This document shows, in pieces, positions 1 through 64,000 of a stretch of 64,000 nt of DNA. The notes under the pieces were generated by a model. It did no database searches, was not told the origin of the DNA, and was given only the letters and a program-made list of their open reading frames with translations. This DNA is from an uncultured Clostridia bacterium (GTDB taxonomy: Bacteria > Bacillota > Clostridia > Oscillospirales > Acutalibacteraceae), in assembly GCA_946493765.1 (NCBI GenBank), contig CAMMAZ010000004.1, positions 403 to 64,402 on the forward strand, in the 5' to 3' direction. The number at the start of each line of letters is the position of its first letter. Position 1 is the first letter of the stretch. The position numbers and the translations under genes were made by a program.

Positions 1-1
1 G

Positions 2-100
2 GTTTTTGCGGATATTTTACCGGATTGGACAAGCATTGTCGGGTTTGTTGCGGCGATTTTTGGTATTGCAAACAATCCATCAGATAAGCAGAAGTTCTAA
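2..100 (+). CDS. 3' end of a gene that starts upstream of the window (hydrophobic C-terminus, probable membrane protein)
   Basis: Frame 2 reads VFADILPDWTSIVGFVAAIFGIANNPSDKQKF then TAA at 98-100. A strong hairpin terminator follows. Too short to name. Confidence 0.35.
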   Translation, partial: VFADILPDWTSIVGFVAAIFGIANNPSDKQKF

Positions 101-114
101 CAGATTGAAATGGC

Positions 115-154
115 AAACGGCTCTGTGGAATTTCAATTTTCACAGAGCCGTTTT
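115..154 (+). terminator. Rho-independent terminator
   Basis: Stem aaacggctctgtg / cacagagccgttt with a 13-nt loop, followed by a T run. Confidence 0.7.
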
Positions 155-196
155 CGGCATCTTCCTGCTTTTTCGCTTTTCATCCGGGTCAATTTA

Positions 197-205
197 TGCT
201 ATACT
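197..205 (+). promoter_or_regulatory. Candidate extended -10 (TGcTATACT) for the two-component operon
   Basis: Sequence tgctatact lies about 60 nt upstream of the GTG start at 268. The -35 is weak. Confidence 0.35.
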
Positions 206-267
206 AGGCAAAACGGACAAAGTTGTGCAGCCCCCAAGATGTCTGATCGGAAAGGCGGGAGCATCAA

Positions 268-879
268 GTGGATCGCATTTTTATTGTGGAAGACGATCAA
301 AGTATTAAAAACGAACTGGCGGATTTGCTGCGCGCCAACGGTTACCAGCCGGTGGAACAGCCGCCTTGTGAATTGGCGCTTTTGGATGTGAATCTGCCGG
401 GAGAAAACGGTTTTGAGATCTGTCGGAAGCTCCGGCAGCATTCGGATGTTCCGGTTATTTTTTTAACGGCGCGGGACACGGCGGAGGATGAAATTTTAGG
501 GTTTGGTGTTGGGGCGGACGATTATATCCGCAAGCCGTATCATTCTTCGGTTTTGCTCGCCCGAATCGAACGGTTGTTAAAACGCAAATCCAATCCGGTC
601 TTATCGGTGCAGGATTTAAAACTGCATTTGTGTGATATGACGGTGGAATATGGCGGGAAGACGGCACAGCTGACAAGAAATGAAACGCGGATCCTTGCCT
701 GCTTGATGCAAAAACAGCTGTGCACCCGCACCGAGATCATTGAGGATTTATGGAACAACAGCTTATATGTGGACGAAAATACGCTGTATGTCAACATCAA
801 CCGGCTGCGGGAAAAATTAAAGCAGCTCGGTGCGCATGATTATATTCATACCGTCCGCGGTGTGGGGTACCGCTTATGA
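268..879 (+). CDS. OmpR/PhoB-type response regulator, BceR-like
   Basis: N-terminal receiver (IFIVEDD...LLDVNLPG...) and C-terminal winged-helix (RNETRILACL...VRGVGYRL). GTG start follows GGGAG. ATGA overlap with the kinase gene. Confidence 0.9.
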   Translation: MDRIFIVEDDQSIKNELADLLRANGYQPVEQPPCELALLDVNLPGENGFEICRKLRQHSDVPVIFLTARDTAEDEILGFGVGADDYIRKPYHSSVLLARIERLLKRKSNPVLSVQDLKLHLCDMTVEYGGKTAQLTRNETRILACLMQKQLCTRTEIIEDLWNNSLYVDENTLYVNINRLREKLKQLGAHDYIHTVRGVGYRL

Positions 880-1841
880 AGCTGCGCGATTTTATCTATG
901 CCAAAGCGGTAACGCTATGTTTTTTCGGCATCGGCGCACTGCTGCTCGGCGCTGTTTTTTGGATGGGCAATGCGCAGCTGCCTTTACTGCTGCTCACCGA
1001 AGGGCTTTTGATTTTATTGGTCGCCGCATGGCTGGTGGTCAGCTTTTGGCACGAAAAGAAAAAACTGCAAAAGATAACAAAAATCATCGATCAGATGGAG
1101 GAGAAGTATCTGGCAGCAGAGGTGCTGCTCCCGCCGGCTGATCCGGTGCAGCGGCAGTATTTTCAGATCATGCGCGCCGTTTCACGTTCTGCGATCGACG
1201 CTGTGGAAACCGCGCAGCGCCAGCGGGATGAATACCGCGACTATGTCGAAAGCTGGATTCATGAAATCAAAACGCCGCTGACCGCCTGTTCATTGATTTT
1301 GGCAAACGGCGGCGATGCGGATAAATTGCGCCGGGAACTCAAACGCGCCGATAATTTAACAGAAAGTATTTTGTATTATGCGCGTGCGCGAAGTTTGGAA
1401 ACGGATATCAAAATCAGCAAAGTTTCGGTGCAGGATGTGATGGATGAAGCGGTCAAAAGCCAGATGGAACTGCTGATCGCAGCGAAAATCAGTGTGGAAA
1501 CGAACGGGGACTTTTTTGTGCATACCGATAAAAAGGCGCTTGCGTTTATTTTAAAACAGCTTTTGATCAACTGTGCAAAATATTGTCCGGGCGCGCATGT
1601 CGCGATAACCGCCCAAAACGGGACGATCACCGTGACGGACAACGGGCCGGGTATTCCGGCGCATGAGCTGCCGCGCGTGACACAGCGTGGTTTTACCGGC
1701 GCGGGGAACAAAAGCACCGGTATGGGACTGTATATCGTCAGTGAACTTTGCAAAAAGCTGGAGATCGACCTGCATATCACCTCTGTTTTCGGTCAATCTA
1801 CAAGTGTCGCGCTGTCTTTTTTATCCCTTACAAAATCGTAA
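876..1841 (+). CDS. Intramembrane-sensing histidine kinase, BceS-like
   Basis: Two N-terminal TM helices with almost no external loop. H-box (WIHEIKTPL) and N/G boxes (DNGPGI, GMGLYIV). Sits beside a BceAB-type transporter. Confidence 0.9.
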   Translation: MKLRDFIYAKAVTLCFFGIGALLLGAVFWMGNAQLPLLLLTEGLLILLVAAWLVVSFWHEKKKLQKITKIIDQMEEKYLAAEVLLPPADPVQRQYFQIMRAVSRSAIDAVETAQRQRDEYRDYVESWIHEIKTPLTACSLILANGGDADKLRRELKRADNLTESILYYARARSLETDIKISKVSVQDVMDEAVKSQMELLIAAKISVETNGDFFVHTDKKALAFILKQLLINCAKYCPGAHVAITAQNGTITVTDNGPGIPAHELPRVTQRGFTGAGNKSTGMGLYIVSELCKKLEIDLHITSVFGQSTSVALSFLSLTKS

Positions 1842-1855
1842 GGCTTTTTGTAAGA
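1827..1855 (+). promoter_or_regulatory. Candidate response-regulator operator (cTTACaaaatcGTAAG + GTAAG) upstream of the ABC operon
   Basis: Inverted repeat CTTAC-n6-GTAAG plus a third GTAAG, about 30-60 nt upstream of an extended -10 (TGgTATCAT at 1884-1892). The position fits activation of bceAB-type promoters. Confidence 0.3.
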
Positions 1856-1914
1856 CTGCGTTATAAAAAAATCTGTTGTTTTGTGGTATCATCAGAACAA
1901 ACGGAGGTATCAAC

Positions 1915-2745
1915 ATGAACAATATGATTTTACAGGTCGAAAATGTTACGAAATATTACGGATCGGGCAGCGTTGTGACCAAAGCGCTGGACGGCATCTC
2001 CTTTTCTGTCCAAAAAGGGGAGTTCACCGCGATCATGGGCGCGTCGGGTTCCGGAAAGAGCACGCTTTTGAATGTGATTTCCACCATCGACCGCATCAGC
2101 GCGGGGAAAATCCTGGTGGAGGGACATTCCGTTGCGGATATGAAGGAGGACGCGCTGTCCGCCTTTCGCCGCGATAAGCTCGGTTTTATTTTTCAGGAAT
2201 ACAATTTGCTGGACACGCTGACGGTTGGGGAAAACATCGTTTTGCCGCTGAATCTGCGCCGGATCGATGCGGCAAAAACAAAAGCGGAATTGCAACGGGT
2301 CGCGCAGACGCTCGGCGTTGCGGACCAGCTGCAAAAGTTCCCGTATGAATTGTCCGGCGGGCAGCGGCAGCGCGCCGCCTGCGCCAGAGCGATCATCGTG
2401 AATCCCGCGTTGGTTCTGGCAGATGAGCCGACCGGCGCACTGGATTCCAAAAATTCAAAAATCCTGATGCAGACTTTCTCACTCATGAACCGGCAGCTGG
2501 GTTCCACGATTTTGATGGTCACTCACGATGCAATGGTCGGTTCCTTTGCGCAACGGGTGTTGTTTTTAAAGGACGGACAGATTTTCGGAGAAGTGGTGCG
2601 CGGCGACCGCGACCGGCAGACGATGTATAACGAAATTTTGTCGGTCATGGCGGGACTCGGCGGGGATACCGGAGAAGAGAATTTGCCGCAAACGGCATTC
2701 GAGCAAAACAACGGCGTCGCCGGGGGAGGTGATGCCGGATGCTGA
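1915..2745 (+). CDS. ABC transporter ATP-binding protein, BceA-like
   Basis: Walker A GASGSGKST, signature LSGGQRQR, Walker B LVLADEPT. ATG at 1915 follows GGAGG, so the longer track ORF from 1876 is an upstream extension. Confidence 0.9.
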   Translation: MNNMILQVENVTKYYGSGSVVTKALDGISFSVQKGEFTAIMGASGSGKSTLLNVISTIDRISAGKILVEGHSVADMKEDALSAFRRDKLGFIFQEYNLLDTLTVGENIVLPLNLRRIDAAKTKAELQRVAQTLGVADQLQKFPYELSGGQRQRAACARAIIVNPALVLADEPTGALDSKNSKILMQTFSLMNRQLGSTILMVTHDAMVGSFAQRVLFLKDGQIFGEVVRGDRDRQTMYNEILSVMAGLGGDTGEENLPQTAFEQNNGVAGGGDAGC

Positions 2746-4703
2746 CAAAGCTTGCAATTCGCAATGTCAAGCGGCAGATCGGAAATTATCTGATTTATTT
2801 TTTCACCGTGTCTTTAACGGTGGCGTTGATGTTTGCGGTCAATAATGTCATTTTCAGTGAGGCGCTGCTGCAAAAAGCGGAGATTTTCCGAGAGCTGAAA
2901 TCCGGTCTCATTGGCATTTCGGTGTTTGTTGCGCTGATCGTTGCATTTGTGCTGGGCTATGCGACTTCTTTCATGCTCAAACTGCGAAAAAGGGAATTCG
3001 GAACCTATTTAACGCTGGGTATGACCCGCAAAAACATATTGTCCATCTTTGTGCTGGAAACGATGATTCTATGCGCGGCGGCGCTGCTTGCCGGTATGCT
3101 GTTTGGTCTGTTTGTGTATCAGGGACTGATGCTTGTCATTTCCAATTTGATGGAGATGGAATTTGCTTTTGCCGCGTATTCCGTCAAAGGGCTGGTGCTC
3201 ACCGTCGTGCTGGTGTGCGGTGTGTTTGGTTTGGCGTCGGTCACATCGGCGCTGTATTTAAAACGCGTGAGCATTTACCAGCTGATTCATGGGGATAAGG
3301 TCGTTGACAAACAGGTCAAACACCCTGTGCTGTGGTTTGAAATCGTGATCATTTCCTTTGCGGCAATCCTTTGCAGCTGTCTTGTCTTTTACAAAACAAC
3401 CGAAAAAATGTTCACACAAGGCGGCGGTTCCGGCGGCATGTTATTTGGTTCTTTGGCGGTATTGGCGGGAGCGCTCGTGTTCTTTCATATCGGTCTTGCC
3501 CGCAGCGCCGTGTATTTGCTGCTCAAAAGCGAGCGCTTTTGCAGCCGCGGTACCAATACATTTACATTGCGCCAGCTTTCCGGAAAGCTGCGGTCCAACG
3601 CCGTCATGGCGGGTGCGCTGGCCTTTCTGATTGCGTTTGCGGTGATTTTAGCCAACGTTTCCTTTGTGCAGAAGGTCAGCGAGGAAAGCACGCTCGATCA
3701 GACCTATCCGTTTGATATCAACATTGTGTCGGACGCGACCCAGCCGGCACCGGTTTCGGAGGAACAAGCGGATAAAATCATTCGATCCTTTGTTCCGATC
3801 GAAGAAAAAATGCATTATGCTGTCTATACGACTAAGACCGCCTATCTTTACAGTTTCACCAGATGGACGGGCGACGGCTATGAAGGTTTAGAAGATTCCA
3901 TCATGGCGCAAAGCGATATCAACCGGCTGTATCGGGCGCTTGGCCGTGATCCGGTGCAGCTCGACGGCGGATTTAAAATTCTGTGCAACGTGCCACAGGT
4001 CACAAGCTTTGATTTTTCCAAAGCCAAATTGGAGATCGGCGGGAAAACATACGCCTATACCGGCATTGCGGATGATATGCCCTATATCACCTATGATTAT
4101 TTTATCGCGGTGGTGCCGGACGAAGCGGCGCAGCATTTATCCTTACAGTCGAACGGTGTTGCCTATACCCTGAAGAATCAAAAGTTTGACGCGCAGGCGT
4201 TACATGACGCGCTGTCCTATCCTTACACCACGAGCGACGGCGCCTACACCTATGACCGCTGCGACTATCATATCCGGGAATATGGCAGAATGCAGCGCAA
4301 CAGCAACACGGCGGTGTTTGTGACCGGCGCTTTGTATGTCTCGATCGTGTTTGTGTTTTTAGCCATGGCGATTTTAGCGCTCAAAACCTTGTCCGGTCTG
4401 TCGGACGACCGCCGGCAATACAGCATCCTTTTTCGGCTCGGCGCCGGAGAACGTGAACAAAGCAAAACATTGTTTTGGCAGACGTTCAGTTTCTTTTTCC
4501 TGCCGTTTGCGCTGCCGATCCTGCTTAGCATTCCCACCGGCATGATCTGCGCGCAGATCATGCGCATGGCAGGGCTTAGCATGACGGGAACAGTCTATTT
4601 AAATACCGGGCTGATCGCCCTTTGTTTGATCGCGGTTTATTTGCTCTATTTTACTGCGACCTATCTTTTGGCGAAAAAAACAGTCGTTCGGTCAACGCTC
4701 TAG
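2739..4703 (+). CDS. FtsX-family ABC permease with large extracellular domain, BceB-like
   Basis: 654 aa. TM helices flank a soluble loop of about 200 aa. Start overlaps the ATPase stop. Confidence 0.9.
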   Translation: MLTKLAIRNVKRQIGNYLIYFFTVSLTVALMFAVNNVIFSEALLQKAEIFRELKSGLIGISVFVALIVAFVLGYATSFMLKLRKREFGTYLTLGMTRKNILSIFVLETMILCAAALLAGMLFGLFVYQGLMLVISNLMEMEFAFAAYSVKGLVLTVVLVCGVFGLASVTSALYLKRVSIYQLIHGDKVVDKQVKHPVLWFEIVIISFAAILCSCLVFYKTTEKMFTQGGGSGGMLFGSLAVLAGALVFFHIGLARSAVYLLLKSERFCSRGTNTFTLRQLSGKLRSNAVMAGALAFLIAFAVILANVSFVQKVSEESTLDQTYPFDINIVSDATQPAPVSEEQADKIIRSFVPIEEKMHYAVYTTKTAYLYSFTRWTGDGYEGLEDSIMAQSDINRLYRALGRDPVQLDGGFKILCNVPQVTSFDFSKAKLEIGGKTYAYTGIADDMPYITYDYFIAVVPDEAAQHLSLQSNGVAYTLKNQKFDAQALHDALSYPYTTSDGAYTYDRCDYHIREYGRMQRNSNTAVFVTGALYVSIVFVFLAMAILALKTLSGLSDDRRQYSILFRLGAGEREQSKTLFWQTFSFFFLPFALPILLSIPTGMICAQIMRMAGLSMTGTVYLNTGLIALCLIAVYLLYFTATYLLAKKTVVRSTL

Positions 4704-4730
4704 GAGATTGCCGGTACGCAGATAAAAAAC

Positions 4731-4760
4731 AACAGACCGTCCGTTTTCGGGCGGTCTGTT
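4731..4760. terminator. Bidirectional hairpin terminator between convergent genes
   Basis: acagaccgtcc / gggcggtctgt stem with an A run on the left and a T run on the right. Confidence 0.7.
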
Positions 4761-4784
4761 TTCATGCATGTATTAAATTTTCAG

Positions 4785-5078
4785 TTAATCGCAGCAATCG
4801 CAGGATCTTGCGTCACAGCAGATCGTGCCGTCTTCCACACAGGCGGTCACCGAATAGGTCACGGGAATTTTAATGCAGATTTTCTGCAGGATCGTGAAGG
4901 TGCAGGTGTTGCAGCAATCCATGCATTCACAAATGACTTTCGGCTCTCCGCAGCATTCGATTTCCACGTCGCTGACGGTGGCGGTCGGTTTCAACTCGAC
5001 CGGCAGGCTGATGTCGGCATATTGGCAGCTTGTTTTTGTGCATTTGTTGTGCGGGCTGTTGGATTCATAGTTGGACAT
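4785..5078 (-). CDS. Small cysteine-rich protein (16 Cys in 97 aa), function unknown
   Basis: ATG is preceded by AAGGAG and the gene ends at the shared terminator. Contains CC, CxC and CDCC clusters. No signal peptide or TM helix is visible. Confidence 0.6.
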   Translation of the reverse strand: MSNYESNSPHNKCTKTSCQYADISLPVELKPTATVSDVEIECCGEPKVICECMDCCNTCTFTILQKICIKIPVTYSVTACVEDGTICCDARSCDCCD

Positions 5079-5240
5079 AAAGATCAGGCTCCTTATTTGA
5101 TTTTTTGCAGATGGCGTTCATCTGCGCGCGAAAAAATTCCTGCATCTCTTAAAGTTGAGATATTCCATCATATGTGATTCATTATAAAGTGTTACAAATA
5201 AGGATTTTAGCCGATGATATACCATTGAAATCAGACCGGG

Positions 5241-6023
5241 CTACCGCGCCGCACCGCGCAGACCGGGCCGGGCAGGACGGCAAAATTCCGTCATGTTGTC
5301 CCAATAGCGTTTGGGCATATGCGACATGCGGCATTTGGGATTGTAGCGTTCTTCAATAGCGATGGTATCGTAATATTCGCGCCAAAGCTGCCGGTACATC
5401 TGCTCCGTTTCGTCCGGTTGATCCATGACAAAGTTGTCCACCGGGATGATCGCCGCCTGCCGTGGGCGGTAAACCAGCGCCATGCCGTTTGTTTCGTCGT
5501 AGATCAGAAAACTTTCCAGCGGATACCGGTCAATAAAATGCGGCGCAATCAGCGGCAGCACCTGATTGCGCGGGCGGATCACTGCCGAGAGAACCTTTTC
5601 GGTGGCGGAAAAGCGGATAAACTGCTTGAAACGATGGCTTTCGTTATAAAGATGCCGCTGTGCTTTTTGCAGTGTGCAGACGGTGTCGTCCGTTAAATTG
5701 CGCAAAATGCCCGGTCCCGCCGCAAATCCGGCCTGCAAAAAACGCAGCATGTGCAGTTCCTTTTGCGGTAAAAAGGTGAGAAAAGCATCCCGGACAAGCA
5801 GCCCCGCGCCGCGCCCGATTTTTTGCGGAATCGCCTTTTGCACCCGCGCTGCATGAGATGCGTTTGTCGCAATAAAACGCGCCGGGTCCAGTGTTTGCTG
5901 CGGCTGGTCGAACCGGCGGATGTCCACCGGCGTTTCCTTGTTTTGAAAGCTTTCAAACACGCAGCTGAAAAAGCCGTCGAATGTGCCGTCGTATTCATAA
6001 ACTACATTTTTGCCTGCAAACAT
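5241..6023 (-). CDS. DUF4130-type 'probable DNA metabolism protein', partner of the radical SAM gene
   Basis: 260 aa and overlaps the upstream radical SAM gene by 22 nt. I recognise the pairing as the conserved rSAM / DNA-metabolism-protein gene pair. No fused uracil-DNA-glycosylase domain is present. Confidence 0.7.
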   Translation of the reverse strand: MFAGKNVVYEYDGTFDGFFSCVFESFQNKETPVDIRRFDQPQQTLDPARFIATNASHAARVQKAIPQKIGRGAGLLVRDAFLTFLPQKELHMLRFLQAGFAAGPGILRNLTDDTVCTLQKAQRHLYNESHRFKQFIRFSATEKVLSAVIRPRNQVLPLIAPHFIDRYPLESFLIYDETNGMALVYRPRQAAIIPVDNFVMDQPDETEQMYRQLWREYYDTIAIEERYNPKCRMSHMPKRYWDNMTEFCRPARPGLRGAAR

Positions 6024-7318
6024 GCCCGCACCTCCATGTCTCCGATTTTATGATCTGAAAATAAACTTAGCTGTTCATATTGCTGCGGCAGCTGCCGGCT
6101 TACATAATCCAGCCCCTGCTGGGAAATCAGGCTGCGCAGCATACCGTCCTGCGTGATGTGCAGCCCGTCGGCCAGTTTGCCGCCCGCGATGATGAAATAC
6201 TGCGCGCGTTTTAAAACAACGCCGATTTTTTTCAGTCCCGCATAGCTTAAGGTTCCGGCCTTGCGGGCGGTGATGATGCGTTTGGCGCTGGTCACGCCGA
6301 TGCCCGGCACCCGCAGCAGCATTTCATAGGGCGCGGTTTGCACCTCGATGGGAAACAGCTCCATGTGATTGAGCGCCCAGTTGCATTTTGGGTCGATCAG
6401 CGGATTGAAATGCGGATGCTCTTCATCCAGCAGCTCTTCGGCTTTGAACCCGTAAAACCGCAGCAGCCAGTCCGCCTGGTATAACCGATGTTCCCGCAAA
6501 AGCGGCGGCGGTGTGTCGGCAGCAGGCAGCAGCGGATTGGTGGACACCGGCATATAAGCGGAAAAGAACACGCGTTTTAACCGGTATTTTTGATACAGCG
6601 CGCTGGACAGATTCAAAATCTGGTAGTCGGTGTCCGGCGTTGCGCCGATGATCATCTGGGTGCTTTGTCCTGCGGGCACGAATTTGGGCGCGTGCTGATA
6701 CTTTATCAGTTCCCGTTTGTTTTCCCGCAATCTGCCGGAGATAAAACCCATCGGTTTTAAAATGGAGGTCTTGGATTTGTCGGGCGCGAGCCGGTTTAAG
6801 CTTTTCTGGCTTGGCAGCTCGATGTTCACGCTCATGCGGTCGGCAAGCATACCGAGCCTTTGCAGCAGCGCCTCATCCGCGCCGGGGATCGCCTTGGCGT
6901 GGATATAACCGAAAAAGCGGTATTCATTCCGCAGGATTTCCAGTGTCTTGATCATCTGTTCGCAGGTGTAATCCGGGTTTTTCATCACGCCGGAACTTAA
7001 AAACAGCCCCTCGATATAATTGCGCCGGTAAAATTCGATCGTTAAATCAGCCAGCTCCCGCGGCGTGAAAGCCGCGCGCGGCAGATCGTTGCTGCGCCGG
7101 TTGACACAGTAGGCGCAATCGTAAACGCAGACGTTGGTTAATAGCACCTTCAAAAGGGAAACACATCGCCCGTCGGCGGAAAAGGTGTGGCAGATCCCGC
7201 ACGCCGCCGCATTGCCGATCCCGTCTTTACCGTTTTTGCGGTCAACACCGCTGGAGGTGCAGGCAACATCGTATTTCGCGCTGTCGGATAGAATTTTCAG
7301 CTTTTCAAACAAATCCAT
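6002..7318 (-). CDS. Putative DNA modification/repair radical SAM protein with C-terminal helix-hairpin-helix
   Basis: CVYDCAYC (CxxxCxxC) cluster. HhH-like LLRVPGIGVTSAKRIITARK. Start taken at MDLFEKLK (7318) rather than the track start at 7357. Confidence 0.85.
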   Translation of the reverse strand: MDLFEKLKILSDSAKYDVACTSSGVDRKNGKDGIGNAAACGICHTFSADGRCVSLLKVLLTNVCVYDCAYCVNRRSNDLPRAAFTPRELADLTIEFYRRNYIEGLFLSSGVMKNPDYTCEQMIKTLEILRNEYRFFGYIHAKAIPGADEALLQRLGMLADRMSVNIELPSQKSLNRLAPDKSKTSILKPMGFISGRLRENKRELIKYQHAPKFVPAGQSTQMIIGATPDTDYQILNLSSALYQKYRLKRVFFSAYMPVSTNPLLPAADTPPPLLREHRLYQADWLLRFYGFKAEELLDEEHPHFNPLIDPKCNWALNHMELFPIEVQTAPYEMLLRVPGIGVTSAKRIITARKAGTLSYAGLKKIGVVLKRAQYFIIAGGKLADGLHITQDGMLRSLISQQGLDYVSRQLPQQYEQLSLFSDHKIGDMEVRACLQAKM

Positions 7319-7414
7319 ATGAAACCCTCCCGCTAAACTGATTATACAACAGAACAAATGTTCGAGTCAAGAGGAAAATTTTTTATGACCGAACTTTTTG
7401 CAGACAATAAAACA

Positions 7415-7446
7415 CCCGCCGGTTTCCCAAACAGGAAACCGACGGG
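7415..7446 (-). terminator. Rho-independent terminator of the esterase gene
   Basis: cccgccggtttcc / ggaaaccgacggg stem. A T-rich tract follows on the minus strand. Confidence 0.6.
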
Positions 7447-7460
7447 CTGTCGTGTGCAGT

Positions 7461-8930
7461 TTAAAAGTCTTGCGCCGTATACCGGTCGCAGCAGGCAGGC
7501 GGACAAGGGAGGGACACATCAAACTGCGGGCTGCCGTAAGGATAGACGCGGCGGGTAAATTCCGTTTTACCGTCGGTCTGCCGCACTGCGAGCAGAAAGT
7601 CGGGCGCCGCATCCGTCTCGCGCCACCGGCGCAGTGCATCCAAATCACTGGCGCGATTGTCGTTTGCAAAAATCGCGTTGGTGCCGTAGCCGCCGTTGCC
7701 GTGGTCTTTGCCCGGAAAGAGAAAATACCGGCAAAAGTCTTTGACCGTCTCATAGCCGCCGCAGCGTTGCAGCACGCGCTGATAGTAGCGCATGGCGTCG
7801 GGAAAGGAAACGCAAGGGTCGGCGCTGCCGGAATAGATCAGCAGCTTGCCGCCGTGCCGGGTAAAAGCGGAAAGATCCGGATCGTTGGCATTCAAATCCT
7901 TTGCAAGCAGGTGGTTCAAATGGTCAAGATCGTCCGCAAAATCAAAGGACGCAGCGGTGTAATCTTTGCCGAACGCCCAGATAAATGGGTAATAATGCGG
8001 GCTTTCCGCCTGTTGGCAGTCGTTAATTCCACAGCCGAACGCTTCGGAACCGATCGGCATGCCGTTATAAATGCGTTCGCCGGTTTTGGGATTGACAGGA
8101 CCGCTGTAAACCGCGTGCAGCGCCGACAACTGTTCGGGATGCAGCGCGGGCATCTCCTTTGCAAGCTGTTTTAAAAACGCATCGATCACAGCTTCATCGC
8201 CCTGCGGGAAGGAAACAAACCGGTCGCCGGGCTCTCCGTCGCCGCGGTTTTGAAAAAATACAGCGGCAAAAGCCGTGATCGCTTCAATTTCCTCTGTTTG
8301 AAACATCGGTTCTCCGTTTGCCCGCCGCAGGTGCAGATGGTTCCATAAAAAATAGGTGTGCAGGTTGGTGCGGTTGTTGGCGGGCACACCGGCGATGATA
8401 CCATCGTAATCTTCCGGGAAACGCTGTGCGAGCGACAGCGCCTGCTGACCGCCGGTGGAGCCGCCGGTAAAATAGGAAAAACGCGGCGGTTTTTGGTAAC
8501 AGGCTGCAATCAGCGCTTTCGCCGCCACAGTCATCAGGTGGGTGGCGCGCCAGCCGAAATCTTTCCAGACATCCGGATTCTGGATACCGCTTTCCCGTCC
8601 GCGCGAAGTGCCCATATCGGTGTTGGCGACTGCGTAATTTTGCCGCAGATATGTCGGCAGCAGCCAGAAAGCAATTGACCCCGCCATGCCGCCGTTACCG
8701 GTTCCGATAAAAATACCGTTCCAGTTTTCCGGCAGCCAGACCTCGGTGTGGATCAACGATCCCGGCCCCGGCGTCATTTGCAGCCGGACACGGTAAAAGG
8801 GCGGCAGATTTTCGATCATATCGCCGTTTTCCAATTGCAGACGATTTTTATTTTCATAATCGACGGACAAAATGACCGTGTCGGGTAAAAGAGTGTTTTG
8901 CAGCCGTTTGATGATTGCATTGACCGGCAT
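7461..8930 (-). CDS. Tannase/feruloyl-esterase-family alpha/beta hydrolase
   Basis: 489 aa with nucleophile-elbow context FTGGSTGGQQAL, typical of the tannase/feruloyl esterase family. Confidence 0.7.
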   Translation of the reverse strand: MPVNAIIKRLQNTLLPDTVILSVDYENKNRLQLENGDMIENLPPFYRVRLQMTPGPGSLIHTEVWLPENWNGIFIGTGNGGMAGSIAFWLLPTYLRQNYAVANTDMGTSRGRESGIQNPDVWKDFGWRATHLMTVAAKALIAACYQKPPRFSYFTGGSTGGQQALSLAQRFPEDYDGIIAGVPANNRTNLHTYFLWNHLHLRRANGEPMFQTEEIEAITAFAAVFFQNRGDGEPGDRFVSFPQGDEAVIDAFLKQLAKEMPALHPEQLSALHAVYSGPVNPKTGERIYNGMPIGSEAFGCGINDCQQAESPHYYPFIWAFGKDYTAASFDFADDLDHLNHLLAKDLNANDPDLSAFTRHGGKLLIYSGSADPCVSFPDAMRYYQRVLQRCGGYETVKDFCRYFLFPGKDHGNGGYGTNAIFANDNRASDLDALRRWRETDAAPDFLLAVRQTDGKTEFTRRVYPYGSPQFDVSLPCPPACCDRYTAQDF

Positions 8931-9213
8931 GATAATCCTCCTTTTTGAAAAGACCGTTCAACCATTTTTTCGTGTTTCTCTTCAACATGGAACGATCCCG
9001 CTTTAAAAAATGATTTTTTTAATCTTACCGCGAATGTGAGGGGAAGTCAATCCTTTTTGGATTCTCACCGGGGGATATCTCGCAAATGTCTGGATTTTGC
9101 AAAAAATTGCATGCAATTTTCATTCTTCTCTGGCAATCCGGTGCAGTTTGTGTTATAGCTCTCACAAAAGGGGCATTCGGCAGAAGAAGCTGTAATCTTA
9201 GAGGAGAATGTTT

Positions 9214-11052
9214 ATGAAATATCGATTTGATGATCAAAATTACACCGCCGTTCACTGCATCGGAAACGGGAGGGTCTGCGCTTATGAAAAAGGTCCCGAT
9301 ATATTTCAGCTTTTCGGTCCGTCTTACAGTGCGCCCAACATCGGAAGCATCACGCTGTGCAGGGATTCGGCAGACTTTTTTGCACTGTGCCGCCAGCCGC
9401 AAACCGATATTTGGACGCATACCCTTTACCAGGGTGAGACCTTTGTCGGCACCATCAAAGACAGCGTGCTTGAAAACCGCGCGGTTTTTGTCCGGCAGGT
9501 TGCTGCGACAAAGGAAATGACCATGCAATTGGAATGCACAAACCTGAAAGGATTGTTCAAACTTCCGGAAAACATATTGCCCGGACAGTGTTACATGGGT
9601 GAAATTCCCGAGGGCACTGCATTTTACAGTCACGGCACCAATCACGGTGTCACCAGAGGTTATTTTTCCGACCGCTGTTATTATGTCGGCATCCTGGTAA
9701 ACGGGGACGGCAGACTGTCCCTCGAAAATCCGCAGCGCCTTTCCATAACGGTTTGCACCGGCGACGTTATCGTTGCATTTTCTGCAGATTACCGCGCGCT
9801 TGTTCGTGAAATGGCAGACCTGTTGGCTGCGGATATAACGCAACTGGTCGGCGCGCGTGCCGCTGCGTGGGAATCCCGTGCAGCCCGCGCAAACAGCCGT
9901 TTGCCAAAGGCTGCAAAACAGTATGCCGCGATCATTGACGATGTTGCGGTGCTGATTCAAACGCAGCAGTCTGTCTCCGGCGGCATCTTGGCAGGGCATC
10001 ATTATCATCTTGTGTATATCCGCGACAACTACAGTGTGAGCCGAGCATTATTGGAGATGGGTTATTATGAGGAAGCGTGCCGGCTGCTGTTGTTTTATGC
10101 CGGGGTTTTCGCAAAATACGGGGAAATCCACAACGCACAGGTTACCGACGGGTTTGGTTTCCATGTCCATGAAAACGACGCGGCCGAGATCACCGGCTAT
10201 ATGATCCTGATGGCAACGGATTATTATGATAAAACAAAAGATTTGGACACACTGAAAAAAACGGTGCCCTTGCTGCGGTGGTGTGTGCAGCAGCAACATG
10301 ATATTCTTTATCAGGGCATGCTCCCCTTTAACGGCGACGAAACCTATATTGCGGGCGGCATTTTGCCAAGATCCGCGATCAACCATGGTTCCATGGAAGC
10401 AACCGCGCTTTATCACACCGCCTGTGTAAGGCTGTTGGCATATGCCAAGAAATTGGACTTTGAAGAAGATTTCACAAACCTTCTCAAAGGAGATATCATG
10501 GAGATTGCAAAAAACTTTAACAGCCATTTTATGATAAACGGCCGTCTTGCCTGCGATAATCCCGCTTATCAGGAAAAAGGCGCGCCGATCCGGATCGGCG
10601 TTAGTTTTTGCGGACATGGGATCGCTTTGTGCGTGCGCAACCGATTCAATGATTATGTGTGCACACAATGCCTTGAAAAGTGTGACAAGCCTATTTTTCA
10701 TGATGATAACGATTTCCATTTCACGCCTTCCGCACTGCTGATGCCGTTGTTTGTGGGGTCCGGTCTGATCGATCCGGCGGTGGCCGGCAAACAGGTTGAA
10801 AGCATAGCCGATCAGCTTTTGGCCAATGAACCGGGCGTTACCATAACAGGATATGACTATGGGCTGATGGCATATGCGCTCCATGGAAAAGATGAAGAAA
10901 AAAGAAAGGTGTTTATTGATAAAATTTTAGCCCTGCGGGACAATACCGGCGCATGGGTGGAATATTACCGTGACGGTATCCCCAAAGGATGCATGTGCCG
11001 CCCGTGGGAAAGCGCAATCAATGTTCTCGGCCTGCTCAAAGGCCTTTCGTAA
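9214..11052 (+). CDS. Six-hairpin (alpha/alpha)6 glycosidase-like protein (GH15-like), specificity unknown
   Basis: About 612 aa. The segment HYHLVYIRDNYSVSRALLEMGYYEEA and the C-terminal CRPWESAINV resemble glucoamylase/trehalase-type barrels. Start at the second ATG has better RBS spacing. Confidence 0.45.
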   Translation: MKYRFDDQNYTAVHCIGNGRVCAYEKGPDIFQLFGPSYSAPNIGSITLCRDSADFFALCRQPQTDIWTHTLYQGETFVGTIKDSVLENRAVFVRQVAATKEMTMQLECTNLKGLFKLPENILPGQCYMGEIPEGTAFYSHGTNHGVTRGYFSDRCYYVGILVNGDGRLSLENPQRLSITVCTGDVIVAFSADYRALVREMADLLAADITQLVGARAAAWESRAARANSRLPKAAKQYAAIIDDVAVLIQTQQSVSGGILAGHHYHLVYIRDNYSVSRALLEMGYYEEACRLLLFYAGVFAKYGEIHNAQVTDGFGFHVHENDAAEITGYMILMATDYYDKTKDLDTLKKTVPLLRWCVQQQHDILYQGMLPFNGDETYIAGGILPRSAINHGSMEATALYHTACVRLLAYAKKLDFEEDFTNLLKGDIMEIAKNFNSHFMINGRLACDNPAYQEKGAPIRIGVSFCGHGIALCVRNRFNDYVCTQCLEKCDKPIFHDDNDFHFTPSALLMPLFVGSGLIDPAVAGKQVESIADQLLANEPGVTITGYDYGLMAYALHGKDEEKRKVFIDKILALRDNTGAWVEYYRDGIPKGCMCRPWESAINVLGLLKGLS

Positions 11053-11072
11053 AAGTTTTCAAAAAGGCAAAA

Positions 11073-11094
11073 ACAAAAAGAAACGGCAATCTTC
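11073..11094. repeat. Left arm of a 22+22-nt hairpin that is split by the IS element
   Basis: acaaaaagaaacggcaatcttc is identical to 14721-14742. Its complement is at 12427-12448. Confidence 0.85.
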
Positions 11095-11153
11095 TGAACT
11101 GCCCCAGATTGTGCAGACAGTACAAAAAAACGACTTGATGTAAAATATTAAAA

Positions 11154-12008
11154 TTAGGCAACAAACTGATTTCGTTTTTCAAGCGGAGTCAGTTTTGTTT
11201 TAGTTTGAATACGGTAATTGTTGTAATAGTTGATATATTCACCTATGAGGAGGCTAGCCTCCTCATAGGTGGCGAGTTTAACTCTGTGGATGCATTCTGT
11301 TTTGAGAATTGAAAAGAAATTTTCTGCTAAAGCATTGTCATATGGATTTCCCCGTCTTGACATTGAAGGCGAAATGCCGTATTCTTTAATTAGGCGATAA
11401 TACGGTTCGGAAGTGTATTGAAAGCCTTGATCACTGTGGAGCTGCAACTCCGCAGTGATTTTTTCTTTTTTTCTTGCTTCTCTGATTGTATCTAATACAA
11501 GCTTTATGGATTGTTCTTTATCTGTTTTGTATGCAACAATACTGTTATCATACAAATCCCTGATGATTGAAAGATAAAGAAATCCCTGTCCTGTTTTGAT
11601 ATATGATATATCTGTTACCCATTTTTGATTTGGTTTGTCCGCAGAGAATTCACGATTAAGTGAATTTGGGTATCTGTGCAAATATTGGCTGCAATAGTGA
11701 AACCTTTTTCTGCGTACAACTGATAGCAAGTTGTACTTCTGCATTACACGCAATACAGTCTTTGGATTTCTGTATATTCCTTGTCTTTCAAGCCATATAT
11801 GTACTCTGCGATAACCGTAGGTTCTGTAACTTTCTTCCTGACATTCTCTTATCTTCTCTGCAAGCTGTAAATCTCTGTCCGGTATATCTTTTCTTTTCAG
11901 ATACGCATAATATCCGCTGCGAGATACATTAAAAAATCTGCACATTTCACTTATTCTGTATTTTTCCTTGTACTTAAAAATTACTTGATATTTTACTAAT
12001 GGCTTCAC
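11154..12008 (-). CDS. IS3-family transposase OrfB (DDE / rve integrase core)
   Basis: 284 aa with typical IS3 OrfB blocks (WVTDISYI..., HSDQGFQYTS, NALAENFF). GTG start overlaps the orfA stop (GTGA). Confidence 0.9.
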   Translation of the reverse strand: MKPLVKYQVIFKYKEKYRISEMCRFFNVSRSGYYAYLKRKDIPDRDLQLAEKIRECQEESYRTYGYRRVHIWLERQGIYRNPKTVLRVMQKYNLLSVVRRKRFHYCSQYLHRYPNSLNREFSADKPNQKWVTDISYIKTGQGFLYLSIIRDLYDNSIVAYKTDKEQSIKLVLDTIREARKKEKITAELQLHSDQGFQYTSEPYYRLIKEYGISPSMSRRGNPYDNALAENFFSILKTECIHRVKLATYEEASLLIGEYINYYNNYRIQTKTKLTPLEKRNQFVA

Positions 12009-12340
12009 TTCCTTTCTGTGAGCGAAAGAAAATCCCTCATTAACTCGTTTTCCATCTCCAATCTTTTTATTTTTGAATCTTTACGGGCTATGATATATTT
12101 CAATTCATTGATTTTCATTTCTTCTGTGATTGCAAAATCTTTCGGCGGTCTCCCTTTTGCTTTCAATGCTATTCCTGCTTCTATCCTTCTTTCCTTTTCA
12201 TTATATCTTGAAATGAAGTTGTGAACTTGTTGATAACTAAATCCATATTTCTTTCCTATTTCTCGTAATGTCATTCCTTTTGCCTTTAATTCCAGTATCT
12301 CTTTTTCATATTCCTTTATATGTCGATAACTTCTAGCCAT
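12005..12340 (-). CDS. IS3-family transposase OrfA (HTH plus leucine-zipper-like tail)
   Basis: 111 aa, HTH (MTLREIGKKYGFSYQQVHNF), coiled C-terminus. Lies upstream of orfB in the 0 frame. Confidence 0.9.
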   Translation of the reverse strand: MARSYRHIKEYEKEILELKAKGMTLREIGKKYGFSYQQVHNFISRYNEKERRIEAGIALKAKGRPPKDFAITEEMKINELKYIIARKDSKIKRLEMENELMRDFLSLTERK

Positions 12341-12426
12341 TTAAAAATCCCTCCTGATGTTTATTTTACATCAAGAGGGTTCTTTTTTCTATTGTCCATT
12401 TTTTACGGACTTGTGCACTTCTGCAT

Positions 12427-12448
12427 GAAGATTGCCGTTTCTTTTTGT
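12427..12448. repeat. Right arm of the IS-split hairpin
   Basis: gaagattgccgtttctttttgt is the reverse complement of 11073-11094. Its first 21 nt (12427-12447) are identical to 14748-14768, and the last base differs. Confidence 0.85.
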
Positions 12449-12454
12449 GAAAGG

Positions 12455-12492
12455 CACATGAAAAAGATATTTTCAGCATTTCGGCGGTGGGA
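12455..12492. repeat. 38-nt direct repeat, copy 1 (cacatgaaaaagatattttcAgcatttcggcggtggga)
   Basis: Matches 13634-13671 with one mismatch. Weaker similarity continues about 8 nt (..tgaac). Confidence 0.85.
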
Positions 12493-12513
12493 TTTGAACT
12501 CTTGTAAAGGATA

Positions 12514-13446
12514 TTATTCATTATTTTCAGCTTGCTTGATTTTTTTCAATTCACTTTCTGCCCATCGGTTTTCTATCTCATATCCCCTTTCGTTATTCCA
12601 AGCTATGATCTCATTTAAAGCTTTCTCCGCTTGTTCAGGCAAGCGATTTTCAATATAATAACAAGCTAATGAATACTGTGAATCAATTAAGTTTTTATCT
12701 AACTGATATGCTCTCTCCCAGCATTTTTTTGCGTTATCATAATCCAATAACTGTTTATATGTGTCTCCTGCATAAGTCAGTAAAATGGCATCGCTTGGAA
12801 ATAAAGCAAGGCCTGTTTCAGCCACTTTTATTGCATTTTTTAAATCCCCTGCATTTTTATATGCGGCTATTAAAGAAGAATAATGCTGGGGATTACCTGG
12901 TTCCTGAAGTATTGCCTTACTGTATTTATCAATACTTTCTTGTGAGCGGCCAAGACGGGAAAGAAACAAAATATATTGCCGTTGATTTTTATAATAAGAT
13001 TGTTCTTTAATCTGGCTGCCTTGTTCAATTGATTTTATATAGTATTCTTCAGCCGCTTTCAAATAATATTGTGCGTGACATTCCAATAGATAAGCATAAT
13101 ATCCTAAATCTTCATCCGTGAAGTTCCCTGATTCAAACAATTTTTTATATTCCCGATCGGCCTGATGAAAGATTTCCATATTATCCATCTCGCTTTCGTA
13201 CAGCGACATTAAGCGTTCAGCTTTATTACGATATGCCCTCATATTCGGCTGAAAAAGATCGTCAATAGTTACACCAAAAGTTTCCGCAATGGTAGGCAGC
13301 AGTGTTATCTCTGGCAAGGTTATACCGGTCTCCCATTTGCTTACAGCCTGAAATGAAATGGAAAGTTTTTCAGCCAACATCTGTTGTGTTATATTTTGTT
13401 CTTCTCTTAATCGTTTTATATTTCTTCCGATTGTCAATGTATTCAT
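12514..13446 (-). CDS. XRE-type HTH plus TPR-repeat transcriptional regulator (RRNPP-like architecture)
   Basis: N-terminal HTH (IGRNIKRLREEQNITQQMLAEKLSISFQAVSKWE) followed by about 240 aa of TPR-like helical repeats. Start at MNTLTIG (13446) follows AAGGAGAG. Confidence 0.8.
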   Translation of the reverse strand: MNTLTIGRNIKRLREEQNITQQMLAEKLSISFQAVSKWETGITLPEITLLPTIAETFGVTIDDLFQPNMRAYRNKAERLMSLYESEMDNMEIFHQADREYKKLFESGNFTDEDLGYYAYLLECHAQYYLKAAEEYYIKSIEQGSQIKEQSYYKNQRQYILFLSRLGRSQESIDKYSKAILQEPGNPQHYSSLIAAYKNAGDLKNAIKVAETGLALFPSDAILLTYAGDTYKQLLDYDNAKKCWERAYQLDKNLIDSQYSLACYYIENRLPEQAEKALNEIIAWNNERGYEIENRWAESELKKIKQAENNE

Positions 13447-13580
13447 AAATAAACTCTCCTTAAATCGATAGTAAACAGCGCTGTTTCTACTTATATTATA
13501 ACGGTGTGACATATCAAATGGCAATAACTATATATTTTAATGAGATTCGCTTAATGTTTGAAATATTTTTATATATAAAT

Positions 13581-13620
13581 TGAAAGAAGCCGACTGTCAT
13601 ACGGCAATCGACTTCTTTCA
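13581..13620 (-). terminator. Hairpin terminator downstream of the 14563-13767 operon
   Basis: tgaaagaagccga / tcgacttctttca stem. Confidence 0.55.
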
Positions 13621-13633
13621 ATAATGTCTAAGC

Positions 13634-13671
13634 CACATGAAAAAGATATTTTCGGCATTTCGGCGGTGGGA
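13634..13671. repeat. 38-nt direct repeat, copy 2
   Basis: cacatgaaaaagatattttcGgcatttcggcggtggga. See copy 1. Confidence 0.85.
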
Positions 13672-13766
13672 GGTGAACGCTCGTAGCCCACAAAAGGATG
13701 ATAGCGACAGCGAACCGGTGAGCTGAGCGTGCCCTTTTAACGAAAGGCTTTGACCCTTACGATGCT

Positions 13767-14219
13767 TTAGTGAAGTATATCATCTTCCAAAACTTTAACA
13801 AGTTTATGCATCATATCCACACGCATGCCCTTTAAAGAAGGAATATGTATAAAAACTGTATTTGGATTTTTCTTGAGCATATGATAATACGCTGCATTGC
13901 ATAAATAATGCGTAGGTTTATCAGATACGGTGTAAAAAATATTTCCGCTTCTAAACCTGTTTTCTAAAGTACGTATATCGAATTTTGTATAGACCATTTC
14001 TTCATTATAATTTGCACAGGTTTCAATTCGGATTTTGTCCACCAAGGTCTTATCAACACCAAACATATACACGATACTATCATCACTGTCAATGAAAGAA
14101 ATATCTTTTTCTATACCTTGGAAGCTATTGGTTAACAAGACATAATTTGCTCCCAATTGATCGACCAACTGAAAAGAAGTATTGTGTATGCCTTTAAAGG
14201 CAGTAAAAAGAGTTTTCAT
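13767..14219 (-). CDS. Miniature pyroglutamyl-peptidase (C15)-like protein
   Basis: 150 aa. Blocks align by eye to Pcp: MKTLFTAF (N-terminal beta strand), RIETCA (Glu), THYLCNAAYYHML (Cys), VFIHIPSL (His). About 65 aa shorter than canonical Pcp. Confidence 0.5.
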   Translation of the reverse strand: MKTLFTAFKGIHNTSFQLVDQLGANYVLLTNSFQGIEKDISFIDSDDSIVYMFGVDKTLVDKIRIETCANYNEEMVYTKFDIRTLENRFRSGNIFYTVSDKPTHYLCNAAYYHMLKKNPNTVFIHIPSLKGMRVDMMHKLVKVLEDDILH

Positions 14220-14563
14220 TTGTTTTCCTTTGCGGTATTTAGGGATGCAATCAGCATTCGTTTGATCTCTTGCGCCAATGATAATAGTTCATCAAAATTA
14301 TAATCCATTAGCTTTGTTCTTTTTAAGAGCGTAAGCCAATAAATGCTTTCGCCTGTTTCTTTCAGTGAAATATGAAGTTTAGATATAAAATCAGCTTTGC
14401 TGTTACCGTAAACGGCTTCGTTTATGTTTGCACCGATACTCGTTGCTGAACGAAGTAATTGTTTTACGATAGTTGTATCTTTTCTTGTTTTAGAAAATTC
14501 CTCATAAAACAAAACGATCTGTGTTGCAAAATCAAGAGATTTATCGAGTAACGGGCTGCTCAT
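14216..14563 (-). CDS. Four-helix-bundle protein (23S rRNA intervening-sequence protein / Avd-like family)
   Basis: Motifs LLRSATSIGANINEAVYGNSKADFISKLHISLKETGESIYWL are typical of the family. Start at MSSPLL (14563) follows AGAGGTGA. The stop overlaps the next start (ATGA). Confidence 0.7.
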   Translation of the reverse strand: MSSPLLDKSLDFATQIVLFYEEFSKTRKDTTIVKQLLRSATSIGANINEAVYGNSKADFISKLHISLKETGESIYWLTLLKRTKLMDYNFDELLSLAQEIKRMLIASLNTAKENK

Positions 14564-14720
14564 CAGTATCACCTCTACACGAATTATACAATAATTCTTT
14601 TTTATAATCAATGCTTTGCGGAGCAAAGCTACCTTTACTTTTATCTCTTCTTTCTTATCTTTTATCTGGAAACGGCAATTTTAGAGAAAAGAGAAAAATA
14701 AAAAGTGAATAGAGAAAAGA

Positions 14721-14767
14721 ACAAAAAGAAACGGCAATCTTCATTCAGAAGATTGCCGTTTCTTTTT
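14721..14767. terminator. Intact 22-nt-arm hairpin abutting the 3' end of tRNA-Val
   Basis: acaaaaagaaacggcaatcttc-attca-gaagattgccgtttcttttt. The last T is shared with the tRNA CCA end. Confidence 0.8.
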
Positions 14768-14843
14768 GGTGGAGACAGAGGGACTTGAACCCACGACCTC
14801 TGCGATGTGAACGCAGCGCGCTAACCAGCTGAGCCATGTCTCC
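14767..14843 (-). tRNA. tRNA-Val (anticodon CAC), CCA encoded
   Basis: Minus strand reads GGAGACA...TGTCTCC-A-CCA. Anticodon stem CTGCG/CGCAG with loop TTCACAT. T arm GTGGG-TTCAAGT-CCCTC. 77 nt. Confidence 0.9.
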
Positions 14844-14858
14844 GAATCGATAGTCTCT

Positions 14859-14887
14859 ATTATAGCAAATCTCTTTTGAAATGTCAA
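14859..14887 (-). promoter_or_regulatory. Sigma-A-type promoter of tRNA-Val (TTGACA-17-TATAAT)
   Basis: Minus strand: TTGACA (14887-14882), 17-nt spacer, TATAAT (14864-14859), 15 nt before the tRNA 5' end. Confidence 0.7.
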
Positions 14888-15245
14888 CAAAAACAAACGG
14901 ATTTTTTGAAAATTACAGCAGAAGATCAAAACGCCGGTTAACATGTGACTGCTTTGCAACAAAATGAATCGCTTTTATCAACAAGTATTTATTTTTTAGA
15001 CAGCGCTTTTTCTTTAAAAATAAAGAGAAATGTCGATTTTTTGGAACTGTTTCACATAGATTTAACACAATCAAAACAAAGGCAGGGTAGCGCTTGTCTT
15101 TTGTATGCGGTATCCTAAAATCGGATATAAATATATATATAATCGTGTAATATCACGTTTTTGCGATACGCTGCGTTTTGACGGCAGTAAAAAGAAATAT
15201 GGTGCGGGGAAAATACAAAGATTTTATGCCATTTAGGAGGAAAAC

Positions 15246-16181
15246 ATGAACCAAGCGGTTATCGATATCGGCTCCAACTCTATGCGGCTGACGGCTTATG
15301 AAACAAACGGGCAGTCGTTTAAAACCTTATTCAAGGAAAAAATCATGGCGGGTCTTGCAGGCTATGTGGAAAACGGCTATTTGAACAGCGACGGCATCCA
15401 GTGCGCCTGCAACGGCCTTTTGGAATTTAAATCGATGCTGGAGGCATTGGGCATCAAAAATGCCGTTGCTTTTGCAACAGCGTCGCTGCGCAATATTAAA
15501 AATACCGATGAGGCGGTAGCGGCGGTCGAAGCGGCGACAGGATTTCCGGTTGAAGTCATCACCGGCGAAAGGGAAGCAATCTACGGCTATGTCGGCGCGA
15601 TGCACGACCTGTCGATGTTAAAGGGCGTTTTTGTGGATATCGGCGGCGCCAGCACCGAGATCGCCGTGTTCGACGATGGCGTCGTGCAAAGGGCGTCCAG
15701 CTTTTGCATCGGGTCTTTAAAACTGTATCGGGAGTGTGTGAAAAATATTTTGCCGGGCAAAGGCTCCATCGAACGTATGCACAAAACCATCCGTGCCGCC
15801 TTTGCAAAAGCGGAATTTCCGAAGGCAAAGCTGCAAATGCCGCTGGCCTGCGTGGGCGGAACCGCACGTGCGGTGTTAAAGCTTGCCGCAAAAGTTTTTG
15901 CGCTCCCGGACAGCTGCCGGAGCGTCACGGCAAAACAGCTGCAGACGCTTTGCGATATGCTGTGCGCGGCGGATAAAACCGCCACTGACTTGATTCTGAA
16001 GCTGGCGCCGGAACGCATCCACACCATGATACCGGGTATTTTGATTTTAAAATATATCGTCGAACAGTTTGGCGCGCCGGAAATCGTCATCAGCAAATAC
16101 GGCGTGCGGGAGGGCTATTTATGTCAAAAGATCTTAAACAAAAAGTCAACGACTATTCCTACACCCAAAACCGGGAACTGA
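15246..16181 (+). CDS. ppx: Ppx/GppA-family exopolyphosphatase
   Basis: AVIDIGSNSMRL and the DIGGASTE actin-like ATPase fold. Adjacent to ppk1. Confidence 0.85.
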   Translation: MNQAVIDIGSNSMRLTAYETNGQSFKTLFKEKIMAGLAGYVENGYLNSDGIQCACNGLLEFKSMLEALGIKNAVAFATASLRNIKNTDEAVAAVEAATGFPVEVITGEREAIYGYVGAMHDLSMLKGVFVDIGGASTEIAVFDDGVVQRASSFCIGSLKLYRECVKNILPGKGSIERMHKTIRAAFAKAEFPKAKLQMPLACVGGTARAVLKLAAKVFALPDSCRSVTAKQLQTLCDMLCAADKTATDLILKLAPERIHTMIPGILILKYIVEQFGAPEIVISKYGVREGYLCQKILNKKSTTIPTPKTGN

Positions 16182-18298
16182 GCTGGCTGAAATTCAATCG
16201 GCGCGTGCTGGAGGAAGCGGCGGACACTTCGGTGCCGCTGCTGGAACGCTTGAAATTCATTTCGATCTTTTCCAGCAATCTCGATGAGTTTTTCATGGTG
16301 CGTGTTGGCAGCCTGTTTGATATTTCGCTGATCTCGCCGGATGAGATCGACAAAAAAAGCGGCATGACCCCGGCAGAGCAGTTAAAAGAGATTTATAACG
16401 TGATCCCCGGTTTGATCGAAATGAAAAAGGAAATTTATGCGGCGGTGCGCGCCGATTTAGAGCAGACGGGTATTATCGATCTTGATTATGCCGCATTAAA
16501 AGAGGAAGAACAAAAATTTATCGGGGCTTATTTCCATTCTAAAATCCTGCCGATGTTATCGCCGCAGATCGTCGGCAGCCATCATCCCGCGCCGCATCTG
16601 GTCAACAAAGCGCTTTACATCGCGGCACTGCTCAAACATAAAAAAGGCAAGCAGTCGTTAGGGTTCATACCGGTTCCCACGGCGCTGCCTTCCTTTATCG
16701 GCCTGCCGTCGTCCGACGGCCGGTTTATCCGACTGGAAAATATCATTCTGCACTGGGCGCCTTTGCTGTTTAGCGGCTATAAGGTAGAAAGTCTTTGCGT
16801 GTTAAGCGTGACCCGCAACGCCGACATCAGCTTTGATAACGATAAATTTGAAGATATTGAAGGGGATTTTCGCACGCGTGTGAGCAAGCTTTTGAAAAAG
16901 CGGGCAAGTTTATCGATCGTGCGGCTGGAAATCAATCATGCCGTTTCCGATGCATTTATGTCGCTTTTAAACACGGTGATCGATGTCAAAGACCATCAGA
17001 TTTATTTCGACGCGTCGCCGCTGAACATGAAATATGTTTTTGAGCTCAAGGATGCGTTTTCCAAAAAATTAACCGCGCCGCTGCTGTTTTCACCTTATCA
17101 TCCCCGCTGGCCGGAGGATTTAAAACAAAATACCAGCATGATCGAACAGATCCGCAAAAAAGACCGGTTGCTGTTTTTCCCTTATGACACGGTGGATCCC
17201 TTTTTGCAGCTGTTGGAAGAGGCGGCGAACCGGCCGGACGTTGTTTCCATTAAAATCACCATCTACCGACTGGCATCCTCCTCTAAAATTGCGCACACAT
17301 TGTGCCGCGCGGCTGAAAACGGCAAAGAAGTCATTGTGCTCATGGAGCTTTTGGCGCGTTTTGATGAACAAAACAACATCACATGGTCGAAATTGCTGGA
17401 AGATGCGGGCTGCCAGGTGATCTATGGGATCGAGGATTTTAAGTGCCACAGCAAGATCTGCCTGATCACCATGCGCGGCAAAGGCGGCCTGCAGTATATC
17501 ACCCAGATCGGCACCGGAAACTACAATGAAAAAACCAACGAAATGTATACCGATTTAAGCCTGATGACCGCATCCGAGACGATCGGCACGGACGGCGCAG
17601 CGTTCTTCCGGAACATGCTGATCGGCAGCTTGGAGGGAGATTACCGGCAGCTGCTGGTCGCGCCGCACGGGATCAAGTCTAAACTGTGCGAGATGATCGA
17701 CCGGCAGATCGAAAAGGGAACACAGGGGTATATCTGCATCAAAGCCAACTCTGTGACCGAACGGGAAGTGATCGATAAATTAAAGGACGCGTCGGTTGCC
17801 GGCGTTGAAATTCAGCTGATTATCCGCGGTATCTGCTGCCTGCGTCCGGGAATCCCGTCCCGAACAGAAAACATACATGTCACCAGCATCGTCGGCCGTT
17901 TTTTGGAGCATGCGCGTATTTATTGCTTTGGGAAAAACGGGGAGGACGGGTTATACATTGCCTCGGCGGATTTAATGACCCGCAATTTGAACCGGCGGGT
18001 CGAGATTGCCTGCCCGGTGTATGATCCGGAAATCAAAGAACAGCTGTTATGGATTTTGTCCACGCAGCTAAAAGATAACGTCAAAGCAAGCTTTCTGCTG
18101 CCCGACGGTTCCTACAGCCGGAAAAGCAATATTCATCCCACGCGTGTCAACAGCCAGGAGGTTTTTATGGAACAGTCGATTCATAAGGAAGAATCGATAG
18201 AAGAGGAATCGCATGAGACTTTGAAAGCACGGCTTGTTCGTGTACGGCAGTGGGTTTCAGCGCTTCCATTTTTGAAAGGACGCAACGGGGAAAAATAG
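16121..18298 (+). CDS. ppk1: Polyphosphate kinase 1
   Basis: N-terminal NRELSWLKFNRRVLEEA, two PLD-like HKD-type regions, 725 aa. Start follows GGGAGGG and overlaps ppx by 61 nt. Confidence 0.95.
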   Translation: MSKDLKQKVNDYSYTQNRELSWLKFNRRVLEEAADTSVPLLERLKFISIFSSNLDEFFMVRVGSLFDISLISPDEIDKKSGMTPAEQLKEIYNVIPGLIEMKKEIYAAVRADLEQTGIIDLDYAALKEEEQKFIGAYFHSKILPMLSPQIVGSHHPAPHLVNKALYIAALLKHKKGKQSLGFIPVPTALPSFIGLPSSDGRFIRLENIILHWAPLLFSGYKVESLCVLSVTRNADISFDNDKFEDIEGDFRTRVSKLLKKRASLSIVRLEINHAVSDAFMSLLNTVIDVKDHQIYFDASPLNMKYVFELKDAFSKKLTAPLLFSPYHPRWPEDLKQNTSMIEQIRKKDRLLFFPYDTVDPFLQLLEEAANRPDVVSIKITIYRLASSSKIAHTLCRAAENGKEVIVLMELLARFDEQNNITWSKLLEDAGCQVIYGIEDFKCHSKICLITMRGKGGLQYITQIGTGNYNEKTNEMYTDLSLMTASETIGTDGAAFFRNMLIGSLEGDYRQLLVAPHGIKSKLCEMIDRQIEKGTQGYICIKANSVTEREVIDKLKDASVAGVEIQLIIRGICCLRPGIPSRTENIHVTSIVGRFLEHARIYCFGKNGEDGLYIASADLMTRNLNRRVEIACPVYDPEIKEQLLWILSTQLKDNVKASFLLPDGSYSRKSNIHPTRVNSQEVFMEQSIHKEESIEEESHETLKARLVRVRQWVSALPFLKGRNGEK

Positions 18299-18333
18299 AT
18301 CCCGTTTTCATATCCACCAACATCCTCAAATGC

Positions 18334-18370
18334 AAAATCTCCGCTGATTCTTAAAATCAGCGGAGATTTT
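18334..18370 (+). terminator. Rho-independent terminator of ppk1
   Basis: aaaatctccgctgatt / aatcagcggagatttt. Confidence 0.8.
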
Positions 18371-18385
18371 GGCGTCTAAAAATGA

Positions 18386-18434
18386 TTTTCACCAAAGCCC
18401 CATCACATGCTGCATGAGCAGGCTCACACCGGTG
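18386..18434. repeat. 49-bp direct repeat, orphan copy of the yeiH-like gene 3' end
   Basis: ttttcaccaaagccccatcacatgctgcatgagcaggctcacaccGgtg matches 20727-20775 with one mismatch. No ORF continues upstream of it. Confidence 0.9.
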
Positions 18435-18730
18435 TGGTTCTAGGTTGCCATCAAGCTTTTTCACAGATATTGACCCTTTCGGAAAGGTTGGCATTGCGAA
18501 GAGGATCGATTTGGCTGTAGGGGAACAGACCGGACAAAAATAAATCTGCCCCTGTGAATGTGAAATACTTTAATGTTTTTCCCGTGCGACGAACCCGGCG
18601 ATTTGATGCGAGAACCGCTAAAAAAACGGGACGCCTGCAACGATGATCAGCAAAATAGCACGATCGGCTATCGTTTTTAATGTGAGATCGGGTCTGCTGT
18701 TTTCTTCGCTTTCATGTTTTCTCTCCTTTA

Positions 18731-20161
18731 TCAATAAGCATACTGCAAGGCATAAGTGCGCAGATTCGGATGTTCTTGCAGAATCTGGTACCCAATAAAT
18801 TGATCACTTTCATCAAAAACCATCAGCATGGTGAGAATGTCTGCATCTTCATCAACAGTAAATCGTGAATCAGGGCTTTGCGAAATGTCGCCTTTGATTT
18901 TTATAATATAGGAGGTCGACAGATAATCCCCGTATTCGCTGTTTTCCAGTTCATCCTGTTTCTTCACATTCAAAACAGACAAATCGAAATAATCGCGATA
19001 AGCCTCATATTCGCCTTCGTATCCCGGCGCGCAGAGGGTCAATAACAGCCCCAGGTCGATGGAATTTGCTGAACCGTTGAAGTGATAGCGAATGCCATCA
19101 AACGCATCGTTGATAACGGATTTTGGCACTTCATGGAAGTAAGGGGAAAATGCTTTGGAGTTAATGGTAATACTAATAAATTTACCGTCACCCATTGGCA
19201 TGACCGTAAGATCTACTTCTAAGGTTTGATTTTCAAGAACAAAGTATTCGTGTCCTTCATATAGACTGACGCTATCTGTTTTTTCCGGTGTTTTTACATC
19301 AAGGGCAGTTGCATAATAATCCAGCAGGTATTCATAACAAGCTTCGTCTGAGGTAATCGTAATATCCATCTCAAATAATTGATCGGTTTGATTAAAATAG
19401 TAGGAGACAGGGTTAGAGCCTTCGATGGCGAGCTGGTCATTTTGATAGAAGGCTTTAACGTCTTCCGCGGACCAGAAGGCGGAATTGGAATAGCGTTTGT
19501 TTGCTTTGTCCTCTTGCTTTGTTCCGACCAGATCGACGCTTTTTTGAACGGTTTCGTAAGTGTCGCCCATTTGCAGGTCATAAGGCAGCACCGGGTGATT
19601 GAGCCTCACAATTTCCTTGTAGAGAAAGAACCCACCGGTGACCGCTGCGCCAAGAAGCACAACAACTGCACAAACAAGCAACAGCCGCTTGACAGGAAAT
19701 TTTTTTCGAGCGCGTTTCACAACAGTCTCGAAAAATGTTTTTGTTTGTTCGCTTAATAAATCGTCCGCACGGGAAATGGTTGAACGGGAAATCAGCGATT
19801 CCCGCGCAATTTCTTCCGGCAGACTTTCAGCCGCGCCGACCCGAAAAAATTCGCAGGCGCAGTATTGACCAATATCCTGCCGGTTCCATTCCTCGTCTTG
19901 TGTGGAAACGGCAGAGGCTGTGATCCGGCAAAGGTAATATTCTTGGGTGTTTGGATCCCGCACCCACACAAGATCCCCCGCTTCAAATTCGGAAAGCGCG
20001 TTTTGGGCGCGGGCGAAAGCGGCATTATCCGGTTCCTGATCCACCCAGCCGATTCCCACGATTTTGTGTTCCAGACAAAACTGAAATTTGGATTTTGTGA
20101 GATCCGACGGTTTGTTCGCTTCGTCTCGATTGTCCTTCAAGTTCATAAGCCACACATTCAT
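18731..20161 (-). CDS. Single-pass membrane protein of unknown function
   Basis: 476 aa with a strong RBS (AGAGGAGAA-7-ATG). One TM helix (LLLVCAVVVLLGAAVTGGFFLY). A cytosolic N-terminal domain of about 150 aa begins NVWLMNLKDN and contains GDLVWVRD...YYLCRI. The outside domain of about 290 aa is rich in Tyr, Asp and Glu. I recognise no catalytic motif. Confidence 0.75.
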   Translation of the reverse strand: MNVWLMNLKDNRDEANKPSDLTKSKFQFCLEHKIVGIGWVDQEPDNAAFARAQNALSEFEAGDLVWVRDPNTQEYYLCRITASAVSTQDEEWNRQDIGQYCACEFFRVGAAESLPEEIARESLISRSTISRADDLLSEQTKTFFETVVKRARKKFPVKRLLLVCAVVVLLGAAVTGGFFLYKEIVRLNHPVLPYDLQMGDTYETVQKSVDLVGTKQEDKANKRYSNSAFWSAEDVKAFYQNDQLAIEGSNPVSYYFNQTDQLFEMDITITSDEACYEYLLDYYATALDVKTPEKTDSVSLYEGHEYFVLENQTLEVDLTVMPMGDGKFISITINSKAFSPYFHEVPKSVINDAFDGIRYHFNGSANSIDLGLLLTLCAPGYEGEYEAYRDYFDLSVLNVKKQDELENSEYGDYLSTSYIIKIKGDISQSPDSRFTVDEDADILTMLMVFDESDQFIGYQILQEHPNLRTYALQYAY

Positions 20162-20222
20162 TTTTCAATTCTCCTCTTTTTTTCATTTTGCCGTGGGTGT
20201 GTTCATGGTTGATATATTGCTG

Positions 20223-20239
20223 CAATATACCAAAATGGG
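20223..20239. promoter_or_regulatory. Perfect 8-1-8 palindrome TATATTGC-T-GCAATATA in the divergent promoter region (operator candidate)
   Basis: Lies between the divergent 476-aa gene and the XRE gene, next to -10-like gataat/tataat motifs. Confidence 0.45.
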
Positions 20240-20287
20240 ATATTTTAATTATACCATTATGGGATAATATTGTCAAGAGGTGTGTGG

Positions 20288-20494
20288 ATGAGATTGAAAT
20301 TTTTAAGAAAACAAAAAGGCATTTCACAGCTAAAATTGGCAATGGATCTGGGTATGAATCAAAATAGTATCAGCCGGTACGAGAACGGCGAGCGAGAGGC
20401 GGATTATAAAACTTTGATCGCTTTTGCCGACTATTTTAACGTGTCGATCGATTATTTGCTGGAACGGACGGATAACCCCAGCGTCAATCGCTGA
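20288..20494 (+). CDS. Small XRE-family HTH regulator (68 aa)
   Basis: LRKQKGISQLKLAMDLGMNQNSISRYENGERE. ATG at 20288 follows GAGGTG. Confidence 0.85.
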   Translation: MRLKFLRKQKGISQLKLAMDLGMNQNSISRYENGEREADYKTLIAFADYFNVSIDYLLERTDNPSVNR

Positions 20495-20611
20495 GCTTTT
20501 TATGTTTTGTTTTGCATTTCCCGAATGAAAACCGGTGAAACGATTGTTTCGATGGAGAAAAAGCGGCCGTCAAACAGCAATGTTTCAATTGTTTTCAAAT
20601 GTTTAAATTAA

Positions 20612-20656
20612 AAAAATAACAAGGGCAGCCACATGGGTTGTCCCTGTTATTTTTTT
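20612..20656 (+). terminator. Rho-independent terminator after the XRE gene
   Basis: aataacaagggcagcc...ggttgtccctgttatt followed by T7. Confidence 0.65.
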
Positions 20657-20726
20657 GATGATCTGACCGATAATCCTTCTGCTAAGCATAAAACACTTTT
20701 AAAACAGCAAAAATTAAAAGGAAGCT

Positions 20727-20775
20727 GTTTTCACCAAAGCCCCATCACATGCTGCATGAGCAGGCTCACACCAGT
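20727..20775. repeat. 49-bp direct repeat, functional copy (last 15 codons plus stop of the yeiH-like gene)
   Basis: See 18386-18434. Confidence 0.9.
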
Positions 20776-21762
20776 GATGCCCGCCCAACAGCAGAGCCCC
20801 ATCAAAATCGGTTTGCCGCCGGTTTTGACCAGTTTGACGATGTTGGTGTTCAGTCCGATGGCAGCCATTGCAACCACAATGAAAAACTTGCTCAGTTCTT
20901 TGAGCGGCTCAAAAAAGCTTTCCGGTAAGCCAAACTGGACGGCAATTGTGGTAACGATCGACGCCGCGACAAACCAAAGGATAAAAAACGGAAATATCTT
21001 TCGCAGCTGCACCTTACCGCCGGCATTCTCTTTTTTACCGCGAAGCCGGAAAAACGCAAGCACGAGGGTAATGGGGATAATGGCAAGCGTTCTGGTGAGC
21101 TTGACCGTCACGGCTTTGTCGAGCGTTGCCGAACCGAGCTTCCACATGCTGTCCCAGGTCGACGCAGCGGCGGTCACGGAAGAGGTATCGTTGATAGCGG
21201 TCCCTGCAAAAATGCCGAATGCATCGCCGCTTGCGGTGTCAAATCCGATTGCGCTGCCAAGCAGCGGGAAAATAACTGCTGCGATGACATTGAAAAAGAA
21301 AATCACGCTGATCGCCTGTGCAATTTCATCGTCGTCCGCATCGATCACCGGTGCGGTCGCGGCAATCGCAGAACCACCGCAAATTGAGGAGCCAACGCCG
21401 ACCAAAACAGAAATTTTCCCAGGGATGTGCATCGCTTTGTGCAATAAAAAGGCGATCAGCAGCGAAATGGATATCGTGCAGAGGATAATCGGCAGCGATT
21501 GTTTTCCGGTCTGCAAAATCACATTCAGATTCATGCCGAATCCCAATAAAACGACCGCAGCCTGCAACACTTTTTTAGAGGAAAATTGGATGCCCGCTAC
21601 AAAGTCCGATTTGTCTTTGATAAACAGCGTGACAATCATCCCGGCGATAATGGCGATGACCGCGCCGCCGACAACTGGAACCGCTTTCCCGATCAGCCAG
21701 GCCGGAACGGCAATCAGCAGACATAACAGCAGCCCCTTCACATTTTTTTGAATCCACTTCAT
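20731..21762 (-). CDS. YeiH/UPF0324-family (putative sulfate exporter family) membrane protein
   Basis: 343 aa and polytopic. Family-typical FAGTAINDTSSV and GGKPILMG segments. Confidence 0.75.
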   Translation of the reverse strand: MKWIQKNVKGLLLCLLIAVPAWLIGKAVPVVGGAVIAIIAGMIVTLFIKDKSDFVAGIQFSSKKVLQAAVVLLGFGMNLNVILQTGKQSLPIILCTISISLLIAFLLHKAMHIPGKISVLVGVGSSICGGSAIAATAPVIDADDDEIAQAISVIFFFNVIAAVIFPLLGSAIGFDTASGDAFGIFAGTAINDTSSVTAAASTWDSMWKLGSATLDKAVTVKLTRTLAIIPITLVLAFFRLRGKKENAGGKVQLRKIFPFFILWFVAASIVTTIAVQFGLPESFFEPLKELSKFFIVVAMAAIGLNTNIVKLVKTGGKPILMGLCCWAGITGVSLLMQHVMGLW

Positions 21763-21945
21763 CTTTGTTCAATTCCTTTTCTTTCAAAATTACGTTTAAC
21801 AAATCAAAACAGCATTCAGTATACGATTAAAATTAAAAGAAGTCAACAGTTTATGACGTTATGGTTTGTGTTTCGTCCTTTTTCGCGCATTACTGTACCG
21901 CTTGACTTTTTTTAAAAAATCTGGTTTACTAAAGGAGAAAGGAAA

Positions 21946-22908
21946 GTGTTGAAAATGGTTTTCACAACAGAACAGCTTAAAGGTTTTGCGCACGGCTGCA
22001 TCGGTTTTGCAGAAAAGGACAGTGCGATTTCCTTTCTTCGGTTGACAAAAAAACAGATCGATGTCTTTCAAAGCGTCGGCGAAAGCCGGCTGGACCGGGC
22101 GTTGTGCAGCGCTGGGGTCAGCCTTGCGTTTGAAACCGACGCTGCCGCCATTCAATTTTTTTATACCCACCGGCATGCGATTGCCTGGGATCATTTTTCC
22201 TTTGATCTTTATGTAGACGGTGTGTTCGATCAGAGCAGGCGCGGCGCTTTTTCCAAACAGCCGGAAGGGGAAATTTCCTTTTCACTGGACGGAAAAACCC
22301 ACCGCATCGATCTTTATTTTCCGCAGTATGCGCAGATTTTTCTGCATGATTTTTCGGTTACCGACGGCGCGTTTGTCCGTCCGGCACAAAGTGCAAACAA
22401 AAAGATTTTATTTGTCGGGGATTCCATCACCCAGGGGTTTGATGTGGCGCATGCGTCCTTTGCGTTCCCGCATGTAGTCGCGCGCAGGCTCGGTGTGGAG
22501 ATTTTAAATCAGGGTGTTGGCGGGCATGTGCACGACAGCGGGGTTGTCGATCGAAGTGACGCATTTTCCCCGGATCTGATCGTTGTGGCGTTCGGTGCGA
22601 ACGATTATAAAAAAGAGCAGTTAGAGGAGAATATTGAAAAATTTTACCGGACGTTGTTTGCGGCTTACCCCAATATTCCGGTCGCCGCCGTCACCCCGAT
22701 CTGGTCCACTGCTAGGGAGGACATGGGAGAGGGGAGAAAACGCATTGCAAACGTGCTGTCCCGGTTTGAAACGCTCCATGTGATCGACGGCAGCCGCCTT
22801 GTAGCGCGGTTACCGGAGTTTTTCGCCGACGGGCTGCATCCCACCGAAATGAACATGCTGCTTTATGGCGTGCATCTTTCGGACGCGCTCGCTAAAATTT
22901 TAAAATAA
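21946..22908 (+). CDS. SGNH/GDSL-family hydrolase with N-terminal extra domain
   Basis: Block I FVGDSITQG, block III GANDY, block V DGLHP. Confidence 0.8.
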   Translation: MLKMVFTTEQLKGFAHGCIGFAEKDSAISFLRLTKKQIDVFQSVGESRLDRALCSAGVSLAFETDAAAIQFFYTHRHAIAWDHFSFDLYVDGVFDQSRRGAFSKQPEGEISFSLDGKTHRIDLYFPQYAQIFLHDFSVTDGAFVRPAQSANKKILFVGDSITQGFDVAHASFAFPHVVARRLGVEILNQGVGGHVHDSGVVDRSDAFSPDLIVVAFGANDYKKEQLEENIEKFYRTLFAAYPNIPVAAVTPIWSTAREDMGEGRKRIANVLSRFETLHVIDGSRLVARLPEFFADGLHPTEMNMLLYGVHLSDALAKILK

Positions 22909-23086
22909 AATTCAAAGCGACCGTTCGCTGATAGCGCAAGGAAGAAAATATAAAATAGGATTGATATGTGTATTTTGTTAATTTAAAGAAAAGCTTCCGT
23001 GTTGCCGTTGGTTTTGTAATTTGTTTAAAATCACTCTAAAAATGAAAAGATCGTCACTGAAACTTTTTCCCAGCGACGATCTTTTT

Positions 23087-25159
23087 TTATGAACGGATCT
23101 GTGCAATCAAACTACCGTCATCCCGGAACACATGCCGGTAATAATCCTGATCAAGGATCTGCGGTGAACTGTTTTGTTTGGCCGCAACAATGGTGTTAAT
23201 GGCATTGATATAATCGGGAATTTCTTCATCCGTTAGTGTGCAACTGCTGCTTTTTTCAAAGGTTTTGGTCGAGGTGTTATAGCGGCCTTGTGAAGTGTGC
23301 CAGTTCCAGGAACCGCCGGATCCCAGGCAGTTGATGATTGCCACCGGTTCGGTTCCGGATAAGATGTCGGTACCGGTCAAAAGTCTGGAATCATAGGACA
23401 GCCCAAATAGATTCAGCAGTGTTGGGAGAATATCGATTGCACTGCAGGGCGTTGAAACCCGCACCGGATTTTCCATGGAAGCGCTCCATATGATAAGACC
23501 GTTGCGGTATAAATCCAGATTGCCATACAATCCGTCTTCCGGCAGGTCGTATAATTCCGCCATCTCGTCATCTTTCAGAAAATATGGCAAATGATCAGCG
23601 CTCATAACAAACACAGTGTCTTCCAAAATGCCGGCTTCATCGAGCTTATCAACCAGTGTGGTGAGCATATCCTCAACTTCCAGCTGTGCGGCAATATAGG
23701 CTTTGACATCTTCACTGTAGTCAAGATGCTCCACACGGTCTCTGTTTTTTGCCGACATCTCACTGCTGTTCCAGGAATAATAGCCGTGACCGCTGATGCT
23801 CATAAAGTAGGCGAGAAACGGCGTGGTTTTGGTAAACGAATCAAAGGTAACCTTAGCCATTTCGTTATCGGAACGTGGCCAGCAGTCGGTCATGGATTCT
23901 TCCAATCCGTTTCCGATAGCCTCGTAGGAATCAAATCCCATGTTGGGATAGGCTTTATCCCGGTCATAATAGGTAGCGGTATGGTCATGATAAGCATAGG
24001 TCGCATAGCCTTCTTTTCCCAGCGCATTTGCAATGGTGAACGGCATCAGCGTTTCAGCGCTTTTGGAAATACAGTTGGCGGTCTGATAAAAATTACCGGT
24101 TGTCGCAGCATATTCACCGGTTGCTGTGCTGCCGCCCCACATCGAGGTATAGAAGTTTTCAAAAACAAACCCCTGTGTTGCCATTTTATAAAGCGTTGGG
24201 GTCAGCTCCTTGCTGATAATTTGATTGGAAAAACCCTCCAATGTCATAAAAATCAGATTTTTACCTTTGAACATGCCGGTATATTCATTTTTGGCGGTCG
24301 GTTCCTTTTGACTGAAATATTGGTGAAGCCGTTTAATTTGTGCATTCTCTTCCGTGTCGATCAGCGTTTGAAAATCAATGTCCAGCACATTATAATCTTC
24401 CTGCTGAAGATCGGCGCTTGCGGATTCAACCTTTAAATAGTCGGAATTGATATCGCTGATATCGACCCGCATGTCCGGTTTGCCAAATAACCATTCCTTG
24501 AAATCCAGCCGGGCAGCGGTGAGCAAACCAAAACGCTTGACCGATTCGGCAGGTGTTTGGACACCGTTGTAAAAATGCTTGTCGCTGTCAGGCCCCGACG
24601 TGTTTGCAATCAAAAGCAGCGGGGTACATTGGCACAAAATCAAAATGACAGCGAGAATACCGCGAAGCGACCAGGGTGCACGACGCACCGGAAGCCATCT
24701 TTTTCCGAAGAAAATGAGAAACAGCGTCGGCAGGAAAAACCAGATAACGGCATGAAAATTTTTAAAGGTATAAATGACTGCGTGATCCCAAAATTGCAAA
24801 ACATCACCGGCCATAGAGAAAGTGGAACAGGAAAAAAAGGTTTTAAAAATCGCAAAATAAACATACTCAAACGAGTAAAAGAAACTGATAAGTGCACTGA
24901 AAACGATGAGAATCCGTCGATTGACCTTTTCAGAAAACAGGGTGCAAAAGAATGTGCATAAAATGCCGGCAGCTAAGGAAAATAAAATCGTGTAATGAAG
25001 ATCTGTCAGACTGTGGTAGATCATCAGTTTGACGAATAACTCCATCCACAGGACAGACAACGGTAAAAACAGCCAGACCTTTATCACGTCAAAACGAATT
25101 TTTTTTAAATCCTTCAAATTAGACCCTTCCTTTAAAATAAAAAATCCTCCGGAAATCAC
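23087..25159 (-). CDS. LTA synthase (LtaS)-family sulfatase-fold membrane protein
   Basis: 690 aa. An N-terminal polytopic membrane region is followed by an extracellular alkaline-phosphatase/sulfatase-like domain (NLIFMTLEGF..., SADHLP). Confidence 0.75.
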   Translation of the reverse strand: MISGGFFILKEGSNLKDLKKIRFDVIKVWLFLPLSVLWMELFVKLMIYHSLTDLHYTILFSLAAGILCTFFCTLFSEKVNRRILIVFSALISFFYSFEYVYFAIFKTFFSCSTFSMAGDVLQFWDHAVIYTFKNFHAVIWFFLPTLFLIFFGKRWLPVRRAPWSLRGILAVILILCQCTPLLLIANTSGPDSDKHFYNGVQTPAESVKRFGLLTAARLDFKEWLFGKPDMRVDISDINSDYLKVESASADLQQEDYNVLDIDFQTLIDTEENAQIKRLHQYFSQKEPTAKNEYTGMFKGKNLIFMTLEGFSNQIISKELTPTLYKMATQGFVFENFYTSMWGGSTATGEYAATTGNFYQTANCISKSAETLMPFTIANALGKEGYATYAYHDHTATYYDRDKAYPNMGFDSYEAIGNGLEESMTDCWPRSDNEMAKVTFDSFTKTTPFLAYFMSISGHGYYSWNSSEMSAKNRDRVEHLDYSEDVKAYIAAQLEVEDMLTTLVDKLDEAGILEDTVFVMSADHLPYFLKDDEMAELYDLPEDGLYGNLDLYRNGLIIWSASMENPVRVSTPCSAIDILPTLLNLFGLSYDSRLLTGTDILSGTEPVAIINCLGSGGSWNWHTSQGRYNTSTKTFEKSSSCTLTDEEIPDYINAINTIVAAKQNSSPQILDQDYYRHVFRDDGSLIAQIRS

Positions 25160-25185
25160 AAAACCGGAGGAGAAAGCATACGGTT

Positions 25186-26478
25186 TTAACCGACATCCGG
25201 CTGTGCGGTTCTGGTGGTTTCCACCAGACGAATATCCGCGCCGATGCAGGAAAACTTTTCAATGAAATTTTCATAACCGCGTTCAATGTGCTGCACATCT
25301 TCAATTTCAGTCACACCGTGAGCAATCAGACCCGCAATCACCATGGCAGCACCTGCACGCAGATCGACCGCTTTGACCGGTGCGCAGGTCAGGTGATCGA
25401 CGCCTTCAATCACGGCGACTTTTCCATCCACTTTGATGTGCGCACCCATACGCGTGAGATATTCGATATATTTAAACCGGTTATCAAAAACAGTTTCAGT
25501 AACCATGGAGGTACCGTTTGCGATGGAAAGCAGCGTGACCATTTGCGGCTGCATATCCGTGGGAAAGCCGGGATGCGGCATGGTTTTCACATCGCACTTT
25601 TGCAAAACGCCTGTTCTGCGGACCCGAATTGCATCATCAAACTCCTCGATGATCGCACCTGCTTCTTCGAGCTTGGCGCTGATGGATTCGAGGTGTTTTG
25701 GAATCACGTTTTTAACAAGGACATCTCCGCCGGTTGCAGCAGCCGCTACCATGTAGGTCCCCGCTTCGATCTGATCGGAAATGATGGAATAATTCGTTCC
25801 GGCAAGTTTTTCAACACCATGGATTTTGATCACATCGGTACCTGCGCCGCGGATATCTGCACCCATGGAATTCAAAAAGTTTGCCAGATCAACAATATGC
25901 GGTTCTTTTGCAGCGTTTTCAATAATGGTGAGACCTTCTGCTTTGACAGAGGCAAGCATGATATTGATGGTCGCGCCCACCGAAACATTATCCATATAAA
26001 TGCTGGAACCAACCAGCTTGTCTGCTTTTAAATCTACCATGCCATTTTCAGTGTTAACGGTAGCCCCCAACGCTTTAAAGCCTTTGGTGTGCAGATCAAT
26101 CGGCCGCACACCCAGATCACAGCCTCCGGGCGGCGCAATCAGCGCTTTATGAAAACGGCTGAGCATGGCGCCCATGAAATAGCTGGAGCCTCTGCACAGT
26201 TTTGTCATGCTGTAGGGAACAATGTGGGTGCGGATCCCACGAGAATCGATTTCGACCGTTGTTTTATTCAGATACTTAACAGTTGCGCCCAGTTCATACA
26301 GCGTGCGAATGATTGCGGTTACATCCGAAATATTCGGGATGTTTTCGATCACGCAGACACCGTCGGATAAAATGGTTGCGGGCAATATAGCAACAGCGGA
26401 ATTTTTAGCGCCGCTGATTGTGACTTCTCCAAATAAAGGCCGTCCGCCTTTGATAATGATTTTTTCCAAATCAGCCAC
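25186..26478 (-). CDS. murA: UDP-N-acetylglucosamine 1-carboxyvinyltransferase
   Basis: IIKGGRPLFGEVTISGAKNSAVAILPA and the active-site Cys context PGGCDLGVRPIDLH. 430 aa. Confidence 0.95.
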   Translation of the reverse strand: MADLEKIIIKGGRPLFGEVTISGAKNSAVAILPATILSDGVCVIENIPNISDVTAIIRTLYELGATVKYLNKTTVEIDSRGIRTHIVPYSMTKLCRGSSYFMGAMLSRFHKALIAPPGGCDLGVRPIDLHTKGFKALGATVNTENGMVDLKADKLVGSSIYMDNVSVGATINIMLASVKAEGLTIIENAAKEPHIVDLANFLNSMGADIRGAGTDVIKIHGVEKLAGTNYSIISDQIEAGTYMVAAAATGGDVLVKNVIPKHLESISAKLEEAGAIIEEFDDAIRVRRTGVLQKCDVKTMPHPGFPTDMQPQMVTLLSIANGTSMVTETVFDNRFKYIEYLTRMGAHIKVDGKVAVIEGVDHLTCAPVKAVDLRAGAAMVIAGLIAHGVTEIEDVQHIERGYENFIEKFSCIGADIRLVETTRTAQPDVG

Positions 26479-26743
26479 TCCTTAAAATAAGGTATTGATA
26501 ATCATATTATTGGTTTTCGGGAGCATAATATGAATTGTTAATTCTGACATTGATACAAAACAAACACATAAAAAAACGAAGTTTTAAAGATGACAATTAA
26601 AACAAAAAAGAAGCTGTTTTAATTGTAAAAATAAAAGACCTCGCTTTAAATCATGCTTTTCATTTCAATTTTGTTTTAACCATTATAACACACCTATTTT
26701 GAAATTGCTACTATATATTGAAAAAAGTTAGAAATTTTTTTAA

Positions 26744-26772
26744 TTGACTTTGCATATATTGTTTGATAAAAT
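26744..26772 (+). promoter_or_regulatory. Candidate sigma-A promoter (TTGACT-17-TAAAAT) for the degV-like gene
   Basis: Hexamers at 26744-26749 and 26767-26772 with a 17-nt spacer. Confidence 0.45.
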
Positions 26773-26804
26773 AAATTTAAGTAAAGAGAGATGGGGTGCT
26801 GTCC

Positions 26805-27677
26805 ATGCAGAGTTATGTAATTATCACCGATTCTACCGCAGATTTATCTCAAAAAATGATTGAGGAAATGGGTGTGGACGTCAAACGTATGACCTACAGT
26901 ATGGACGGAGAAGAATTTTCCGACATACCGGTGGAGCGTGATGATAAAATCAAGCAATTTTATGCAGCATTGCGCAGTGGCAGCCGTTCTTCTACCTCGC
27001 AGATTAACATGGATGTCTTTACCGAGAGTTTCAAGTCCTATCTGGAGCAGGGGAAGGATGTTTTGTATATCGGTTTTTCCAGTGCGCTCAGCGGCACCTG
27101 TTCGCAGGCGGTTGCGGCGGCAAACAAGCTGAAACTGCACTATCCGGATCGCAAAATTTTTGCAGTGGATTCGCTTTGCGCTTCACTGGGGCAGGGTCTG
27201 CTGGTTTACTATGCGGCGCAGCTGCAAAAAAATGGTGCCGCAATTGAGGATACCGTCTCGTTTTTGGAAAAAAACAAACTGCATCTGTGCCATTGGTTTA
27301 CTGTTGATGATCTTAATCATTTGAAAAGAGGCGGGCGCGTGTCGGCGACTGTCGCACTGTTGGGAACGGTGCTTGGGATTAAACCGATTCTGCATGTCGA
27401 CGATGAAGGCCGGCTGATCCCGATGGGAAAAGTGCGAGGAAGGCGGGCTTCTTTGGACGAATTGGTCAAAAAAGCAGAGCAGACGATGATGCATCCCGAG
27501 GATCAAACGGTTTTTATCAGTCATGGCGACTGTATCGACGATGCTGAATATGTTGCAGACAAAGTCAAAGAAAAACTGCATGTTAAAGACGTGAAGATCA
27601 ATTATATCGGACCGGTGATCGGCAGTCATTCCGGACCCGGAACAGTGGCGTTGTTTTTTATGGGAACAAAGCGGTAA
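26805..27677 (+). CDS. DegV-family fatty-acid-binding protein
   Basis: IITDSTADL N-terminus. Typical DegV length and blocks. Confidence 0.9.
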   Translation: MQSYVIITDSTADLSQKMIEEMGVDVKRMTYSMDGEEFSDIPVERDDKIKQFYAALRSGSRSSTSQINMDVFTESFKSYLEQGKDVLYIGFSSALSGTCSQAVAAANKLKLHYPDRKIFAVDSLCASLGQGLLVYYAAQLQKNGAAIEDTVSFLEKNKLHLCHWFTVDDLNHLKRGGRVSATVALLGTVLGIKPILHVDDEGRLIPMGKVRGRRASLDELVKKAEQTMMHPEDQTVFISHGDCIDDAEYVADKVKEKLHVKDVKINYIGPVIGSHSGPGTVALFFMGTKR

Positions 27678-27738
27678 AATTTGAATCGAATAGACTTTTT
27701 TCTTCCGGCGATACTAAAAGCGGAGGGAGGAAAAAGTA

Positions 27739-27927
27739 GTGAAAACGAAAAAACGTCCTATTGATTATGAAGACGACGATGAGCTGTTTGACGATATTTT
27801 CCCAGTGGCTTCAAGCTGTGAATGTACCGGATTGATGCCTTTTGCGGTGCATGATGAGTCGGAAATCAAGTCTTACGGCAGGATCTACGATATTCCGCTT
27901 TCCGATTCGTTGGAAGATAACGAGTAA
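27739..27927 (+). CDS. Small acidic hypothetical protein (62 aa)
   Basis: GTG follows GGAGGGAGG. A hairpin at 27928-27956 follows. Very acidic, with one CEC motif. Confidence 0.5.
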   Translation: MKTKKRPIDYEDDDELFDDIFPVASSCECTGLMPFAVHDESEIKSYGRIYDIPLSDSLEDNE

Positions 27928-27990
27928 GAGGATGGAAGGCCTGGCCTTCCATCCTCTGACTATTTTTAGATAAAATAAGATGCATTACAT

Positions 27991-28028
27991 AAAAAAGCTG
28001 CTGTGAAAAAATTCACAGCAGCTTTTTT
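27991..28028. terminator. Bidirectional terminator
   Basis: aaaaaagctgctgtgaa / ttcacagcagctttttt. Confidence 0.75.
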
Positions 28029-28503
28029 ATGCAACCAGCGTAACGGAAAACCCCAAGGCCGGCGCTTCGATGGCAACGGGATTTAAAAGGTTATCCAGTT
28101 CCAACAGAAAGTTGGATCCGCGAAAGGTTCCCGTTACCTGATAGCCCTTTTCAGTAGCAATAGCGTTTGCGGAAAGTGCAGCGGCGGATTGCACCAGCTG
28201 ATGAAACACCGACGGAAAAGCAGAATCGGGGAGTGTGGTGGTGTCAGACATTCCGTCATATTCCACGATGACCTGCCCTTTTTCCAACAAAACCGTCATG
28301 CCGTTGAGTTCTTCCGGATATTGCATTTGCAGCTGTGTTTTTGTCTGATTCCAGGAAAAGGTGCCGGAAAGAGACAAACCATTATAATCTGCATCAAAAC
28401 AACCGCTATAGGCTTCAGGAAATAAAAAAGATGTGGTTTCTTTGTTTTTTGAACATCCCGCAAGCATTGTGATCATGATTAAAATACAAAAAATGCGTTT
28501 CAA
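28027..28503 (-). CDS. Lipoprotein of unknown function
   Basis: The lipobox MLAGC follows a basic, hydrophobic signal. I place the start at TTG (LKRIF, 28503) after GGGGGA, because the track ORF start at 28575 lies inside the upstream gene. Confidence 0.6.
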   Translation of the reverse strand: MKRIFCILIMITMLAGCSKNKETTSFLFPEAYSGCFDADYNGLSLSGTFSWNQTKTQLQMQYPEELNGMTVLLEKGQVIVEYDGMSDTTTLPDSAFPSVFHQLVQSAAALSANAIATEKGYQVTGTFRGSNFLLELDNLLNPVAIEAPALGFSVTLVA

Positions 28504-28537
28504 AGGCGTTCCCCCATTGCATGAGAATGCAAGAAAA

Positions 28538-29398
28538 TCAGACGATCTTACCTTGTTCGATCTCTCTAAAAACAAAGGGCAGACATTTTAAAATCGTTGT
28601 CGGCGTGGTGCTGGTCATGGAATAACGCTGTGCGGAAAAATCACCGGCAAGTCCGTGCACAAAAACAGCGGCGCACACAGCGTCGTCAAGGGGCATTATG
28701 CATAAAAATGCAGCTAAAATTCCCGCTAACAGGTCGCCGCTGCCGCCGGTCGCCATACCCGCGTTTCCGCTGTGATTGACAAAACACCGGCCGTCCGGCA
28801 TGGCAATCACCGTTTCATGCCCTTTTAAAACAACAGTAACGCCGTGCAGCAGCGCAAAATCCTTTGCCGTTTGCAGCCGGTTTTCCTGCACCTTTTGCAC
28901 AGATGTGCCGCACAGCCGCGCCATTTCTCCGGGATGCGGCGTTAAAATCACCGGCGCGTGCTCTGTCTTTAATAAATCTATGTTTCTGGACAGCCGGTTT
29001 ATACCGTCTGCGTCGATAATCAATGTTTTTTTTGCGTTTTCCAGCGCCGCGCAAAGCAGATGATCGGTTTGCGGGCTGTCACCGCAACCGCATCCGATCA
29101 ACACGCAATCTGCCTGCCGGATCTGGTTGCGGATCGGGGTCAGATCGTCGGTATATGGAAAAAATACCGCTTCCGGCACTGCTGTGGCAAGGATCGGATA
29201 GATCGAGTCGGGGCAGGCGATTTCACAAAGTCCCACACCGGCACACAGACAGCCCTTTGCAGCTAACATCCCTGCACCCGCCATCCCATAAGACCCGGCG
29301 ATCAGCAATGCTTTTCCGTAATCGCCTTTATTTGTATCTGTTTTTCGCGCTTTAAAAAGCGGATAGACTGTCTCTTTTGTCAGATCAAAATACGTCAT
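28538..29398 (-). CDS. nnrD: ADP-dependent NAD(P)H-hydrate dehydratase (YjeF C-terminal type)
   Basis: GDYGKALLIAGSYGMAGAGMLAA and GGSGDLLAGILAAF motifs. Start at MTYFDL follows AAGGATGGGG. Confidence 0.85.
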   Translation of the reverse strand: MTYFDLTKETVYPLFKARKTDTNKGDYGKALLIAGSYGMAGAGMLAAKGCLCAGVGLCEIACPDSIYPILATAVPEAVFFPYTDDLTPIRNQIRQADCVLIGCGCGDSPQTDHLLCAALENAKKTLIIDADGINRLSRNIDLLKTEHAPVILTPHPGEMARLCGTSVQKVQENRLQTAKDFALLHGVTVVLKGHETVIAMPDGRCFVNHSGNAGMATGGSGDLLAGILAAFLCIMPLDDAVCAAVFVHGLAGDFSAQRYSMTSTTPTTILKCLPFVFREIEQGKIV

Positions 29399-29464
29399 TA
29401 GCCCCATCCTTTCTATCATAAACACCGGTTGTCCGCCATATAATCCTTAATGAGGTGTGGCGGT

Positions 29465-30592
29465 ATGAAAAAGATAAGTTTATTAAAAATCAAACGGTTG
29501 GCAGCGGTCATATTATGTCTGCTACTGGCAGTAACCGTTTTTTCTTATCGTGACTATCTGGTGTCGCCCATCCGCACACTTTCGGCAGAGATTGGGAGAT
29601 TTTCCGCACTGTCATTAATGCCGCAGGCCGCAGCGCCGAAGCAGGAGCCACAGCAAACGGCACCGGCGGATGCTGGTGTGCAGACAACGAAATCGCAGGA
29701 AGAATCTGCACAAACGACCCGCCCATCGGTTACTTCCCCGGAAACGACGGTTGCCGCGCCGACCACAGGAACCGATAAAGTGTTGGAGGTCGTATCGGAT
29801 GCTGCGGGAAAAATCTATGAACAGGTGATCGGCAATTCCGGTGCGACAAACCATGTGGATAACGTTTATATCCGCAACACAACCGGGAAAACGGTCGATT
29901 TCGCCGCAGAACTCGAAAAGGGAACCGATGTGTCGGTGCAGACAAACGCGGCGCCGCAGGTGCTGATCGTGCACACCCATGCGACCGAATGCTTTTTTCC
30001 AGGCATTTCGGATGTTTATTCCGCAAGCTGGCCCTCGCGCTCGACCGATAACAATTTGAACATGATCAGCATCGGTGCGGTCGTGGCCAAACGGCTGAAT
30101 GAAGCCGGCATTATGACGGTGCAGGCAACGGTGCAGCATGATAAAGACGCCTACAACGGCTCTTATGACCGCAGCCGGGAAACCATTCAATCCTATTTGG
30201 AAAAATATCCGTCCATTCAGGTGATTTTAGACCTGCACCGCGATGCCATCACTTCCGATAACGGAACAAAAACAAAGCCGACTGTTACCATCAACGGTAA
30301 AAAGGCGGCGCAGTTAATGATCGTGTCCGGGTGCGAGTCGGGAAGCGTGACCAACTACCCGGACTGGATCTATAATTTAAGATTTGCTTTGCAGATTCAA
30401 AAAACCTGCTCGGATTTATATCCATCGTTGGCACGGCCGTTGATGTTCGCATCCAGACATTATAATCAGGACATCACACATGGCACATTGCTCATCGAAA
30501 TGGGCTCGGAGGCCAATACCCACAACGAGGTGGTCTACACCGCCGAGCTTTTATCCGACGTGCTGGTCAGAGTGTTTAACAGTAATGCCTGA
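29465..30592 (+). CDS. spoIIP: Stage II sporulation protein P
   Basis: N-terminal TM, low-complexity linker, then IVHTHATE ... DLHRD amidase-like blocks typical of SpoIIP. Confidence 0.85.
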   Translation: MKKISLLKIKRLAAVILCLLLAVTVFSYRDYLVSPIRTLSAEIGRFSALSLMPQAAAPKQEPQQTAPADAGVQTTKSQEESAQTTRPSVTSPETTVAAPTTGTDKVLEVVSDAAGKIYEQVIGNSGATNHVDNVYIRNTTGKTVDFAAELEKGTDVSVQTNAAPQVLIVHTHATECFFPGISDVYSASWPSRSTDNNLNMISIGAVVAKRLNEAGIMTVQATVQHDKDAYNGSYDRSRETIQSYLEKYPSIQVILDLHRDAITSDNGTKTKPTVTINGKKAAQLMIVSGCESGSVTNYPDWIYNLRFALQIQKTCSDLYPSLARPLMFASRHYNQDITHGTLLIEMGSEANTHNEVVYTAELLSDVLVRVFNSNA

Positions 30593-31163
30593 TGCAGGCG
30601 ATCACTTTGCCCAGAATGGTGATCTCCGATGCATAAATTGGGTCGAAGTCATCGTTTTCGGGCTGTAGGCGAAATCCATAGCCTTCCCGGTAAAACCGTT
30701 TGACAGTCGCTTCATCTTCCAACAACGCAACAACGATTTCGCCTTCCTCGGCAACCGGTGTTTTTTCACAGACCACAATATCCCCGTCCAAGATCGCGGC
30801 ATTTTTCATGCTCTCTCCTCTGACATGCAAAGCGAACAGTTCTTTGCCACTACCGGCATACTGGATGGAAAACGGTATGTATTCTTCGATCTGTTCGACC
30901 GCCAGCACCGGAAGACCAGCCTGCACGGTGCCGAGCAGCGGCACCTGCACTGTCCTTGCAGTGCCTGCGATCTGAACGGAACGGGCATTTTGCGCATCCT
31001 TCTCGATCAGACCTTTTTCTTTTAAAACGTTTAAAATACCATGCACCGTCGAGGTGGACTTTATGCCGGTGGCATTGCAGATTTCACGGACAGACGGCGG
31101 AATCGCATTTTGCATGGATTCCCTTAAAAAATCATAGACCCGCTGTTGTTTTTCCGTCAACAT
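30576..31163 (-). CDS. lexA: LexA repressor
   Basis: N-terminal winged helix, Ala-Gly cleavage site (VQAGLPV), Ser (GESM) and Lys (VKRF) dyad. Confidence 0.95.
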   Translation of the reverse strand: MLTEKQQRVYDFLRESMQNAIPPSVREICNATGIKSTSTVHGILNVLKEKGLIEKDAQNARSVQIAGTARTVQVPLLGTVQAGLPVLAVEQIEEYIPFSIQYAGSGKELFALHVRGESMKNAAILDGDIVVCEKTPVAEEGEIVVALLEDEATVKRFYREGYGFRLQPENDDFDPIYASEITILGKVIACIRHYC

Positions 31164-31216
31164 AAAATCACACACCTTTCTTGTTTATCATTGTAACACA
31201 TAACTTTCAAAAAAGC

Positions 31217-31228
31217 AAACAAATGTTT
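31217..31228. promoter_or_regulatory. Degenerate SOS-box candidate AAAC-n4-GTTT upstream of lexA
   Basis: Palindrome aaacaaatgttt overlaps the -35 region of a TGtTACAAT extended -10 (31190-31195, minus strand). It deviates from the Firmicute consensus GAAC-n4-GTTC at both outer positions. Confidence 0.3.
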
Positions 31229-31229
31229 T

Positions 31230-31901
31230 TTAACCGATAATTTTTCCGTCGCTGACTGTGATTTTTCGGGTCGCAGCAGCGGCGGTTTTTTCATCGTGGG
31301 TGATCAAAACAATGGTTTTGCCGTCCTGATTCAACTTTTTTAAAAGCGCGATCACCGCATTCCCCGCCGCGCTGTCAAGATTACCTGTCGGCTCGTCTGC
31401 AAGGATCATTTCCGGATTGGCGGCAACGGCTCTGGCGATTGCGACGCGCTGCTGCTGACCGCCGGACAGTTCGCCCGGCTTGTGTCGGATCCGGTCTTTG
31501 AGTCCCACGATTTCCAATGCCTCAAGGCTTCGCTGTTTTCGTTGTTTTTGACTGTAGCCCATATATAGCATCGGCAGCTCGACGTTTTCGAGCGCGGACA
31601 ATGTCGGGATCAAATTGAATTTTTGAAAGATAAAACCGATTTTGCGGCTGCGAATATCCGACAGCTGTTTTTCGCTGAGCTTTGAAGTGTTCACACCGGC
31701 TAAATAGTAATCGCCCTTATCCGGCGTATCCAGACAGCCCATGATGTTCATCAGGGTAGATTTCCCGGAACCGGATGAGCCGATGATCGCCGTGAATTCT
31801 CCGTTTTGGATGTGCAGATCGATGCCACTGAGCGCTGCGACCTGATTGATACCCGGATTATAGATTTTGTGAATATTTTGCATTGTGATGATTTCGTGCA
31901 T
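31230..31901 (-). CDS. ABC transporter ATP-binding protein (MacB/LolD-like), no adjacent permease
   Basis: Walker A GSSGSGKST, signature LSGGQQQR, Walker B ILADEPT. Start at MHEIITMQNI (31901). Confidence 0.85.
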   Translation of the reverse strand: MHEIITMQNIHKIYNPGINQVAALSGIDLHIQNGEFTAIIGSSGSGKSTLMNIMGCLDTPDKGDYYLAGVNTSKLSEKQLSDIRSRKIGFIFQKFNLIPTLSALENVELPMLYMGYSQKQRKQRSLEALEIVGLKDRIRHKPGELSGGQQQRVAIARAVAANPEMILADEPTGNLDSAAGNAVIALLKKLNQDGKTIVLITHDEKTAAAATRKITVSDGKIIG

Positions 31902-31984
31902 GTTTTTTTCCTTTCTTTCTGTGTTTCTCAGCACTATTTTTTTCATAATTTTTAAAATTATGACCATACTGAATGTAGAAAGGA

Positions 31985-32431
31985 ATGATGATTTTGACAA
32001 ATAAAGAATATTCCAAAATGACAAAGCAGGCGTCGCCCGGTTCTAAAGTGCTGTTAAATTGCTTTAACGCTTTCTGGGTGGGCGGTTTGATTTGTTTGCT
32101 GGGCGAGGGTTTGTCGGAATTATATACTTATTACGGCCTGAGCCAGCTGACCGCCGCATCGGCGGTTTCGATTTCGCTGATCACTTTATCCATCATTTTA
32201 ACGGCGCTGGGCTGGTATCAGAAAATTGCAAAGTTTGCCGGCGCCGGAACACTGGTGCCCATTACCGGCTTTGCGAATGCCATGTCTTCGCCCGCGATCG
32301 AATTCAAAACGGAAGGGCAGGTGCTTGGAACCGGCGCGAAGCTGTTTTCCATTGCAGGCCCCGTGATCGTTTACGGTTTGGTATCTGCTTTTTTATATGG
32401 TTTAATTTACCAGATTGTCACCATGTTTTAA
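31985..32431 (+). CDS. spoVAC: Stage V sporulation protein AC
   Basis: NCFNAFWVGGLICLLGEG and overall SpoVAC-like membrane topology. The start is uncertain by about 9 nt (a TTG at 31994 has better spacing). Confidence 0.85.
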   Translation: MMILTNKEYSKMTKQASPGSKVLLNCFNAFWVGGLICLLGEGLSELYTYYGLSQLTAASAVSISLITLSIILTALGWYQKIAKFAGAGTLVPITGFANAMSSPAIEFKTEGQVLGTGAKLFSIAGPVIVYGLVSAFLYGLIYQIVTMF

Positions 32432-32448
32432 AAAAGGAGGCAAAAAGG

Positions 32449-33465
32449 ATGGCAAAACGAATCGGACAATACACCATTGAGCTGGATCGGATGCCCGGCA
32501 TTATCGGCTATGGGACCGCAGTTGGCAAAAAAGAGGGAGAAGGGCCGATCGCCGATGAGTTTGACAACATATTCGAAGACACCACGATGGGTCTGAAAAG
32601 CTGGGAAGAAGCGGAGAGCGCGCTGATGACGTCGGCAATCAACTCCGCGCTGACAAAAGCTAAAATCACCGCTTCGGACGCCGACGGCCTGTTTTCCGGC
32701 GACCTGCTCGACCAGAGCATTGCAACCACATTTGGTGTCAAAGATTTTGCATTGCCGCATATCGGGTTGTTTGGCGCCTGTTCGACGATGGCGTTGTCGT
32801 TGTCGCTTGCATCATTGATGGTGGATTCCGGTGCAATGAACTGTGCGATCGCCGCGACGTCATCGCATTTTTGTTCGGCGGAACGGCAGTTTCGTTTTCC
32901 GCTGGAATACGGCGGCAAACGCACCCCCACCTCGCAGTGGACAGTGACCGGTTCCGGCGCTGTGGTCGTCAAAGCAGGCGGCGGCGCGCCGTTTATCAAA
33001 AGGGTCACACTCGGAAAAATTGTGGACTTTGATGTGACCGACGCCAACAACATGGGCGCGGCAATGGCGCCCGCCGCGGCGGACACACTTTCCGGATTTT
33101 TAAAGGATACCAACACCAAACCGGAAGATTACGACGCGATTTTCACCGGCGACTTGGGACAAGTCGGATCAACACTTTTAAAACAATTGATGACGGAAAA
33201 AGGCTACACGCTAGACGAAAATTACAATGATTGCGGTCTGATGATTTTTGACATGTCCGATTCCGATGTAGCCGCCGGCGGTTCCGGCTGCGGCTGTTCC
33301 GCCAGTGTCTTATGTGCGCACATTTTAAAACGGATTCAGTCGGGAGAATATCAAAAAGTACTGTTTTGTGCAACCGGTGCGCTGATGTCGCCGACCTCCA
33401 GTCAACAGGGAAAATCCATTCCCGGGGTTGCGCATTTGGTGGAAATTGTGCATAACAAAGGATGA
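32449..33465 (+). CDS. spoVAD: Stage V sporulation protein AD
   Basis: Thiolase-like fold, with N-terminus MAKRIGQYTIELD...GKKEGEGP. ATG follows AAAAGGAGG. The track ORF from 32092 is a 5' extension overlapping spoVAC. Confidence 0.9.
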   Translation: MAKRIGQYTIELDRMPGIIGYGTAVGKKEGEGPIADEFDNIFEDTTMGLKSWEEAESALMTSAINSALTKAKITASDADGLFSGDLLDQSIATTFGVKDFALPHIGLFGACSTMALSLSLASLMVDSGAMNCAIAATSSHFCSAERQFRFPLEYGGKRTPTSQWTVTGSGAVVVKAGGGAPFIKRVTLGKIVDFDVTDANNMGAAMAPAAADTLSGFLKDTNTKPEDYDAIFTGDLGQVGSTLLKQLMTEKGYTLDENYNDCGLMIFDMSDSDVAAGGSGCGCSASVLCAHILKRIQSGEYQKVLFCATGALMSPTSSQQGKSIPGVAHLVEIVHNKG

Positions 33466-33504
33466 AAAAGGCAACACTACAATTAGAATTTCAAAAAGGC
33501 GGTT

Positions 33505-33804
33505 TTGCAATTGATTAAAGGAGTCAATAAGAGTGTGATCGAAGTTGCCGATACCGGCAATAAATACTTTGAACGGGCGATTTTATTCGTCAATCCGCAA
33601 TACAGTGACAAAAGCACGGAATTGTTACAATCGCAGGCGCGATTGTATGTTTCAGGCGTAGATGTGCCGCGTCTGCCGCTGAAAACGGCTGGTTCGGCAA
33701 AGAAAAAACGCCGGTATACCCGTCAAAAACAACTGCGCCGTCTACTTTTTGCAGCAGGGGTCGTTGGGCTTGTGCTGCTGATTTATCTGTTGATTCCGCG
33801 CTAA
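33505..33804 (+). CDS. Hypothetical C-terminally membrane-anchored protein (about 97 aa)
   Basis: GVNKSVIEVADTGNKYFERAILFVNP, a basic stretch, then a TM helix. The start codon is ambiguous (TTG at 33505 or 33511). Confidence 0.5.
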   Translation: MQLIKGVNKSVIEVADTGNKYFERAILFVNPQYSDKSTELLQSQARLYVSGVDVPRLPLKTAGSAKKKRRYTRQKQLRRLLFAAGVVGLVLLIYLLIPR

Positions 33805-33828
33805 AACAGCGGGTATGGGAGCAATAGA

Positions 33829-34689
33829 ATGAACGGTTATTTTGAAGGATGGTATTATAAACAGCAAAATAAAGACGGTGCGGTGGCGTTGATTCCCTCA
33901 TTACACCGGGATGCGTCAGGAAAGAGACAAGCCTTTTTGCAGGTTATCACATCTGATTTTTCAAAAGCGGTTCCGATGCATGGCTATGTTTTTGATCGCA
34001 AACGGAAAGTATTTATTTTGGACGGCAATGTGTTTACCGACCGGCATGTGACGCTGCAGCATACCGCGCCGGGAATTCATTTATCTGGACGGCTCGTGTT
34101 TGCCGGACAGACCAAACCCAAAGGCGATGTGATGGGTCCGTTTCAATTTATGCCGCTGATGCAGTGCCGGCACAGTGTGTTCAGCATGCGGCATACCGTT
34201 AGCGGATATTTGCAGATCAATGACAAAACCTATCATTTTCACAAAGATCCCGGTTATATGGAAGGGGACAGAGGCGTTTCGTTTCCCAAAGCCTACGGTT
34301 GGGCGCAGGGGATGCAGAAAAATTACAGCGTTTTCATGTCTTGGGCTAAAATCCCGTTTTGTGGACATGCATTCAACGGCGTGCTGGCTATTGTGCTGTT
34401 AAACGGCAAAGAGCTGCGGTTTGCAACCTATAACGGCGCCAAACTTATTTTTGCAGATGCACAAAACATCGTTTTGCAAAAAGGACCATTTCTTTTGTCG
34501 GCAAAATGTTTAAGTCCGAAGGCGCAAACGCTGCTGGCGCCGGATCATGGCGGCATGCGCCGCAAGGTTTTTGAAAATGTCAGTTGCCGCACAAGATTTA
34601 AATTGCTGTATCATGGCCAAAAATACCTTGATTTTATCAGTTCGGCGGCCGGTTTTGAAACAGGGGGAACGCAGCCGGCATATTTTTGA
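33829..34689 (+). CDS. Tocopherol-cyclase-like family protein
   Basis: The N-terminal NGYFEGWYYKQQ motif resembles the family signature. 286 aa. Function in bacteria is unknown. Confidence 0.45.
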   Translation: MNGYFEGWYYKQQNKDGAVALIPSLHRDASGKRQAFLQVITSDFSKAVPMHGYVFDRKRKVFILDGNVFTDRHVTLQHTAPGIHLSGRLVFAGQTKPKGDVMGPFQFMPLMQCRHSVFSMRHTVSGYLQINDKTYHFHKDPGYMEGDRGVSFPKAYGWAQGMQKNYSVFMSWAKIPFCGHAFNGVLAIVLLNGKELRFATYNGAKLIFADAQNIVLQKGPFLLSAKCLSPKAQTLLAPDHGGMRRKVFENVSCRTRFKLLYHGQKYLDFISSAAGFETGGTQPAYF

Positions 34690-34731
34690 AAAAATAAAAG
34701 CGTATGGGTTTGATTGCCATACGCTTGTTTT

Positions 34732-35178
34732 TTAACGTCCAACACGGCTGTAAGCTCTGACCAGCCGTTTATAATGTTTTTTGTCTGCAACGGTATAATG
34801 CCAGTTAACGGAATGGCAATGAATAATAAATCCGATCTGGTTAAAGGCGGCACAATGCTTCTTCGGAAAATGACGGTAACTTCCAAAAAATAAATTGCAG
34901 ATTTTCAAAATAGGCAAGATGTCCTGTGGCAGTTCGATCGTATTAATCATTGTGATCGATTGTTTTGGAATATGCAGCCAAACTAACCGATCTTTCTGGA
35001 AAATAAACCGGATATTTTGATAGGTCTCTACATGCAGATTCTTATCTGTCTGTTTATCTTGACTAACGGTATCTGGTTGACCCAATATATTTTTAACGTC
35101 CTGTGTTGTCATCCCATAAAAAATATCGCGATTATTTAAGACGATACCTTTAAATGGATGAATAATAATTTTAGTCAT
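34732..35178 (-). CDS. Hypothetical protein (148 aa)
   Basis: GGAGGT lies before the ATG. AT-rich gene with no recognised motif. Confidence 0.5.
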   Translation of the reverse strand: MTKIIIHPFKGIVLNNRDIFYGMTTQDVKNILGQPDTVSQDKQTDKNLHVETYQNIRFIFQKDRLVWLHIPKQSITMINTIELPQDILPILKICNLFFGSYRHFPKKHCAAFNQIGFIIHCHSVNWHYTVADKKHYKRLVRAYSRVGR

Positions 35179-35336
35179 ATTACCTCCATTTTGACCATTA
35201 TTTAGGCGATTTGCATTGCAAAATATCTCATTTTTTGATAAAACTGGATATAAACATCTTGTTTGGATTTGTGCGTTATTTTAGCATATCCGAACAGGAT
35301 ATACAATACACATAAAATAAAAAATGAGGTGTTATC

Positions 35337-35675
35337 ATGAATTTGGATTATCAGGCTTTAGGAAAACGCATCCGGTCATATCGGAAAACGAACCATATGA
35401 CACAGGCACAGCTTGGAGAAAAAGCGAGTGTGGAACCTTCCAACATTTCACACATTGAGCGCGGTGCTACAAAAGTCAGTCTGCCGACTTTGGTGAAAAT
35501 TGCCAACTCTTTAAAAGTTTCGTTGGATGATCTGCTGTATGACAGTGTGGAGAAGAATCGTCATATCTCCATAGAGGAAATTGACCGGATTTTATTCGAC
35601 TGTTCGGATAAAGAACTAAAAGCGTTAGCGGAGATTTTAAAAACGGCAAAGGGGTCGTTACGAGATTTTTTGTAA
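35337..35675 (+). CDS. XRE-family HTH regulator (112 aa)
   Basis: MTQAQLGEKASVEPSNISHIERG. Confidence 0.85.
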   Translation: MNLDYQALGKRIRSYRKTNHMTQAQLGEKASVEPSNISHIERGATKVSLPTLVKIANSLKVSLDDLLYDSVEKNRHISIEEIDRILFDCSDKELKALAEILKTAKGSLRDFL

Positions 35676-35820
35676 AAAAATGTGAATTTAATCAACTGAA
35701 TGTATCTGGCATTATATATTATATATAATTTAATCATATGTGTCAACAATAATCAATAATTATATTGTATATAAACGGTATGTATATATTGTATAATTAT
35801 ATACAAGGCGGTGATTATTG

Positions 35821-36150
35821 ATGTTCAAAGAGTCGTTTTCCGACCGGTTGGCACAACTTCGCATTGCGAAAAAAGTGTCTGCACGACAGATGAGTCTGGA
35901 CTTAGGACAAAGTGAAGGGTACATCAACAGTATAGAAAATAAGAATAGTTTACCGTCAATGGAAATATTCCACCATATTTGCGATTATCTAGAAGTTCGA
36001 CCGAAGGATTTTTTTGACTACGAGAATATAAATCCCCCAGTTGTCAATCAAATGATGACGGATATCAAAAAACTGGATGCCAAGCAATTGGAAATCGTTT
36101 CTCTGATTGTTCAGGAATTTTTAAAATCACGTGCGGCTGGCAGAAAATAA
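35821..36150 (+). CDS. XRE-family HTH regulator (109 aa)
   Basis: VSARQMSLDLGQSEGYINSIENKNSLPS. ATG follows AAGGCGGTG. Confidence 0.85.
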   Translation: MFKESFSDRLAQLRIAKKVSARQMSLDLGQSEGYINSIENKNSLPSMEIFHHICDYLEVRPKDFFDYENINPPVVNQMMTDIKKLDAKQLEIVSLIVQEFLKSRAAGRK

Positions 36151-36227
36151 GGCCAAGTCCGTTTCGGTGTAGAAATGAAGGTAAAAGCTGCAAATACGCA
36201 TGCGTATTTGCAGCTTTTGCTTTTTCC

Positions 36228-36977
36228 TTAAACTTTGAGCGCCTTCAAAAAATCAATACTGTTTTTCATATCGGCCATCGGTGTCTGTTCGACAGGGCTG
36301 TCCTGCTCGACAATAAAATATTCTGTGCCAAGCAGTTTTCCTGTTTTTATAACAGGCTCAAAGTCGATAATGCCTTTATCAAGGGAGGAAATTCTTTTTT
36401 CTCCATTGACAATGTCCAGCTGCTTTAAATGCAATAGATCCAGCCGTCCGGCATATTTGCGCAGCTGCTGCTCAATATCCACATCCGCATATTTTAGCCA
36501 GCAAATATCCAATTCAGCCAACACGAGCGGCGAACAGGACTGCATTAAAATATCATATAAATATTCACCGTTTTCCGCTTTTTCAAATTCATGCGCGTGA
36601 TTATGGTAACCGAAAATGAAACTATTCTGCGCGCACCGCTCGGCAAGAACATCCAGCCGTTTGGCGAGCGCCAGCGCATCCTGTTCGGTTTTCATATCTG
36701 CCCAAGGACAGATCATATACCGGCAGCCGCATGCGGATAAAATGTTTTTGTGGTAATCAAAATTGTTTTCCAGTTCGTCGAGAGAAATATGTGCGCTGAT
36801 CGCAGAAAGTCCTAAGTAATCCAGTTCTTTGGCAAGCGCGTCGCCGTCCATACCGCCGTAGTTTCCGGCAAACTCCACACCTTCATAGCCCATGTCGGCA
36901 ACTTGCTTGAGCGTACCCTTGTAATCTGCGTCCAGTGCATCACGAACGGAATAAAGCTGCAAATAATAAGCGTCCAT
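36228..36977 (-). CDS. Sugar phosphate isomerase/epimerase (xylose-isomerase-like TIM barrel)
   Basis: YSVRDAL..., GYEGVEFAG, HNHAHEF, LHLKQ blocks. Start at MDAYYLQLY follows AAAGGAG. The track ORF start at 37196 is an extension. Confidence 0.8.
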   Translation of the reverse strand: MDAYYLQLYSVRDALDADYKGTLKQVADMGYEGVEFAGNYGGMDGDALAKELDYLGLSAISAHISLDELENNFDYHKNILSACGCRYMICPWADMKTEQDALALAKRLDVLAERCAQNSFIFGYHNHAHEFEKAENGEYLYDILMQSCSPLVLAELDICWLKYADVDIEQQLRKYAGRLDLLHLKQLDIVNGEKRISSLDKGIIDFEPVIKTGKLLGTEYFIVEQDSPVEQTPMADMKNSIDFLKALKV

Positions 36978-37163
36978 TTTCAAAAACTCCTTTACTTCAA
37001 ATTTATTTTCATGTATAATATAACTTACTTTCTCGCATTTGTCTACAAAAATTTGGATAAAATTTTCAAATTTTAAAACTTTTAAATTTCGGACGATCAA
37101 AGACGTGGTTATAACGTTGTAATCCATCGACATGTATAATATGTTACTGAAAAAGGTGGTTAT

Positions 37164-37934
37164 ATGCAGATTTATCAAACTGTGCCATATCGCCAAGAAG
37201 AAAACAATCAGCCGGATCCATTTCTCACCCCCTATTTAATAGAGGGAGATAAAAATCCCTGTGCGCTGATCTTTCCCGGCGGCGCTTATCATGGCCTTGC
37301 ACAGCATGAAGGCCGGGATTATGCACTGTGGTTCAATTCCATCGGCATGTCCGCTTTCGTGCTGCATTACCGGGTGTATCCGTATGCCTATCCCTGTCAG
37401 CTGCTGGATGCGCAGCGGGCGGTCAAATTTATCAAAGCAAACGCTAAGGATTTTCATATTGACAAGGAAAAAATCATCATGATCGGCTCGTCCGCCGGTG
37501 GACACCTGGCGGGCATGGCGAACTGCTTTGTGTCGCAGCCGGAAAAAACAGGTGATCCGGTGGACGAGGAAGATTCTTCTGTCGCCGGACTGATCTTGTG
37601 TTATCCTGTCGTGTCGCTGACCGATTATGCACATGAAGGCACCGCATCGGCGCTTTGCGGCGAAGACATGGCACTGCGGGAAAAACTTTGTGTGCATAAA
37701 GCGGCAAAGGCAAACATGCCGCCGCTGTTTATCTGGCACACGATGGAAGACAGCACAGTAGACGTGCGCAACACATTATTGCTAGTGGCAAAATACCGCG
37801 AATTAGGGTTGCCCTGCGAAGCGCATATTTTCCCGCACGGGACGCATGGGTTAGGACTTGCAAAGGATAACGCGACGGTTTCCCAATGGAGTAAACTGTG
37901 CGAAAACTGGTTGAAAAGCAACAATTGGATTTGA
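37164..37934 (+). CDS. Alpha/beta hydrolase (esterase/lipase type)
   Basis: FPGGAY oxyanion region and GSSAGGHLA nucleophile elbow. Confidence 0.8.
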   Translation: MQIYQTVPYRQEENNQPDPFLTPYLIEGDKNPCALIFPGGAYHGLAQHEGRDYALWFNSIGMSAFVLHYRVYPYAYPCQLLDAQRAVKFIKANAKDFHIDKEKIIMIGSSAGGHLAGMANCFVSQPEKTGDPVDEEDSSVAGLILCYPVVSLTDYAHEGTASALCGEDMALREKLCVHKAAKANMPPLFIWHTMEDSTVDVRNTLLLVAKYRELGLPCEAHIFPHGTHGLGLAKDNATVSQWSKLCENWLKSNNWI

Positions 37935-37951
37935 AGAAAGGACTTAGCATC

Positions 37952-40300
37952 TTGCAAAACACAGAGTTGAAAAAGGCATTGATCCGCAAAGAATTTGAAA
38001 GAATGAACGACATGCAGTTCAAAGCAGTGGTCACCGTCAACGGACCGGTGCTGGTGCTGGCGGGTGCGGGAAGCGGCAAAACGACGGTTTTGGTCAACCG
38101 TATCGCCAATTTGATCGAACACGGCAATGCTTATTTTGCAGCGTCTTCTCCCGCATTAACAGACATGGAAAAAGCGCAGATTAAAGATTATCTGCAGGGG
38201 AGAACCACCATTGTGCCGGAAATCGAAGGGCTGCGAGACGCTGCGCCGCGGCCCTGGCAGATCCTTGCCATCACTTTCACCAACAAAGCGGCGGGAGAAC
38301 TCAAAGAACGGCTGGCGGCGATGATCCCGCAAGGCGGAGGGGACATCTGGGCCGGCACCTTTCATTCAACCTGCGGTAAAATTTTGCGCCGGTTCGGCGA
38401 CCGCATCGGCTATTCCTCCCACTTTACCATTTATGATACCGACGACACAAAGCGTGTGCTCAAAGCCTGCATGAAAGCCAATAACGTCGATGAAAAATTT
38501 TTGCCGGTCAAAGCGATTTTGGGAGAAATCAGCCGCGCGAAAGACAGTTTGATCGCACCTGCGGAATACGAACAGACCGCCGGCGCCGATTACCGGAAAA
38601 AGCAGGTCGCCGCGGTTTACAAAGCGTATCAGCAAACGCTCAAAGCGAACGACGCGATGGATTTTGACGACATGATCTTCAACACGGTGCTGCTCTTCCA
38701 ACAGGCGCCGGATGTGCTGGAGCATTATCAGGACCAGTTCCGTTATATTATGGTGGACGAATACCAGGATACCAATCATGCGCAGTATATGCTGATTAAA
38801 CTGTTGGCGGATAAATACCAAAATATCTGTGTTGTCGGGGACGACGACCAGTCGATCTACCGGTTCCGCGGCGCGACAATTGAGAATATCTTAAGTTTTG
38901 AACACCAGTATAAAAATGCGGTCACCATCCGCCTGGAACAGAATTACCGATCCACCCAGAACATCCTGTCCGCCGCTAACGGCGTGATCAAAAATAACAC
39001 GGGGCGCAAAGGCAAAACGCTCTGGACCGATAACGGCGACGGCGAAAAGGTGCAGTTATTTACCGCCGAAAACGAAAACGAAGAGGCGCGGTTTATCGCC
39101 GACACGGTTTTGGATCATATCCGCCGCGGCGGGAAATACAACGACCACGCGGTTTTATACCGGATGAACGCACAGTCCAATACCATTGAAAATGTGTTTA
39201 TGCGGCTGGGGATCCCCTACAAGGTGATCGGCGGGTTCCGGTTTTATGAACGCAAGGAAATCAAGGACGTCATGGCGTATTTGAGTTTTATCAACAACCC
39301 GAACGACGATCTGCGCTTGCGGCGGATCATCAACGAACCCAAACGCGGGATCGGCGACGCGACCATGGCGCAGGCTGCACAGATTGCGGAGGGGCTCGGC
39401 GTGCCGCTGTTTGAGGTGATTTCCAACGCGGGCGCTTATCCGGGACTTTCCCGTGCTGCCGCAAAGCTTGATGCATTTTCGGATGCGATGCGCCAGTTGA
39501 TCGAAATTGCCGAACAAATGCCGCTGTCGGAGCTGTTCGGCGCCGTTTTGGAAAAGTCGGGCTATATGGCGGCGCTGATCGCGGAAGGCAAAGAGGGAGA
39601 AGACCGCATCAACAACGTCAACGAACTTGCAACCTCGATTAAACATTATGAAACCGAAAACGACGATCCGTCTTTATCCGCCTTTTTGGAGGAAATCGCG
39701 CTGATCACCGATATGGACAGTTTCGACAGCAGCGCAGACCGCGTTGTGCTCATGACGCTGCATTCCGCCAAAGGCCTCGAATTCCCGGTCGTTTTTCTCG
39801 CTGGGATGGAAGAGGGGATTTTCCCCGGCAACCAGTCGATTTTCGCCGGAAACGAGGAAATGGAGGAAGAACGGCGATTGGCATATGTCGGGATCACCAG
39901 GGCGAAAAAAGAGCTTTATTTAACAAACGCCGGATCCAGAATGCTGTTCGGTATGACCAACCGCAACCGGCCGTCCCGGTTTTTGTCGGAGATCCCGGCG
40001 CAGCTTTTGCGGGATATTTCACCCAAACGCAAACCGGCGGCCGCTGTTTCCCACACACCGGTCTACCGCACCGGCGCACAGCAGTTTGAACGCATGACGG
40101 CGCGGACACCCAACGCACAACCCGCCCAAAAACAGACTTTTCAAGCGGGAGACCGGGTGTTGCACCGGGTGTTCGGTGAAGGAATGGTGCTCACGGCGAC
40201 GAAAATGGGCAACGACTGTCTGTTGGAGATTGCGTTTGAGAACGTCGGCACCAAAAAAATAATGGCTAATTTTGCGGGCATAACAAAATTAAAAGGTTAA
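37952..40300 (+). CDS. pcrA: ATP-dependent DNA helicase PcrA/UvrD family
   Basis: AGAGSGKTTVL, TFTNKAA, DEYQDTN, YRSTQNIL, LMTLHSAKGLEF, VGITRAK motifs. The start is uncertain: TTG at 37952 after GAAAGGA, or the in-frame GTG at 37898 that overlaps the previous gene. Confidence 0.9.
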   Translation: MQNTELKKALIRKEFERMNDMQFKAVVTVNGPVLVLAGAGSGKTTVLVNRIANLIEHGNAYFAASSPALTDMEKAQIKDYLQGRTTIVPEIEGLRDAAPRPWQILAITFTNKAAGELKERLAAMIPQGGGDIWAGTFHSTCGKILRRFGDRIGYSSHFTIYDTDDTKRVLKACMKANNVDEKFLPVKAILGEISRAKDSLIAPAEYEQTAGADYRKKQVAAVYKAYQQTLKANDAMDFDDMIFNTVLLFQQAPDVLEHYQDQFRYIMVDEYQDTNHAQYMLIKLLADKYQNICVVGDDDQSIYRFRGATIENILSFEHQYKNAVTIRLEQNYRSTQNILSAANGVIKNNTGRKGKTLWTDNGDGEKVQLFTAENENEEARFIADTVLDHIRRGGKYNDHAVLYRMNAQSNTIENVFMRLGIPYKVIGGFRFYERKEIKDVMAYLSFINNPNDDLRLRRIINEPKRGIGDATMAQAAQIAEGLGVPLFEVISNAGAYPGLSRAAAKLDAFSDAMRQLIEIAEQMPLSELFGAVLEKSGYMAALIAEGKEGEDRINNVNELATSIKHYETENDDPSLSAFLEEIALITDMDSFDSSADRVVLMTLHSAKGLEFPVVFLAGMEEGIFPGNQSIFAGNEEMEEERRLAYVGITRAKKELYLTNAGSRMLFGMTNRNRPSRFLSEIPAQLLRDISPKRKPAAAVSHTPVYRTGAQQFERMTARTPNAQPAQKQTFQAGDRVLHRVFGEGMVLTATKMGNDCLLEIAFENVGTKKIMANFAGITKLKG

Positions 40301-40319
40301 AGAAAAGGTGGCGCCAAAA

Positions 40320-41192
40320 ATGGCGGAAACAAAAACCGTGCAGATCCCGACGGAGGATTTGAAAATCCTGTGGAAAAAAAGTTTGGATCTGTTGTTGTAT
40401 TTTCAAAAAATCTGCGATGCAAACGGTCTTCGATTTTTTCTGTGCGGCGGCAGCTGTATCGGCGCCGTGCGGCACAAGGGCTTTATCCCGTGGGACGACG
40501 ACATCGATGTGTTCATGCTGCGGGAAGATTATGAAAAACTAAAGGATGTCTGGGAAAAATGTGCCGACACCAAACGGTATTCCTATCAGCGCACCTCCAA
40601 AACGGAATACACGCGTTTCCAGCACACCACCATCGGGGATGAAAACACCTGTTTTATCAAGGAACGGCAAAAGGATCTGGATATCAGCCACAGCATCCGC
40701 ATCGATGTGATACCGCTGGACGGCTGTCCGTCCTCCCGCATCCGGCGCAAAATGCAGATGCTGTGGGCGCTGTTGTTTTCATTATTTGTGGTCGGCGAAC
40801 CGCATGAGAGCCACGGAAAATTTTTAGGGTTTATCAGCCGCCTTTTGCTTTTGGGATTCAAAACCCCCGCGTCCCGCTATAAAATTTGGCGGTTTGCAGA
40901 AAAGCAGATGAGCAAATATCCGATCAAAGACTGTGAAAAGGTCACGGAGCTTTGCACCTGGTACCAGTATATGGTCAACGAATATCCGAAATCCGCTTTT
41001 GCATCAAGCATTGATATGGAATTTGAAGGACATATGCTGCCGGTGCCGGTCGGATATGATATTTATCTGAAAATGGCCTTCGGCGACTACATGCAGCTGC
41101 CCCCTCCTGAAAAACGTGTGGCAAAACATGATGTGATTTGGTATGATTTTGATCATAGCTACAAACAATATAAAGGCAGGTACTACTGTTAA
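40320..41192 (+). CDS. licD: LicD-family phosphotransferase (phosphocholine/ribitol-phosphate-type transfer to glycopolymers)
   Basis: CGGSCIGAVRHKGFIPWDDDIDVFM is the LicD signature. Confidence 0.85.
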   Translation: MAETKTVQIPTEDLKILWKKSLDLLLYFQKICDANGLRFFLCGGSCIGAVRHKGFIPWDDDIDVFMLREDYEKLKDVWEKCADTKRYSYQRTSKTEYTRFQHTTIGDENTCFIKERQKDLDISHSIRIDVIPLDGCPSSRIRRKMQMLWALLFSLFVVGEPHESHGKFLGFISRLLLLGFKTPASRYKIWRFAEKQMSKYPIKDCEKVTELCTWYQYMVNEYPKSAFASSIDMEFEGHMLPVPVGYDIYLKMAFGDYMQLPPPEKRVAKHDVIWYDFDHSYKQYKGRYYC

Positions 41193-41206
41193 TTGTTGTT
41201 TGCGGA

Positions 41207-42496
41207 GTGATTCTTATCAAAACCATCAAACAAATTTATATCACCGCCTTTTTTGTTATGCAGCTGTTGTTTCGCGCAGTGCCGATTGCAACGGCGCTGC
41301 CGTCGGTCGTCAACACGGCGCTTTACAGCCTATTTGCGCTGTTTGGCGCGCTGCTCATCGGATGGGATTTGATTCGGCGGCAGCTGCGGGCAGACATTTG
41401 GCTGCTGCTTTTCGTTGCCGTCTGCCTTGTTTCCTCGCTGCTGAATTTCCAATATGGCATAACCGACAATTTAAAAACAATTGTCTGGACCTGCATTTAC
41501 TTTTTTGTGATCTACACCTGCAGCACCTGCAATGTGGGGCTCAATTGCCTGCTGTTTTTAATCATCAACTTTTTACAGGTAGCGGTCAGCCTTGCGCAAT
41601 ATGTGCTGCATATCGGCTATGTCGCCGATTTTTCGCAGTATGACCGGTATCAGGGCTTTATCAACAACCGCCTGTTTGGTATTTTCACCGACCCGAATTA
41701 TGCGGCGGTGCTGGCGGCGATCAGTTTGTTCATATCGGTGTTCTGGATGTTCCGGATGCAATCGAAATGGCAAAAGGCGCTGCTTATTATCAACGGACTT
41801 ATTCAATATATTTTTATTTTGCTGACCGGATCGCGCACCGGTCTTGTGGTGTGCGCGGTGATCTTGTTTTTATCGGTGATTTTGTTCTTGCGCAAAAGCA
41901 AACCGCTTTTTAAAACAGCGGTTTTAGCGGTGGCGCTGACGGCAGTTTTTCTCTTTGTCTGCAAGCCGGTTACCGATTTATTATCCTTGGGATCGGAAAA
42001 GGCGTTTGGTGATAACGACACGCATTACAGTCTGGACCGGCAGGACGTGACCGAAAACACCGATATTTCCAATTCCCGCTTTGCCATGTTCAAAACCGGG
42101 TTCGACATGTTCTTGGACCGTCCGCTTTTCGGCGTTTCACCGCGTAACATTGCAAGCTATGCTGCGAAAAACTTTCCCGACAGCATTATCGCGACTTCTT
42201 CTAAACACTACACAACGGTGCACAGTTTATATGTGCAGCTGCCGGCCAGTACCGGTATTGCCGGCACGGCGGTCATGCTTGTGTTTATCATCAAAACGCT
42301 GCGAAAAATCAGGGGAATGCTGCGGCTGGAGGGAGATGCATACCAAAAGGCCTGCGCCGCCTTTATCATTTGTGCCGCCATTGCTGTTCAAGCGGCGCTA
42401 TGTCTGGATATTTTATTTGTGTCGCTCCCGTCCACAACACTGTTTTGGATGATGCTCGGCCGGTTTGAACGGCTGTCCCGCGGGAGGGATCGCTGA
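41207..42496 (+). CDS. O-antigen ligase/polymerase (Wzy-like) family membrane protein
   Basis: Polytopic. LTGSRTG and a periplasmic-loop-like region. The start codon is uncertain (GTG 41207 or ATG 41258). Confidence 0.7.
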   Translation: MILIKTIKQIYITAFFVMQLLFRAVPIATALPSVVNTALYSLFALFGALLIGWDLIRRQLRADIWLLLFVAVCLVSSLLNFQYGITDNLKTIVWTCIYFFVIYTCSTCNVGLNCLLFLIINFLQVAVSLAQYVLHIGYVADFSQYDRYQGFINNRLFGIFTDPNYAAVLAAISLFISVFWMFRMQSKWQKALLIINGLIQYIFILLTGSRTGLVVCAVILFLSVILFLRKSKPLFKTAVLAVALTAVFLFVCKPVTDLLSLGSEKAFGDNDTHYSLDRQDVTENTDISNSRFAMFKTGFDMFLDRPLFGVSPRNIASYAAKNFPDSIIATSSKHYTTVHSLYVQLPASTGIAGTAVMLVFIIKTLRKIRGMLRLEGDAYQKACAAFIICAAIAVQAALCLDILFVSLPSTTLFWMMLGRFERLSRGRDR

Positions 42497-44031
42497 TGCT
42501 GCAAACGCAGAAGACCGCGGTCAATATGATGGCAAACATCATGAACTATGCGGTGCTGACGGTTTTGAATTTGGTGGTGCGTTCGGTCTTCAACCGCACG
42601 TTGGGATTGACCGCTGCGGGACTTGATACCTTTTTTAAAAGCGCAGTTTCGTTTTTATCTTTGGCCGAAATGGGGATGAGTACCGGTTTGCTTTATAAGC
42701 TGTACCGGCCGGTGAATCAAAAGGATTATCAAAAAATCGCACAGGTCATGCATTTTTACCGCACCGCAAGCTATATCATATGCGGCGTGATCGTTTTTGC
42801 CGGCACGGTTTTGTGCTTTTGCATCCACTTCATGATCCGGGACGGGTACTCTGCGTTTTTCACCGGCAGTATTTTTTTCTTTTATGTGCTCGACACAGGC
42901 GTATCTTATCTGTGCGCACATAAACGCGCGCTTTTTAATGCAAGTCAGAAAGGATATGTTCTGCACCTTTATCATTGCGGCACCCAGACAGTGATGACCG
43001 TTTTGCAGGTCGCTGTTTTATACCTGCTGGGCCGGCGGCAGTTATATTGGGGCTTTTTGCTGTTTGCCGTTATCAAGGTTGTGCTGCGGTGGGCGGAAAA
43101 TCTGGTCATTTCGCGTAAATTCAACCGATTGTACCGCGATAAACTGCCCACCGGATGCCGGTTGCCGGGCGATGAAAAAACGGCGGTGCTTCGCAATGTC
43201 GGCGCGATGTTTTGCCATCGTATTCGCTGGTTTTGCGCAAACATGTCTGCATCCTTGATGATCCCGATGCTGGTCAGCGCCACGGTCAACGGCATTTACG
43301 GGAACTACACCCTGATTACCTCCACGCTTTTGTCTTTGACCGACAGCGTGTTTTCTGCAATCGGCGTCACCTTCGGCGGGTTATATGTGTCCTGCGATCG
43401 GGATTATGTTAAAAATCGGTTTGATTCCATTCTATTGCTCAATTATTTTTTATACTCCTTTTTCGCCTGTTCGGTTTTCAATCTGCTCCCGCCGTTTATC
43501 AAGCTGTGGCTCGGCGCCGGATCTCCTTTGTTTGACACGGGAACCTTTTTGCTGATCCTGCTTTCTTTTTATTTGACAGGCATGCGCAAAACATTGAATA
43601 TGGCCAGAGACAGCGCCGGGCTTTACAGTCCGGACAAGAAACCGGCCGTGTTCGAGGGGATCTGCGTGATCGCCTTTTCGATCCTGCTCGGTCAGTTTTT
43701 CGGCCTCAACGGTATTTTGCTCGGCGGGATTTTCAGTGCGGTCATTCCGTATATTTGTTGTCCGCTGATCGTCTACCGGCTGATTTTAAAAGCGCCGGTG
43801 AGGGGTTTCTATCTGCGGTTTTGCCTTTATGCGGTTTTAACAGCCTCACTCGCAGCCTTCACCTGGTTTTTATGCAGCCTGCTCCCGTTTTCCGGCCTTT
43901 TTGCTTTCTTGTGCAAGGGCGTGCTGTGCTGTCTCATACCCAATGCAGTCAATGGACTTATTTTTTATCGGACAAAGGAATTTCATTATTTAAAAGAAAC
44001 GATCAAAACCATTTTAAGGAGAAGCAAATGA
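42496..44031 (+). CDS. MOP/Wzx-type oligosaccharide flippase
   Basis: 511 aa with about 12-14 TM helices. Start overlaps the upstream stop (TGATG). Confidence 0.75.
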   Translation: MLQTQKTAVNMMANIMNYAVLTVLNLVVRSVFNRTLGLTAAGLDTFFKSAVSFLSLAEMGMSTGLLYKLYRPVNQKDYQKIAQVMHFYRTASYIICGVIVFAGTVLCFCIHFMIRDGYSAFFTGSIFFFYVLDTGVSYLCAHKRALFNASQKGYVLHLYHCGTQTVMTVLQVAVLYLLGRRQLYWGFLLFAVIKVVLRWAENLVISRKFNRLYRDKLPTGCRLPGDEKTAVLRNVGAMFCHRIRWFCANMSASLMIPMLVSATVNGIYGNYTLITSTLLSLTDSVFSAIGVTFGGLYVSCDRDYVKNRFDSILLLNYFLYSFFACSVFNLLPPFIKLWLGAGSPLFDTGTFLLILLSFYLTGMRKTLNMARDSAGLYSPDKKPAVFEGICVIAFSILLGQFFGLNGILLGGIFSAVIPYICCPLIVYRLILKAPVRGFYLRFCLYAVLTASLAAFTWFLCSLLPFSGLFAFLCKGVLCCLIPNAVNGLIFYRTKEFHYLKETIKTILRRSK

Positions 44032-44936
44032 ACAATGAAGTGACCACAGCAGCGTTGTGCTCCGGCTTTCTGGACATCAAAGGTGTTCGTCCGCTTTCAT
44101 TTAAAGAATGGCACCGGCTGATCGCCTGTCTGTTTCATTCCGGCATTGAAGATCCGGGTGCGCTGGACAATATGACGCTGCCGGAAATCGCAGAACTTTA
44201 CGGGATGGATAATGGGTTTGCCAAACGCATTTACACCTTGCTGCAAAAAACGGAGAAAACGAAGCAGTGCCTGCAGCAGTGCCGTTCTTGTGGGATCGGT
44301 GTGCTTGGCATGGATGACGACGATTATCCGCTGTTGCTGCTCCAACGTTTGGGAGACCGGATCCCGCCGCTGTTTTATTATGCCGGGAACAAAGCGCTTT
44401 TAAATCAGCCTGCCGTTTCGGTCACCGGCACAAGACAGGTGTCTGATGCGGGTAAACAGTTTGCGGCGGCAGCAGGGCGCCAGATTGCTAAAAGCGGGAA
44501 AGTGTTAGTGTCCGGCGGGGCTGTGGGCTGCGATACCATCGCGGAATACCATGCCACCGCTAACGGCGGCGGCGCGGTGCTGTATCTTGCAGTTTCTTTG
44601 CAAAAAGCGATGCAAAAACCAAGGTACCAAAAATTATTGCAGCAAGGGCGTTTGTGTTTGGTTGCGGATTACAATCCGTTTGTTGATTTCAGCGCACATC
44701 GCGCACTATACCGCAATCAATACATTTATCAAAGTGCCAAAGTTTCGCTTGTTTGTGAAAGCAAAGCCGGCAGCGGTGGTACATATAAAGGCGCAACAGA
44801 GGCGATTCAATCCGGTACTGCAAAGGTATTTATAAATAAAGGTATAGATAATGCCGGTAACCGGATGCTCATCAAAAACGGCGGCCGGCCAGTCACGATT
44901 TCTGAACTTAACGCGCTTTTGAAAACAACTCTTTGA
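44028..44936 (+). CDS. Divergent DprA/Smf-like (SLOG-fold) protein
   Basis: VSVTGTRQVSDAG...VLVSGGAVGCD...RNQYIY...SGGTYKGATEA aligns by eye to the DprA Rossmann blocks, but several canonical residues are changed. ATGA overlap with the flippase gene. Confidence 0.6.
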   Translation: MNNEVTTAALCSGFLDIKGVRPLSFKEWHRLIACLFHSGIEDPGALDNMTLPEIAELYGMDNGFAKRIYTLLQKTEKTKQCLQQCRSCGIGVLGMDDDDYPLLLLQRLGDRIPPLFYYAGNKALLNQPAVSVTGTRQVSDAGKQFAAAAGRQIAKSGKVLVSGGAVGCDTIAEYHATANGGGAVLYLAVSLQKAMQKPRYQKLLQQGRLCLVADYNPFVDFSAHRALYRNQYIYQSAKVSLVCESKAGSGGTYKGATEAIQSGTAKVFINKGIDNAGNRMLIKNGGRPVTISELNALLKTTL

Positions 44937-45267
44937 CACTGATCGCAATCAGACACAATCCGAAAATTTTTCGCAGCATATCACCGCCAAGTATCGTGGA
45001 CAAGTAAGCACCGAGCACGGCACCCGCAATACCGAAAAGAGCCGTGAACAGGCAGACCCGTTTGTCGATAACGCCCTTTTTGACGTAGATCCACACGCTG
45101 AAAACAGCAACGGGAATAAAAAACAAAAGGTTGATTCCCTGTGCGCCGATTTGATTCACACCGAGAAAAAGCGTTAAAAAAATAATCAGGATCCCACCGC
45201 CGCCGATGCCCATGGCGCCGATCACGCCGGATAAAAATCCGGCAATGGCGAACATGATAAAATCCAT
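44908..45267 (-). CDS. TauE/SafE-type half-size membrane protein (119 aa)
   Basis: Four TM helices and a GxGGG(I/M)L motif. Confidence 0.65.
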   Translation of the reverse strand: MDFIMFAIAGFLSGVIGAMGIGGGGILIIFLTLFLGVNQIGAQGINLLFFIPVAVFSVWIYVKKGVIDKRVCLFTALFGIAGAVLGAYLSTILGGDMLRKIFGLCLIAISVKELFSKAR

Positions 45268-45286
45268 GCAGATCAGGTCCTTTCCT

Positions 45287-45649
45287 TTAGCCTAAAAACA
45301 TCTTCAGCCCCGCCCAGATCAAAAAGACGGCAAAAATATGTTTTAATAAAACCGGATCGATCCTGCGCATCAGCAGCGTTCCGGCCGCGGCACCGATAAG
45401 CCCAAATGGAATAAGATAGAGTGATAGTTTTATATCAACGTTGCCTTTCATAAAATAGAAACACACACTGATTAGGCATAACGGTAAGATTACCGCGATA
45501 GAATTGGCGTGCGCCTTTTTTTGCTCCATGCCGTAGGCTTTAAAGAGCGGAACGGCCAGCATGCCGCCGCCAGCACCGAACAATCCGTTGATGACGCCGA
45601 TCAAAAAACCGCCGACCGACAGTTTCAGAATGGATAAATAGCGTTTCAT
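45287..45649 (-). CDS. TauE/SafE-type half-size membrane protein (120 aa)
   Basis: Four TM helices, GAGGGML motif. Paralogous to the downstream half. Confidence 0.65.
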   Translation of the reverse strand: MKRYLSILKLSVGGFLIGVINGLFGAGGGMLAVPLFKAYGMEQKKAHANSIAVILPLCLISVCFYFMKGNVDIKLSLYLIPFGLIGAAAGTLLMRRIDPVLLKHIFAVFLIWAGLKMFLG

Positions 45650-45809
45650 GACTTCCCTGCCTTGTCACTTTTACTAATATTGTTCCTCGCTTTTTGTGCA
45701 TAATATCTGCCAAAATCTAGCACAGAAATGAAAAGAAGTAAAGGAAAAATTTACAGTTGTCTAAATTGTAAATTTTGCTTCAAAAACTTTATATTTTCAT
45801 AAAAATCTA

Positions 45810-45838
45810 TTGACTATTTACGAAAATTATTGTAAAAT
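45810..45838 (+). promoter_or_regulatory. Candidate sigma-A promoter (TTGACT-17-TAAAAT)
   Basis: Hexamers at 45810-45815 and 45833-45838, upstream of the binding-protein gene. Confidence 0.45.
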
Positions 45839-45922
45839 TACTATACCCTTTAATAGCTTGGTACGAGTCGGGCTGTTTGGGAATTTATTTCAAAATTAAT
45901 TAAAAATGGAGGTAAATGTCAA

Positions 45923-47515
45923 ATGACGAATAAGTTAAAACGGCTGTTAGCCTTATCTTTCGTCGTTGTGCTGATTCTCGGTCTGATTGCTTGTGGCAAA
46001 GAAGATAGTGAAACCACATCGGATCTCACCACGACTTCGTCGGCAAGTAGCGAGGGCAGTTCGTCTTCGGACGATACAACCACGACCAAATCCGGTGCGA
46101 CGACAAAGGCGAACGGTAAAACAACGGTCAAAGCTACGTCGGCTGTCCAGACCATCACCGATGCGCAAGGCTACAGCAAAATTTCTCCGCTGATCGAGAG
46201 AACCACCAACAACAGAGGAAACGCCAGCGCTTCGTTTATTAATGGTTTGAAGGGCTATGAACTCGAAATTTTCTATCCGTGGGAGCTGCAAAAGCAGGAA
46301 AGCACACTCGGTCAATCCGCTGCTTATGCACGCCAAGAGGTAGAAAAGGAATTTGGCGTCACGATCAAGGAAGACGGTGTATGGGCGAGCTATAATGAAA
46401 ACCTCGCAGCAAAACTGACTTCGCGTTCCTGCGATGCGCAGATTTACATGGCGCAGGATTTCAACTATGCTTCCTATTTTAAGAATCAGTATCTGTCCGA
46501 CTTGACCAACGCAATGTCAAAAGCGGCTGTGGACTTCAAAGATCCGTGGTACAATCAGAATGCGAGCGCATTTTTGAATATTAACTACAAGCAGTATGGC
46601 TGGATCGCTTACGATATGCAGAGCGAATATGTGTTCCCGTATGTTATTATCTATAACAAGACCTTGATCGACGATGCCAGATTGACCGATCCGGCAACAC
46701 TGGCAGAACAGGGCAAATGGACTTGGGATACTTTGCAGACCTATGCCAAGAGACTCACAAACACCAGTAAAGGTGTGACCGGTTTTGCAACCATCGACGC
46801 AACACAGATGCTCGCATCCATGGTTGCGCAGAAGGGCAACTCGCTGGTTCAGGTTTCCAAAGGTTCAACACCGGCTCCCAACATTGAAAACCAGACTGTG
46901 AAAGAATGCCTGTCCACACTGGTGAATTGGTGCGGCGACGGCGGTATCTGCGAGACATGGTCAAATCAGTCCTGGACCTATCCGAAAACACAGTTTGCGA
47001 AGGGTAAAGTTGCGATGATCTATGGCTTCCATGACACCATCAAGCAGCTGAACTCCTCCGGCACTGTCAACAATGAATTTGGTCTTGTGCAGTTCCCGAT
47101 GCCGACAGAATCGAAAACTTATATCAATGTTTCGATCCCGCAGTTCGTGAACTTTATTCCTTCTCAGTATCAGAATGAAGCACCTGAAATTCTGTTCCTG
47201 CGCAACGAACTGTATCGTCAGAACTACAGATTCATTCAGCGTGACTTCCAGGTGCTCTGGAAAGATTACTTCACCGACACCGATGTGTTAAGCTATGCTT
47301 GCAACATCAAGTTTGAAAGAGGCAACAATGAAACCGTTATGGATTGGCGTTCTGTTGCTGAAGAAACCGGCGTTGGTAAAACAAGCACAACAACGGTTGT
47401 CAAGGAAGCGATCAGCACCAAATCCGTTCAGTCTGCAATCGACAAATATAAGAGTGGTTTGCAGAAGAACTATGAAACGGTTTGGGAAGGCTATAAGATC
47501 ACTGGTAACGTGTAA
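45923..47515 (+). CDS. Extracellular solute-binding lipoprotein (ABC family-1 type), orphan
   Basis: Lipobox LIACG, a Ser/Thr-rich linker, then a binding-protein-like domain of about 450 aa. No permease or ATPase genes nearby. Confidence 0.7.
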   Translation: MTNKLKRLLALSFVVVLILGLIACGKEDSETTSDLTTTSSASSEGSSSSDDTTTTKSGATTKANGKTTVKATSAVQTITDAQGYSKISPLIERTTNNRGNASASFINGLKGYELEIFYPWELQKQESTLGQSAAYARQEVEKEFGVTIKEDGVWASYNENLAAKLTSRSCDAQIYMAQDFNYASYFKNQYLSDLTNAMSKAAVDFKDPWYNQNASAFLNINYKQYGWIAYDMQSEYVFPYVIIYNKTLIDDARLTDPATLAEQGKWTWDTLQTYAKRLTNTSKGVTGFATIDATQMLASMVAQKGNSLVQVSKGSTPAPNIENQTVKECLSTLVNWCGDGGICETWSNQSWTYPKTQFAKGKVAMIYGFHDTIKQLNSSGTVNNEFGLVQFPMPTESKTYINVSIPQFVNFIPSQYQNEAPEILFLRNELYRQNYRFIQRDFQVLWKDYFTDTDVLSYACNIKFERGNNETVMDWRSVAEETGVGKTSTTTVVKEAISTKSVQSAIDKYKSGLQKNYETVWEGYKITGNV

Positions 47516-47547
47516 TCTTGTAGTATGCAATTAAGCAACCAATAATC

Positions 47548-47584
47548 AAAAAGCGGCTGAAAGTTAAACTTTCAGCCGCTTTTG
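47548..47584 (+). terminator. Rho-independent terminator
   Basis: aaaagcggctgaaagt / actttcagccgctttt. Confidence 0.85.
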
Positions 47585-47726
47585 CTTTTTAAATAAAACG
47601 AAAGTGTTTTCCGGTTCAGTAAAATATTTTAAGTCAATATGGTTTTGTTACCTGCCGCACGATTCTGCTTTACAAATAAAAACGTTTGGTGTATAATGGT
47701 TTCAAATATAAACACGGAGGATATTC

Positions 47727-49115
47727 ATGCGGTACCATATTACTTTACTTTTAGCGAAAACGATCAGTTTCCTCATGCGGTTGTGCGGCAGAAGAGCGAC
47801 CCATCTGCCGGGCAGCATTGCAATCCGGCTGTGTCCGGATTTTTTAAAGCATGTCGGTCGTCCCAAAACGATCATTGCGGTCACCGGTACCAACGGAAAA
47901 ACAACCGTCTGCAATCTTTTGATCGATGCATTGAAAGAAAACGGTTATGATCTGATGAGCAACAGTTTTGGTTCCAATATCAATGCGGGCGTCGCCAGCG
48001 CGTTGCTGCACAACTGCACGATTTTCGGGCGTGTCAAAAAACAGCTTGCGGTGCTGGAAGTCGATGAAAGAAGCTCGCTGTTGATTTATCCGTATATCCG
48101 TCCGGACTATATTCTCTGCACCAATTTGCTGCGCGATTCCATCAAACGAAACGCGCACGTGGAATTTATTCAATATATCATCAACAGCGCCATGCAAGAC
48201 AATGCAAAGCTGATTTTAAACGGCGACGATATTTTGACCTGTGCACTCGGCAGTGAAAAACAGCAAAAACGGTTTTTCGGGATTGCCAGAATGCCGGGGG
48301 ACCGAGATGTCCCGTCGCCTTATGCTGTGCGGGACATCACCTGCTGTCCGGTGTGCGATGCAAAGCTCAAATATGAATTTGTGCGGTATAACCATATCGG
48401 AAAGGTCTATTGTGAAAACTGCGGCTTCCGTTCGCCGGACTGCGATTATCTTGTCACCAAGATCGATGAAGAAAACGGTGCCGTCACCGTTTTGCACAAC
48501 GGCGTTTCGACCGATTATAAAATGGTCAACAACAACATCGTGAATATTTATAATATGGTTGCGGTGATCGCTGTTTTGCAGGAGTTCGGTGTGAAGCCGG
48601 AAGGGATCCAGCGTGCGTTTGAAAAAGCGCATGTGGTTAAGTCCCGGTATTTTTCAGAGTCTGTCTGCGGCAAGGAGCTTGTCATGCAGCTGGCAAAAGG
48701 GTACAATCCGATCGCCTGTTCCCGCGTGTTTGATTATATTGCCAAAGGCGATGAGAAAAAAGCGATCATGTTCAACCTGGACGACCGCGACGACGCGAAA
48801 AGCAGCTCGGAAAAAATCACCTGGATGTATGACTGTGATTATTCCAGCTTGACCGACCCGTCGATCACACAGATTTTGGTTGGGGGCAAACGCCGATATG
48901 ACCAATTGGTGCGTCTGCTGCTGGCGGGTGTGCCGCGGGAGAAGATCCATATGACGGAATTCGAAGTCGACACCCCATCTCTGATTGATTTAGAACAGGC
49001 GGACAAGATTTTTATTCTTTATGATATCTACACGACCGAAATGGGCGAGATCGTCCACGACCGGTTGAAAGCCAAAATCATTGCGGAAAGCAAAAAGGCA
49101 GGTGAAAAAGCGTGA
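47727..49115 (+). CDS. murT: Lipid II isoglutaminyl synthase, Mur-ligase-like subunit
   Basis: VTGTNGKTT P-loop, Cys4 ribbon CPVCDAKL...CENCGF, DUF1727-like C-terminus. Coupled to gatD. Confidence 0.9.
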   Translation: MRYHITLLLAKTISFLMRLCGRRATHLPGSIAIRLCPDFLKHVGRPKTIIAVTGTNGKTTVCNLLIDALKENGYDLMSNSFGSNINAGVASALLHNCTIFGRVKKQLAVLEVDERSSLLIYPYIRPDYILCTNLLRDSIKRNAHVEFIQYIINSAMQDNAKLILNGDDILTCALGSEKQQKRFFGIARMPGDRDVPSPYAVRDITCCPVCDAKLKYEFVRYNHIGKVYCENCGFRSPDCDYLVTKIDEENGAVTVLHNGVSTDYKMVNNNIVNIYNMVAVIAVLQEFGVKPEGIQRAFEKAHVVKSRYFSESVCGKELVMQLAKGYNPIACSRVFDYIAKGDEKKAIMFNLDDRDDAKSSSEKITWMYDCDYSSLTDPSITQILVGGKRRYDQLVRLLLAGVPREKIHMTEFEVDTPSLIDLEQADKIFILYDIYTTEMGEIVHDRLKAKIIAESKKAGEKA

Positions 49116-49825
49116 AAATTGAAGTTTTATATCCCGAAGTCTGCAATCTCTATGGGGATATTCACAATATGCACTATTTAAAAAAGTGCCTGCCGGACGC
49201 CGATTGGATCGAAACGGATTTTTGCGCAGATCCCTTTTTTGCAGACCAGGATGTGCAGATGGTCTACATGGGACCGATGACCGAAAATAAACAGATCAAG
49301 GCGATCGAAAAACTGCTGCCTTTCCGGGATCGTTTATGCCAGTTGATCGAACAGGGCACCGTTTTTTTCATGACCGGGAACGCCTATGAGATTTTCGGGC
49401 AAACCATCGACAACAAAACCACCGGGACAAAAACACAGGGGCTTGGGATTTTCCCGATCGATGTCACAATCGATTACTTTTCACGCTATAACGGCATGCT
49501 GCTTGGCGTTTATGAAGACATCGAAGTGGTCGGTTTTCAATCCCAGTTCAGCAGGGTATCTGCCGCACCGGATGCAGTGACGCCGTTTATTGAAGTGCGC
49601 CGCGGTCTCGGTTTAAATCAGGAAAGCAAAATAGAAGGTGTGCGGAAAAACAACTTTTTTGGCACATCGCTGTTGGGACCTTTTTTGATTTTAAACCCGC
49701 TGTTCACCAAAAAGCTGTTGCAGCTGCTGGGTGTTGCAGATCCCAAACTTCCGCTGGGGGAAGAACTGATGCGCGCCTATGCCGCACGGTTGGCGGAATT
49801 TCAAAATCCGAACATCAAGTTTTAG
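49112..49825 (+). CDS. gatD: Lipid II isoglutaminyl synthase, glutamine amidotransferase subunit
   Basis: CobQ/GATase-like, 237 aa. Start overlaps the murT stop. Confidence 0.85.
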   Translation: MKIEVLYPEVCNLYGDIHNMHYLKKCLPDADWIETDFCADPFFADQDVQMVYMGPMTENKQIKAIEKLLPFRDRLCQLIEQGTVFFMTGNAYEIFGQTIDNKTTGTKTQGLGIFPIDVTIDYFSRYNGMLLGVYEDIEVVGFQSQFSRVSAAPDAVTPFIEVRRGLGLNQESKIEGVRKNNFFGTSLLGPFLILNPLFTKKLLQLLGVADPKLPLGEELMRAYAARLAEFQNPNIKF

Positions 49826-50489
49826 CGCGTTTTGCTTCCAGATAGTAAATCGGCAATCCCATGGCGGCGAATTTTTCTTCATACTCCGTTGGAATGTTGT
49901 CATCTATTGCACTGTGATGCAGATCCAGCGAAATATTTTGCAGCATAAACCCGTTTTGAGACAGTTGTTCCAATGAGAAAGCAAACAGCATTGCATTGTC
50001 GGTCTTCTGATGGATTTCACCGTCCGGCTTTAAAATGGTTTGATAAACGGATAAAAACCGGGCGCTGGTCAACCGGTGGGAAGCATAGCTTTTTTTCGGG
50101 AACGGACAGGAAAAATTCAAAAAGATGCGTTCCACGCTGTGCGGCGGGATGATCCGGCTGAGATATTCGGCCTGCGCGTTTAAGAATCTTAAATTCGGCA
50201 GTTGCAGCGGCAGCGCTTTTTCACAGGCTTCCACCAAAACATTCGCGCTTTTTTCAATCGCCAGAAAGTTGATTTCGGGGTGAAGGGCTGCAAATTTGCG
50301 CGCAAATCCGCCTTTTCCGCATCCGATTTCGATGAAAACAGGCTGTGGTTTTGCAAACAAGCCGTCCAGGTCCAGCAACTGTTCGGGCTGTGTGCAGCTG
50401 AAATTTTTGTTTTCACTTTGATAAACCGTTAAAATCGCCTGAACGTTTTGCAGCCGTGCGTCCAGGTTTTTCTTTTTTCGCATTCGCAT
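49815..50489 (-). CDS. trmB: tRNA (guanine46-N7)-methyltransferase
   Basis: EIGCGKGGF SAM motif and overall TrmB blocks. Confidence 0.9.
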   Translation of the reverse strand: MRMRKKKNLDARLQNVQAILTVYQSENKNFSCTQPEQLLDLDGLFAKPQPVFIEIGCGKGGFARKFAALHPEINFLAIEKSANVLVEACEKALPLQLPNLRFLNAQAEYLSRIIPPHSVERIFLNFSCPFPKKSYASHRLTSARFLSVYQTILKPDGEIHQKTDNAMLFAFSLEQLSQNGFMLQNISLDLHHSAIDDNIPTEYEEKFAAMGLPIYYLEAKRAKT

Positions 50490-50567
50490 ATTTTTGTGTT
50501 CGTCCTTTTTCGTTTTTTTCCATTATACCGGATGATAAGCCGGATTTCAAATGCCAATCGAGGAAAT

Positions 50568-51515
50568 ATGAAAAAATATCAATATGTAAAGCATCCGGCT
50601 TTTGTCGGTGCCGTCGCTTGTTTTTGTTGTTTATTGTGGGGCAGTGCGTTTCCCGCTGTTAAAGTCGGTTATGCATTGCTGCATATCGACACATCGGACA
50701 CATGGACGCAGATTCTTTTTGCCGGTTTGCGGTTTGCCGCTGCGGGACTGTTGACCATTCTTTTCGGCAGCCTGCCGGGCCGGAAATTTCTGCTTCCGAA
50801 ACCTGCTTCCTTTGGGAAGATCGGACTGCTTGCCATGGTGCAGACAGTGCTGCAATATATCGCGTTTTATATCGGACTGAGCATGACCACCGCCGTGAAA
50901 TCCTCGATCATCGAGGGCGCCAGTTCCTTTATTGCGATTTTGATCGCCTGCTTTGTGTTTCAAATGGAACGGTTTAATCTGCCAAAATGTATCGGTTGCG
51001 TGTTGGGGCTGTCCGGGATTGTGCTTGTCAATTTAAACGGCGGCGGATTGGGCTCCTTTTCAACCTATAAAGGCGACATTTTGATGTTGATCGCCGCATC
51101 GGCTTATGCATTGTCTTCCGTTTTGCTCCGCCGTTTTTCCAAATCGGAAAACCCGGTTGTTTTAAGCGGATACCAGTTCTTTTTCGGCGGCATTGTCATG
51201 AGTGTTGCAGCGTTTGCCGGCGGTGGGCGCATTGTGTTTGACAATATCGGCGGTGTTTTGCTGCTGCTTTATTTAAGCGCATTATCTGCCGTCGCCTATA
51301 CCCTCTGGGGCATTTTACTCAAATACAACGATGTATCCAGCGTTTCGATCTATGGTTTTATGATTCCGGTGTTCGGTGTGATGCTGTCCGCTTTGTTTAT
51401 CGACGGGGAAGCAGCGTCGGTATTCCGTTTGCAGACCATCATTGCGCTCGTACTGGTCTGTGCAGGCATCATCATTGTCAACCGCTTCGGGGAAACAGAA
51501 AGGGTGAAAGCATGA
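50568..51515 (+). CDS. DMT-superfamily (EamA) transporter
   Basis: Ten TM helices in two EamA repeats. ATG at 50568 follows GAGGAAA. Confidence 0.8.
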   Translation: MKKYQYVKHPAFVGAVACFCCLLWGSAFPAVKVGYALLHIDTSDTWTQILFAGLRFAAAGLLTILFGSLPGRKFLLPKPASFGKIGLLAMVQTVLQYIAFYIGLSMTTAVKSSIIEGASSFIAILIACFVFQMERFNLPKCIGCVLGLSGIVLVNLNGGGLGSFSTYKGDILMLIAASAYALSSVLLRRFSKSENPVVLSGYQFFFGGIVMSVAAFAGGGRIVFDNIGGVLLLLYLSALSAVAYTLWGILLKYNDVSSVSIYGFMIPVFGVMLSALFIDGEAASVFRLQTIIALVLVCAGIIIVNRFGETERVKA

Positions 51516-52309
51516 TCCCATTTAATTTTCACACACATACCACCTTTTCCGATGGTATCGACACGCCGGAACAGATGGTTTTAGCGGCAATGCAAAAGGA
51601 ATTTGAAGCGATCGGTATCACCGACCACAGCTTCACGCCGTTTGACACGACCTATTGCATGCAAGAAAAAAATGTGCCTGTATATATAAAAACACTGCGG
51701 GCGTTAAAGAAAAAATATGCGGGGAAAATAGAGATATACTGCGGTATTGAACAGGATCTGTTTTCCGATTGCGACACCCGACCTTTTGATTATGTGATCG
51801 GCTCGGTGCATTACATTAAAGTGAACGGCGCCTTTTATCCGGTCGACGAAACAAAAGATAAACAATTGGAATGTATTGAAAAGCTGTTTGGCGGAGACCG
51901 GATTGCCTATGCAAAAGCCTATTATGAACAGGTGGAACAAATGGCAAAACAACGCCCCACGATGATCGGCCATTTTGATCTGCTGACAAAATTCGGATTG
52001 TTTGACGATCTTGGCGCTGATTATGAAGCGATCGCAGCATCATCCATGCGGCGTGTTTTAAAAACAGTGCCGATCATCGAAGTCAACACCGGCGCCATGG
52101 CGAGAGGCTATCGCAAAACACCGTATCCCGCGGCGTTTTTGCTGCGAACTGTGCGTGAGTGCGGCGGGGAAGTGGTGCTCTCAAGCGACTGCCATGACGC
52201 GCGTCAGCTCGATTATGCGTTCGATGCGACTTGCACAGAATTAAAAAATGCCGGGTTTTCACATGTTCTGCGTTTTTGTGAACACGGATGGGAACGCCGG
52301 TCAATTTAG
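51512..52309 (+). CDS. PHP-domain histidinol-phosphatase-family protein
   Basis: FNFHTHTTFSDG N-terminal metal motif. Confidence 0.8.
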   Translation: MIPFNFHTHTTFSDGIDTPEQMVLAAMQKEFEAIGITDHSFTPFDTTYCMQEKNVPVYIKTLRALKKKYAGKIEIYCGIEQDLFSDCDTRPFDYVIGSVHYIKVNGAFYPVDETKDKQLECIEKLFGGDRIAYAKAYYEQVEQMAKQRPTMIGHFDLLTKFGLFDDLGADYEAIAASSMRRVLKTVPIIEVNTGAMARGYRKTPYPAAFLLRTVRECGGEVVLSSDCHDARQLDYAFDATCTELKNAGFSHVLRFCEHGWERRSI

Positions 52310-52322
52310 AAAGGATTAAAAA

Positions 52323-52889
52323 ATGGAACTTAAAACGCTGATAGAATCGGAAATCACCATGATCTATAACACCCATATGCAAACGGATTTCCCGGCAACG
52401 GAATTAAAACCGCTGTCTACCTTGCTGCGCGAGCAAAAGCTGGGGCATTATTTTGGCTGCGGCCTGTTTGAAGCGGACACATTGAAAGCCTATGCAATGT
52501 TTGCCGTGTCGCCCTGTGGAAAATATCTGATTTTGGATTACTATGCGGTGGTCAAAGCGTTTCGCGGACAAAAAATCGGCAGCCGGGTGCTGCAAACAAT
52601 GCAGGCGGAACTTTTAAAGACTTATCAAAATATTTTAGGAGAAGTGGAAGACCCCGACTACAGTCTGGATGACGCCGACCGGTCGATCCGCACCCGCCGG
52701 ATCGGATTTTATGAGCGCAACAATGCGATCATGAGTGATGTGAAGGCAAAGGTCGATACCGACCGTTATCTGATTATTTACTTTGGAGATAAAATGGAAA
52801 CAAAAGAGATCAAAGAACAGCTTTGGCAGTTTTATAAGATGCTATTTGGAGATACTTTCAATCAAAAGGATATTCAAATCACTGCATAA
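52323..52889 (+). CDS. GNAT-family N-acetyltransferase
   Basis: RGQKIGSRVL acetyl-CoA loop. Confidence 0.75.
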   Translation: MELKTLIESEITMIYNTHMQTDFPATELKPLSTLLREQKLGHYFGCGLFEADTLKAYAMFAVSPCGKYLILDYYAVVKAFRGQKIGSRVLQTMQAELLKTYQNILGEVEDPDYSLDDADRSIRTRRIGFYERNNAIMSDVKAKVDTDRYLIIYFGDKMETKEIKEQLWQFYKMLFGDTFNQKDIQITA

Positions 52890-52949
52890 AAAACAGCTCC
52901 GGTCTATTTTAGACCGGAGCTTTTTTGATAGGTCGAAAAATATAAAAAA

Positions 52950-53432
52950 TTATTTGTGATATTTGCCGCCCCCGATGATTTGAAACGCGCGATAGATCTG
53001 TTCGGTGAGCAGCACCCGGAACAATTGGTGCGGAAACGTCATTTTGGAAACGGACAATTGCAGGTTTGCACGGGCTTTCACGGTGTCGGCCAATCCGCAG
53101 GAAGAACCGATGATAAAACAAAAATGGCTGTCGCCATAAAGCGATTTTTCCCGGATCAGCGATGCAAACTCGGGGCTGGAAAGCTGTTTGCCCTCAATGC
53201 ACATGGCGATCACAAAACAGCGGTCGGGAATTTGTCTTTGCAGCAGCGCACCCTCTTTTTCGAGTGCAGCGGCAATTTGTGTATCAGACGGATTATCGGG
53301 CAGCGCTGATTCGGGAATTTCCGAAATTTGAAACCGGCAATAGGCGGATAACCGTTTTTGATATTCTGCAATCGCGCTTTTGAAATAAGATTCTTTTAAA
53401 CTGCCCACACACAAAATGGTTATATTGATCAT
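52950..53432 (-). CDS. rlmH: 23S rRNA (pseudouridine1915-N3)-methyltransferase
   Basis: SPOUT fold, MINITILCVGSLKE... and C-terminal EQIYRAF, 160 aa. Confidence 0.9.
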   Translation of the reverse strand: MINITILCVGSLKESYFKSAIAEYQKRLSAYCRFQISEIPESALPDNPSDTQIAAALEKEGALLQRQIPDRCFVIAMCIEGKQLSSPEFASLIREKSLYGDSHFCFIIGSSCGLADTVKARANLQLSVSKMTFPHQLFRVLLTEQIYRAFQIIGGGKYHK

Positions 53433-53458
53433 TTTTCATTCACCTGTTTTTGCATCTA

Positions 53459-54241
53459 CTATAGCAATATCGGGTCTGCGCCGGTTTGCTGCGCGACAGT
53501 CAGGGTATAGTCGGTACCATTTTCAAATCCGCCCATAGAAAGGGAAGACACCGCCGTTTCCTTTGCGAGTGCGGGCAGGTTGTTGTCGCGGCTTAAATGC
53601 GCCAGCACAAAACGGGTGGTTCCGGTCTGCGCCAGCTTTACAAGCTCTCCTGCACAGATGGGATTGGACAAATGCCCGTTCTCACTCATGATCCGGCGTT
53701 TTAACGGATAAGGATACCCGGTGTTGTTTTGCAGCATCATCAGATCGTGGTTGCTTTCCAGCATCACAAGATCGCAGCCGGAAAGATGTTCGTGCACCTT
53801 GTCCGTCACGGTGCCAAGATCGGTGCAGACCGCAATTTTCCGTTCCTTTGTGTGAAAGATATAACCGCAGCTGTCGGCGGCGTCATGCGGTGTTGAAAAG
53901 GCGCAAACTTCGGCGTCGACCGGCAGATTTTCATCCAGTTCGCGGTAATCGACATTTGCATCCAGTGCATGCAGCTGATCCATCGCCTGCAGCGTGCCTT
54001 TGGTAGCATAAACCGGGATATGCAGTTTTTTGGCCAGCACTCGCACGCCGGAAATATGATCCACATGCTCATGGGTCAAGAAAATAGCGGTGATGGTTCC
54101 GGCATCGATATTGCGACCATTTAATGCATCGGTGATTTTTTTAGCGCTGACGCCCGCGTCCACCAGAATGCCGTTTTTGCCAAAGCCTATGTAGGTGCAG
54201 TTGCCTTTGCTGCCGGAGAAAAGAGAACAAAACTTAGCCAA
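53459..54241 (-). CDS. MBL-fold metallo-hydrolase (YycJ-like)
   Basis: THEHVDH motif. TTG start at 54241 (LAKFCSLFSGSKGN). The track ORF start at 54388 is an extension. Confidence 0.75.
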   Translation of the reverse strand: MAKFCSLFSGSKGNCTYIGFGKNGILVDAGVSAKKITDALNGRNIDAGTITAIFLTHEHVDHISGVRVLAKKLHIPVYATKGTLQAMDQLHALDANVDYRELDENLPVDAEVCAFSTPHDAADSCGYIFHTKERKIAVCTDLGTVTDKVHEHLSGCDLVMLESNHDLMMLQNNTGYPYPLKRRIMSENGHLSNPICAGELVKLAQTGTTRFVLAHLSRDNNLPALAKETAVSSLSMGGFENGTDYTLTVAQQTGADPILL

Positions 54242-54254
54242 TCCGATCTTCCTT

Positions 54255-55280
54255 TTAAACAAAATAAAAATTCGTGTCCCATGCGGGAATGTAAGGGTGA
54301 TGCCGCACATAGACCCGGTAATCGCTGCGAATCTGCAGAACCTGCAGCGGCAGCTCAAAATAATCCGCCGTGCGGTGGTATGCGGCAACGCACAGTTTCG
54401 GTTTATATTTTAAAATGGTTTGCCGCGCACCGGCGATCGCCGCCGCTTCACCGCCTTCAACATCCATTTTAATGGTTGTGACCGGCGCGCTATTAAGCAG
54501 ACTGTCAACGCTTTCCGCCCGCACTGCCGCGCCGCCCTCTCCGATAGCGGAATTTCTCCCGGCCAGTGTGCGAAAAAACGCCGCGCCGCTGTGGTCGCTG
54601 ATGCAAACCGGATAACAGGTCACATCGCGCAGCCCTTCGGTGTTCTTTTGCAGCTTTTTGAAATTTTTCCGGTCCGGTTCCACCGCGAGCATTTGCCGGT
54701 AAGCGGGCGACTGCTTTGCAAACTGCAAAACCGTGTCCCCGTTATAAGCGCCAAGATCGAGATAAATTTCTCCCGGCCCCGGCTGTAAAATATCCGAAAA
54801 GGCGGCGGACACGCTGCTCTCACAATCAAACAGATACCGAATATCGCCGGTTAAGCGATAACGCACACAGTTTTCAAAAACACGCCTTGAATCTTCATCA
54901 TACAACAAATCATAAACCTGTGCAAGTGCTTTTTCGTGTTTTTTTGCATATTCCGTTGTGAACAGCCCGCCGCCGATCACCGGAACATCCGGCGCATAGG
55001 TTTCCTGCTCTTTGGCGATCTGCCGGATGCGGGACAAAACCTCCGGCCGGTTGGTGCCAAAACAGATCAAAACAATAAAATTTTTCAGTGTTTCTTTAAA
55101 GTGCCGGTAAGGTTGCACCACAAAGCCGTGAAAGGACTGCCCGCGCACAAAATCATCGCTTGCCATCACACCGGCAACCGGTATACCGCGTTTTTCAAGC
55201 TCTAATATGATTTTATCCGCGCCGTTTCCCATACCATAGAGCACAATGGGCTTTTGCGCTGTTTTGAATTTATTCCACAC
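54255..55280 (-). CDS. FkbM-family methyltransferase with N-terminal extra domain
   Basis: DLGAYNGDT and IKMDVEG blocks. GTG at 55280 follows GGGGGA and overlaps the upstream stop. Confidence 0.75.
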   Translation of the reverse strand: MWNKFKTAQKPIVLYGMGNGADKIILELEKRGIPVAGVMASDDFVRGQSFHGFVVQPYRHFKETLKNFIVLICFGTNRPEVLSRIRQIAKEQETYAPDVPVIGGGLFTTEYAKKHEKALAQVYDLLYDEDSRRVFENCVRYRLTGDIRYLFDCESSVSAAFSDILQPGPGEIYLDLGAYNGDTVLQFAKQSPAYRQMLAVEPDRKNFKKLQKNTEGLRDVTCYPVCISDHSGAAFFRTLAGRNSAIGEGGAAVRAESVDSLLNSAPVTTIKMDVEGGEAAAIAGARQTILKYKPKLCVAAYHRTADYFELPLQVLQIRSDYRVYVRHHPYIPAWDTNFYFV

Positions 55281-56070
55281 AAAGCAATCCCCCGTTGATC
55301 GCATAGGCTGTGCTGCCGCCATATTTCACCTGTTTGCCAAACGGCAGATCGTGCGTTTTCGGCACGCATTTACCGCGCAAAACAGAAAGAACGCCGGTTT
55401 CGGTTTGCAGCAAGAGCCCGAAACCGTAAAAAGCGCGGGCAATGGTTTCGGCTTCTATAAACGCGGTGCTTTTGTCGATCGTGCGCTGCGCGTCATCGGG
55501 TTCTTTCCAGTATTCACCGCCGCTTTGCGGGCGTGCGTTTTGAAAAACATCGGGGAATAAGGACAAATATGCTTTTGTCAGCCGCACTGCCGAATCCTGC
55601 ACTTTTTTGGTCAGCGTTTCTAGATTTTCCAAAGGGGAAACCTCGAACGCATCCTGCAAAAGAATGTCCCCTTCATCCCATTTTTCCGCAATTTGGTGCA
55701 GCGTGCAGCCGCTTTTTTGCAGTCCCTTTAAAATGGTGACCGGCAATGGCCAGGGACCGCGGCCGACCGGCAGCAGCGCCGGATGGATATTCACGCATTT
55801 TGGAGAGGCAGCCACCGGCAGCTTGTGGATATAACCGGCGCAAATGATCGTTTGGCAGCCGGCGGCCGCCAATGCTTCCAAATCTTTTCGTGTGACCCTC
55901 TGGTCGGTGACCGGAATGCCGTTTTGTTTTGCAAAATCAATCGTTTGCCGGTTGAATTCATAAACATTATCGGTCGGGAAGGTGAAAACCCGCAGGACTT
56001 CACAGCCGGATTCCCACATGGTTTTCAAAACATCAAAAAACAGATCAAAACCGATAAAAGCAGTTTTCAT
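55270..56070 (-). CDS. Formyltransferase (Fmt/ArnA N-terminal-domain type)
   Basis: HPALLPVGRGPWPL and the N-terminal MKTAFIGF Rossmann-like start. The start is uncertain (56070 or 56097). Confidence 0.75.
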   Translation of the reverse strand: MKTAFIGFDLFFDVLKTMWESGCEVLRVFTFPTDNVYEFNRQTIDFAKQNGIPVTDQRVTRKDLEALAAAGCQTIICAGYIHKLPVAASPKCVNIHPALLPVGRGPWPLPVTILKGLQKSGCTLHQIAEKWDEGDILLQDAFEVSPLENLETLTKKVQDSAVRLTKAYLSLFPDVFQNARPQSGGEYWKEPDDAQRTIDKSTAFIEAETIARAFYGFGLLLQTETGVLSVLRGKCVPKTHDLPFGKQVKYGGSTAYAINGGLLCVE

Positions 56071-56274
56071 AACATCACGCTTTCTTTTGATTGCCACTGC
56101 GCTGGACAGCAGCCGTTTTTATCTAGCTTTCACAAAGCACACTTGCATTATTTATTCACATTGTACCACAACCGCAGCCTGTTTGCAATTCTTTGCGCAA
56201 ATGGGGAATTTTGTACAAACATAGCGACATATGCTGTTGTATCGAAAGATTCAAAGAGATTTGGAGTTGAGCAT

Positions 56275-57093
56275 ATGGGAAAGATGAAATATATCATCAT
56301 CACAAAAAAGATGATGGTGATCACCGTGTTTGCCGTGTTTGCTGTTGTGGTCGCCATGTGCGTGTCCGCCGCCGTGCTGCCGGAAATGACGGCGAATGCC
56401 GACGGAAAAAAGCTGCCGATCTATTGCGCGCCGTCGGACAAGAAAACGGTGTCGCTGTCGTTTGACGCCGCCTGGGGCAATGAAGACACGGAACAATTAA
56501 TTTCGATTTTAAAACAATATAATGTCAAAGCGACCTTTTTTGTGGTCGGCGAATGGGTGGATAAATATCCGGAATCGGTCAAAGCCTTATCCGATGCGGG
56601 ACATGAGATCATGAATCATTCTAACACCCATCCCGACATGATCAAATTATCCAAAACCGAAATGGCGGAGGAGATCAACGCCTGCAACGACAAGATCGAA
56701 AAGATCACCGGCAAACGGCCGACATTGTTCCGCGCCCCCTACGGCTCCTATAACAACACACTCATCGAGGTGTTGGAAGAAATGGGAATGCATTGCATCC
56801 AGTGGGACGTGGATTCGCTGGACTGGAAGGACTACACAGCCGATAAAATTTATAACCGTGTGACGGAGAAGGTGCAAAACGGCTCTATCTGTCTTTTCCA
56901 CAATGCGGCCAAACACACACCCGAAGCGCTCGGGGATATTATTGAGAAATTGCAGGCGGACGGCTACACGCTCCTGCCGATTTCCGAGAATATTTATAAA
57001 GGCGAATTCACGCTGGATCACGAAGGACGGCAGGTACCCAAACAAACCGGCGCGGTGTCGACGACTTCAACAAAAATAAAAACCACAAAATAA
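56275..57093 (+). CDS. Polysaccharide deacetylase (NodB homology) with N-terminal membrane anchor
   Basis: LSFDAAWG, TFFVVGEWV, HEIMNHSNTHP, LFRAPYG motifs. Confidence 0.85.
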   Translation: MGKMKYIIITKKMMVITVFAVFAVVVAMCVSAAVLPEMTANADGKKLPIYCAPSDKKTVSLSFDAAWGNEDTEQLISILKQYNVKATFFVVGEWVDKYPESVKALSDAGHEIMNHSNTHPDMIKLSKTEMAEEINACNDKIEKITGKRPTLFRAPYGSYNNTLIEVLEEMGMHCIQWDVDSLDWKDYTADKIYNRVTEKVQNGSICLFHNAAKHTPEALGDIIEKLQADGYTLLPISENIYKGEFTLDHEGRQVPKQTGAVSTTSTKIKTTK

Positions 57094-57153
57094 CCCTTTT
57101 TTGGTGTATCCACGCCGGAAACGGATACACTAAATGAAAAAAGAGGGTTGCAA

Positions 57154-58584
57154 GTGAAATCGATTTGGAGTGTAAACACACAACTGCCGCACCGGGAACC
57201 GCTGACCGGAACGGTGCATTGCGAAGCAGCGGTGATCGGCGGCGGCATGGCAGGGATTTTGTGCGCGTATGAATTGGAAAAGGCGGGGATTCGCACGATC
57301 GTTCTGGAAGCGGACAGAATCGCTTCCGGACAGACGAAAAACACAACAGCAAAAATCACACTGCAGCACGGCCCGATCTATCACCGGTTGATCGAATCTG
57401 TCGGATTGCAGGCGGCGATGCAGTATGTGCATGCGAACAAAAGGGCGATCGCGGAATATAAGCGGATGGTTTATGATGAAAACATCGATTGTGATTTTCA
57501 AATTCTGCCTTCCTATTTATATACCAAACGAAAAATCAGCGTTTTAAATGCGGAATATAAAGCGGCAAAACAGCTGTCGATCGATTGTGAAATGACCAGA
57601 AAAACACAGCTGCCGTTTGAAATCAAAGCGGCGCTGCGGTTTGCAGATCAGGCGCAGTTTGATCCGCTGCGATTTATCAAAGCGGTGAGCGGAGGACTTA
57701 AAATCTATGAAAAAACACCGGTGCAATCGATTGAACAAAACCGATTGATCACCAAAGCCGGCACCGTTTATGCAGATCAGATCTTTGTCTGCACCCATTT
57801 TCCGTTTATCAATTTTCCGGGTCTTTATTTTGCGAAAATGCATCAGCAGCGCAGCTATGTCGTAGCGATCAAGACCGACACGCCGCTTGACGGCATGTAC
57901 TACGGGATCGACACCGGCGCATTGTCCTTTCGCGGGTATCAGGATTATATCCTGCTCGGCGGCGGCAGTCACCGAACCGGGGAAAGCGACGAAAACGCCT
58001 TTCGCATGCTGCGCGAGGAGGCCGGCCGGCTTTATGGACAAAAACCGCGGTTTTACTGGGCGGCGCAGGACTGCATGTCACTGGACGGTGTTCCGTATAT
58101 CGGGCAGTATGCGAAAAAGTGGAAAAATATTTATGTCGCAACAGGCTTTAATAAATGGGGAATGACGTCGGCCATGGCGGCGGCGCTGCTGCTGGCGGAT
58201 ATGGCGCAGGGCAAAAATACCGATGCAGCCGCAGCGTTTGATCCGGCGCGAATCAACGCACCGTCGGCAAAAGCGTTTTTTGCAGAAGCGGGGCACAGCG
58301 TGAAAGGACTCACGGCCTATTATTTGAAAAATCCGGATGGCGTCCTTTCCAACATTCCGAAAGGCTGGGGCGGTATTATCGACGACAACGGGCATAAAAC
58401 CGGCGTTTACAAGGATAAAACCGGGAAAATTTATGCGGTGATTCCCAAATGCCCGCATTTGGGGTGTCAGTTGTCCTTTAATCATGCGGAGAAAACCTGG
58501 GATTGCCCCTGCCACGGCTCCCGGTTTGACTATCAAGGCAGGCTTATTGACAATCCGGCACAGGAAAATTTAAAAAGATTATAA
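57154..58584 (+). CDS. FAD-dependent oxidoreductase fused to a C-terminal Rieske [2Fe-2S] domain
   Basis: AAVIGGGMAG dinucleotide motif. CPHLGC...CPCHGS Rieske motif. Confidence 0.85.
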   Translation: MKSIWSVNTQLPHREPLTGTVHCEAAVIGGGMAGILCAYELEKAGIRTIVLEADRIASGQTKNTTAKITLQHGPIYHRLIESVGLQAAMQYVHANKRAIAEYKRMVYDENIDCDFQILPSYLYTKRKISVLNAEYKAAKQLSIDCEMTRKTQLPFEIKAALRFADQAQFDPLRFIKAVSGGLKIYEKTPVQSIEQNRLITKAGTVYADQIFVCTHFPFINFPGLYFAKMHQQRSYVVAIKTDTPLDGMYYGIDTGALSFRGYQDYILLGGGSHRTGESDENAFRMLREEAGRLYGQKPRFYWAAQDCMSLDGVPYIGQYAKKWKNIYVATGFNKWGMTSAMAAALLLADMAQGKNTDAAAAFDPARINAPSAKAFFAEAGHSVKGLTAYYLKNPDGVLSNIPKGWGGIIDDNGHKTGVYKDKTGKIYAVIPKCPHLGCQLSFNHAEKTWDCPCHGSRFDYQGRLIDNPAQENLKRL

Positions 58585-58613
58585 AAGAGTTAAAAAGAGC
58601 AAAAATATTTTTT

Positions 58614-58648
58614 AAAAAAGAATTCGGTTTTTAACCGAATTCTTTTTT
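58614..58648 (+). terminator. Rho-independent terminator
   Basis: aaaaaagaattcggtt / aaccgaattctttttt. Confidence 0.85.
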
Positions 58649-58918
58649 AATGAAAACATTATCAACAATAAATAAAAATATTAAGTGAAAAAAACATTAT
58701 ACATGTAAAAATTATATAAAAGAACTGTTAAAAATATACACTAAATTAATAATAATATTGTTGAAATGGCAGAAAAAAGAAAGAAATAGCTAAAAAGGTT
58801 GAAAATGGAAAGAAAATAATATAAAATAATATGGAAAATATCAACATTCAAAAATGCGATTTTTATACTGTTTAGATGAATGGAGATATTAAGAAGAAGT
58901 AAAAAAGGAGAGTAGTGA

Positions 58919-61900
58919 ATGAAAAAGTTGAGAAGTATCACAGCTGCTTTGTTGTGCATGTGTATTATATTCACAGGAATAACGATCACAGCACCGGCAG
59001 ACAGTGAAACACAGACAGAAACCGGATCCGATCTCGGAGCAAACACAGGAGAAGTGGAAGCCCTGTCGGAGATCGAAGAACTGCGCAATGAAAATGAAAA
59101 GCATTTTCGTATGCAGGACGGTAGCATCAAAGCGGTGGTGTATTCCCAGCCGGTGCATTATGAAAAGGACGGCCAGTGGGAAGATATCGATAACCGTGTA
59201 GTGGAATCGGACGCGCAAAACGCAGAAGATATGGACGGTTATGAAAACCGGCAGAATGACCTGAAAGTAAAGTTTGCAAAAAAAGCGGGGAACGGCAAGC
59301 TGGTCACACTGAAAAAAGACGGCACCTCCATTTCGTGGAGCTATGACCGGAAGGCAAAAGGTTTTGCGCCAAAAGCGCAAATCGAAACGGAGAAAGCTCA
59401 GACAGATCCGCTTTCTGCCGCTGTGGAAAACACATCGCAGACGGTGCGGTATGAAGATGTGGAGGAAAATGTCGATTTTGAATATATCCTGGCAGGTCAA
59501 ACGCTCAAAGAAAATATCATTGTCAAACAGCCGCTGGAGGACTATCATTTCGCATTTTCCTTTAAAGTGAACGGCGTGACGCCGTCGGTGCAAAGCGACG
59601 GAAGCATTGCTTTTGTCTCTGATGCAGGCAAAACGGTCTACACGCTGCCCGCCCCATATATGTACGACGCGGAATATCTGTCGTCTGATGCCGTGACATA
59701 CAAGATCGAGCAAACGGGAAACAAGAAATATACCGTGACGGTCCAAGCTGATACAGAATGGATCAACGCGCCGGAACGTGCGTTTCCGGTGGTGATCGAT
59801 CCGGTGGTGGTGACCGAAACGACAAAAGGCGCGATCGACACGACTTTCATCACATCGGCAAAGCCAAACGCAAATTATGGCATGAACGCCGAATTTCTAG
59901 TAGGACATGAAAGCAGTGAATATGGCACCTGTCGCGCACTGCTGCAAATCCAACTGCCGGAACTTAACAAAGGGGACATGATCGTCAGTGCACAGTTGTG
60001 TGTTGCAGCGGCAGCGGAATTTTACACATCCGAGACGCCGAATCTGCAGATCAATGCGCACATGGTCAAGGACGCATGGGACAAAGATACAGTGACCTGG
60101 GACAGCCGGCCGAATTTCAAAGCGGTGGCGCTGGATTATGATTATCTTGAAAGAGCGGACACAACAGCCTACAGCTGGAAATATTTTGACATTACCAAAG
60201 CGGTCAAGCAATGGACAGAAGGAAACGTGGCCGACTGTGGGATCATGCTCAAGGCAAGCAAGGAAAGCGGATCGGTAAATGACATCGGAGTGAAAGGCAT
60301 CTTGTGGGGTGAGGGCAATTCGACAAGCACATCGAAAGCTTACCCCTGCATCCAGCTGGTCTACCGGAACAACAAAGGTTTGGAAGACTACTGGACCTAC
60401 ACGACGGTTTCGGCGGGTTCTGCCGGCACGCTGTATGTTAACGATTATTCGGGCAACCTTGTGGTGACCCGGACCGACGTGGCGACGACCGGTGCAAAAA
60501 TGCCGGTCGAAGTGACGCATGTATACAACGGCTACATGGCGGGCGAAGACTCATTTTACGGTCGTGGCTGGAAGCTGAACCTGCAGCAGCGTGTGCGCCC
60601 GTCATCGGCATTTGGTTTAACCGGAGATATGGCAGAAGAATACCCGTATGTCTATATTGATGGGGACGGCACCGACCATTATTTCTATAAAAAGACGGAG
60701 AACGGCACAACCAAATATCTGGATGAAGACGGACTGAATCTGGAACTGAAGAAAAAGTCCGACGGCAGCTATACCATCACGGATAAAAAGGAGAATGTGC
60801 TGACCTTTAACATATACGGCTATTTAAGCAAGATGTCGGATGCAAACGGCAACACCGCGAGCATCGCCTATAACGGCACGCATATCGGGGCGATCGCCTC
60901 GGTAACCGACGGCGCAGGCCGCAAAATTTCGTTTACATACCGCAGCGACGGTAAATTGACGAAGGTTACAGCGCCGGACGGACGGGCGACCAACTATACC
61001 TACAATGCAGACGGAACGCTGTGGCAGGTGCAGTATGCGGACGGGACGTATTCCTCGCATTCCTATGACGGGGAAAAGTCGCTGGCGTTTATCAAGGATA
61101 CCACAAAACAAATGCGAGAGATCCGTTACACCGACAGAAAAAGCGGCAAGCGCGTGGTACGGATCATCGAGTCCTGCAATGACGTTGCCGGTCAAACGAT
61201 CACCTATGACCGGACAAACTATAATGTAACGATGATGCGCACCGAAGGGATAAAACATGATTACTGGCTGGACGATATCATCACGACCTACCAGTTTGAT
61301 AATACCGGACGGACAATTTCGACGCAAAGCCGGTCTTTAAGCGATGGAAATTATGTCGCGTCGAATTATGATTATACCAGCGCGGTGCCGGATGAAGAGG
61401 GGAACAACATCCGGCAGCTCAACCGGGTGAAGATGACCGGCGCGACCGGGCGGAACACGGCAAACCTTGCGATCAACGGCGGCGGAGAAACGTCGGGGAA
61501 CTGGACGTCGGCCGCGTGGAACGGGAGCAACACCTTTACCTTTGCCTATTCGAATGCGGAAAAATATTATGGAAACAAATCTTTAAAAATCAGCAGCACC
61601 GCCTACAGCGGGGACAGCCGCGCGCGAGTGTATCAGGATTTTTCACCGAGCGTTGTCAAACCCGGCGGGACCTACACGTTCTCGGCTTATGTGAAAACAA
61701 GCGGTATTCAAGGAAGCGGAAACGCAATCGGAGCGAGTCTGAACGCCTATGTATTCACAAACGACGACGCGGATTATCTGTCCAAATGGTCGGAACTGCT
61801 CACCGGCACGACGAATGAAAGCGTCAACGACGGCTGGGTGCGTGTGAGTGTCACCGTCACGATTCCGGCAAACGCGCGGGTGACCCGGCTGAATCTGAAC

Positions 61901-64000
61901 ATCAAAGGAGCGACGGGCACGGCGTATTTCGACGGTGTGCAGGTCGAGGAATCGGAAACGGAAAACAATGTGAATCTGCTGGAAAACGCGAGCTTTGAGC
62001 GTGCGTCAAACGGCAAACCGGTGTCCTGGAGCACAACAGCGCTTACCGGCAGCGACGTGTGCAGCACGGCAGAAAACAAAGAGGGAAGCAATGCCTTCAA
62101 AATCATCGGCGACGCGAAGGCGAGCAAAGGACTTTATCAGGAGGTGCCGGTGTCGGGCACGGAAAACGATACCTATATCGTCAGCGGCTGGGCGATGGCG
62201 GATGCGGTGAAAGCAGAGCCGAAACCGGATGGAGGCAGCGACCGGAAATTTAAAATCTCCATCAATGTGAAATACAGCGACGGAACAGATGTGTGGAAAT
62301 CGCCGGCGGAATTCAACAAAACGGTATCGTCGTGGCAGTATGTGTGCAAGGCGTTTAATCTGGACGACGGAACCAGCGCGAAAAAAACACCGGTGAAGGT
62401 GGGCATTTACTTAAGCTTTTACCGGCAGGCAAACAGCTGTTATTTTGATCATGTGCAGCTGGTCAGGGACGTTGCGCAAAGCTACACTTATGATGCGGAG
62501 GGCAATCTGGTCGACGTTGCCAAAAATGCGGAAAACAATTCGAAAATGGAATATTCGAATTCCGATCTGATCAAAGAAACCGATGTGACCGGCCAGTCGT
62601 TTCACTACACCTACGACGATAACCACAACATGACGCAGGCGAAAAGCCAGCGTGGTGTGGAATATAACTATGCCTATAACGAGGACGGGAATCCGTGGAA
62701 ATTAACGATCCAGAACAAGGCGAAAACAATGGCGCTGCGTTCAGACGTGAATTACACGGATAACGGCGCCTATGTGAAAGCTGCCAAGGATGCGGATGGA
62801 CGGCTGACAAAGTATAATTATAACGAAAAGAATGGTCTGCTCAATTCGGTGGAAGAGCCGGACGGGGTCGTGACCAGCTACAGCTATAACAGTAAAAACG
62901 ACGCACTGACCAAAATTTCACGCGGCGGGCAAACGGTGAATTACAGTTACGACAGCAACTGGCGGCTCAAACAGATTGCGGTTGGCAGCAAGCTGAAATA
63001 TAACATCGAATACGGGACGTTCGGGGAAACGACAAAGACCTATGTGGGCACGCAGGAACTTGTGGAAAATCATTATTCCGAAGGCATTCGGGATCTGGAA
63101 TCGGTGGAATATGCCAACGGAGATACCGTTTCCTATGTGAACAACGTATTCGGATCAGTGGATCAAAAGGTTTTTGGAACAAGTAAGTATACCTGGAAGT
63201 ATGACAGCACAGGCACGCCGGTGCAGTATGTTGATTATGTGAGCAATTTGTGTTATAATTACACCTATGATTCGATCGGCCGGCTGGTGAGAGAAAAAGC
63301 GGCGACACGAAGCGGGGACGGCGGGAGCTACGACCGCGTTTATGCAACAGAATATGTGTATGACGCGAAGAACAATGTGACAAAGATCGTCAACACCGCA
63401 GGGGGACGAACAGTCAGCCAAAGCTATTCGTATTTGGCGCAGGATAATCTGCCGTCAAGTCACAGCCTGTCGTCAACACGCAAGGTGGAATATACCTATG
63501 ACGGCTTGAACCGTTTAACCCAGCGGACGCTGACAACCGACAAACCGGTAAACACGAAATATACCTATGCGTTGTCCGGCCGGAATCTGGGAGATGATGA
63601 AACCTATCGGACAACACGTGTGCGCGTGGAAGAACTGGGGTATATGACCTACCGGTATACGTATGACGATCGGGGAAACATCACAAAGATCGAGGAGAAC
63701 CTGACGGGGACGACCGACGGTCAATATTATTATGAGATTGCGTCGTATGAATATGACGAAAAGAACCAGCTGGTGCGGGAAAACGACCTGTATGCAGATA
63801 GAACAAAGATCTACGGCTATGGAGCAAACGGGAACTTTGACATGGTATATGAGTATAAATATACCAAAGTGGATGATCCGCGGGTAGATGCACCGGAGAA
63901 GTTAATCGATGTTTATGATTATTATTATTTTGATGATAACTGGTCGGATAAGTTAACGCGGTATGCAGGGGAAAACATCACCTATGATGCGATCGGAAAC
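58919..64000 (+). CDS. Secreted RHS/YD-repeat polymorphic-toxin-type protein, 5' 1694 codons (continues beyond the window)
   Basis: The ORF is absent from the supplied track because it has no stop in the window. ATG at 58919 follows AAGGAGAG. Signal peptide MKKLRSITAALLCMCIIFTGITITAPADS. DNRLRE-like region about 59830-60375. Many YD-type repeats (e.g. YTYNADGTL, YTYDAEGNL, YNYNEKNGL, YTYDGLNRL, YTYDDRGNI). An inserted pair of CBM-like beta-sandwich segments about 61465-62470. Confidence 0.9.
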   Translation, partial: MKKLRSITAALLCMCIIFTGITITAPADSETQTETGSDLGANTGEVEALSEIEELRNENEKHFRMQDGSIKAVVYSQPVHYEKDGQWEDIDNRVVESDAQNAEDMDGYENRQNDLKVKFAKKAGNGKLVTLKKDGTSISWSYDRKAKGFAPKAQIETEKAQTDPLSAAVENTSQTVRYEDVEENVDFEYILAGQTLKENIIVKQPLEDYHFAFSFKVNGVTPSVQSDGSIAFVSDAGKTVYTLPAPYMYDAEYLSSDAVTYKIEQTGNKKYTVTVQADTEWINAPERAFPVVIDPVVVTETTKGAIDTTFITSAKPNANYGMNAEFLVGHESSEYGTCRALLQIQLPELNKGDMIVSAQLCVAAAAEFYTSETPNLQINAHMVKDAWDKDTVTWDSRPNFKAVALDYDYLERADTTAYSWKYFDITKAVKQWTEGNVADCGIMLKASKESGSVNDIGVKGILWGEGNSTSTSKAYPCIQLVYRNNKGLEDYWTYTTVSAGSAGTLYVNDYSGNLVVTRTDVATTGAKMPVEVTHVYNGYMAGEDSFYGRGWKLNLQQRVRPSSAFGLTGDMAEEYPYVYIDGDGTDHYFYKKTENGTTKYLDEDGLNLELKKKSDGSYTITDKKENVLTFNIYGYLSKMSDANGNTASIAYNGTHIGAIASVTDGAGRKISFTYRSDGKLTKVTAPDGRATNYTYNADGTLWQVQYADGTYSSHSYDGEKSLAFIKDTTKQMREIRYTDRKSGKRVVRIIESCNDVAGQTITYDRTNYNVTMMRTEGIKHDYWLDDIITTYQFDNTGRTISTQSRSLSDGNYVASNYDYTSAVPDEEGNNIRQLNRVKMTGATGRNTANLAINGGGETSGNWTSAAWNGSNTFTFAYSNAEKYYGNKSLKISSTAYSGDSRARVYQDFSPSVVKPGGTYTFSAYVKTSGIQGSGNAIGASLNAYVFTNDDADYLSKWSELLTGTTNESVNDGWVRVSVTVTIPANARVTRLNLNIKGATGTAYFDGVQVEESETENNVNLLENASFERASNGKPVSWSTTALTGSDVCSTAENKEGSNAFKIIGDAKASKGLYQEVPVSGTENDTYIVSGWAMADAVKAEPKPDGGSDRKFKISINVKYSDGTDVWKSPAEFNKTVSSWQYVCKAFNLDDGTSAKKTPVKVGIYLSFYRQANSCYFDHVQLVRDVAQSYTYDAEGNLVDVAKNAENNSKMEYSNSDLIKETDVTGQSFHYTYDDNHNMTQAKSQRGVEYNYAYNEDGNPWKLTIQNKAKTMALRSDVNYTDNGAYVKAAKDADGRLTKYNYNEKNGLLNSVEEPDGVVTSYSYNSKNDALTKISRGGQTVNYSYDSNWRLKQIAVGSKLKYNIEYGTFGETTKTYVGTQELVENHYSEGIRDLESVEYANGDTVSYVNNVFGSVDQKVFGTSKYTWKYDSTGTPVQYVDYVSNLCYNYTYDSIGRLVREKAATRSGDGGSYDRVYATEYVYDAKNNVTKIVNTAGGRTVSQSYSYLAQDNLPSSHSLSSTRKVEYTYDGLNRLTQRTLTTDKPVNTKYTYALSGRNLGDDETYRTTRVRVEELGYMTYRYTYDDRGNITKIEENLTGTTDGQYYYEIASYEYDEKNQLVRENDLYADRTKIYGYGANGNFDMVYEYKYTKVDDPRVDAPEKLIDVYDYYYFDDNWSDKLTRYAGENITYDAIGN

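What the first reader, a model, noticed from the sequence alone, without database searches (positions are those of the whole stretch)
18386..20775. 2.3-kb islet bracketed by a 49-bp duplication of the yeiH-like gene 3' end, with no recombinase inside
- Seen directly: 18386-18434 and 20727-20775 are direct repeats, with 48 of 49 positions identical.
- The right copy is the true last 15 codons plus stop of the 20731-21762 gene. The left copy is an orphan sitting just after the ppk1 terminator.
- That is the footprint of site-specific integration into a gene's 3' end, where the incoming element regenerates the end.
- The 2292 bp between the copies look more AT-rich than the flanks. They encode only a 476-aa membrane protein, a small XRE regulator and some non-coding DNA (18435-18730).
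- A two-gene cargo with att-like ends and no integrase suggests a decayed element or a cassette mobilised in trans. That is the context in which small defence or exclusion modules are often found.
Basis: partly seen in the sequence, partly recalled or inferred. Interest (0 to 1): 0.7.

Follow-up and report, generated by a model that had tools for sequence, protein, structure and literature searches.

The report
Fixed gene islet inside yeiH end
A 2.3-kb two-gene insert (a repressor and the membrane protein it controls) sits in the tail of the yeiH transporter gene between two copies of that tail; it looks like an old, now immobile insertion, and its uncharacterised cargo protein is the more interesting part.

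Summary
The repeat is real: 18386-18434 and 20728-20776 match at 48 of 49 positions, with none expected by chance. The right copy ends the intact yeiH. The left copy is an orphan 14 nt from a strong two-way terminator shared with ppk1, as an original yeiH end would be.

The insert holds a 68-aa XRE repressor, a consensus promoter with two operator-like palindromes, a 476-aa single-pass membrane protein, a decayed ORF stub and its own terminator. There is no recombinase, recombinase remnant or terminal inverted repeat.

Every junction recovered from four other samples of this species is of the filled type. No empty site exists in public data. A diverged lineage (L081) carries the same two-copy block with host flanks outside the repeats. 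Module copies at other loci have no flanking repeats, and the yeiH end is not a recurrent target in 72-80 other species.

The integration-footprint reading is therefore plausible. The idea of a cassette mobilised in trans is not supported.

The cargo's cytoplasmic domain has an EVE/YTH-like fold and matches only the N-terminal half of the untested PADLOC candidate PDC-S02. Its outer domain evolves fast. Moderate interest.

The parts
18333..18371 (.). Two-way intrinsic terminator hairpin. It ends ppk1 and was probably the original terminator of yeiH; it now also ends the cargo transcript.
   Evidence: A 17-bp perfect inverted repeat. It folds at -27.6 and -29 kcal/mol on the two strands, z -8.8 and -8.2. 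It is conserved next to the orphan copy in L081.
18386..18434 (-). Orphan (left) copy of the yeiH 3' end: 3 nt, the stop codon and the last 43 coding nt.
   Evidence: 48 of 49 identical to 20728-20776. No ORF reads into it, because stops lie upstream in frame. It is 82% identical to the L081 orphan, against 62-66% for neighbouring non-coding DNA.
18435..18730 (-). Decayed stretch. It holds the remnant of a small membrane-anchor-like ORF (about 18541-18714, frameshifted at a T run) and a 98-nt segment (18443-18540) that L081 lacks.
   Evidence: Alignment with L081 gives 62% identity with stops or no start codon in both genomes. No Pfam match in six frames, no Rfam match and no other copy in the window.
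18731..20161 (-). Cargo gene, 476 aa. It encodes a cytoplasmic EVE/YTH-like domain (aa 1-150), one membrane helix (about aa 165-187) and a variable two-lobed outer domain.
   Evidence: - No Pfam or NCBIfam match.
- PADLOC PDC-S02 matches aa 1-149 only (E 7.5e-21).
- AlphaFold models have pLDDT 84 and 88.6.
- Foldseek hits are VcaM4I, YTH and EVE domains.
- Strain-to-strain changes are confined to aa 195-317.
20225..20276 (-). Cargo promoter with two operator-like palindromes. The -35 is at 20271-20276 and the extended -10 ends at 20248. O1 is 20250-20266 and O2 is 20225-20243.
   Evidence: The promoter matches the consensus at 12 of 12 positions with TG before the -10. Promoter and palindromes are conserved in five modules whose cargos are only 36-67% identical.
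20288..20494 (+). XRE-family repressor gene, 68 aa, divergent from the cargo gene.
   Evidence: - PF01381 HTH_3, E 2.8e-17; best NCBIfam match is the phage RstR-type repressor.
- 90-93% identical protein in L081, L083 and L091.
- Identical protein on six contigs.
20607..20659 (.). Second two-way terminator, brought in by the insert. It now ends both the XRE gene and yeiH.
   Evidence: Inverted repeat I3. It folds at -27.7 and -18.1 kcal/mol on the two strands and is conserved in L081.
20728..20776 (-). Functional (right) copy of the repeat: the true end of yeiH.
   Evidence: In frame with the 343-aa YeiH ORF. One synonymous site, repeat position 46, varies between strains.
20731..21762 (-). 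yeiH-family transporter gene, the target of the insertion. It is intact.
   Evidence: PF03601, E 2.9e-75; TIGR00698-like.
16121..18298 (+). ppk1, the left flank. It converges on the orphan copy.
   Evidence: All four polyphosphate kinase domains are present. The same ppk1-hairpin-repeat junction appears in L104.

Best explanation
**What it is.** This is the fixed relic of one old insertion into the last 43 coding bases of yeiH. Most likely a circular DNA carrying a look-alike of the yeiH end recombined with the chromosomal yeiH end (a Campbell-type single crossover).

**What the insertion did.**
- yeiH stayed intact and gained a new terminator at 20607-20659.
- The original end was stranded as a 49-nt orphan in front of the old two-way terminator shared with ppk1.
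- Whatever recombinase did the job is gone. A decayed, truncated ORF stub abutting the orphan copy marks later loss of DNA.
- The insert is now inherited as ordinary chromosome.

**Why the copies stay alike.** The two copies are probably kept nearly identical by gene conversion from the selected yeiH copy.

**What remains.** A self-contained module remains. A 68-aa XRE repressor probably binds two palindromes over a consensus promoter and holds down a 476-aa single-pass membrane protein. That protein has a cytoplasmic EVE/YTH-like domain, the fold that reads modified bases, and a fast-evolving outer domain.

**Proposed function (inferred, not shown).** An inducible envelope protein involved in phage exclusion or defence.

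**Shown:** the anatomy, conservation, fold and lack of mobility signals. **Inferred:** the crossover mechanism, the gene conversion, repression by XRE and the function.
For: **The insertion**
- The repeat is far beyond chance.
- The orphan lies 14 nt from a strong two-way terminator that also serves ppk1. The insert supplies a second one.
- The XRE-cargo pair is accessory and is found in at least four genomic contexts.
- Islet GC3 is 0.47-0.51, against 0.62-0.63 in the flanking genes.

**Loss of mobility**
- There is no recombinase, recombinase remnant or terminal inverted repeat.
- A frameshifted ORF stub next to the orphan is decayed in L081 as well.
- The arrangement is filled at every junction recovered from four other samples of the species.
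- The same block is present in a lineage about 26% diverged.

**Gene conversion**
- Non-coding DNA around the repeats is only 62-66% identical between the two lineages. Yet the window's copies differ at 1 of 49 positions. The Poisson probability of at most one difference is 0.005-0.04 for 10-15% divergence; the divergence seen here implies a higher rate and so a smaller probability.
- The orphan copies are 82% alike between the two lineages.
- The single mismatch is a synonymous site that still varies between strains.

**The module**
- The promoter matches consensus at 12 of 12 positions, and the palindromes are conserved across five modules.
- The cargo models are confident (pLDDT 84 and 88.6), and the N-terminal domain hits VcaM4I, YTH and EVE folds at probability 0.98-1.0.
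- PDC-S02 matches the N-terminal domain at E 7.5e-21.
- Between two strains, 12 amino-acid changes and an indel all fall in aa 195-317. The N-terminal domain has five silent changes only (my own Fisher test on these counts gives p about 0.002).
Against: - No empty site and no excised form has been seen, so 'insertion' rests on anatomy alone.
- No integrase is present or traceable.
- The yeiH end is not a recurrent target in 72-80 other species.
- Module copies elsewhere lack flanking repeats. The repeat may therefore be an accident of this one event rather than an attachment site.
- In L081 the shared block runs about 210 nt into yeiH beyond the repeat and includes the outer hairpin. That fits block transfer or plain vertical descent as well as integration does.
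- Near-identity of the copies could instead mean a recent insertion.
- The functions of the cargo and of PDC-S02 are untested. The fold match is moderate (TM about 0.5) and no Pfam EVE or YTH model matches.
Confidence: 0.45

Rival explanations
1. The insert arrived without any site-specific recombinase. DNA from a relative that already had the module downstream of yeiH entered by transformation or transduction. One end was anchored by ordinary homologous recombination in yeiH. The other end joined illegitimately inside the recipient's own yeiH tail. The recipient's last 49 nt were left as a by-product, and the repeat never served as an attachment site.
For: - There is no recombinase or remnant.
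- Other module copies have no flanking repeats.
- The yeiH end is not a recurrent target.
- L081 carries the block with host DNA outside both repeats, about 210 nt of yeiH and the hairpin. This shows that such blocks do move or persist with their flanks.
- A 356-nt XRE-promoter segment is 100% identical in a 64%-GC genome, suggesting recent recombination-based spread.
Against: - The join keeps the reading frame and leaves a clean duplication ending 3 nt after the stop. That is tidier than most illegitimate joins.
- L081 shares the same inner junction (TAGAAC next to the repeat). So this would have to be a single event that was later inherited or transferred.
- No donor arrangement, meaning the module downstream of an unduplicated yeiH, has been found.
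Confidence: 0.25
2. The insert is a live cassette mobilised in trans. A recombinase encoded elsewhere in the genome, or by a helper element, excises and integrates the two-gene unit at the 49-bp repeats.
For: - The repeats are almost perfect, which an active system would need.
- The module occurs in several contexts.
- An identical XRE-promoter unit occurs in an unrelated genome.
Against: - Every recovered junction is filled.
- The contig that looks circular (L101) breaks exactly at k-1 = 30 nt into the repeat and at the single mismatch, as a k=31 assembly graph would.
- Copies at other loci lack repeats.
- L081 keeps both copies plus outside flanks, with its repeats decayed to 81%.
- No yeiH-tail duplication was found in 80 species.
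- The promoter-operator DNA motif has no exact match in the viral contig collection.
Confidence: 0.07
3. The feature is a prophage remnant. The XRE is the phage repressor and the membrane protein is a superinfection-exclusion gene of a lysogeny module. The rest of the phage, with its integrase, has been deleted.
For: - The XRE's best matches are phage repressor families: PHROG 8 at E 5e-26 and the NCBIfam RstR type.
- Full-length PDC-S02 relatives sit on phage DNA, next to a tape-measure gene in L088 and next to an integrase-like ORF in a Clostridioides phage-plasmid.
- A truncated ORF stub shows that DNA was lost.
Against: - None of the module's contexts contains phage structural or replication genes.
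- The cargo has no significant PHROG match; the only hit is E 0.068 over 37 aa.
- Viral collections give only one distant N-terminal-domain hit each.
- Repressor and cargo are divergent, unlike the usual integrase-exclusion-repressor order (the usual order is from my own knowledge).
Confidence: 0.12
4. The repeat is an artefact of metagenome assembly or a chance match.
For: The window probably comes from a metagenome-assembled contig. Repeats close to k-mer length can arise from graph errors.
Against: - Zero matches were expected by chance.
- The copies differ at one base.
- Both junctions were recovered independently from four other samples and two assemblers.
- A diverged lineage has the same layout.
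Confidence: 0.01

Closest known systems
Defective prophage e14 and phage 21 integrated in the 3' end of icd in E. coli (from my own knowledge)
   Same: Both insert into the 3' end of a protein-coding gene. The incoming DNA supplies a replacement end, so the gene stays intact. The displaced original end is left as an orphan direct repeat on the far side.
   Different: Those elements carry their integrase and many phage genes, and strains with empty sites are known. Here there is no recombinase, only two genes, no empty site, and no sign that yeiH is a recurrent target.
PADLOC candidate defence system PDC-S02
   Same: The first 149 residues of the cargo match the first 159 positions of the 299-position profile at E 7.5e-21. 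Full-length members occur on phage DNA.
   Different: The C-terminal half of the profile is absent. I read that half as nuclease-like from its sequence only. In the cargo it is replaced by a membrane helix and a 290-aa outer domain. PDC-S02 itself is only a computational candidate; the papers found merely count it.
EVE and YTH modified-base reader domains (PUA-like fold), for example the EVE-HNH restriction enzyme VcaM4I
   Same: The domain model (pLDDT 88.6) hits VcaM4I (E 3e-4), YTHDC2, Pho92 and MRB1 YTH domains, and the EVE proteins 1zce and 2gbs. Probabilities are 0.98-1.0 and TM-scores about 0.5.
   Different: There is no sequence-level match to any Pfam model. The TM-score is only moderate and the binding pocket was not examined. 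No known member that I am aware of is anchored to the membrane with a large outer domain.
Metis defence system (bioRxiv 10.1101/2025.11.05.686725)
   Same: In type I, a PUA-like domain senses a modified nucleotide (m6dAMP) and switches on an effector. Type II uses a membrane effector.
   Different: The module has no MisB phosphatase partner. MisC has three membrane helices and no large outer domain. The cargo here has one helix and is paired with an XRE repressor. This is an analogy of principle only.
XRE or C-protein control of toxic or defence genes (restriction-modification control proteins, CapH-type regulators)
   Same: A small HTH_3 protein is encoded divergently from the gene it appears to control, with palindromic operators over a strong promoter. 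PADLOC control-protein, CapH and RmrA models hit the XRE.
   Different: Binding and repression were not tested. The controlled gene is a membrane protein of unknown action.

Membership tests
Site-specific integrative element (prophage, ICE or IME relic) | Flanking direct repeats, one of which completes the target gene | tested here: met
   49-nt repeat, 48 of 49 identical. The right copy ends yeiH in frame.
Site-specific integrative element (prophage, ICE or IME relic) | Tyrosine or serine recombinase gene, or its remnant, inside the element | tested here: not met
   The only ORFs are the XRE and the cargo. No Pfam match in six frames of 18380-18740.
Site-specific integrative element (prophage, ICE or IME relic) | Empty target site in related genomes | tested here: inconclusive
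   Every same-species junction recovered is filled. The next YeiH relative is 81% identical and none of 80 yeiH loci has ppk1 nearby. The nearest ppk1 relative lacks yeiH.
Site-specific integrative element (prophage, ICE or IME relic) | Same target used repeatedly by related elements | tested here: not met
   No duplication of the yeiH tail within 8 kb in 80 loci. No integrase family is among the 25 most frequent families listed for 113 downstream ORFs from 72 loci, so one in a single locus is not excluded. Other module copies lack repeats.
Site-specific integrative element (prophage, ICE or IME relic) | Excised circular form | not testable with these tools
   Raw reads are needed. The ends of contig L101 are explained by a k=31 graph break.
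Transposon, insertion sequence or MITE | Terminal inverted repeats and a short target-site duplication | tested here: not met
   No inverted repeat pairs the islet ends. A 49-nt duplication is far longer than any transposon target duplication I know of.
PADLOC PDC-S02 | Match over the whole 299-position profile, including the C-terminal half | tested here: not met
   Only profile positions 1-159 match (E 7.5e-21). L088 matches positions 1-295 at E 2e-83.
EVE/YTH (PUA-like) reader domain | Fold similarity to solved EVE and YTH domains | tested here: met
   Foldseek probability 0.98-1.0, TM about 0.5, E down to 3e-4.
EVE/YTH (PUA-like) reader domain | Sequence match to the Pfam EVE or YTH models | tested here: not met
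   No such match even at E up to 10.
EVE/YTH (PUA-like) reader domain | Aromatic pocket that binds a modified base | not tested
   W4, W39, W66 and Y76 are invariant in the alignment. Their positions in the model were not examined.
XRE (HTH_3) transcription regulators | HTH_3 domain | tested here: met
   PF01381, E 2.8e-17, above the cut-off.
YeiH family (PF03601 / TIGR00698) | Full-length match to the family model | tested here: met
   PF03601, E 2.9e-75, residues 9-321. The TIGR00698 score is below NCBI's cut-off (140 against 232).
Metis defence system | MisB HAD phosphatase partner, with MisA metallophosphatase or three-helix MisC | tested here: not met
   The only neighbour is the XRE. The cargo has one hydrophobic helix.

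The most novel reading that the evidence does not exclude
The XRE-controlled membrane protein may be a new kind of single-gene phage-exclusion or defence device. A cytoplasmic EVE/YTH-like reader of modified nucleic acid or nucleotides would be tethered to the membrane and coupled to a rapidly diversifying outer domain.

Its XRE-promoter-leader unit may be a portable expression cassette that is re-joined to different surface-protein genes exactly at the start codon. L099 shows this: 356 nt are 100% identical, set inside a 64%-GC genome.
Probability: 0.2. Interest if true: 0.65.

Novelty: new variant of a known kind. Interest (0 to 1): 0.4.

Why it matters
- **A caution for genome scans.** A textbook attachment-site footprint, a gene end duplicated around foreign DNA, can persist as a fixed chromosomal feature long after mobility is lost. 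Its repeats can be kept near-perfect by gene conversion, so perfect repeats alone are weak evidence of an active element.
- **A new lead.** The scan turned up a rare protein architecture. Only 179 domain representatives were found among 1.84 billion clusters. The reader domain of a candidate restriction-like defence protein is re-used on a membrane anchor with a fast-evolving outer domain, under a very conserved repressor and promoter.
- **If the cargo is a defence or exclusion protein,** it would extend modified-base sensing to the cell envelope.

Tried and rejected
- **Empty site.** I searched through YeiH (80 genome loci and a protein search), ppk1 (protein search and nearest relative) and exact look-ups of the XRE and ppk1. 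None was found.
- **Exact look-ups.** Look-ups of the window's own cargo and YeiH sequences found nothing on record.
- **Circular form.** Contig L101 (2360 nt) has repeat sequence at both ends. I rejected it as a circle. Its ends fall at repeat positions 16 and 30, exactly as a k=31 graph would break given the mismatch at position 46. The ppk1 contig from the same sample stops at the same base.
- **Integrase remnant in 18435-18730.** No Pfam match in any frame.
- **Known RNA covering the orphan copy.** Nothing near threshold in Rfam.
- **Real small gene downstream of the cargo.** Rejected, because the ORF is frameshifted here and lacks a start in L081.
- **Second yeiH paralogue as the source of the orphan.** Rejected. 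There is no other yeiH similarity in 18435-18740.
- **Phage or plasmid carriage of the cargo.** Only one distant N-terminal-domain hit in each viral set and none in plasmids. The promoter motif is absent from viral contigs.
- **Toxin-antitoxin reading of XRE plus cargo.** Considered unlikely because the genes are divergent rather than co-transcribed (inference).
- **Structure and sequence searches.** The viral structure library gave only uncharacterised proteins and lipoproteins. The PDB sequence search for the PDC-S02 relative found nothing useful.
Full report
**1. The observation**

The window holds a 49-nt direct repeat at 18386-18434 and 20728-20776, identical at 48 of 49 positions and spaced 2342 nt apart. 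A 45-nt core allowing three mismatches occurs exactly twice in the 64 kb and never in 100 shuffles.

The right copy is 3 nt past the stop, the stop codon (20731-20733) and the last 43 coding bases of a 343-aa YeiH-family gene (PF03601, E 2.9e-75). The left copy has stop codons upstream in frame and belongs to no ORF.

The left copy lies 14 nt from a 17-bp perfect hairpin at 18333-18371. This hairpin folds strongly on both strands (-27.6 and -29 kcal/mol, z about -8 to -9) and follows ppk1, which ends at 18298. That is the position expected for the original end of yeiH when yeiH and ppk1 converged on one two-way terminator.

The 2293 bp between the copies are moderately AT-rich. GC is 43.1% against a window mean of 47.3% (sd 4.2). 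GC3 is 0.47-0.51 against 0.62-0.63 in ppk1 and yeiH.

**2. What lies between the copies**

Reading leftwards from yeiH, the insert contains:
- a second two-way terminator at 20607-20659;
- a 68-aa XRE repressor gene at 20288-20494 (HTH_3, E 2.8e-17);
- a promoter on the minus strand that matches the sigma-70 consensus at 12 of 12 positions with an extended -10 (20276-20248);
- the 476-aa cargo gene at 18731-20161;
- 296 nt without an intact gene.

The promoter region carries two palindromes of the form ATCCCAT-N-ATGGTAT, at 20250-20266 and 20225-20243. Promoter and palindromes are conserved almost base for base in five modules whose cargo proteins are only 36-67% identical. The simplest reading is that the XRE represses the cargo promoter. 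This is an inference.

The 296-nt stretch holds the remnant of a short ORF with a hydrophobic segment. It is frameshifted at a T run in the window and lacks a start codon in L081. It also holds a 98-nt piece that L081 lacks. This stretch has no Pfam match in any frame, no Rfam match and no other copy in the window. There is no recombinase, no remnant of one, and no terminal inverted repeat.

**3. Is it an insertion, and is it mobile?**

The XRE-cargo pair is clearly accessory. Close homologues sit in several contexts:
- between queT and a GH31 gene (L083, L084, L086);
- in a third context (L091);
- with a more distant XRE elsewhere (L087, L090).

None of those copies has flanking direct repeats.

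For the window's own species I recovered contigs from four other samples:
- L085 (also returned as L100), L102 and L103 cover the yeiH-XRE junction.
- L101 covers the interior of the insert.
- L104 covers ppk1, the hairpin and the start of the repeat.

All are of the filled type. L101 has repeat sequence at both ends. Its ends and the end of L104 fall exactly 30 nt into the repeat, or 30 nt from the single mismatch. This is what a k=31 assembly graph produces, so it is not evidence of a circle.

No empty site can be found. YeiH relatives fall from 99% to 81% identity. None of 80 yeiH loci from other species has ppk1 nearby. The nearest ppk1 relative, at 75% identity, has no yeiH beside it.

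The yeiH tail is not a general target. None of the 80 loci has a second copy of its yeiH tail within 8 kb. No integrase family appears among the 25 most frequent Pfam families listed for 113 ORFs downstream of yeiH in 72 loci. An integrase in a single locus is therefore not excluded.

**4. The diverged twin, L081**

A contig from another lineage (cargo 67% identical, DNA about 74%) has the same layout:
- a yeiH tail;
- the terminator, the XRE and the cargo;
- the decayed stub;
- a second yeiH-tail copy (a 62-nt repeat, 81% identical);
- a hairpin homologous to the window's ppk1/yeiH terminator.

In L081, however, yeiH is only a decayed fragment of roughly 250-360 nt lying next to a tRNA-Leu gene, and ppk1 is absent. 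The shared block therefore extends outside both repeats. It was inherited or transferred as a block, not excised at the repeats.

Non-coding DNA in the block is only 62-66% identical between the two lineages. If the duplication predates their split, a neutrally drifting orphan should differ from the functional copy at several positions. The Poisson probability of at most one difference is 0.005-0.04 at 10-15% divergence. The divergence observed here implies a higher rate and so a smaller probability.

Instead the window's copies differ at one synonymous site. That site still varies between strains: G in L085, and a single mismatch to the orphan, taken to be the window's A, in L102 and L103. 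The orphan copies are 82% alike between lineages, and both L081 copies share synonymous states that the window lacks.

Gene conversion from the selected yeiH copy explains this best. A recent, independent insertion in each lineage is the alternative and cannot be excluded.

**5. The cargo**

The protein has no Pfam, NCBIfam or useful PHROG match. Its first 149 residues match the first 159 of 299 positions of the PADLOC candidate PDC-S02 (E 7.5e-21).

Full-length PDC-S02 relatives are about 300 aa. I read their C-terminal half as nuclease-like from sequence alone. They occur on phage DNA:
- L088, next to a tape-measure gene (E 2e-83);
- a Clostridioides phage-plasmid, next to an integrase-like ORF.

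PDC-S02 appears in the literature only as a counted candidate.

The N-terminal domain is rare, with 179 representatives at E up to 0.001 among 1.84 billion clusters. Going by protein length in that list, it occurs in three forms: alone (about 150 aa), in proteins of about 300 aa, and in proteins of 350-650 aa. I equate the last two with the nuclease-like and membrane-anchored forms, but this was checked only for the few aligned members.

AlphaFold models are confident, with pLDDT 84 for the whole protein and 88.6 for the domain. The domain's best structural matches are the EVE-HNH restriction enzyme VcaM4I, several YTH domains and two EVE proteins (probability 0.98-1.0, TM about 0.5, E down to 3e-4).

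A basic stretch followed by a 22-residue hydrophobic helix puts this domain in the cytoplasm and the remaining 290 residues outside (sequence; model). The outer part weakly resembles small envelope domains of the TiME, DUF4309 and LpqN kind.

Across homologues the membrane-proximal outer segment is the least conserved. Identity to the three closest homologues over aa 191-340 is 35-58%, against 63-84% for the N-terminal domain. Between two strains of the same species, all 12 amino-acid changes and a 2-aa indel fall in aa 195-317. The N-terminal domain has five silent changes only (my own Fisher test on these counts gives p about 0.002). That pattern suits a surface-exposed part under diversifying pressure.

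**6. An unexpected relative, L099**

The XRE protein is found, identical, on six contigs. On one of them (L099) a 356-nt stretch is 100% identical to the window (20164-20519), covering the XRE gene, promoter, operators and leader. From the start codon onwards, however, it is joined to a quite different gene. That gene encodes a 493-aa secreted protein with Cu_amine_oxidN1 and PepSY domains.

The surrounding DNA is 64% GC, against 38% for the shared stretch. This is either a very recent transfer of the regulatory unit between unrelated bacteria with a swap of cargo at the start codon, or an assembly chimera.

**7. Interpretation**

The anatomy fits a single crossover between a circular DNA and the yeiH tail, followed by loss of whatever recombinase and other genes came with it. 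The classic parallel, from my own knowledge, is e14 and phage 21 in the icd gene of E. coli.

A recombinase-free route explains the missing integrase and the lack of repeats at other loci about as well. In that route one end recombines homologously and the other joins illegitimately. I rank it second. An element still mobilised in trans has no support.

I put 0.45 on the relic-of-integration reading, 0.25 on the recombinase-free route, 0.12 on the more specific prophage-remnant version and 0.07 on an active cassette.

For function, the best guess is an inducible envelope protein acting in phage exclusion or defence. Its cytoplasmic reader domain would bind modified nucleic acid or nucleotides. 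The Metis system shows that a PUA-like domain can sense a modified nucleotide and trigger an effector. This module fails the Metis membership tests, however, and none of this has been tested for the cargo.

**8. Verdict**

The islet itself is an ordinary kind of feature in an unusual state: fixed, without a recombinase, and with its repeats kept alike. The cargo is a new architectural variant within a barely studied domain family. Interest is moderate, at 0.4.

Noticed in passing
L099:2934-3289 (equivalent to window 20164-20519): The XRE gene, promoter, operators and leader are 100% identical over 356 nt to the window. From the start codon onwards they are joined to a different gene, a 493-aa secreted protein with Cu_amine_oxidN1 and PepSY domains, in 64%-GC DNA. 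This is either a recent transfer with a cargo swap at the ATG or a chimeric contig.
   Followed up: partly
window 12514-14843: A low-GC patch (33% GC over 13767-14626) lies next to tRNA-Val (14767-14843). It holds a 23S-rRNA-intervening-sequence-family protein, a 150-aa protein of unknown function and a 336-aa HTH plus TPR regulator of the RstR type. It may be a second small islet just upstream of ppx and ppk1. A similar HTH protein lies downstream of the module in L081.
   Followed up: partly
L081:7087-7447: In the diverged lineage, yeiH is reduced to a decayed 3' fragment with a frameshift and stops, directly after tRNA-Leu(TAG) at 6951-7034. The transporter was lost there while the insert was kept.
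   Followed up: yes
window 20733-20776 and L085, L102, L103: The single mismatch between the repeat copies (position 46, ACC or ACT, both threonine) still varies between strains in the functional copy. In L085 that site matches the orphan copy.
   Followed up: yes
L088:7986-8939 and L105:3001-3912: Full-length PDC-S02-type proteins (about 300 aa) occur on phage DNA. One is next to a tape-measure gene on a high-GC viral contig. Another is next to an integrase-like ORF on Clostridioides phage-plasmid pCD1602_4.
   Followed up: partly
window 15246-16181 and 16121-18298: The ppx and ppk1 ORFs overlap by 61 nt as listed. The same overlap is called in L104 and a shorter one (28 nt) in L089. The true ppk1 start may lie further downstream.
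   Followed up: no
window 18443-18540: A 98-nt segment beside the orphan copy is absent from L081. It has no other copy in the window and no known function.
   Followed up: partly
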